From NCBI GenBank assembly GCA_051382335.1, contig JBBCAX010000024.1, positions 1 through 27,766 on the forward strand: a DNA stretch of 27,766 nt, read 5' to 3'. Source of the stretch: Deltaproteobacteria bacterium TL4 (GTDB lineage: Bacteria > SAR324 > NAC60-12). Position 1 is the stretch's first letter. Every line of letters begins with the position of its first letter. The position numbers were made by a program, and so were the translations under genes. This document shows, in pieces, positions 1-27,766 of this stretch. The notes below the pieces were generated by a model. That model worked only from the letters and a program-made list of their open reading frames with translations. It was not told the origin of the DNA and made no database searches.

Positions 1-1
1 C

Positions 2-211
2 GGGAGTCAAAGCTCGTTTGGGCAGGAAGTGGCGGAGTTGATTCGTCCTTATCAGAAGGAAGAAGGGGCTCGCTTATCAGCGAGGATGAGTCCCAAGCGG
101 ATTACGATGTTAGAGGATGAAACCTTTATCCAGACCGGCGGCTTCCAGAAAAAAGGAGCAAAGGAGCAATACCCTGACAGTCGCTTGATTGCTGGATTGG
201 CGAAACGATGA
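2..211 (+). pseudogene. Fragment of a transposase-like gene (DUF6399-type), running in from before the window
   Basis: Frame 2 reads GSQ...EEGARLSARMSPKRITMLEDETF, then EQYPDSR. This resembles the recalled 'EE.RLA..M.PK.ITVCEDETFHP...LEQY' stretch of DUF6399-type transposase-like proteins, with the part after DETF missing or shifted and an early stop. Family recalled from memory. Confidence 0.4.
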
Positions 212-402
212 CTATAGCCGTATTAAGCTTAGGAAGGTTGACCCACAAAGGGCCTGGGCCGATGTCGATTTTGCTGTAAAGATCGCTTGCGATTTTGATC
301 GGATCCATGCTATTCAGCTAGCTTTCGTAACGCTTATTGAAATTCAATCGCATCTACAAAAATGATCGTCAACGTCATTTTTCTCTCCCTGGATTGTTAT
401 CT

Positions 403-594
403 ATAGACGTTCATTTAAATAAATTCATTTGAGTCTAACCCAGACGGTGGAGTGCCAAAGCTTGTTTTGGCCAAAGCCAAAGAAAGGCCTTCGCCTTTCT
501 GGCCAAAGCAAGCTTTGGCACTCCTGAAACAGCGTTGTTTAAACGGATCTCACAACAGGATGAGTTTTCTGAATTTATTTAAATGAACATCTAT
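403..594. mobile_element. MITE family A, copy 1 (TA-bounded, IS630/Tc1-like) with a nested REP-like palindrome
   Basis: 25-bp TIRs: ATAGACGTTCATTTAAATAAATTCA (403-427) and TGAATTTATTTAAATGAACATCTAT (570-594), 1 mismatch. Second copy, inverted, at 9239-9430. No coding capacity. Confidence 0.85.
449..524. repeat. GGAG-type REP-like inverted doublet inside MITE A1
   Basis: 25-bp arms GGAGTGCCAAAGCTTGTTTTGGCCA / TGGCCAAAGCAAGCTTTGGCACTCC (1 mismatch) around an inner hairpin AGAAAGGC-CTTC-GCCTTTCT. Confidence 0.85.
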
Positions 595-644
595 GAGTAT
601 AAGTGCGTGTTTTGTGTCTCAACCCAACACCAGAAGTTTAAAAC

Positions 645-1664
645 ATGGAAGCAACCTCCAAACAAGAGTCCAACATCCCTGATATTGCTAAAACGCATGA
701 GGCCTTGCTGGGATTTAACAAACAGTTCAAAGCTGAAATTGGGAAAGTTATCGTAGGACAAGAGTCTATTGTCGAGATGCTGGTCATTGCCTTGTTTTGT
801 AAGGGGCACGTTTTGCTTACAGGCGTTCCGGGGCTGGCAAAGACGTTACTCGTCAAAACGCTTTCCAGTTTGTTTCATCTGGACTTTAACCGAATTCAAT
901 GCACTCCGGACTTGATGCCTTCCGATATTACAGGCGGCGAGATTTTGAGTGAGTCCATCGAAACGGGGCAACGACATTTTTGTTTTATTCAGGGGCCTGT
1001 CTTCACCAACTTACTCCTTGCCGACGAAATCAACCGGACGTCTCCCCGAACTCAGGCCGCGTTGCTTCAGGCGATGCAGGAGCGACAGATTACCGCCTCC
1101 GGGAAAACTTATGATCTGCCTAATCCTTTTATTGTCTTCGCGACTCAAAACCCGATTGATTCCGAAGGGACGTACCCTTTACCGGAAGCTCAACTGGACC
1201 GGTTTTTATTCAATGTCGAAATGACGTACCCTTCAGAAAAAGAAGAGGCCCGAATTGCGGAGCTTCCTGCCGCTGAATACCAAGAGCTCTTAACTCCTGT
1301 CTTTGAGCCTCGAGTTTTATTGGATTGTCAAAAACTTGTCAGAGCCGTTCCCATCACTCATGATTTGTTATCCTGGGTGGTGCGTTTTGTGAGAGCAACA
1401 CGTCCTCAGGAATCTAAAGTGGATTTCATTCAAAACTATGTAGAATGGGGTGCCGGCGTTCGTGCCTCCCAGAATATTGTGATGGCGGCACGCGCTAAAG
1501 CCCTCTTGTCTGGAGACAGTGCGGTAAAACTGGAACACGTCCGGGCGGTGATCGTCCCGGTTCTTCGGCATCGGATTATTTTGAACTTTGTAGGAGAAGC
1601 CGAAAAATGGAACTCTGAGTTAGTTATAGAAAAACTGTTGGAGTTGTATCAAACTCCTTTTTAG
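645..1664 (+). CDS. moxR: MoxR-family AAA+ ATPase
   Basis: GHVLLTGVPGLAKT (Walker A), RIQCTPDLMPSDITG, LLADEINRTSPRTQAALLQAM (Walker B), ATQNPIDSEGTYPLPEAQLDRF. Confidence 0.95.
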   Translation: MEATSKQESNIPDIAKTHEALLGFNKQFKAEIGKVIVGQESIVEMLVIALFCKGHVLLTGVPGLAKTLLVKTLSSLFHLDFNRIQCTPDLMPSDITGGEILSESIETGQRHFCFIQGPVFTNLLLADEINRTSPRTQAALLQAMQERQITASGKTYDLPNPFIVFATQNPIDSEGTYPLPEAQLDRFLFNVEMTYPSEKEEARIAELPAAEYQELLTPVFEPRVLLDCQKLVRAVPITHDLLSWVVRFVRATRPQESKVDFIQNYVEWGAGVRASQNIVMAARAKALLSGDSAVKLEHVRAVIVPVLRHRIILNFVGEAEKWNSELVIEKLLELYQTPF

Positions 1665-1715
1665 ATCTTCAGTCCCCAGCGCCCAAAAATCACAACATTT
1701 GAAAAACGAAACTTT

Positions 1716-4004
1716 ATGAAAATCATCGAACAAATCACTCAAGAACTCTCCTTGAATCTTTCCCAAGTCAAAAACACCGTAGACCTTTTGCTTGCGGAGA
1801 ACACCATTCCCTTCATCGCACGGTATCGGAAAGAAGCCACCGATAACCTGGACGAAGTTCAGATTGCGCAGATCCAAGATCGATACACCTATCTTCAGGA
1901 ATTGGAAGAGCGTCGCGAGGTGATCCTGGAAAGTATTCGAACCCAGGAAAAATTGACGCCTGAATTGGAAAAAGCCCTCAGAAACGCCACGACCAAACAG
2001 CAATTGGAAGATCTCTACTTACCCTACAAACCCAAACGGCGAACACGAGCGACGATTGCGAAAGAAAAAGGTCTGGAACCTTTGGCCCATTTGCTTCTGG
2101 ATCCTGGCAGTACCCTGAACACGCTCAAGGCCTGGCTGCAAAGTTTTAACGAACAGCAAGAGACGCCCCTGCTGGAGGAAGAAGCGTTCGCGGGTGCGAA
2201 AGACATTGTCGCGGAATGGGTTTCTGAAGATGCCGCGTTACGGGAAGAACTCCGTGTCTGGACTTGGAAATCGGGAGTGCTCACCACCAAAGTCAAATCG
2301 GAGCATGAAGAAAAATCCACCAAGTTTGATATGTATTATGATTTTAAAGAGGCGGTTTGTGACATTCCACCGCACCGCTATCTGGCGATCAGAAGAGGGG
2401 AAAAGGAAGGAATTCTGCGCGTTGCGATTGAAGTTGACGAAACTTCCGCCTTCTTGATTCTGAAAAAACACTGGCTGAGGAACTGTTCTTCAGACCTCCA
2501 ACCGATCCTGGAGTCCCTTCTACAAGATGCTTACGCCCGCCTGTTGGCACCCGCGATTGAAACGGATATCCGCTTGGAGCAAAAAAACATCTCTGACGAA
2601 AGCTCCATTGAGCTCTTTGCGAAAGGCTTACGGCAGTTACTTCTCCATCCTCCAGGAGGCGCACGAATTGTGTTAGGACTCGATCCTGGTTTTCGTACAG
2701 GGACCAAGTGGGTTGTCATTGATCATACTGGTAAATTCGTGGACAATGGCGTTATTTATCCTGTTGAGCCTCAAAACAAGGTCATGGAAGCACAAAAAAT
2801 ACTGCGGAATCTGATTGAAACCTATAAAGTGAATATTATTTGTATCGGTAATGGGACCGCTTCCCGGGAAGTTCAACAGTTTGTGAAAACCTTTTTGTCC
2901 ACTCTGGCTCAGCCTGTGGAACAAATGATTGTGAATGAATCTGGCGCGTCAGTCTATTCCGCGTCCCAAGAGGCACGGGACGAATTTCCTGATCTGGATT
3001 TAACGGTTCGAGGTGCCATCTCCATTGCGCGTCGATATCAAGACCCTTTGGCGGAGCTGGTAAAAATTGATCCCAAATCCATTGGTGTGGGACAATACCA
3101 ACATGATGTCAATCAAACACGCTTGAAGCAGTCTTTGGACCGGACGGTGGAATCCTGTGTGAACTATGTCGGGGTTGATCTGAATCGCGCCTCTGTTCCG
3201 CTCTTGAGTTATGTGTCCGGAATTACCAAGAGTATGGCAAAACGGATTGTGGCTTATCGCGATCAAAATGGAGGAATCCACACACGGGAAGAGTTAAAAG
3301 CGGTGAGTGGCTTAGGACCCAAAACCTTTCAACAAGCGGCAGGATTTTTACGCATTACGGAAGGAACCCACCCTTTAGACCGCTCAGCGGTACATCCTGA
3401 AAATTATAACATCGTAGAAAGGATGGCCCAGGATTTAAAGCTTTCTGTTGAAGAGATTATCGGTAAGGAATCGTTGCTTCAAAAAATTGACCTGAAACAA
3501 TATCAGTCTGAAGACGTAGGACTCTACACCTTAAAAGATATTATTGAGGAATTACGTAAACCAGGACGGGACCCCCGTCAGGACCATCAGTCGGTACAGT
3601 TTGATGAGAGTGTCCAAACCATCCAGGATCTGAAGGTTGGAATGCGATTGAATGGTTCCATCACCAATATCACCCATTTTGGCGCTTTCGTTGACATTGG
3701 CGTGCATCAGGACGGACTTGTCCATATCTCCGAATTATCGGACAAATACATCAAAGATCCGATGGAAGTCTGCGCTGTTGGGCAACATGTTTCTGTGACT
3801 GTTAAAGAAGTGGATATCCCTCGTAATCGAATTGCGTTATCCATGAAATCGTCACCCCATGAAAAGCTCGTTTCTCAGAAAAAAAGTCATTCTGCCAAAG
3901 GGGTCAAAGATCAGCCTAAACCCTCATCCGCACCAGAAGCCCCCAAGGTTTCTGGAAATTTTAATAAGGACCTGAGCCAACTGATGTCAAAATTTAATCG
4001 ATAG
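1716..4004 (+). CDS. tex: Tex (YhgF) S1-domain transcription accessory protein
   Basis: TIPFIARYRKEAT, LEDLYLPYKPKRRTRA, LGLDPGFRTGTK, DPLAELVKIDPKSIGVGQYQHD, and a C-terminal S1 domain FGAFVDIGVHQDGLVHISEL. Confidence 0.97.
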   Translation: MKIIEQITQELSLNLSQVKNTVDLLLAENTIPFIARYRKEATDNLDEVQIAQIQDRYTYLQELEERREVILESIRTQEKLTPELEKALRNATTKQQLEDLYLPYKPKRRTRATIAKEKGLEPLAHLLLDPGSTLNTLKAWLQSFNEQQETPLLEEEAFAGAKDIVAEWVSEDAALREELRVWTWKSGVLTTKVKSEHEEKSTKFDMYYDFKEAVCDIPPHRYLAIRRGEKEGILRVAIEVDETSAFLILKKHWLRNCSSDLQPILESLLQDAYARLLAPAIETDIRLEQKNISDESSIELFAKGLRQLLLHPPGGARIVLGLDPGFRTGTKWVVIDHTGKFVDNGVIYPVEPQNKVMEAQKILRNLIETYKVNIICIGNGTASREVQQFVKTFLSTLAQPVEQMIVNESGASVYSASQEARDEFPDLDLTVRGAISIARRYQDPLAELVKIDPKSIGVGQYQHDVNQTRLKQSLDRTVESCVNYVGVDLNRASVPLLSYVSGITKSMAKRIVAYRDQNGGIHTREELKAVSGLGPKTFQQAAGFLRITEGTHPLDRSAVHPENYNIVERMAQDLKLSVEEIIGKESLLQKIDLKQYQSEDVGLYTLKDIIEELRKPGRDPRQDHQSVQFDESVQTIQDLKVGMRLNGSITNITHFGAFVDIGVHQDGLVHISELSDKYIKDPMEVCAVGQHVSVTVKEVDIPRNRIALSMKSSPHEKLVSQKKSHSAKGVKDQPKPSSAPEAPKVSGNFNKDLSQLMSKFNR

Positions 4005-4006
4005 GG

Positions 4007-5707
4007 TTGGTTTTGTCCCTAAAGGCAAGTGTGAGTACAGCCGCTCATTGGAAAGATCAAACGCTGCACATTTACAAGGAGTTGGCGCCCTACACCTCTC
4101 CGTTTGTGCAGGATTTTAGAATCCAACTCTATCAAGCCTTGAGACGTGTCTTTTTAACGGAGGGAGGGCAGGGCGTATCCTCCCCGGCCAGTCCTTTCCA
4201 AAAGGGCTTCATTCATGCGCTTCGGTTATACGATTTGCAGGCTGTTTTGCTGCTGATTGAAAATTATGACCCTTGTCAGGGACAAGAGCGTTTTTTGTCC
4301 AATCTCAAAAAATGTTTCCATTCGCTATCGGTCATTCCCACCTTGGAAAAACTCACAACCTCAGTTCAGGAATCTCATCAGTTGACGCAATACCAAGTAA
4401 AATTGGAAAAGTCCTTAACCAGTTATTTTCAATGTGGAACGGATAAACTTTATCAAAAAAGCCTGATGAACCAGCAGCTTCGATACTTCAAAAACAACGA
4501 TCCAGACCCTTATTTACTGGAGTTGTTTTGTATCCAGCGCTTGAATTTATTGTTTTCGCCGGCATACATCGTCTATTTGATTTTAAGAAATCGATACTTT
4601 ATTACGAAACTCCTTCAAGGTTCTCAAGATCCGGCCATGGAGCTCTGGCTCAAACAAAAACTGACCGAACAGCTTCCTTCAGGGTGGGCGCAACCCCTGG
4701 ATGTTTCGCTGAAAGCCCTTGATTTTCGGTCCATAGAACAGTGGATGAAACAACTCAATGCCCTCTTTCCTCTCCATCCTCTGCTTCAGCAGGAGACAGC
4801 CTCACTCCTGGTGGATCTTGAAGAAGACCCTGACACGGACTTACAGCTTCCTGAAGAGTGCGAGCCGTCATCTCCCTTGCTGGAGTCAACCGGGCTTGTC
4901 CTTCAAAAAGCGACTTTGATTCAACCCCCTCAGGCCCTTCCCTCCCTGCCTTTGGAAACAGGTCCGGAACACCCGCTACAGCGATCTCCTTTTGAGCGTC
5001 TCTGTTTCCAATACGCTAAAGAACTCCTTTATTACTCCAGGAGTATTGTGTTTGTTTCGGAGTGTTCTTCTCCTTACTTCAGAGCAAAAAGTGAAGAATA
5101 TCTTTCGAGTGTTCCACAAGAATTTGAAACTTTTTTTGGAAACAGGTTGCCTCTCTATGAGGCGTACAATGAGTTTGTCCGTGTGCTGCTGATCCAAACA
5201 CAAAGAGACAATCCTTTTGATATCCGCAGGGAACAAATTCCCCTCTACCTGAAAACGGAGGGACAATGGCAGAAATCGGGGCTTACGCAGCGAAACAGGG
5301 AGTGGAGTTTGATGTTGGGGGCCAAGCTTCCGTTCAGCATCACTTTAAGTCATCCTGCTCAACAGCGTTTACGGATTGAAAAAGGCTGGAAATTTGTTTT
5401 ACAATTAGGCAATGCTTGTTTTGATTATGATTTACCAAAATACCAACGGATTCACACTCAGGCGGCAGGGTATTTAAAGCTACTGTTTCAAGGCAGACGC
5501 TTAAGTCCCCATTCTTCCGTTGTTTACATTGGCAGAACCCCTTATTACACACTCACGCAATCCCAGATGCTTCAAGGTCAGGGAATGATTTTACTATTTC
5601 TGATTGCCATACGGAATCGCTTTGAAGTTGATTTTTCAGAACCTTTTAAATCCTATCTTGTTGAAGTGTTGCCTCAAACCCTTGACGAGATCCGGACCCT
5701 CAATTAA
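4007..5707 (+). CDS. Hypothetical protein (566 aa)
   Basis: Long ORF starting 2 nt after the tex stop, co-oriented. No recognised motif; the TTG start is uncertain. Confidence 0.75.
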   Translation: MVLSLKASVSTAAHWKDQTLHIYKELAPYTSPFVQDFRIQLYQALRRVFLTEGGQGVSSPASPFQKGFIHALRLYDLQAVLLLIENYDPCQGQERFLSNLKKCFHSLSVIPTLEKLTTSVQESHQLTQYQVKLEKSLTSYFQCGTDKLYQKSLMNQQLRYFKNNDPDPYLLELFCIQRLNLLFSPAYIVYLILRNRYFITKLLQGSQDPAMELWLKQKLTEQLPSGWAQPLDVSLKALDFRSIEQWMKQLNALFPLHPLLQQETASLLVDLEEDPDTDLQLPEECEPSSPLLESTGLVLQKATLIQPPQALPSLPLETGPEHPLQRSPFERLCFQYAKELLYYSRSIVFVSECSSPYFRAKSEEYLSSVPQEFETFFGNRLPLYEAYNEFVRVLLIQTQRDNPFDIRREQIPLYLKTEGQWQKSGLTQRNREWSLMLGAKLPFSITLSHPAQQRLRIEKGWKFVLQLGNACFDYDLPKYQRIHTQAAGYLKLLFQGRRLSPHSSVVYIGRTPYYTLTQSQMLQGQGMILLFLIAIRNRFEVDFSEPFKSYLVEVLPQTLDEIRTLN

Positions 5708-5727
5708 CGCTTATTCAGGAGCATGTC

Positions 5728-6138
5728 ATGCCCTCTATTTTTAGTAAAATTATCGCGGGGGAAATCCCTTGCGAAAAGATCTATGAAACCGAAAAGGAAA
5801 TGGCTTTTTTAGATATTCTACCGGTAGCAACCGGACACACCTTGGTGGTTCCCAAGCGGGAGGTGCTTCGGTTAGAAGATTTGACCGTGGCTGAAGCGTC
5901 CAGCTTAATGACCGCCATGAAAATCATTGCTAAAGCGGTGAGTCAGGCTTATGGCGGGGTTGACTATAATCTGATTCTCAATAATGGACCAGGCGCAGGA
6001 CAGGAGGTGCCTCATGTTCACTTCCATATCATCCCACGTCCTGAAGGGTCTTTTTTGGGGTTTAAAAATCGCCATAAATATCAAGACGGTGAAATGCGGA
6101 AGGTTGGAAACCAAATTCGAGCATGCATCGAAGCTTGA
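5728..6138 (+). CDS. HIT (histidine triad) family nucleotide hydrolase
   Basis: SIFSKIIAGEIP, GHTLVVPK, NNGPGAGQEVPHVHFHIIPR (HxHxH triad); AGGAG ribosome-binding site. Confidence 0.96.
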   Translation: MPSIFSKIIAGEIPCEKIYETEKEMAFLDILPVATGHTLVVPKREVLRLEDLTVAEASSLMTAMKIIAKAVSQAYGGVDYNLILNNGPGAGQEVPHVHFHIIPRPEGSFLGFKNRHKYQDGEMRKVGNQIRACIEA

Positions 6139-6177
6139 CTTCCTTGACTAAAATTGTAGATTCTCTTCCTTCATCCA

Positions 6178-6327
6178 GGCTATTGGCCTAAGACGGGACA
6201 GTCATCATTTCAGTAGGTTGGGTAGAGCGTAGCGAAACCCAACATCTAGGTAGTGATGTCCGTTTTTCGTTGGGTTTCGCTACGCTCTACCCAACCTACG
6301 TTTTTGTCCCGCTTTAGACCGGTAGCC
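6178..6327. mobile_element. MITE family B (GGC-ended, 8-bp target duplication, IS1595-like) with a nested REP doublet
   Basis: Imperfect 23-bp TIRs GGCTATTGGCCTAAGACGGGACA (6178-6200) / TGTCCCGCTTTAGACCGGTAGCC (6305-6327). Flanks TTCATCCA (6170-6177) and TTCATTCA (6328-6335) match at 7/8. Confidence 0.7.
6213..6299. repeat. GTAG-type REP inverted doublet (REPIN-like)
   Basis: Perfect 31-bp inverted arms GTAGGTTGGGTAGAGCGTAGCGAAACCCAAC (6213-6243 and 6269-6299). Each arm starts with GTAG and carries its own GTTGGG...CCCAAC hairpin. Confidence 0.92.
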
Positions 6328-6370
6328 TTCATTCATAAGGCAGTGTTGAGTTCTTTTTCAGTAGGCGCAG

Positions 6371-7435
6371 ATGAATAAACCCTTAAAAAAGTTGATTGCC
6401 CGGATCCATCCTGACAAGTTTCAAAACTTTCCCTCGTTTCAGCAAATCAATCAGGATTCTTTACAAAAACTCCTCAAATTCTGGGAGCTTTCCCATGAAC
6501 CCGGGAGTTTGGCCCGTCCCCACATCATGGACCTCCGCTTTTACTATCAAACCGAGGAAGATTTGTTTGAAAAATTGGATTATACGCTGGAGATTCGAGG
6601 TCCCCTCCTTTATAGCCCGGAACTCAGGGAACTGTATGCCGACTATTGTGTGGCTTCCATGAGGTATCAATGTGGGGACTTGTCCAAAGAACCTCAATTG
6701 CCCGAAGAATTATTAAATTCTCATCACTTCGCGGTTCCTCATGAGGTGGCTGTTTACCCGGAAGTCGCAGGGGCAACAGTCCCCGCCTTACAGCACCAAT
6801 TGCAGCAAAAACTGGGTTGCCGGATCACCCTCAATCCTCGAATGTCAGAAGAGCGAATGGAAGCGTCAATGAGAAGGCTCATGCACTATGCGGGATATTT
6901 TCAACACCTGGACCTTGCCAGCGTTGAACTTGGTTTTGGAAGTCAATATCAAGTGGCGTCTCCCAACAAATGCCTGATTCCTGGTGATTTCAACATCAAT
7001 GAATGCTTGCATTTCATTGAAGCTCATTTTCCCCGTTCGACCAAATCGTTGCTGGTTCAAATACGGCATCTCAGTGAACAACTTCGCGGTACTCGTGATT
7101 TTCGCGAAATAGCAGGGGCTCAAGCCTGTTCGGTGACTCAGGTATTTCTAGGTTTGGGCCGTCTCAACCTTTATCGTAAGAAGTTGAAACCCTTCAACTT
7201 GTCCAAAATTTTTTTAATGATTGGGCAGGAATTCTATGTTGCCGGGCACATGTACTATATCCCTTATGATTTTGACATCTCGGAGTTGAGAGCGCACTTC
7301 ACCTTGCATCTTAAAGAAATCCTCCGAAAACAAAAAGACAAAGAGGAACCGCCTCTTCACTTGTCGACTCAATTATGCTTTCCTTTTGCCGCAAACTACG
7401 AGGAATGGCTTCAACATGAATTTCCGCTGGTCTAA
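6371..7435 (+). CDS. HPD-motif (J-domain-like) protein resembling DUF4460/TCAIM
   Basis: N-terminus LKKLIARIHPDKFQNFPSFQQINQDSLQKL...LRFY. Two C-terminal repeats end in ...CLIPGDFN and ...YYIPYDFD. Confidence 0.7.
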   Translation: MNKPLKKLIARIHPDKFQNFPSFQQINQDSLQKLLKFWELSHEPGSLARPHIMDLRFYYQTEEDLFEKLDYTLEIRGPLLYSPELRELYADYCVASMRYQCGDLSKEPQLPEELLNSHHFAVPHEVAVYPEVAGATVPALQHQLQQKLGCRITLNPRMSEERMEASMRRLMHYAGYFQHLDLASVELGFGSQYQVASPNKCLIPGDFNINECLHFIEAHFPRSTKSLLVQIRHLSEQLRGTRDFREIAGAQACSVTQVFLGLGRLNLYRKKLKPFNLSKIFLMIGQEFYVAGHMYYIPYDFDISELRAHFTLHLKEILRKQKDKEEPPLHLSTQLCFPFAANYEEWLQHEFPLV

Positions 7436-7438
7436 GTA

Positions 7439-8794
7439 CTAAAGGATTTTCCTGCGGCCTCCGTCTTCAGCTTGTTTCCGGAATTCTTCTTTCTTCTTTT
7501 CCGCCTCATCCCACTCTTGCTTGTCGGCGTCAAGTTTGTTTGACTCTTGAAGGACAAAAGATCGTATTTTCTCGCCTTTGGGGGAAGTTCCTAATTTGAC
7601 AACACACTGTTTCATTAACTCAACTACGGTGCTCTTTTGTTCAAAAACAGGTTTCGAATTCCGTTCTTTTCCCAGTAACAATAAGGAATCCTGTAGACGG
7701 AAAGCGGCTTCAGCAAATTTTCCCATTTCCGCATAATTTTTTCCAATAATCACCAAAATCTCGGATCGTTTCATGCGATTTTTTTCTGCGGGAAAAAATT
7801 TCAGTGCGATCTCATAATGACCCACCGCAAGTTGTTGGAGTTCGGTAAATTGTTTTTTGATCGTCATTTTATTCACAGGCCCACTTAAGGGCGTGATAGG
7901 AGTGCGGTGTTTATAGAGAATCTCGGCATCTCGATTATAGCGGAACAGGAAGTTTTGAAAAATCTGTCCATTTTTGAATTCGCCGTTAAAGGAATAGATA
8001 TCTTTAAGCATATCTCCAATGTTCAAATGGAGCACACATATTTTTTCACTATTTTGAGGTGTCATCGGCTTTTTTGCATGAAAGTAGTCCAGCATTTTTT
8101 CGTAGTGAAATAAAGAATCCGCGTAACATTTTTGTTTCAAGTACAAAGAGGCCAGCCGATTACGGACATTGATGGTTGGTAGCTTTTCTTTAAGCGCGCG
8201 TTGCATCGCGACATTTTGGTTGAAAATTTCTTTTTCCCGACTCATGTGATGCACAAAAGCCTTGGGCATTCTGGCCATGACCTGGAGAATCATGAAGGAG
8301 GCCATATTATCCACACCATTGTCACTGTATTGAATGCCCATACGCAGACAATCTATCGCTTTGAACAGCAAAACGACCTGAGTTCCCATCGATTGTCCTG
8401 GTTCTCTTGATTGTTCAATCAGCATCGACGCGATGACCTTAAGGTGGGTATACGCCTCTTTGGGACCTCTTTTGATGTAATGTCGGAGGTGTTGGTCCAA
8501 GGCTTCTTCGGTGATTTTGTTTTGTTTGATCATCGCCTGGAACTGTTCCAGGGTGATTCTAAGTTTTCCATAAACGATGATATCGATCATTTTAAAGAAA
8601 ACGCCCATTTCCCGTTCTTCCCGTTCCGTGGATTCTCTACTGATAAAAAAACGCGTTTCATTTTTAAACTTCTCGGGCAGTTCGAGTCTGGCAATGTCGC
8701 CCCCCCCTTTCCCCTTATCCTCCTCTTTTTTAATACCTTTTGCTGCACCTTTACGAGGCGGAGTTGCCTGAGGTTCTTTATTTTCTTTTGCCAC
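7439..8794 (-). CDS. Hypothetical helical-repeat (TPR-like) protein
   Basis: 451-aa ORF with a GTG start after GAAAGG. TPR-like helices include RLASLYLKQKCYADSLFHYEKML and IIGKNYAEMGKFAEAAFRLQDSL. Confidence 0.75.
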   Translation of the reverse strand: MAKENKEPQATPPRKGAAKGIKKEEDKGKGGGDIARLELPEKFKNETRFFISRESTEREEREMGVFFKMIDIIVYGKLRITLEQFQAMIKQNKITEEALDQHLRHYIKRGPKEAYTHLKVIASMLIEQSREPGQSMGTQVVLLFKAIDCLRMGIQYSDNGVDNMASFMILQVMARMPKAFVHHMSREKEIFNQNVAMQRALKEKLPTINVRNRLASLYLKQKCYADSLFHYEKMLDYFHAKKPMTPQNSEKICVLHLNIGDMLKDIYSFNGEFKNGQIFQNFLFRYNRDAEILYKHRTPITPLSGPVNKMTIKKQFTELQQLAVGHYEIALKFFPAEKNRMKRSEILVIIGKNYAEMGKFAEAAFRLQDSLLLLGKERNSKPVFEQKSTVVELMKQCVVKLGTSPKGEKIRSFVLQESNKLDADKQEWDEAEKKKEEFRKQAEDGGRRKIL

Positions 8795-8929
8795 AGAAAC
8801 CTTTCGTTTTTGAATTTTGCGCAGAGTTTAGGCGTTAGACAAGGAAATACAGACAGCAAAAACAGGGACAGCAATTTTTATTCCTAAAAGAGGCCATCAT
8901 AGTCATTATTGAAGCTCAAGACGTTTAGC

Positions 8930-9201
8930 TTAGCGTTCATATATAAAATCCATCTCAAACTGGTTAAAAAAATGATGGAGTAACGGATGCCATATGAAAG
9001 GATCAGGTTCCAGGTTTCGTTCCGAGACATAGGTTAAGCTGTTCAGCATGATGGACCAGAATATGATACCAGGGGTGATTTCTGGGCGGATTCCCTCTGT
9101 TTCCATGACATCTCCCTGCCTAAGAACTGATGGCACACTGTCCCGTGCTTGAGTATAAGGGAATGTGGAGACGAACTCAAGTTGGGACTGGATTCTTTCA
9201 T
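8930..9201 (-). pseudogene. hspQ: Degraded hspQ (YccV-like heat shock protein)
   Basis: One minus-strand frame gives PPRNHPWYHILVHHAEQL. After a frameshift near 9035, another frame gives TYVSERNLEPDP..HPLLHHFFNQF. Together they match the HspQ signature 'P.KDQPWYHVLV....TYVAERNLE.D...HP.L..FF..F'. The 5' limit is approximate. Confidence 0.75.
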
Positions 9202-9238
9202 AAAATTTTGACAAGAAGCACTTAAGGAACCTGGACAC

Positions 9239-9430
9239 ATAGATGTTCATTTAAATATATTCAGAAAACTCATCCTGTCGCGTGATCCGTTTAAACAACG
9301 CTGTTTCAGGAGTGCCAAAGCTTGCTTTGGCCAGAAAGGCGAAGGCCTTTCTTTGGCTTTGGCCAAAGCAAGCTTTGGCACTCCACAGTCCAGGTTAGAC
9401 TCAAATGAATTTATTTAAATGAACGTCTAT
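9239..9430. mobile_element. MITE family A, copy 2 (inverted relative to copy 1)
   Basis: 9238-9433 is the reverse complement of 400-595 with 8 substitutions in 196 nt (hand count). The inner GGAG palindrome at 9309-9384 has perfect 25-bp arms. Confidence 0.88.
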
Positions 9431-9480
9431 AGAGGTATTCAGTGACGTTACCAAGGCTTTATCCTGGGTGGATTATTTTT

Positions 9481-9520
9481 ATCTGCGTTTATCTGCGAAA
9501 AACTGCGGCTGAATCGTTAC
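9481..9520 (-). repeat. Isolated IS66-like (GTAAC) MITE end
   Basis: Reverse complement GTAACGATTCAGCCGCAGTTTTTCGCAGATAAACGCAGAT matches 23530-23569 at 34/40. Confidence 0.6.
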
Positions 9521-9555
9521 AATTTTTCAAGTTGAAATAAAAGAAAGGGAACACC

Positions 9556-12543
9556 ATGGAAGTTTTGAAACAACCGGATGCATCTCATATTGACAATCAA
9601 ATCCTTGAATTAGGCGCTAAGTTTCAAAGCCAGCTTAGCCGTAAATTTCACAACTTGCTCAATAAAGATTACTGGCAAGAGTTATTAATGGATTGGGTCA
9701 TGAAGGATCCGGATTTCAAAATTGATATGTTTCATTTTATTGATGTGCTGCCTGTTTTAAAAACCAATCAACAAATGGCAGAGCATATTGAAGAATACTT
9801 GCTGCAAAAACAAAGAGACCTTCCTGGTGTGATTAATGTTGGTTTAAAGGCCGCGTTGGGAGGCGTTACCGGGGGATTGGCGACCCGTACTGTTCGCAAA
9901 AATATCATGGATATGTCGGAACGTTTCATCCTTAGCGCCGATGTTCCGGGGGCCCTCTCCGGATTGCGGCGACTTCATAGCAAACGGATGGGATTTACCG
10001 TGGATATTTTAGGAGAAGAGACCGTTAGTGACGTTGAAACTCAAGCCTATCAACACAAGTACTTTGAATTGATCGAACTGCTGGCCAAAGAATCCGCCTC
10101 CTGGAGAGAAGATGATTTGATTGACAGAAATCACTTGGGCCCTATTCCCAGAGCCAATGTCTCTCTGAAAATCTCAGCCCTGGACCCTTTCCTGGATTCT
10201 GTGGATAACGCGGGTGCTGTCGGACGCTTAAAAGAAAAAATCATTCCTTTATTACTGCATGCGAAAAAGCATGAGGTGTTTGTCAATTTTGATCTCGAAC
10301 AATGGGAGTACCATAACATCACCTATGATCTGCTGGAAGAAATCCTCGCTCATCCCGAATTAAGGAATTGGCCGCATCTCGGCACCGTGGTTCAAGCCTA
10401 TCTTACCAGTTCCAGAAAAGATTTATCCCGCTTGCTCTCCTTGTCCCGCTCACGAGGAACACCTCTTACCGTCCGCTTGGTCAAGGGGGCTTATTGGGAT
10501 TATGAAAGGGTTCACGCAAAACAACATGGCTATGTGTGTCCGGTCTACACCTCCAAAGCGGAAACAGATGCCAATTATGAGCAGTTGAGCGTCATGCTGC
10601 TGGAACACATAGAAGATCTTTTTCCCGCTTTCGCGAGTCATAATTTACGTTCCATTTTTCATGCGATTGTGCAAGCCAGGGAAAAGAAAATTCCTCAGAA
10701 CGCTTTTGAAATTCAAGTCCTTTATGGAATGGCGGATGAGGAAAGAAAAACCTTGCGGACCATGGGGAACCGTGTGCGCGTTTATACGCCTGTTGGGGAT
10801 TTGTTGCCAGGCATGGCCTATCTGGTCAGACGGTTGTTGGAAAACACAGCCAACAGTAGTTTTTTAAAGCAACGTCATCATGATGGTCTCAATTTAAAAA
10901 CACTCCTGGTACGGCCTAACCCCTCACCAGGTGTGGGGGATTCCTCAAAAATGATTTACGGCGATATCCAAAGCCCTTTCGCGAACACACCTCAGTTGGA
11001 TTTTACTCAACCCGAAACCTCGCCACAACTCCAATCCGCCATTGAGAAGCTCCAAAAAATGCTGCCCTATGAAGTGCCTGTCGTGATCAAAGGAGAAAAA
11101 CGTTTTTCTGAGGATCTGTGGGCGCATCCTTCTCCCAATAAGACAGAGTGGCTCTGTTCTAAAGTCTCCTTTGCGACGTTCAACGATGTGGATGAGGCGA
11201 TTGAATCCGCAATTCAAGCCTGGCCGGAGTGGAGAGATAAACCTCTAAAACAACGGGCGTTCTTATTGGAGAAGCTTGCGGATAAACTTCAAGAGGATCG
11301 GTTTGAATTAGCCGCGTTACAAATGTTTGAAGTCGGGAAACCTTGGCGAGATGCCGATGCGGATGTGGTGGAGGCGATTGATTTTTGCCGCTATTACGCT
11401 CGTCAAGCCTTGATGGAATTGAAACCCAGAAAACAAGGGGACATGGATGGGGAAAGTAACATCCTGTTTTATGAAGGTCGAGGTCCAACCGCTGTGATCG
11501 CTCCCTGGAATTTTCCTCTTGCCCTTCTTTGCGGGATGTCTGTCGCTGCGCTTGTCGCGGGGAATCCTGTCCTCTTGAAGCCTGCGGAACAGTCGAGCGC
11601 GATCGCTTACGAATTTTTTAAACGCTTGCTGGCTGTGGGATTTCCTAAAGAGGTGATTCATTTTCTTCCAGGAAAAGGGCCTGTCATTGGAAGCTATTTG
11701 GTGGAGCATCCGGAGATCGTTCAAATTGCCTTCACCGGAAGTAAGGAAGTGGGTTTGTCGATTATCAAAAAGGCGGGAATTACCCTTGAAAATCAGTATC
11801 AGGTTAAGAAAATCGTCTGCGAAATGGGAGGAAAAAACGCCATTATTATTGATGACGACGCCGATCTGGATCTTGCGGTATCGGGTGTGCTTCAAAGTGC
11901 CTTTGGTTATGCCGGACAAAAATGTTCTGCCTGTTCCCGTGTTCTGGTCGTAGGCTCCGCGTACACAGATTTCATTTATCGCCTCATTGAAGCAACCCGA
12001 AGTCTGATTGTCGCGCCCGCGTATGAACCTCATTGCGGACTTGGCCCTGTCGTGGATCAGGAATCTTATGAGCGCTTAAAACAAATCATAGAAAAACCAA
12101 TTCATAATGCCGACCTGTTGTATTCAGGCGCGTTTCAACCAGGAGGATTTTTCATTCCAGCAACCATTTATGCGGTGGAGGATCCCCTTCACCCTTTGAT
12201 GCAGGAAGAACTCTTTGGTCCCATCCTGACCGTTTGTAAGACACGAACGTTCGAACAGGCTTTAGACCTCGCAAACAACACTGAATTTGCCTTAACAGGT
12301 TCCGTCTATTCTCGTTTGCCCAGCCATTTGAAGTTGGCAAGACGTCGTTTTCGAGTAGGGAATCTGTACCTCAACCGTGGCTGTACCGGTGCCCTGGTTG
12401 ATCGACAGCCCTTTGGCGGTTTTGGGATGAGCGGCATCGGCACCAAAGCTGGTGGACCCGGCTATTTGCTGAACTTTTCCGATCCCCGCTGTGTCACTGA
12501 AAATACAATGCGCCGAGGTTTTACTCCAGAATTGAAGGGGTAA
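9556..12543 (+). CDS. putA: Bifunctional proline dehydrogenase / P5C dehydrogenase PutA (no DNA-binding domain seen)
   Basis: PRODH motifs VRLVKGAYWDYE, FASHN, MAYLVRRLLENTAN. ALDH motifs IAPWNFPLA, FTGS, CEMGGKN, FGYAGQKCSAC, QEELFGP, QPFGGFGMSG. Confidence 0.97.
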   Translation: MEVLKQPDASHIDNQILELGAKFQSQLSRKFHNLLNKDYWQELLMDWVMKDPDFKIDMFHFIDVLPVLKTNQQMAEHIEEYLLQKQRDLPGVINVGLKAALGGVTGGLATRTVRKNIMDMSERFILSADVPGALSGLRRLHSKRMGFTVDILGEETVSDVETQAYQHKYFELIELLAKESASWREDDLIDRNHLGPIPRANVSLKISALDPFLDSVDNAGAVGRLKEKIIPLLLHAKKHEVFVNFDLEQWEYHNITYDLLEEILAHPELRNWPHLGTVVQAYLTSSRKDLSRLLSLSRSRGTPLTVRLVKGAYWDYERVHAKQHGYVCPVYTSKAETDANYEQLSVMLLEHIEDLFPAFASHNLRSIFHAIVQAREKKIPQNAFEIQVLYGMADEERKTLRTMGNRVRVYTPVGDLLPGMAYLVRRLLENTANSSFLKQRHHDGLNLKTLLVRPNPSPGVGDSSKMIYGDIQSPFANTPQLDFTQPETSPQLQSAIEKLQKMLPYEVPVVIKGEKRFSEDLWAHPSPNKTEWLCSKVSFATFNDVDEAIESAIQAWPEWRDKPLKQRAFLLEKLADKLQEDRFELAALQMFEVGKPWRDADADVVEAIDFCRYYARQALMELKPRKQGDMDGESNILFYEGRGPTAVIAPWNFPLALLCGMSVAALVAGNPVLLKPAEQSSAIAYEFFKRLLAVGFPKEVIHFLPGKGPVIGSYLVEHPEIVQIAFTGSKEVGLSIIKKAGITLENQYQVKKIVCEMGGKNAIIIDDDADLDLAVSGVLQSAFGYAGQKCSACSRVLVVGSAYTDFIYRLIEATRSLIVAPAYEPHCGLGPVVDQESYERLKQIIEKPIHNADLLYSGAFQPGGFFIPATIYAVEDPLHPLMQEELFGPILTVCKTRTFEQALDLANNTEFALTGSVYSRLPSHLKLARRRFRVGNLYLNRGCTGALVDRQPFGGFGMSGIGTKAGGPGYLLNFSDPRCVTENTMRRGFTPELKG

Positions 12544-12713
12544 AAAAGACAAAAAACACGAAATAGAACTTAAATTGTCTTTACGCCTCTGTTGAAATGA
12601 GGTACGGAAAGCGGATAGCCTTAAAAAGGTTTCAAAACGTAGCTGGATTGATTCCAACTCATTGTTGGACGGTGGGTCCGTAAGCTGAAATGTTAACGTT
12701 TAAGGAGGTAGCG

Positions 12714-12944
12714 ATGTTTAAAACACTCTCATTGGCAAAAATGGCTTCTACCGCTGAAGAGCTTTCTTCTCAAGCGCAACAACTCCAGGATACGATTTCT
12801 TTCTTTAACGTTGGAATGAATGAGGGGCAGGTTACTGTCCTCATTCTTGATATGGACAAAGTTTTCTCTGTGAAGGAGCTTTCAATGGTCCAGAACGTAA
12901 ACGCAAGTGCGGTCGCCCCTGTAAGTAAGGATCATCCATTATGA
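12714..12944 (+). pseudogene. Chimeric remnant: MCP N-terminus + MCP C-terminus + CheW C-terminus
   Basis: AAGGAGG ribosome-binding site, then MFKTLSLAK (MCP-like start), MASTAEELSSQAQQLQDTISFF (typical MCP tail) and LILDMDKVFSVKELS, which parallels IAILDVNTIFSLEELT in the CheW at 21654. Confidence 0.65.
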
Positions 12945-14983
12945 ACAACCCTCTTTTGGAAATGAAGGATTTACCTCCCTTTGAGCAAATTCTTCCGCAA
13001 CATATGGAAGAGGCCATCACAACCGGCATCAACAGCAATTTACAAGAAATCGAATCCTTGTTGAAGCAATCGGTTCCTTACACTTGGGACAATTTGGTGT
13101 TGCCCCTGGAGACTCTGGATAATCGTTTGAACCGGATTTGGTCTCCCATCGGACATTTGAATGCGGTGATGAATTCTGACGAAATGCGTCAAGCGTACAA
13201 TGCGTGTTTGACTAAAATCTCTGAATATTCGACATTTATGGGACAGCACTATGAATTGTACCAGGCGTTCAAAAGTATTGCGGACGGAGCGGAATACCAC
13301 AAATTGACGGCTCCTCAACAAAAAATCATAGAGAACACCCTCAGAGATTTCAAACGGTCAGGCGTTGCGTTGCCTGAAGAACAAAAGCTGCGATATAAGG
13401 ACATTAAAAAACGGGTGACTGAACTTTCCTCCAAATTCAGTGAGAACGTTTTGGATGCGACGATGGCTTGGACAAAACATATTCTGGACCCAAAGGAATT
13501 AAAAGGGTTGCCTGAAACAGCACTGGAAACGGCAAAAGAGACGGCACGGCAAAAAGGCTTGGAAGGCTATCTTCTGACCTTGGAGCCTCCCTGTTTTACC
13601 GTGGTGATAACGTATGCGGATGATCGAAAGCTTCGGCAGGAAATCTATAAAGCTTACATCACCCGTGCTTCGGATCAAGGTCCCCATGCCGGTCAATGGG
13701 ACAATACAAAAATCATGGAGGAACTGCTACAGTTGCGACACGAATTAGCTCAGCTCCTGGGGCATGCCAATTATGCGGAACATTCTCTGGTTACCAAAAT
13801 GGCAGAAAATCCGGATCAGGTGATTTGTTTTCTCAAGGACTTGGTCGAGCGCTCAAAAGCCGCGGGCTTAAGAGAATATCAAGAGCTTCAAAACTACGCG
13901 AAAAAACACTATCAACAGGAATCTCTCGCGGCATGGGACTTGAGCTATTACTCCGAAAAACTCAAGCAGCACCAATATTCTATTTCCCAAGAAGAACTTC
14001 GTCCGTTTTTTCCTGAAGATACGGTGTTGGCAGGAATGTTTGAGGTCGTGAAGCGTTTATTTGGGGTACACGTCCAAGAGAAAAAAACGGTTCCCGTCTG
14101 GCATGAAAATGTCCGTTTTTTTGAATTATTTGATGAAGCCGGAATTCTTCGAGGAAGTTTTTATCTCGACTTGTATGCTCGACCTCATAAGCGGGGGGGC
14201 GCCTGGATGGATGAATGCCGTGTGCGTTTCCTGAACGCGCAAGGACAGTTACAAACGCCCGTCGCTTATTTGGTCTGTAATCTGAATAAACCTGTAGGTG
14301 GCAAGCCTGCTCTCTTCACACATCAAGAGACTCTCGTTTTGTTTCATGAATTTGGACATGGGTTACATCATCTCTTAACCTTAATGGATTATCCGAGTAT
14401 TGCCGGTATCAACGGTGTTGCCTGGGATGCGGTAGAGCTTCCCAGTCAGTTTTTAGAAAACTGGGTTTGGCAAAAAGAAGCGCTTGATTTCATCTCCGGA
14501 CATTATAAAACAGGGGCAGCTTTGTCCACAGAGGTTCTGAATCAGCTCCTCAATGCAAAAAACTTTCAATCCGGACTCCAAATGCTTCGACAATTGGAGT
14601 TCAGTTTGTTTGATTTTCTACTGCATCAAAATTTCCAACCCGAACGGGGCGCCCGTATTCAGGAAGTCTTAAATGAAGTCAGGGATGCCGTTTCTGTGGT
14701 GAAATCTCCTGAATTTAATCGTTTTCAACATGGCTTTACCCATATTTTTGCAGGGGGTTATGCCGCGGGCTATTATGGCTATAAATGGGCAGAGGTCCTG
14801 TCAAGTGACGCGTTTTCCCGGTTTGAGAAAGAAGGAATTTTTAATAGACAAACGGGTTTGGATTTTCTACATACTATACTGGAACAAGGGGGTTCGAAAA
14901 ACGCCATAGAGTTGTTTGAAGCGTTCCGTGGACGTCCTCAGAGTATTGAAGCTCTTTTGAAACATTGCGGAATTGAATCTTGA
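12941..14983 (+). CDS. prlC: Oligopeptidase A (M3A metallopeptidase)
   Basis: MNNPLL start, YLDLYARPHKRGGAWM, FHEFGHGLH (HExxH), WDAVELPSQFLENW, HIFAGGYAAGYYGYKWAEVL. Confidence 0.97.
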   Translation: MNNPLLEMKDLPPFEQILPQHMEEAITTGINSNLQEIESLLKQSVPYTWDNLVLPLETLDNRLNRIWSPIGHLNAVMNSDEMRQAYNACLTKISEYSTFMGQHYELYQAFKSIADGAEYHKLTAPQQKIIENTLRDFKRSGVALPEEQKLRYKDIKKRVTELSSKFSENVLDATMAWTKHILDPKELKGLPETALETAKETARQKGLEGYLLTLEPPCFTVVITYADDRKLRQEIYKAYITRASDQGPHAGQWDNTKIMEELLQLRHELAQLLGHANYAEHSLVTKMAENPDQVICFLKDLVERSKAAGLREYQELQNYAKKHYQQESLAAWDLSYYSEKLKQHQYSISQEELRPFFPEDTVLAGMFEVVKRLFGVHVQEKKTVPVWHENVRFFELFDEAGILRGSFYLDLYARPHKRGGAWMDECRVRFLNAQGQLQTPVAYLVCNLNKPVGGKPALFTHQETLVLFHEFGHGLHHLLTLMDYPSIAGINGVAWDAVELPSQFLENWVWQKEALDFISGHYKTGAALSTEVLNQLLNAKNFQSGLQMLRQLEFSLFDFLLHQNFQPERGARIQEVLNEVRDAVSVVKSPEFNRFQHGFTHIFAGGYAAGYYGYKWAEVLSSDAFSRFEKEGIFNRQTGLDFLHTILEQGGSKNAIELFEAFRGRPQSIEALLKHCGIES

Positions 14984-15024
14984 ATCAGGACGTTTTACGT
15001 TTTTTTTTAATTGAAAGAGAGGTT

Positions 15025-15516
15025 ATGGCACATTTTACCGATAAGATTTTTTCCTTTGAAAAAGCCTATTCCTTTGAAAAGATGACAGGAAAAAAAAACT
15101 ATGAACAACTGCTGTGGGAAGAGCTTTTATTCCAATTGGAAGATCTGGAAAACATGTGGTTCAATTTGTTCAATGGAACCCCGGAAGGTCTTTTCCCTTT
15201 GAGTCCAGAGCAGCAATATCAGTGCTCTTTAGAGCAACTGCTTTTTCGTCTAAAGGAGATATTACGCTTCATTGATCAGTACTCTGGTCCCAAAATTGTC
15301 AGGTTTATTTGCTCTGAAATCCGGGATTTAATTCAAGAAAAACGGATTATTGCGACCCCGTTTAATGACAATGAAATCAAACGGGTTAACTTGGTCCTGG
15401 CCGCGTTAAACGCAAATTTTCAACCGGCTATGGTTCAGTTGCAATTGTCAACCGTTAAGGAAATTTCCCACAAACTCAAGGAAGTCATGCAACCCTTGCT
15501 TAAAAGGGAGTTGTAA
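15025..15516 (+). CDS. Hypothetical protein
   Basis: Same frame as track ORF 14980..15516. The ATG at 15025 follows GAGAGG and is the likelier start. No motif recognised. Confidence 0.65.
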   Translation: MAHFTDKIFSFEKAYSFEKMTGKKNYEQLLWEELLFQLEDLENMWFNLFNGTPEGLFPLSPEQQYQCSLEQLLFRLKEILRFIDQYSGPKIVRFICSEIRDLIQEKRIIATPFNDNEIKRVNLVLAALNANFQPAMVQLQLSTVKEISHKLKEVMQPLLKREL

Positions 15517-15623
15517 CAAATGACGCGTTTTCAGTATGCCTTTCTTGATGGTACAGACTTTGACTGGATGGGGGATCAATCCACCCAGGCGAAAACAAAA
15601 TTAGGACACCTGAGGGACTAAAT

Positions 15624-17906
15624 ATGAATCCGGAGATGCAGGAAATATTGCAGGATTTTATCACAGAGAGTCGTGAGACGCTGGATAATGTTGAGCCAAT
15701 GATTCTTGATTTGGGAACAATGATTTTGCCTGAAGAAATGGAAAATGCCATAGGCAGTATTTTCCGCATGTTTCATACTTTGAAAGGGGGCGCCGGTTTT
15801 TTAAATCTTTCAAACACTGAAAAGGTGACTCATACCACAGAAAATTTGTTACAGCTTTTCCGGAAAGATCCCTCAACGCTTCGTGCAGAGCATATTGACT
15901 TGGTTAATGAAAGTTGTGATTTGATTCGGAAATTGTTAGAGCACGCTGAAATCGAATCTAACGACGAGACCTGTCCAGAACAGGTAGAGGCTTTAATTCA
16001 AAAACTCAAAGAAAACATAGAACTGGCTCAGCGTAGCACTGAATTATCCTCCACCTCCTTCGAAAAATCAATCACATCTTCAAAAGAAAATCAAGAGGAG
16101 TTGTTTTCGGTTTCGCTTACAGAAGATGTGCTTTCCGAGTTTATCAAAGATGCCAATGAGTATTTGGAAAAAGCAGAAGGCGCCTTACTGGTCTTGAATC
16201 AGTTAGGGAACGATATTGATTCCTTGGAATATCTCCAGACTATTTTCCGCTGCTTCCACACGCTGAAAAGCAATGCCGCCATGTTAAATTTTCAATCCAT
16301 CGAAGCTGTCGCACACAAAACAGAGTCCTTTTTGGAAGAGTTTAAATCTGGAAATGCCGAAGTTAATCAAGAGATTCAGAATCTGTTGTTCAAGGTCATC
16401 GATCTTCTGAAAGAGGCCGTTCATCAACTCACCGAGACACAAAAGATTGAACCGGATTTGTTTCATGAAATATTAAAGCAGTTGGATCTTCAGTGGTCCG
16501 ACTCCTCCGTGGAACAAGCTCATCAGGCCGTGGGGGATATTCTGGTGAAAATGGGGGTGGCACGTCCGGAGTCTGTTGAAATTGCGCTGAAACGTCAACG
16601 TGCGCCTGTGGGTGAATTGCTGGTAGAAATGGGGGAAATCAGGCAGCAGGATCTGGATAAAGCGCTGGAAAAGCAGGCTCGTGCCAAGGGGCAATCGGGA
16701 GCGTCTGTTTCCGCAAAACGTCAGGATATCCGTATTGGTTTGGACAAAGTGGATCAACTGGTTAATTTGATGGGCGAGTTGGTGATCGCCAACGCGATGA
16801 TTTCCAGTCATCCTGTGATGCGCTCAACCTCTTATGATGATTTGGAAGAGGCGGTTTCTCAACTGGGTAAAAATATTCGCAACCTCCAGGATGTGGCCAT
16901 GTCCATGCGTATGGTTCCTATCTCCTCAACTTTTCGTAAAATGTTGAGATTGGTCCATGATGTCGCGCAAAAAACAAGAAAACTTGCGCAACTGGAGTTG
17001 GTGGGTGAGAACACAGAGGTTGATAAAACGCTGGTGGAACTCATTGCCGATCCTTTATTGCATATCATTCGAAACGCTGTGGACCACGGTCTTGAATCCC
17101 CTGAAGAGCGTCGAGCCGCAGGTAAGAATCCTGAGGGACAGATCCTTTTGGAAGCGAGGCATTCTGGTAATGAAGTGTGGATTATTGTCAAAGATGATGG
17201 AAAAGGTCTGAATCGTGAAAAGATTCTTGAAAAAGCGCTGAGTCGTGGCTTAATTACCCCAGAGCAGCAACTTGTTGATGAAGATATTTGGAAACTGATT
17301 TTTGAACCTGGATTCTCAACCGCGGAAAAGGTGACCGATGTTTCAGGACGGGGGGTTGGAATGGATGTGGTTCGAAAAAATATTGAAAAATTGAGGGGAC
17401 GGGTTGACATCAGCACTCAAGCCGGAAAGGGATCTACGTTTCTTTTAAGAATTCCTTTGACCCTTTCCATTGTAGAGGGCTTGTTGGTTCGTGTTGGGCA
17501 AGCTCATTATGCGGTTCCCATTACCTCGGTACAGGAAGCCATACAGCCGCAACCCTCGGATATTAATAAAACTTTAAATAATACGGAAATGCTGAAACTG
17601 AGAGGGGAGCAATTGCCTGTCATCAGATTGAGTGAACTGCATCAGATTGAAACAAAAATCAAAAATCTGTATGAGGGGAATTTGATTGTGGTAGAGGAAA
17701 ATGAGGAGCAGGTGTGTCTTTTCGTTGATGAAGTGGTTGGACAGCAACAAATCGTGGTTAAAGGACTTCCCCGCTATATGGGACACCTGTCACATCTCGC
17801 AGGATGCACCATTTTAGGTAATGGGGAAATCGGACTTATTTTAGATATCAATGGTTTGATTAAAGATTTTTCCTTGGATAAATCAACCAAGCCAAGCAAA
17901 TGCTAG
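15624..17906 (+). CDS. cheA: Chemotaxis histidine kinase CheA with two Hpt domains
   Basis: IFRMFHTLKG and IFRCFHTLKS (two Hpt domains), dimerisation region DQLVNLMGELVI, HATPase HIIRNAVDHG/DDGKG/DVSGRGVGMDVV, and a C-terminal CheW domain. Confidence 0.96.
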   Translation: MNPEMQEILQDFITESRETLDNVEPMILDLGTMILPEEMENAIGSIFRMFHTLKGGAGFLNLSNTEKVTHTTENLLQLFRKDPSTLRAEHIDLVNESCDLIRKLLEHAEIESNDETCPEQVEALIQKLKENIELAQRSTELSSTSFEKSITSSKENQEELFSVSLTEDVLSEFIKDANEYLEKAEGALLVLNQLGNDIDSLEYLQTIFRCFHTLKSNAAMLNFQSIEAVAHKTESFLEEFKSGNAEVNQEIQNLLFKVIDLLKEAVHQLTETQKIEPDLFHEILKQLDLQWSDSSVEQAHQAVGDILVKMGVARPESVEIALKRQRAPVGELLVEMGEIRQQDLDKALEKQARAKGQSGASVSAKRQDIRIGLDKVDQLVNLMGELVIANAMISSHPVMRSTSYDDLEEAVSQLGKNIRNLQDVAMSMRMVPISSTFRKMLRLVHDVAQKTRKLAQLELVGENTEVDKTLVELIADPLLHIIRNAVDHGLESPEERRAAGKNPEGQILLEARHSGNEVWIIVKDDGKGLNREKILEKALSRGLITPEQQLVDEDIWKLIFEPGFSTAEKVTDVSGRGVGMDVVRKNIEKLRGRVDISTQAGKGSTFLLRIPLTLSIVEGLLVRVGQAHYAVPITSVQEAIQPQPSDINKTLNNTEMLKLRGEQLPVIRLSELHQIETKIKNLYEGNLIVVEENEEQVCLFVDEVVGQQQIVVKGLPRYMGHLSHLAGCTILGNGEIGLILDINGLIKDFSLDKSTKPSKC

Positions 17907-17922
17907 AACGTGAAGGAAATCA

Positions 17923-20703
17923 ATGAATCAGATCTTGATTGTAGATGACGAAGCCTTTATCCGGGATTTACTGAAGCGGCATTTATTGAAGCAGGGGTAT
18001 GAGGTCCTTACTGCGAAAGATGGTATGGAAGGACTTGCGGTTTTCAGAGAGCATAAACCCCCGGTTACGTTGCTGGATCTTAAAATGCCTAAAATGGATG
18101 GGATTCAGTTTTTGAAAGAACTTCCCGCTCAGGTGTTCGAAGCTCATGCTATTATTGTGCTGACAGGGCATGGCGGCGATGTGGAAAAAGAAATCTGTTA
18201 TAACATGGGGATTCAAGCTTTTCTGAGTAAACCCGTAGATCTCCTCGATCTCAACGGCTTAATCAAACGTTCTTTTGACCTCATTCGAATAACCACTGAA
18301 TTCAAACAACTCAATCAACGTCAAAATAATTTATTACAGAATATTCCAGACTTGATTTGGGAGATAAATCCTCATTTAGAATTTATTTATTTAAGTAAGA
18401 ATGTTGAGCAAATATTAGGATATCCCCCAGAGGAACTGATCGGGACGGCAATCTCAGATTATATTGCTGATGAAGATTTAACCCAGTTCTTTTTTAGATT
18501 TCAGAAAAATATGAGTCAATTGACTCCTGAGATCCGGGGGGTCACACTCAAATTCAAAACCCGCAGTGGTGAACTGCTTCCTATGCAAATTTCCGCGAAT
18601 TGTGTCTATGATGAGCAGGGAAATCCGAAAGAAATGATTGGGATAAACCGTGATGTCAGCGCTTGGGCTATGCTGGAAAAAGATGTAGAGTCCCTTGCGG
18701 AAGAGATGGAGATTCATGTCGATCAGAAGATTCGGCTGGTATTTGCTCATGAGTCGCTACGACAATATATGCCTCAGGAGTGGGATCTGAAAAATGAACC
18801 GCCTGATTTTTTATCTCTGTTAGAGGATCCTTCCCTGAGTTCGTTATTTCCCTTTGCTTTTGATCAAAAGGAAAATTTTCCTTTTCCCATTCTGGTCCGA
18901 TTCTTTGATGATCGAGGGAAAGAACATCTTTTCAGTACCAAACTCGCCTATGATGCGGAGCGAAATATTTTAGTAGGGAAATTAGTCCCTCAAGAAAAAG
19001 CGGTACAGTTTGCCTTAGTTGAAAAAAAGATGAAGAAGCAGGAAGAATCGCTTAAATCAGCGGTTATTGTGGATCCTGCGATGCAGCAAAGTATTTTGAA
19101 AGACAGCAACAACCTTGCCGATGAAATCCTGGTTTTAGTCAAAGCCCTTTCCTCTTATGCCTACCTCGAAGAAAACGTTTTCAACTTTGAAGAATTCAAG
19201 CAGTTTGTTTTCGGCAAGGATATGTTCATTTATCATGAAAACCTTCGTCTGTTAGGCAACAAAGTGCATGGCTTTAAGGGAACCTCGGGTTTTGTGATTC
19301 CTGAAGCCAAACATCTTTGTCATAAGATGGAGGATATCACCCGCCCTTTAGCTCAAAACCAGTTGGTATTGACCGCTTCGATCGTGGTTTTGTTAAAGCA
19401 ATTTATTTTCAAAGCTCAGGAAATGCTGGAAGCCTATCAAAAAGATCCTGATACCGAATTTGATGTTTCCGATTGGATCGCAAAGATTGATAACACCCTG
19501 CAAAAAGGACAGGCTTATTTAGGGGCTCAACTCCAGGCTTTCGAAACTTTAATCACTCAACGCAGTACCGATCATGGTGAAGTTAGAAAGCGGGCTCATG
19601 AAGAGTATTTATCGGTTTCTTTAGGGGGCTATGAGCAGCTTTCACAACAGGTTAAAAACCTTTATTACACCTTGACAGAAGGTCTTTCGCAAGAGCTTTT
19701 ATTGGAAGCCAGTGATTTGTATAATGAATTTATCGACACCCACCAGCATATCAAAAAAGTCCCTCTGGATTTATCACGTTATGAACGTCTCATTCCCAGT
19801 TTAGCCCAGCAATACACCAAAGAGGCTGATTTTATTTATATAGATCATCGAGTCTGTGCGGATCGCGAGTTTTGGAATGCCATTCATGAGATTCTGAATC
19901 ACACCTTAAAAAACGCGGTAATTCATGGTTTGGAAATACCTGATGAGCGCAAGCGTCTGGGTAAGAACTGCATTGGTAAAATCACGGTTGAGGTTTGGGA
20001 GGACGCACTTCATATTTTTGTGAGAGTCTCTGACGATGGCAGAGGCATTGATGTTGAAAAAATCATTGAAAAAGCAGCAGAAAACAACCTGTACACACAG
20101 GAACAATTGAAAGCCATGTCTTATCAGGAAGTGCTGCATCTCGTTTTTATTCAAGGCATTTCAACTGCGGAAGCCTTGGATGATAATGCCGGCAGAGGGG
20201 TCGGTTTAAATGCGGTTCAGGAAGCGATGAAACAATTTAACGGCACCTGTCAGATTGAATCTGAAGTTGGAAAAGGTTGTTCCTGGAACTTTAACTTTTC
20301 TAAAAACAACGTTTCTTTACCCTGTTTTATTGTAACTATTGATCAGCTTAAAATTGCGATTCCTGAAGATCGTGTCGAATCTTTTCATGAGTACAATCCC
20401 AAAAATCTGTTACAAATAGACCAAAAACCCGCATATCGTCATCTGGATAAGGCTTTATTCATTTTAAACTCGAATAAATTTTTTGGAACAGATATTTCTA
20501 GGAAAGCGGGTGACATTCCAAGCATTTTGATCATCAAGGTTGAAGGTGAAACCATGGGGGTTGTCATCAATAATATTTTGCATTACGCAACCATGCCGAT
20601 TTTGCCCCTGCCTCAAACTTACGGAAACATGCCGATTTACATCGGCATCACCTTTTTGGGAAGTGAACCTGTGGTCGTTCTGAACCCTGACGCGCTTTTT
20701 TGA
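17923..20703 (+). CDS. Atypical CheA-like hybrid kinase: REC-PAS/PAC-Hpt-HATPase-CheW
   Basis: REC (ILIVDD, LLDLKMPKMDG, LTGHG, SKP), PAS/PAC (NIPDLIWE...LGYPPEELIG...GINRDVS), Hpt (KVHGFKGTSG), HATPase (KNAVIHG, DDGRG, AGRGVGLNAV), CheW-like tail. Confidence 0.88.
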   Translation: MNQILIVDDEAFIRDLLKRHLLKQGYEVLTAKDGMEGLAVFREHKPPVTLLDLKMPKMDGIQFLKELPAQVFEAHAIIVLTGHGGDVEKEICYNMGIQAFLSKPVDLLDLNGLIKRSFDLIRITTEFKQLNQRQNNLLQNIPDLIWEINPHLEFIYLSKNVEQILGYPPEELIGTAISDYIADEDLTQFFFRFQKNMSQLTPEIRGVTLKFKTRSGELLPMQISANCVYDEQGNPKEMIGINRDVSAWAMLEKDVESLAEEMEIHVDQKIRLVFAHESLRQYMPQEWDLKNEPPDFLSLLEDPSLSSLFPFAFDQKENFPFPILVRFFDDRGKEHLFSTKLAYDAERNILVGKLVPQEKAVQFALVEKKMKKQEESLKSAVIVDPAMQQSILKDSNNLADEILVLVKALSSYAYLEENVFNFEEFKQFVFGKDMFIYHENLRLLGNKVHGFKGTSGFVIPEAKHLCHKMEDITRPLAQNQLVLTASIVVLLKQFIFKAQEMLEAYQKDPDTEFDVSDWIAKIDNTLQKGQAYLGAQLQAFETLITQRSTDHGEVRKRAHEEYLSVSLGGYEQLSQQVKNLYYTLTEGLSQELLLEASDLYNEFIDTHQHIKKVPLDLSRYERLIPSLAQQYTKEADFIYIDHRVCADREFWNAIHEILNHTLKNAVIHGLEIPDERKRLGKNCIGKITVEVWEDALHIFVRVSDDGRGIDVEKIIEKAAENNLYTQEQLKAMSYQEVLHLVFIQGISTAEALDDNAGRGVGLNAVQEAMKQFNGTCQIESEVGKGCSWNFNFSKNNVSLPCFIVTIDQLKIAIPEDRVESFHEYNPKNLLQIDQKPAYRHLDKALFILNSNKFFGTDISRKAGDIPSILIIKVEGETMGVVINNILHYATMPILPLPQTYGNMPIYIGITFLGSEPVVVLNPDALF

Positions 20704-20733
20704 ACTATTGGACTTTGAAGAGATTGGTTGATT

Positions 20734-21603
20734 ATGAATACTTCTGATTATGCCAGCCGTACCCCGCCAGTTTTATCAGAAAAGGAATTTAAGCGTTTAA
20801 GCGAATATGTCTATGAGCATTTGGGAATCAAACTGCCTCCTGTCAAGAAAACCTTGCTGGAGTCCCGTCTTCAGCGTCGCTTGAGATTTTGTAATTTACA
20901 ATCTTTTGGAGCATATTGCGACTATCTTTTCAGTCCTCAAGGCACAACCCAGGAACTCCCTGAGTTTATCAACACGGTAACTACCAACAAAACTGATTTT
21001 TTCAGAGAACCCGAGCATTTCGACTACCTTATAAAAAAAGCGCTTCCTGACTTGTTGAATGATCCTCAGGTCCTGCGTCGAAAACTGACACTTTGGAGTG
21101 CAGGCTGTTCTAAAGGCGATGAACCCTATACACTGGGGATGGTTCTGAAAAATTTTTTTGAACAGTCCACGGCTTGTCGTGTCCCTTTCTCCATTTTGGC
21201 GACCGATATCTCCACCAACGTTTTGAAGACCGCGATCAGTGGTGTTTATAACGAAGAAATGATTACTCCGGTTCCTATGGAATTGAGGAAAAAGTATCTT
21301 TTAAAAAGTAAGGATCGAAGTCAAAAGATTGTTCGGATTGCCCCGGAAATACGAAACTTAATCACCTTCCGTCAACTCAATTTGATGGATCAGAGTTTCG
21401 ATCTCCGCGATCCGGTTGACATTATTTTTTGCAGAAATGTGATTATCTATTTTGATCGACCCACTCAGGAAAGACTTTTTAATAAATTTTGCAGATATTT
21501 GTCTCCCGGTGGATATGTCTTTATTGGACACTCCGAAACTTTGCAGGGCATGGAGGTTCCGCTGGTGCAAGTCTCTCCAACCGTTTATAAGAAAAAGAAA
21601 TGA
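20734..21603 (+). CDS. cheR: Chemotaxis methyltransferase CheR
   Basis: TTNKTDFFREPEHF, WSAGCSKGDEPYTL, ATDIS, DIIFCRNVIIYFD, IGHSETL. The start may instead be TTG 20728. Confidence 0.96.
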   Translation: MNTSDYASRTPPVLSEKEFKRLSEYVYEHLGIKLPPVKKTLLESRLQRRLRFCNLQSFGAYCDYLFSPQGTTQELPEFINTVTTNKTDFFREPEHFDYLIKKALPDLLNDPQVLRRKLTLWSAGCSKGDEPYTLGMVLKNFFEQSTACRVPFSILATDISTNVLKTAISGVYNEEMITPVPMELRKKYLLKSKDRSQKIVRIAPEIRNLITFRQLNLMDQSFDLRDPVDIIFCRNVIIYFDRPTQERLFNKFCRYLSPGGYVFIGHSETLQGMEVPLVQVSPTVYKKKK

Positions 21604-21653
21604 GTTCTTTTAATCACAAGTTAATTATCAACCTTAAATGAGCAAAGAGTATA

Positions 21654-22160
21654 ATGAGTGTTGCAGAAATAACGGAAACTCTTCAATATTTCACATTTAA
21701 AATTGATGATGAAATTTTTGCCTTTAAGATTTTAAATGTTCGTGAGGTTCTGGAGTTCAGAAAGGTGACCAAAGTGCCTCAAACCCCAGATTTCATGTGT
21801 GGGGTGATCAACTTAAGAGGAAGTGTGGTTCCCGTTTTAGACTTGGGCTTAAAACTGGGCATGCCCGAAATCCAAAAAACGGTGGATACCTGCGTGATTA
21901 TTGTGGAACTGATGGCTGATGAGGAGTCCATGGCCATTGGTGTGTTAGTGGATTCTGTGAGTGAAGTTATTGAATTAGCTCCGGAAGCCATTGATCCGCC
22001 CCCAAAACTGGGAGGCCGAATCACCCATGAATTTTTAATTGGCATGGGGAAACAACATGATAACTTCATTGCCATTCTTGATGTTAATACCATTTTTTCT
22101 TTGGAAGAGCTCACCTTTTCCTCGATGGAAAATGAATCTCAGTTGTCCCTGGGGGGATGA
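21654..22160 (+). CDS. cheW: Chemotaxis coupling protein CheW
   Basis: QYFTF, VREVLE, TKVPQTPDFMCGVINLRGSVVPVLDL, IGVLVDSVSEV. Confidence 0.96.
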   Translation: MSVAEITETLQYFTFKIDDEIFAFKILNVREVLEFRKVTKVPQTPDFMCGVINLRGSVVPVLDLGLKLGMPEIQKTVDTCVIIVELMADEESMAIGVLVDSVSEVIELAPEAIDPPPKLGGRITHEFLIGMGKQHDNFIAILDVNTIFSLEELTFSSMENESQLSLGG

Positions 22161-22187
22161 TTGAGCTCGTCGCTATTCTTTAGAAGT

Positions 22188-22348
22188 TATACTTTTGACG
22201 GGTTAGAATTTTACTTTCCGGATTAGTACCTACTTTCTGTTTATGGTAGGCGGGGATTACATGCCCCGCCCTATTTCAGCATTCTCAGGGGTCGGGCATG
22301 TAATCCCGACCTACCACAAAATTAAAGATTTAATCCAACGCAAGTATA
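22188..22348. mobile_element. MITE family C (TA-bounded, degenerate TIRs) with a nested GTAG REP doublet
   Basis: Left end TATACTTTTGACGGGTTAGAATTTTACT versus reverse-complemented right end TATACTTGCGTTGGATTAAATCTTTAAT: 19/28, with the first 7 identical. Confidence 0.55.
22246..22314. repeat. GTAG-type REP inverted doublet
   Basis: Arm 1 is GTAGGCGGGGATTACATGCCCCGCCC; arm 2 (reverse complement) is GTAGGTCGGGATTACATGCCCGACCC. Each forms its own hairpin. Confidence 0.85.
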
Positions 22349-22448
22349 GTATAGCGTGGAATGAAAATGAGGTGTTTTGCCTTGAAACCGGTGGAGAAGG
22401 ACTTCTCTTAGGCTTAGTCTGAACCACCCTACAAGTTTTGGACGGTAC

Positions 22449-23522
22449 ATGAGTCAAAAAATTAAAGTTCTTATTGTGGATGATTCGGCCATTGTTCGAC
22501 AGGTTCTGACACAGATTTTATCTTCGGATCCTGAAATTGAAGTGATCGCAACCGCAGCAGACCCTTTTGTCGCGGCACAGAAGTTGAGAGAACAGATTCC
22601 GGATGTCATCTTGTTGGACGTGGAGATGCCTCGGATGGATGGCCTTACTTTTTTGAAAAAAATCATGTCCCAGCATCCGATACCTACGGTTATGTGTTCC
22701 AGTTTGACCGTTAAGGGATCCGAAACGGCGTTGAAAGCCTTGGAATATGGCGCGGTTGATATTATTACCAAACCCCGAATGGGAACCAAGCAGTTTCTGG
22801 AAGAATCGAAAGTTGTGGTTTGTGATGCGGTCAAAGCCGCCTTGTTAACACAAAGGAACCCCCAACGGGATCTCCCTAAAATGATGCAAGTGGCTCCCAA
22901 GCTTAACGCGGATGCTGTTATTGCGAAATCGCATTCTAAAGCCATGATCCAAACCACTGAAAAAATTGTAGTTGTTGGCGCATCAACAGGAGGCACCGAA
23001 GCCCTTAAAACATTTTTGGAAGCGCTGCCTGAGGATGCTCCCGGGATGGTGATTGTGCAGCATATGCCTGAAAATTTTACTACAGCCTTCGCTAATCGTC
23101 TCAACGGACTTTGCCGTATCACTGTCAAGGAAGCGTCAACCAACGATTCTGTAATTCGGGGGCTGGCCTTATTAGCTCCGGGGAATCGTCATACCCTGCT
23201 CAAACGGAGTGGTGCGCGGTACTATGTCGAGGTTAAAGACGGTCCTCTCGTCAGTCGTCACCGTCCTTCAGTTGATGTTTTATTTCGCTCTGCCGCACAC
23301 TATGCCGGAAAAAATGCCATTGGCGTGATTATGACCGGAATGGGGGACGATGGTGCGCATGGAATGTTGGAAATGAAGGAAGCCGGTGCCATCAACATTG
23401 CTCAAGATGAAGCAACCTCTGTGGTTTTTGGTATGCCCAACGAAGCCATTAAACTTGGCGGAGTGGATAAGATCCTCCCCTTAGGAAGAATTGCCGCAGA
23501 AGTCATGAGATTGGGAAGCTGA
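22449..23522 (+). CDS. cheB: Chemotaxis methylesterase CheB (REC + esterase)
   Basis: [17 protein letters not shown], and catalytic-triad motifs [19 protein letters not shown]. Confidence 0.97.
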
Positions 23523-23529
23523 AACAACC

Positions 23530-23569
23530 GTAACGCTTCAGCCGCAGCTTTTCCCGGAAAAACTCAGAT
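23530..23569 (+). repeat. IS66-like (GTAAC) MITE end, related to 9481-9520
   Basis: GTAACGCTTCAGCCGCAGCTTTTCCCGGAAAAACTCAGAT. Only a degenerate partner end (GCTGAAG near 23601) is visible. Confidence 0.55.
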
Positions 23570-23691
23570 TCTTTTTAAAAATTTGAAAAAAACTATTTGA
23601 GCTGAAGTAATGTCTGTTTCCGATTTTCGCTTAGTAATAGACAAACAATAACTTAGAAAATTCATCCAATCAACTGCCCCTTCTCAGATCT

Positions 23692-23720
23692 GTAGAGACG
23701 TGCGAATCGTGCGTCTCTAC
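23692..23720. repeat. Single GTAG-type REP-like hairpin
   Basis: GTAGAGACG-TGCGAATCGTG-CGTCTCTAC, perfect 9-bp stem starting GTAG. Confidence 0.7.
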
Positions 23721-24163
23721 GAATGCCGGGCCGAAGATATTTTTTGGTAAAAGTTTCCATGCTATTCTTTTATCGTTCCTTAAGGAAAATACGAAGATTA
23801 TTTTTGATCATTTTTTACCAATGTGGAACTATACTGCGATTCCTTTCAAAAACTGAAAAGTTCCTAATTTGTTTTTTGAGCATTCCTAAGAATCACAAAA
23901 GTATGTGAAAGTAAAAATGATGTGCTATGTGAGGAAGCCTAAATTAGGAATATGAAAAATGAGATTTTATTTTTTACACAAACACACTTGTAGTATTCAT
24001 TCCCCAATAAGTCTATTGGTATTTCCTTAGCCGGATTTTTTTCGCTCGTCTCATGTGGAACTGGTGGTTTGAAGCAACACCCATGGTTGAAGCAACCCGC
24101 AGGGAACCCCGTTGTGGGGAAAAGGCAATGTCCGTGGATCAAGCGATTAAGAACGCAAAAAGC

Positions 24164-24213
24164 TGACACTGGCAGCGTCGGGGTCAGGGGTTCGATCCCC
24201 CTCGTCTCCACCA
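24164..24213 (+). pseudogene. 3' half of tRNA-Ala(GGC); probable att-site remnant
   Basis: Anticodon arm TGACA-CTGGCAG-CGTCG (GGC at 24171-24173), variable loop GGGTC, T-arm AGGGG-TTCGATC-CCCCT, acceptor strand CGTCTCC-ACCA. No D-arm or GGGG 5' strand upstream. Confidence 0.85.
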
Positions 24214-24386
24214 ATTTTCCTTTTCCTGTATAGAAAATTAGTGAAAAAATAATCTTTACTTATTAGAATTCATTTGCGCATAACCTCTACATGACACTAT
24301 TTATGGCGTGAAACTCCGAAAAAAAACGAATACCGGAATCATGAATGTCAGTGAACAATAACGAAGTGAACTTGTAAGGGTAACTT

Positions 24387-27300
24387 ATGGCTGTTGAAAA
24401 ACGAATACACCCCATTGCTTTTCTCCTTTTGCTATTCCTTTTGTTGATAGGGTGCGATCAGCAATCCTCAAACAACAAAGCTGAGGAGGAGTCATTCCAT
24501 AACGCTGACGTTCAAATTTCAGAAACGATACAGCCCTATCTTGATAGTCTTGAAGGCTCAGAAAACCGACAAAGAATCGAACAAGATTTAAATTCCTTCA
24601 ATGGTTTTTTGGTTGAGAACGGGATAACAACGTTGAAAGGACTTAATGACGCCTTTGCCAATCCCAATTTTGAAAACAGCATCCAAAATTTTCTCGCGAC
24701 CCATTCAAGCCTCCAAGATTCATCACAACAACGATCCAGCCGGTTTTTAGGCAGTTTATGGGAAAGTATTAAAGGTTGGCTGAATTATTTAACCCAAGTA
24801 TTTGAAAACTTTATTGAGAACATACTCAAGTTTTTACAAGGTGATCATACTGGAGATGTCCCTACTCACCCTGCTGAAGGGCTCACTTTTACAGATACAG
24901 ATTCAGACAAAGGTGAGATCGCGGGAGACATAATCATCAAGAAAGCAAGTGATGAAAGTGATATTACAGATTATGTTATCTATTGGGGATCGGATGAAAC
25001 CACTAAACTTACCGATCAATCCGCTATCGCAACCATAGTAAAAACAGGTGACGATCTAAGTTACACTATTGTTGCTGATACTGCTATATTGCATAGTGCT
25101 ACTCATTTGTTGGTATTTACCACAAATGCCAATGGTGAGATGGATACAGGAATAAGCGTAAAACTTATTGATATTAAAGAGGCTGTTCCGACTCATGCAG
25201 CAAGTAGTGTGGTATTTGCTGATACCGATATAGATGAAGGCGAGATCGCCGGAGAGATAATCATCACAAAAGCAAGCGATGAAAGTGATATTACTCACTA
25301 TGTTCTCTATTGGGGATCGGATGCCAATACAAAACTTGAGAACGAGCTTGCTATCACGACTATAGAAAAAACAGGAAGTAACTACTCAGGTATCATTTGT
25401 ACTGATTTTACAGGACTTTTTTTGAAGCAATTTTCAAAAACAGGCTGTTTTAAGCAAAAAATCAGGGGTCCTCATTTTATAAGTCACTGATTTTACAGAA
25501 CTCAGACACCTGAGTAGTTACAACAGGAAAAGATCTTTCCTATACCATTTCTGAAGATACCACTATTCCTTCAGGTGCTATTCATTTGCTCATTTTTACC
25601 CGAAACGAATTAGGGGAAAGGCTTACAGGGATTGGTGTAAAAATCAAAGAAATTCGATTTTCCTCAATCTCGTCTTCTATTGATATTATACATGTAAGCC
25701 AAGATACACCAGTAACATTCACTGTCAAAGTCCAAGGGGAACCAAATTCTGTCAGTTTACAAGAAGATATTAGCGGAGAACTCAAAATGCTTGTAAGTTT
25801 AACAGACAGTGGCGATTTGGGTAATGGTGATGTATCGGCTAATGATGGTCTCTATACTGGGATCGTAAATTTTTCAGAAAGTAGTCCACGAATAATATAT
25901 TTAAAAGCTATAGCGACCCATCAAGATGTCCTTAATCAAACTTGGAAAAGTAATACATATAGCATTCCTGTCGTTGATAACACAGGAGGATCCGCCCGCC
26001 GGGAAAGTATCAGAAAAATGATTAAAAAAGATACAGGTGGAACAATTTCATTTAATGATGGCGTTCACCTGAGTGTTCCAGCGAGAAGTTTAAGTGAGGA
26101 CACTAATATCAGTGTGATTAAGAACGCGGATAATTCAGAAATCATTTTTCATCCTCAAGGACTGACTTTTAACTCAGCTCTTAACCTTGATAATTCCAGT
26201 CACTGAAAAAATGAAGGATCAAACTGCCGATCAGTTAATGGTTTATAGACTTTTTAGTAACGAAGGATCTTCTGCCGCCGACCAAGAAGATGTGCTTGTT
26301 TCAGATTCATCCGGTGATGGAAGAATCTTATTCGCAGCAGACGTTGAGACGTTGAGCACAATGGATATCATTGAACTCTCTATTCCTCATTTTTCTAAAG
26401 CCAAACGGCGTTATTCGAGTGTCTATTTAGACATTTCCCCTAATCCTGTCAAAATGTCATGTGGAGGAAGTACCATGTTAAATATTAAAATCACTTCTCC
26501 AAAATATTATACCATATGGTTCTCTTCAAATCTGCCGTTTAATCATATTAATGAGACTGAGGTAATATTTTCAGCATCTCAGGATAATCCTTGCCCCACT
26601 GGAATAAAAATTGAGTTTTGGGAAGGTAAATATAATCCTGTCAAAACTGTTGTTATTCCTGTTAAGATTCAACCTAGGGAGGACCTAAAATTTCAACATT
26701 CACAAATGGGTTTTGCTTGGAAGGTTATCGATCAATATTACAAGTCATTGGGAGTCTATACGGGGAGTACAGTTAAACTCGCGCTCTCTCAAACTCCCTC
26801 TATTCCTGGTTCTCTCATAAAATGGTCAGGTGAGGCGTCGGGGCAAACCGGATATCAAGTCTCTGTGACTTTTAACTCGCCTGGAGATACAACGGTTAGT
26901 GTAGATGTTCAGGGGACAAACACACAAGTGCTTGTCCGAGTCAAAGATAGGCCATCTGGACTTGGAGAAGCAGAATTCGCTTTTGCAAACCCTCAGAAAA
27001 CGTATACAGCTAATCAACACAATATTGCTAATGTGTTAGCATCTCAAGAACCTGAAATATGGGCATCACAAGTTTATCCGGGGCAACAACATAACACAAA
27101 AGTCGATGCAGCAAAACACACTTATTGGAGTTGTTTGCTTACTCAATATATTGATGCCTTCTATTCCGAAGGTTTGACAAACGCTCATGAAGTTTCGAGT
27201 CCTGGACCTGGAACAGAAACGGTGATGGATTACTATAACAATACAATCGGTCGTTCTCTCGTTTCTCCTACTGCTACCGACAATACTTTTTGTCGTAATG

Positions 27301-27404
27301 CTGTTCAAAGTGCTGTCTCAAATGGTACCACGCTATATTTGGATTCATCCTATGGTGCCGAAAATAAGAAAGAAGATGCATTATTACAACCAACAAACAA
27401 ATAA
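24387..27404 (+). pseudogene. Large multidomain lipoprotein (~954 aa reconstructed), interrupted by a MITE and a +1 frameshift
   Basis: Joins ORFs 24387..25490, 25586..26206 and 26187..27404. Lipobox LIGC (Cys23), two ~109-aa repeats, a choice-of-anchor-X-like motif, a ZU5-like segment, and a DUF6973-like tip (DAAKHTYW...AHE...MDYYNNTIGR). Confidence 0.8.
25378..25521. mobile_element. 144-bp IS66-like MITE (family D) inserted in the lipoprotein gene
   Basis: TIRs GTAACTACTCAGGTATC / GACACCTGAGTAGTTAC (16/17). Perfect 8-bp duplication AACAGGAA at 25370-25377 and 25522-25529. Internal direct repeat ACTGATTTTACAG at 25401 and 25486. Confidence 0.93.
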
Positions 27405-27419
27405 AGGGTGGAGGTACTT

Positions 27420-27674
27420 ATGTGGAAGTCAAAAGTTTTATTTTTAATCGCAACTATTATAGTAATATTCTTCAATAACGCTTATGCTAAAGAAAAAATC
27501 CTGATTCCAGCAGTAATTAGCTATGTGGATTTGGACATGGAATACTCTCAACTTCAAAAACAAGATCCTAAAGCTTTTGAAATAGTTGGAAAAGGTAAAG
27601 AGGAAGGGATTATTGCGGTATTTGATTACATAAATGAGTCTGTTTATTTAGTTGTTTATCTAAAATTTCTATAA
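27420..27674 (+). CDS. Small secreted protein, candidate partner or immunity protein
   Basis: GGAGG at 27410-27414, then ATG 27420. Signal peptide MWKSKVLFLIATIIVIFFNNAYA. Starts 15 nt after the preceding stop; may be truncated. Confidence 0.6.
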   Translation: MWKSKVLFLIATIIVIFFNNAYAKEKILIPAVISYVDLDMEYSQLQKQDPKAFEIVGKGKEEGIIAVFDYINESVYLVVYLKFL

Positions 27675-27766
27675 ATTTTATTTCGACGAACTTTTTTTAA
27701 AAAAAGTCCAACCAATTTCATTTCGCCTGTCTTTTTTTATAAAAAGCAAAACAATTACCCAAAATA

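Follow-up and report, generated by a model that had tools for sequence, protein, structure and literature searches.

An intact, rare bacterial variant of the mitochondrial TCAIM/mt-SAF6 family and its likely role as a client-specific DnaK co-chaperone

The TCAIM/mt-SAF6 family has so far been described from mitochondria, through human TCAIM and trypanosome mt-SAF6. Evidence that TCAIM works as a co-chaperone, with a folded metabolic enzyme as its target, is recent; reviews (PMC13311838, PMC13149161, PMC13601606) place it among the type III DNAJC proteins and report that its β-repeats bind OGDH in the folded state and that it acts via HSPA9. The trypanosome relative has come to notice through ribosome assembly: mt-SAF6 of Trypanosoma brucei (6SGA chain F6; named in PMC8784144) is a 676-aa component of small-subunit assembly intermediates. 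In the literature searched, TCAIM and mt-SAF6 are apparently not linked with each other. A full-text search on DUF4460, DUF4461, PF14687, and PF14688 returned no paper, and no bacterial member is mentioned in the titles and abstracts on TCAIM, DUF4460, the LONP1 link, or mt-SAF6 among those listed (the primary TCAIM paper lies outside this search and may discuss conservation). Term searches of the available text of PMC12699882, PMC10325924, PMC13759221, and bioRxiv 2021.04.20.440500 likewise gave nothing relevant.

The gene examined here lies in a window of 27,766 nucleotides, the whole analyzed stretch of contig JBBCAX010000024.1 from Deltaproteobacteria bacterium TL4, and its features are collected in Table 1. 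It is intact, rarely found in bacteria, and a member of the TCAIM/mt-SAF6 family, and we think it likely that its product acts as a client-specific DnaK co-chaperone; it is classed as a variant because it departs from the usual three-repeat architecture. New relative to the known members are the bacterial host, the two repeats, and a conserved tail resembling a clamp motif. Like human TCAIM (PDB 8I0K chain C), the protein combines an HPD-bearing DUF4460 domain with α/β repeats and a predicted Hsp70 docking. Unlike the mitochondrial human protein, it has no presequence and two repeats rather than three, and where human TCAIM has a third repeat ending in IPW, the bacterial two-repeat protein has a QL[SC]FxFA tail; OGDH, the human client, was not found in three bacterial carriers. 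The best match in both sequence and structure is mt-SAF6, although the bacterial gene shows no ribosome link, and chain E3 of 6YXX, a mitoribosome assembly intermediate, has DUF4461-type repeats like those of the bacterial protein.

Table 1. Coordinates of the TCAIM-like gene, its parts, and the adjoining repeat within the window
Feature	Position	Strand	Residues or length	Remarks
TCAIM/mt-SAF6-family gene (DUF4460 + DUF4461-type repeat)	6371..7435	+	354 aa	
Shortened J-like domain	6371..6679	+	residues 1-103	AF2 pLDDT 95.6
HPD motif (His13-Pro14-Asp15)	6407..6415	+	residues 13-15	conserved; touches DnaK in model
α/β repeat 1	6776..7030	+	residues ~136-220	ends IPGDF (203-207); repeat HMM E 4e-13; best match R1 model
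α/β repeat 2	7058..7315	+	residues ~230-315	ends IPYDF (297-301); repeat HMM E 5e-10; best match R2 model
QLCFPF	7370..7387	+	residues 334-339	conserved short motif, resembles hexameric β-clamp-binding motif, Phe at position 4
Palindromic REP/MITE-like repeat	6178..6327	.	~150 bp	31-bp inverted arms; directly upstream of TCAIM-like gene

An earlier note, made from the letters of the window, had proposed a relationship to TCAIM through DUF4460 and DUF4461. The first of these is confirmed by profile search: PF14687 covers residues 3-63 and scores 38 bits against a cut-off of 25.5 (E 1.9e-9). For the second, PF14688 gives no match at E<=1 on the protein itself but scores above its cut-off in homologues. 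A phmmer search over 1.84 billion representatives returned 12 matches at E<=0.001, the query among them, and of the 11 homologues, seven stand above the cut-off for DUF4460, seven for DUF4461, and five for both. Profile A1, built from eight phmmer sequences including the query (alignment A2 is narrower), found trypanosome mt-SAF6 in the PDB at E 4.7e-29, over the J-like domain and the repeats, and human TCAIM (8i0k_C) at E 3.5e-6. With a eukaryote-only profile of 19 sequences, the TCAIM-like ORF came first of 30,125 six-frame ORFs of the genome (E 2.5e-8; next best 1.1), and it is the most diverged of the bacterial-type group from the eukaryotic profile. The structural expectation also held: for the full-length AF2 model (pLDDT 79.7, pTM 0.52), the first five places in Foldseek go to chains of mt-SAF6, to 6yxx_E3, and to TCAIM, and VIA-align gives Z 10.4, 8.9, and 7.9 for mt-SAF6, 6yxx_E3, and TCAIM, respectively, with a high rmsd that likely stems from a differing domain arrangement. 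As a separate observation, the match of 6yxx_E3, which comes from a trypanosome large-subunit assembly intermediate, suggests that a second family member takes part in mitoribosome assembly. Two Atlas look-ups led to TCAIM/DUF4460 clusters that are 100% Eukaryota, which is weak evidence because recognition was below the tool's threshold, and a word-index search recovered one protein with the full protein and two with A1.

The N-terminus reads as the earlier note had it, and its proposal of an atypical, HPD-bearing J-like domain is supported by modeling. Like DnaJ, CbpA, HscB, and DjlA (PF00226), the domain has a basic helix, an HPD, and a second helix, and by prediction it engages DnaK at the surface that they use; unlike them, it lacks helix I in the model and has a β-hairpin after the helical hairpin. 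Its start thus corresponds to helix II, and the order of elements in the model is basic helix, HPD loop, long helix, β-hairpin, and helix. Taken alone, the domain aligns to mt-SAF6 with Z 9.5 and an rmsd of 2.7 Å over 99 residues. PF00226 gives no match on the protein, which is outside the genome's 10 PF00226 matches; the 50 best structural matches to the N-domain include no canonical J-domain, and by sequence the DnaJ chains match without significance (best E 0.071). The HPD is conserved in 9/9 bacterial-type sequences with the N-terminus on record (P0003, P0008, P0009, and P0011, in which this region is missing, are outside the count), and the 12 residues before it carry a net charge of +4, compared with +5 in the genome's DnaJ. 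When the N-domain was modeled together with ATP, Mg, and the DnaK of the source genome, the predicted complex reached a score of 0.72 versus 0.05 for the best of three controls, with contact agreement between runs of at least 96% and partner pLDDT of at least 88. The mark for this score is reached by 116/157 solved complexes and 2/215 mismatched pairs, in a calibration that was ligand-free and did not include the alignment of this analysis. The predicted contacts on DnaK comprise the linker (V384-L387 region), P414-K417 of SBD-β, and 208-212 of the NBD; in the model, Asp15 and His13 reach linker leucines 385-387, Pro14 reaches P414, and Lys6 reaches E212. This surface matches the NBD/linker/SBD-β site of DnaJ docking described in section 4 of PMC13254874. 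Since the pass may stem from likeness to solved DnaJ–DnaK structures, we read the docking score as support for DnaK binding rather than as a demonstration of it. The source genome encodes further Hsp70s as alternative possible partners. Separately, one Hsp70-family gene of this genome (G000:C281, in L021/L023) contains one internal TAA, adjoins a small J-domain gene, and is possibly broken or split. Nor does the HPD alone fix the role of the protein, because mt-SAF6 keeps its HPD and yet is a structural ribosome-assembly factor.

Behind this domain, the earlier note had counted two units of about 80 residues, each ending in IPxDF. The two copies stand (Z 6.8, with none of 1000 shuffles as high, compared with Z -0.4 for the N-domain as control), as do both IPxDF ends, whereas the size is larger, about 85-90 residues with a period of about 94. 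The repeat HMM was made from homologues above the PF14688 cut-off, and both repeats align structurally to TCAIM and mt-SAF6. Repeat 3 is missing from this protein and its G009-type homologue, while the other full-length bacterial-type sequences have three; the tail of the protein gives no score against the R3 model.

In the place where the third repeat would stand, the tail (residues 325-354, pLDDT <50) holds QLCFPFA. The pattern QL[SC]FxFA, which follows an unconserved linker, is found in 4/4 two-repeat-type sequences (P0001, P0002/G009, and the fragments P0003 and P0008) and in 0/9 of the three-repeat type. Within the last 30 residues, QLx[LF]xF occurs in 4 of 3,890 genome ORFs versus 4.9 in shuffles, so the evidence for the tail is conservation and not enrichment. 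The C-terminal motifs of Hda, Pol IV, and Pol III α (QLxLxF) likewise place Gln-Leu-x-hydrophobic-x-Phe in a flexible tail, but they lack the Phe that the putative clamp motif has at position 4. According to PMC11139829, this position is Leu/Met in canonical hexameric clamp motifs; the tail fits the consensus Q-aliphatic-x-[L/M]-x-[F/L] at 5/6 positions, and DinB of the same genome, whose tail is QLDFF, also has Phe at position 4. C-terminal clamp motifs can arise de novo, according to PMC4549789. From the motif, we tentatively suggest, at somewhat less than an even chance, that the tail could tether the two-repeat protein to the β sliding clamp, which, if true, would point to a DNA-associated client; our searches found no literature pairing a J-domain with a β-clamp motif. 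Two of the four QL[SC]FxFA sequences end in -FAA, which we take to allow an alternative reading of the tail as a protease degron.

The ORF runs without an internal stop and is single-copy in the source genome. An in-frame stop lies three codons 5' of its start, and the protein is therefore without a presequence. Contig GC is 0.433 against 0.434 for the genome, and the gene itself (GC 45.5%; 17th percentile by codon score and 87th by GC3) lies inside the genome's range of GC and codon use, which makes a recent transfer unlikely. Contamination or mis-binning was rejected on the family-native neighbors, the matching GC, and the orthologue in a related genus; carriage as mobile-element cargo was rejected as well, as the homologue P0004 had no match in plasmid/phage records and A2 had none in viral contigs. 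The window has no Rfam or tRNA matches, and its promoter-like sites are at chance level only. The palindromic repeat upstream of the gene occurs genome-wide, with 18 copies of at least 130 bp and at least 85% identity on 16 other contigs; it lies outside the protein, between the HIT gene and the TCAIM-like gene, and marks the junction.

A proteostasis neighborhood, which the earlier note had read from a MoxR ATPase, a TPR-like protein, and an hspQ remnant, does not survive comparison. The MoxR ATPase is firmly identified (AAA_3, E 7e-60) and the TPR-like neighbor does have a TPR match, though a weak one below the cut-off; the hspQ remnant has no such backing (E 0.09, below the cut-off, with nothing found in a genome search with the hspQ family). 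The MoxR-Tex-orf566-HIT block is kept in the relatives G008 and G009, where the TCAIM-like gene is absent from the 12-13 kb examined, homologues of the TPR-like gene lie away from the block, and carriers of different lineages have no adjoining genes in common with the window besides the TCAIM-like gene itself. Because the block is conserved without the gene, a repeat intervenes, and no neighbors recur across lineages, we regard the arrangement as coincidental. The locus is a native bacterial one, since homologues of its neighbors are spread through the family to which the genome belongs (41/45 genomes for orf 4007-5707, 10/45 for the TPR-like gene). Some features of these loci deserve mention in their own right. 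The 566-aa product of 4007-5707 has no Pfam/NCBIfam match, sits in a MoxR-(Tex)-orf566-(HIT) block, and is possibly a lineage-specific MoxR partner. The 451-aa TPR-like protein (7439-8794, minus strand) belongs to a multi-paralogue family limited to the 10/45 family genomes, and in G016, G003, and G007, a paralogue convergent to the TPR-like gene takes the place that the TCAIM-like gene has in the window. A second repeat family of about 200 bp has copies at about 9235-9433 and at 400-598 that are 95% identical, occurs on other contigs too, and extends into the beginning of the ORF that had been taken for an hspQ remnant. The short ORF at 12690-12944, which looks like the C-terminus of a methyl-accepting chemotaxis protein but has no Pfam support, is likely a remnant. 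Around the homologue at both Desulfobacterota loci, short coiled-coil membrane-anchor genes are found (L007:4933-5574, 8872-9489, and 12623-13144; L008:591-953), with a weak CCDC90-like match below the cut-off and three near-identical copies in L007.

The family is rare among bacteria. With profile A1, 2/88 genomes of the source organism's own phylum carry it, the second being G009 of a related genus, at 39% identity. Outside this phylum, the carriers are three Desulfobacterota genomes (G088, G089, and G856), all with the three-repeat form; the corresponding counts are 1/401 in the phylum of G088, 1/201 in its order, and 1/9 and 2/301 around G089, in genome samples that overlap and include many incomplete genomes. 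DUF4460 is absent from 14 control genomes, Caulobacter included (0/14). A GTDB-wide pattern scan with A2 gave two loci, in Desulfatiglandales and Desulfonatronum; in metagenomes, A2 gave eight eukaryote-type loci and P0004 gave none.

How did the family come to be in both domains? Our unrooted phylogeny (30 sequences, 436 columns, IQ-TREE with LG+C20; the fragments P0003, P0008, P0012, and P0014, the near-duplicate P0034, mt-SAF6, and human TCAIM are outside it) splits 11 bacterial-type from 19 eukaryotic rows with support 100/99. The rows tied to bacterial genomes are the query and the G009-like, Desulfatiglandales-like, and Desulfonatronum-like ones; the others are labeled bacterial from their clustering and lack of a presequence. 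We consider bacterial ancestry and transfer from eukaryotes to be about equally probable. The latter would take the form of one old eukaryote-to-bacterium transfer, from an unsampled lineage (e.g. Discoba/SAR), followed by sporadic spread among bacteria, a course of events to which we give slightly less than an even chance. The breadth of the family in eukaryotes, for which the Atlas clusters are a weak source, the very low bacterial counts given above, and the top score of mt-SAF6, a sequence outside the tree, all speak for it; the bacterial-type sequences, on the other hand, nest in no sampled eukaryotic group. The repeats also bear on the matter. Within-protein repeat pairs reach Z>=5 in 20/27 bacterial-type cases versus 0/52 eukaryotic ones, and a border-free test finds 8/10 bacterial-type proteins at Z>=4 versus 0/19 eukaryotic ones. 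Bacterial repeats so much more alike within a protein are what would be expected near the original triplication, and they argue against the transfer and fit an early form of the family kept in bacteria, although slower evolution or re-duplication would give self-similar repeats equally well and mt-SAF6, too, has repeats that match each other. In a repeat tree of 90 columns, the repeat classes are not recovered across domains, and the root of the family is not set by the repeat duplication; each eukaryotic repeat class does fall on its own side of some branch, with no bacterial rows among it, again a point against transfer, at SH-aLRT 85-89 on few columns. An AU test does not reject a group of three-repeat bacterial-type sequences from which the query lineage is excluded (p 0.20). 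That the ancestral form of these co-chaperones persists in a small number of deltaproteobacteria-like lineages is a possibility we put forward with some reserve, as rather less than an even bet. The fuller proposition, that such lineages keep the ancestral form and that the present one also swapped repeat 3 for a clamp motif, giving a J-protein that would bring DnaK to the replication clamp, is unlikely.

As to function, the protein is, in our judgment, probably a client-specific class C J-domain co-chaperone. In this role, the HPD-bearing N-terminal domain would dock on ATP-bound DnaK in the canonical J-domain position, as modeled, and the two α/β repeats would likely grip one folded client protein; by analogy with the family, the J-like domain would stimulate ATP hydrolysis by DnaK, and the client would be captured and then remodeled or handed on for proteolysis. 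Which protein serves as client probably varies within the family, and OGDH is unlikely to be a general one. A direct functional orthologue of human TCAIM would bind SucA (OGDH E1) and lower its level via DnaK and a protease. OGDH is, according to the reviews, the sole client known for the family outside trypanosomes, and SucA is encoded in 2/5 carriers, G000 and G009, which are both two-repeat carriers. Yet SucA was not found in 3/3 Desulfobacterota carriers of the three-repeat form, G088, G089, and G856 (completeness not given), SucA occurs in the relatives G008 and G016 although the TCAIM-like gene does not, repeat 3 is missing, and the gene is beside sucA in no carrier within the stretches examined, so that we hold this orthology to be distinctly improbable. 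Still less probable is a ribosome-assembly or RNP-remodeling factor like trypanosome mt-SAF6, for which occurrence in 2/88 genomes of the phylum does not fit a housekeeping role and ribosomal genes are adjacent in no carrier, despite mt-SAF6 being the best match (105 bits versus 99.7 for the best of the eukaryotic set; Z 10.4) and 6yxx_E3, a second chain from trypanosome mitoribosome assembly intermediates, sharing the repeats (Z 8.9). A decaying, non-functional transferred gene would be rare, without conserved context, next to a repeat element, and short of its third repeat, as this one is, but we give this the least chance of all, as the frames are intact in both carriers at 39% identity, the HPD and the tail motif are kept across that distance, and the model is well folded.

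If the protein is the client-specific DnaK co-chaperone that we favor, small soluble bacterial members would offer a simple system for studying how Hsp70 is driven by a shortened J-domain that the Pfam DnaJ model misses, and a way to ask what the repeats recognize in organisms that lack OGDH. The self-similarity of the bacterial repeats is relevant to the origin of the mitochondrial TCAIM/mt-SAF6 family. Should the tail indeed bind the clamp, it would connect DnaK directly with the replisome.
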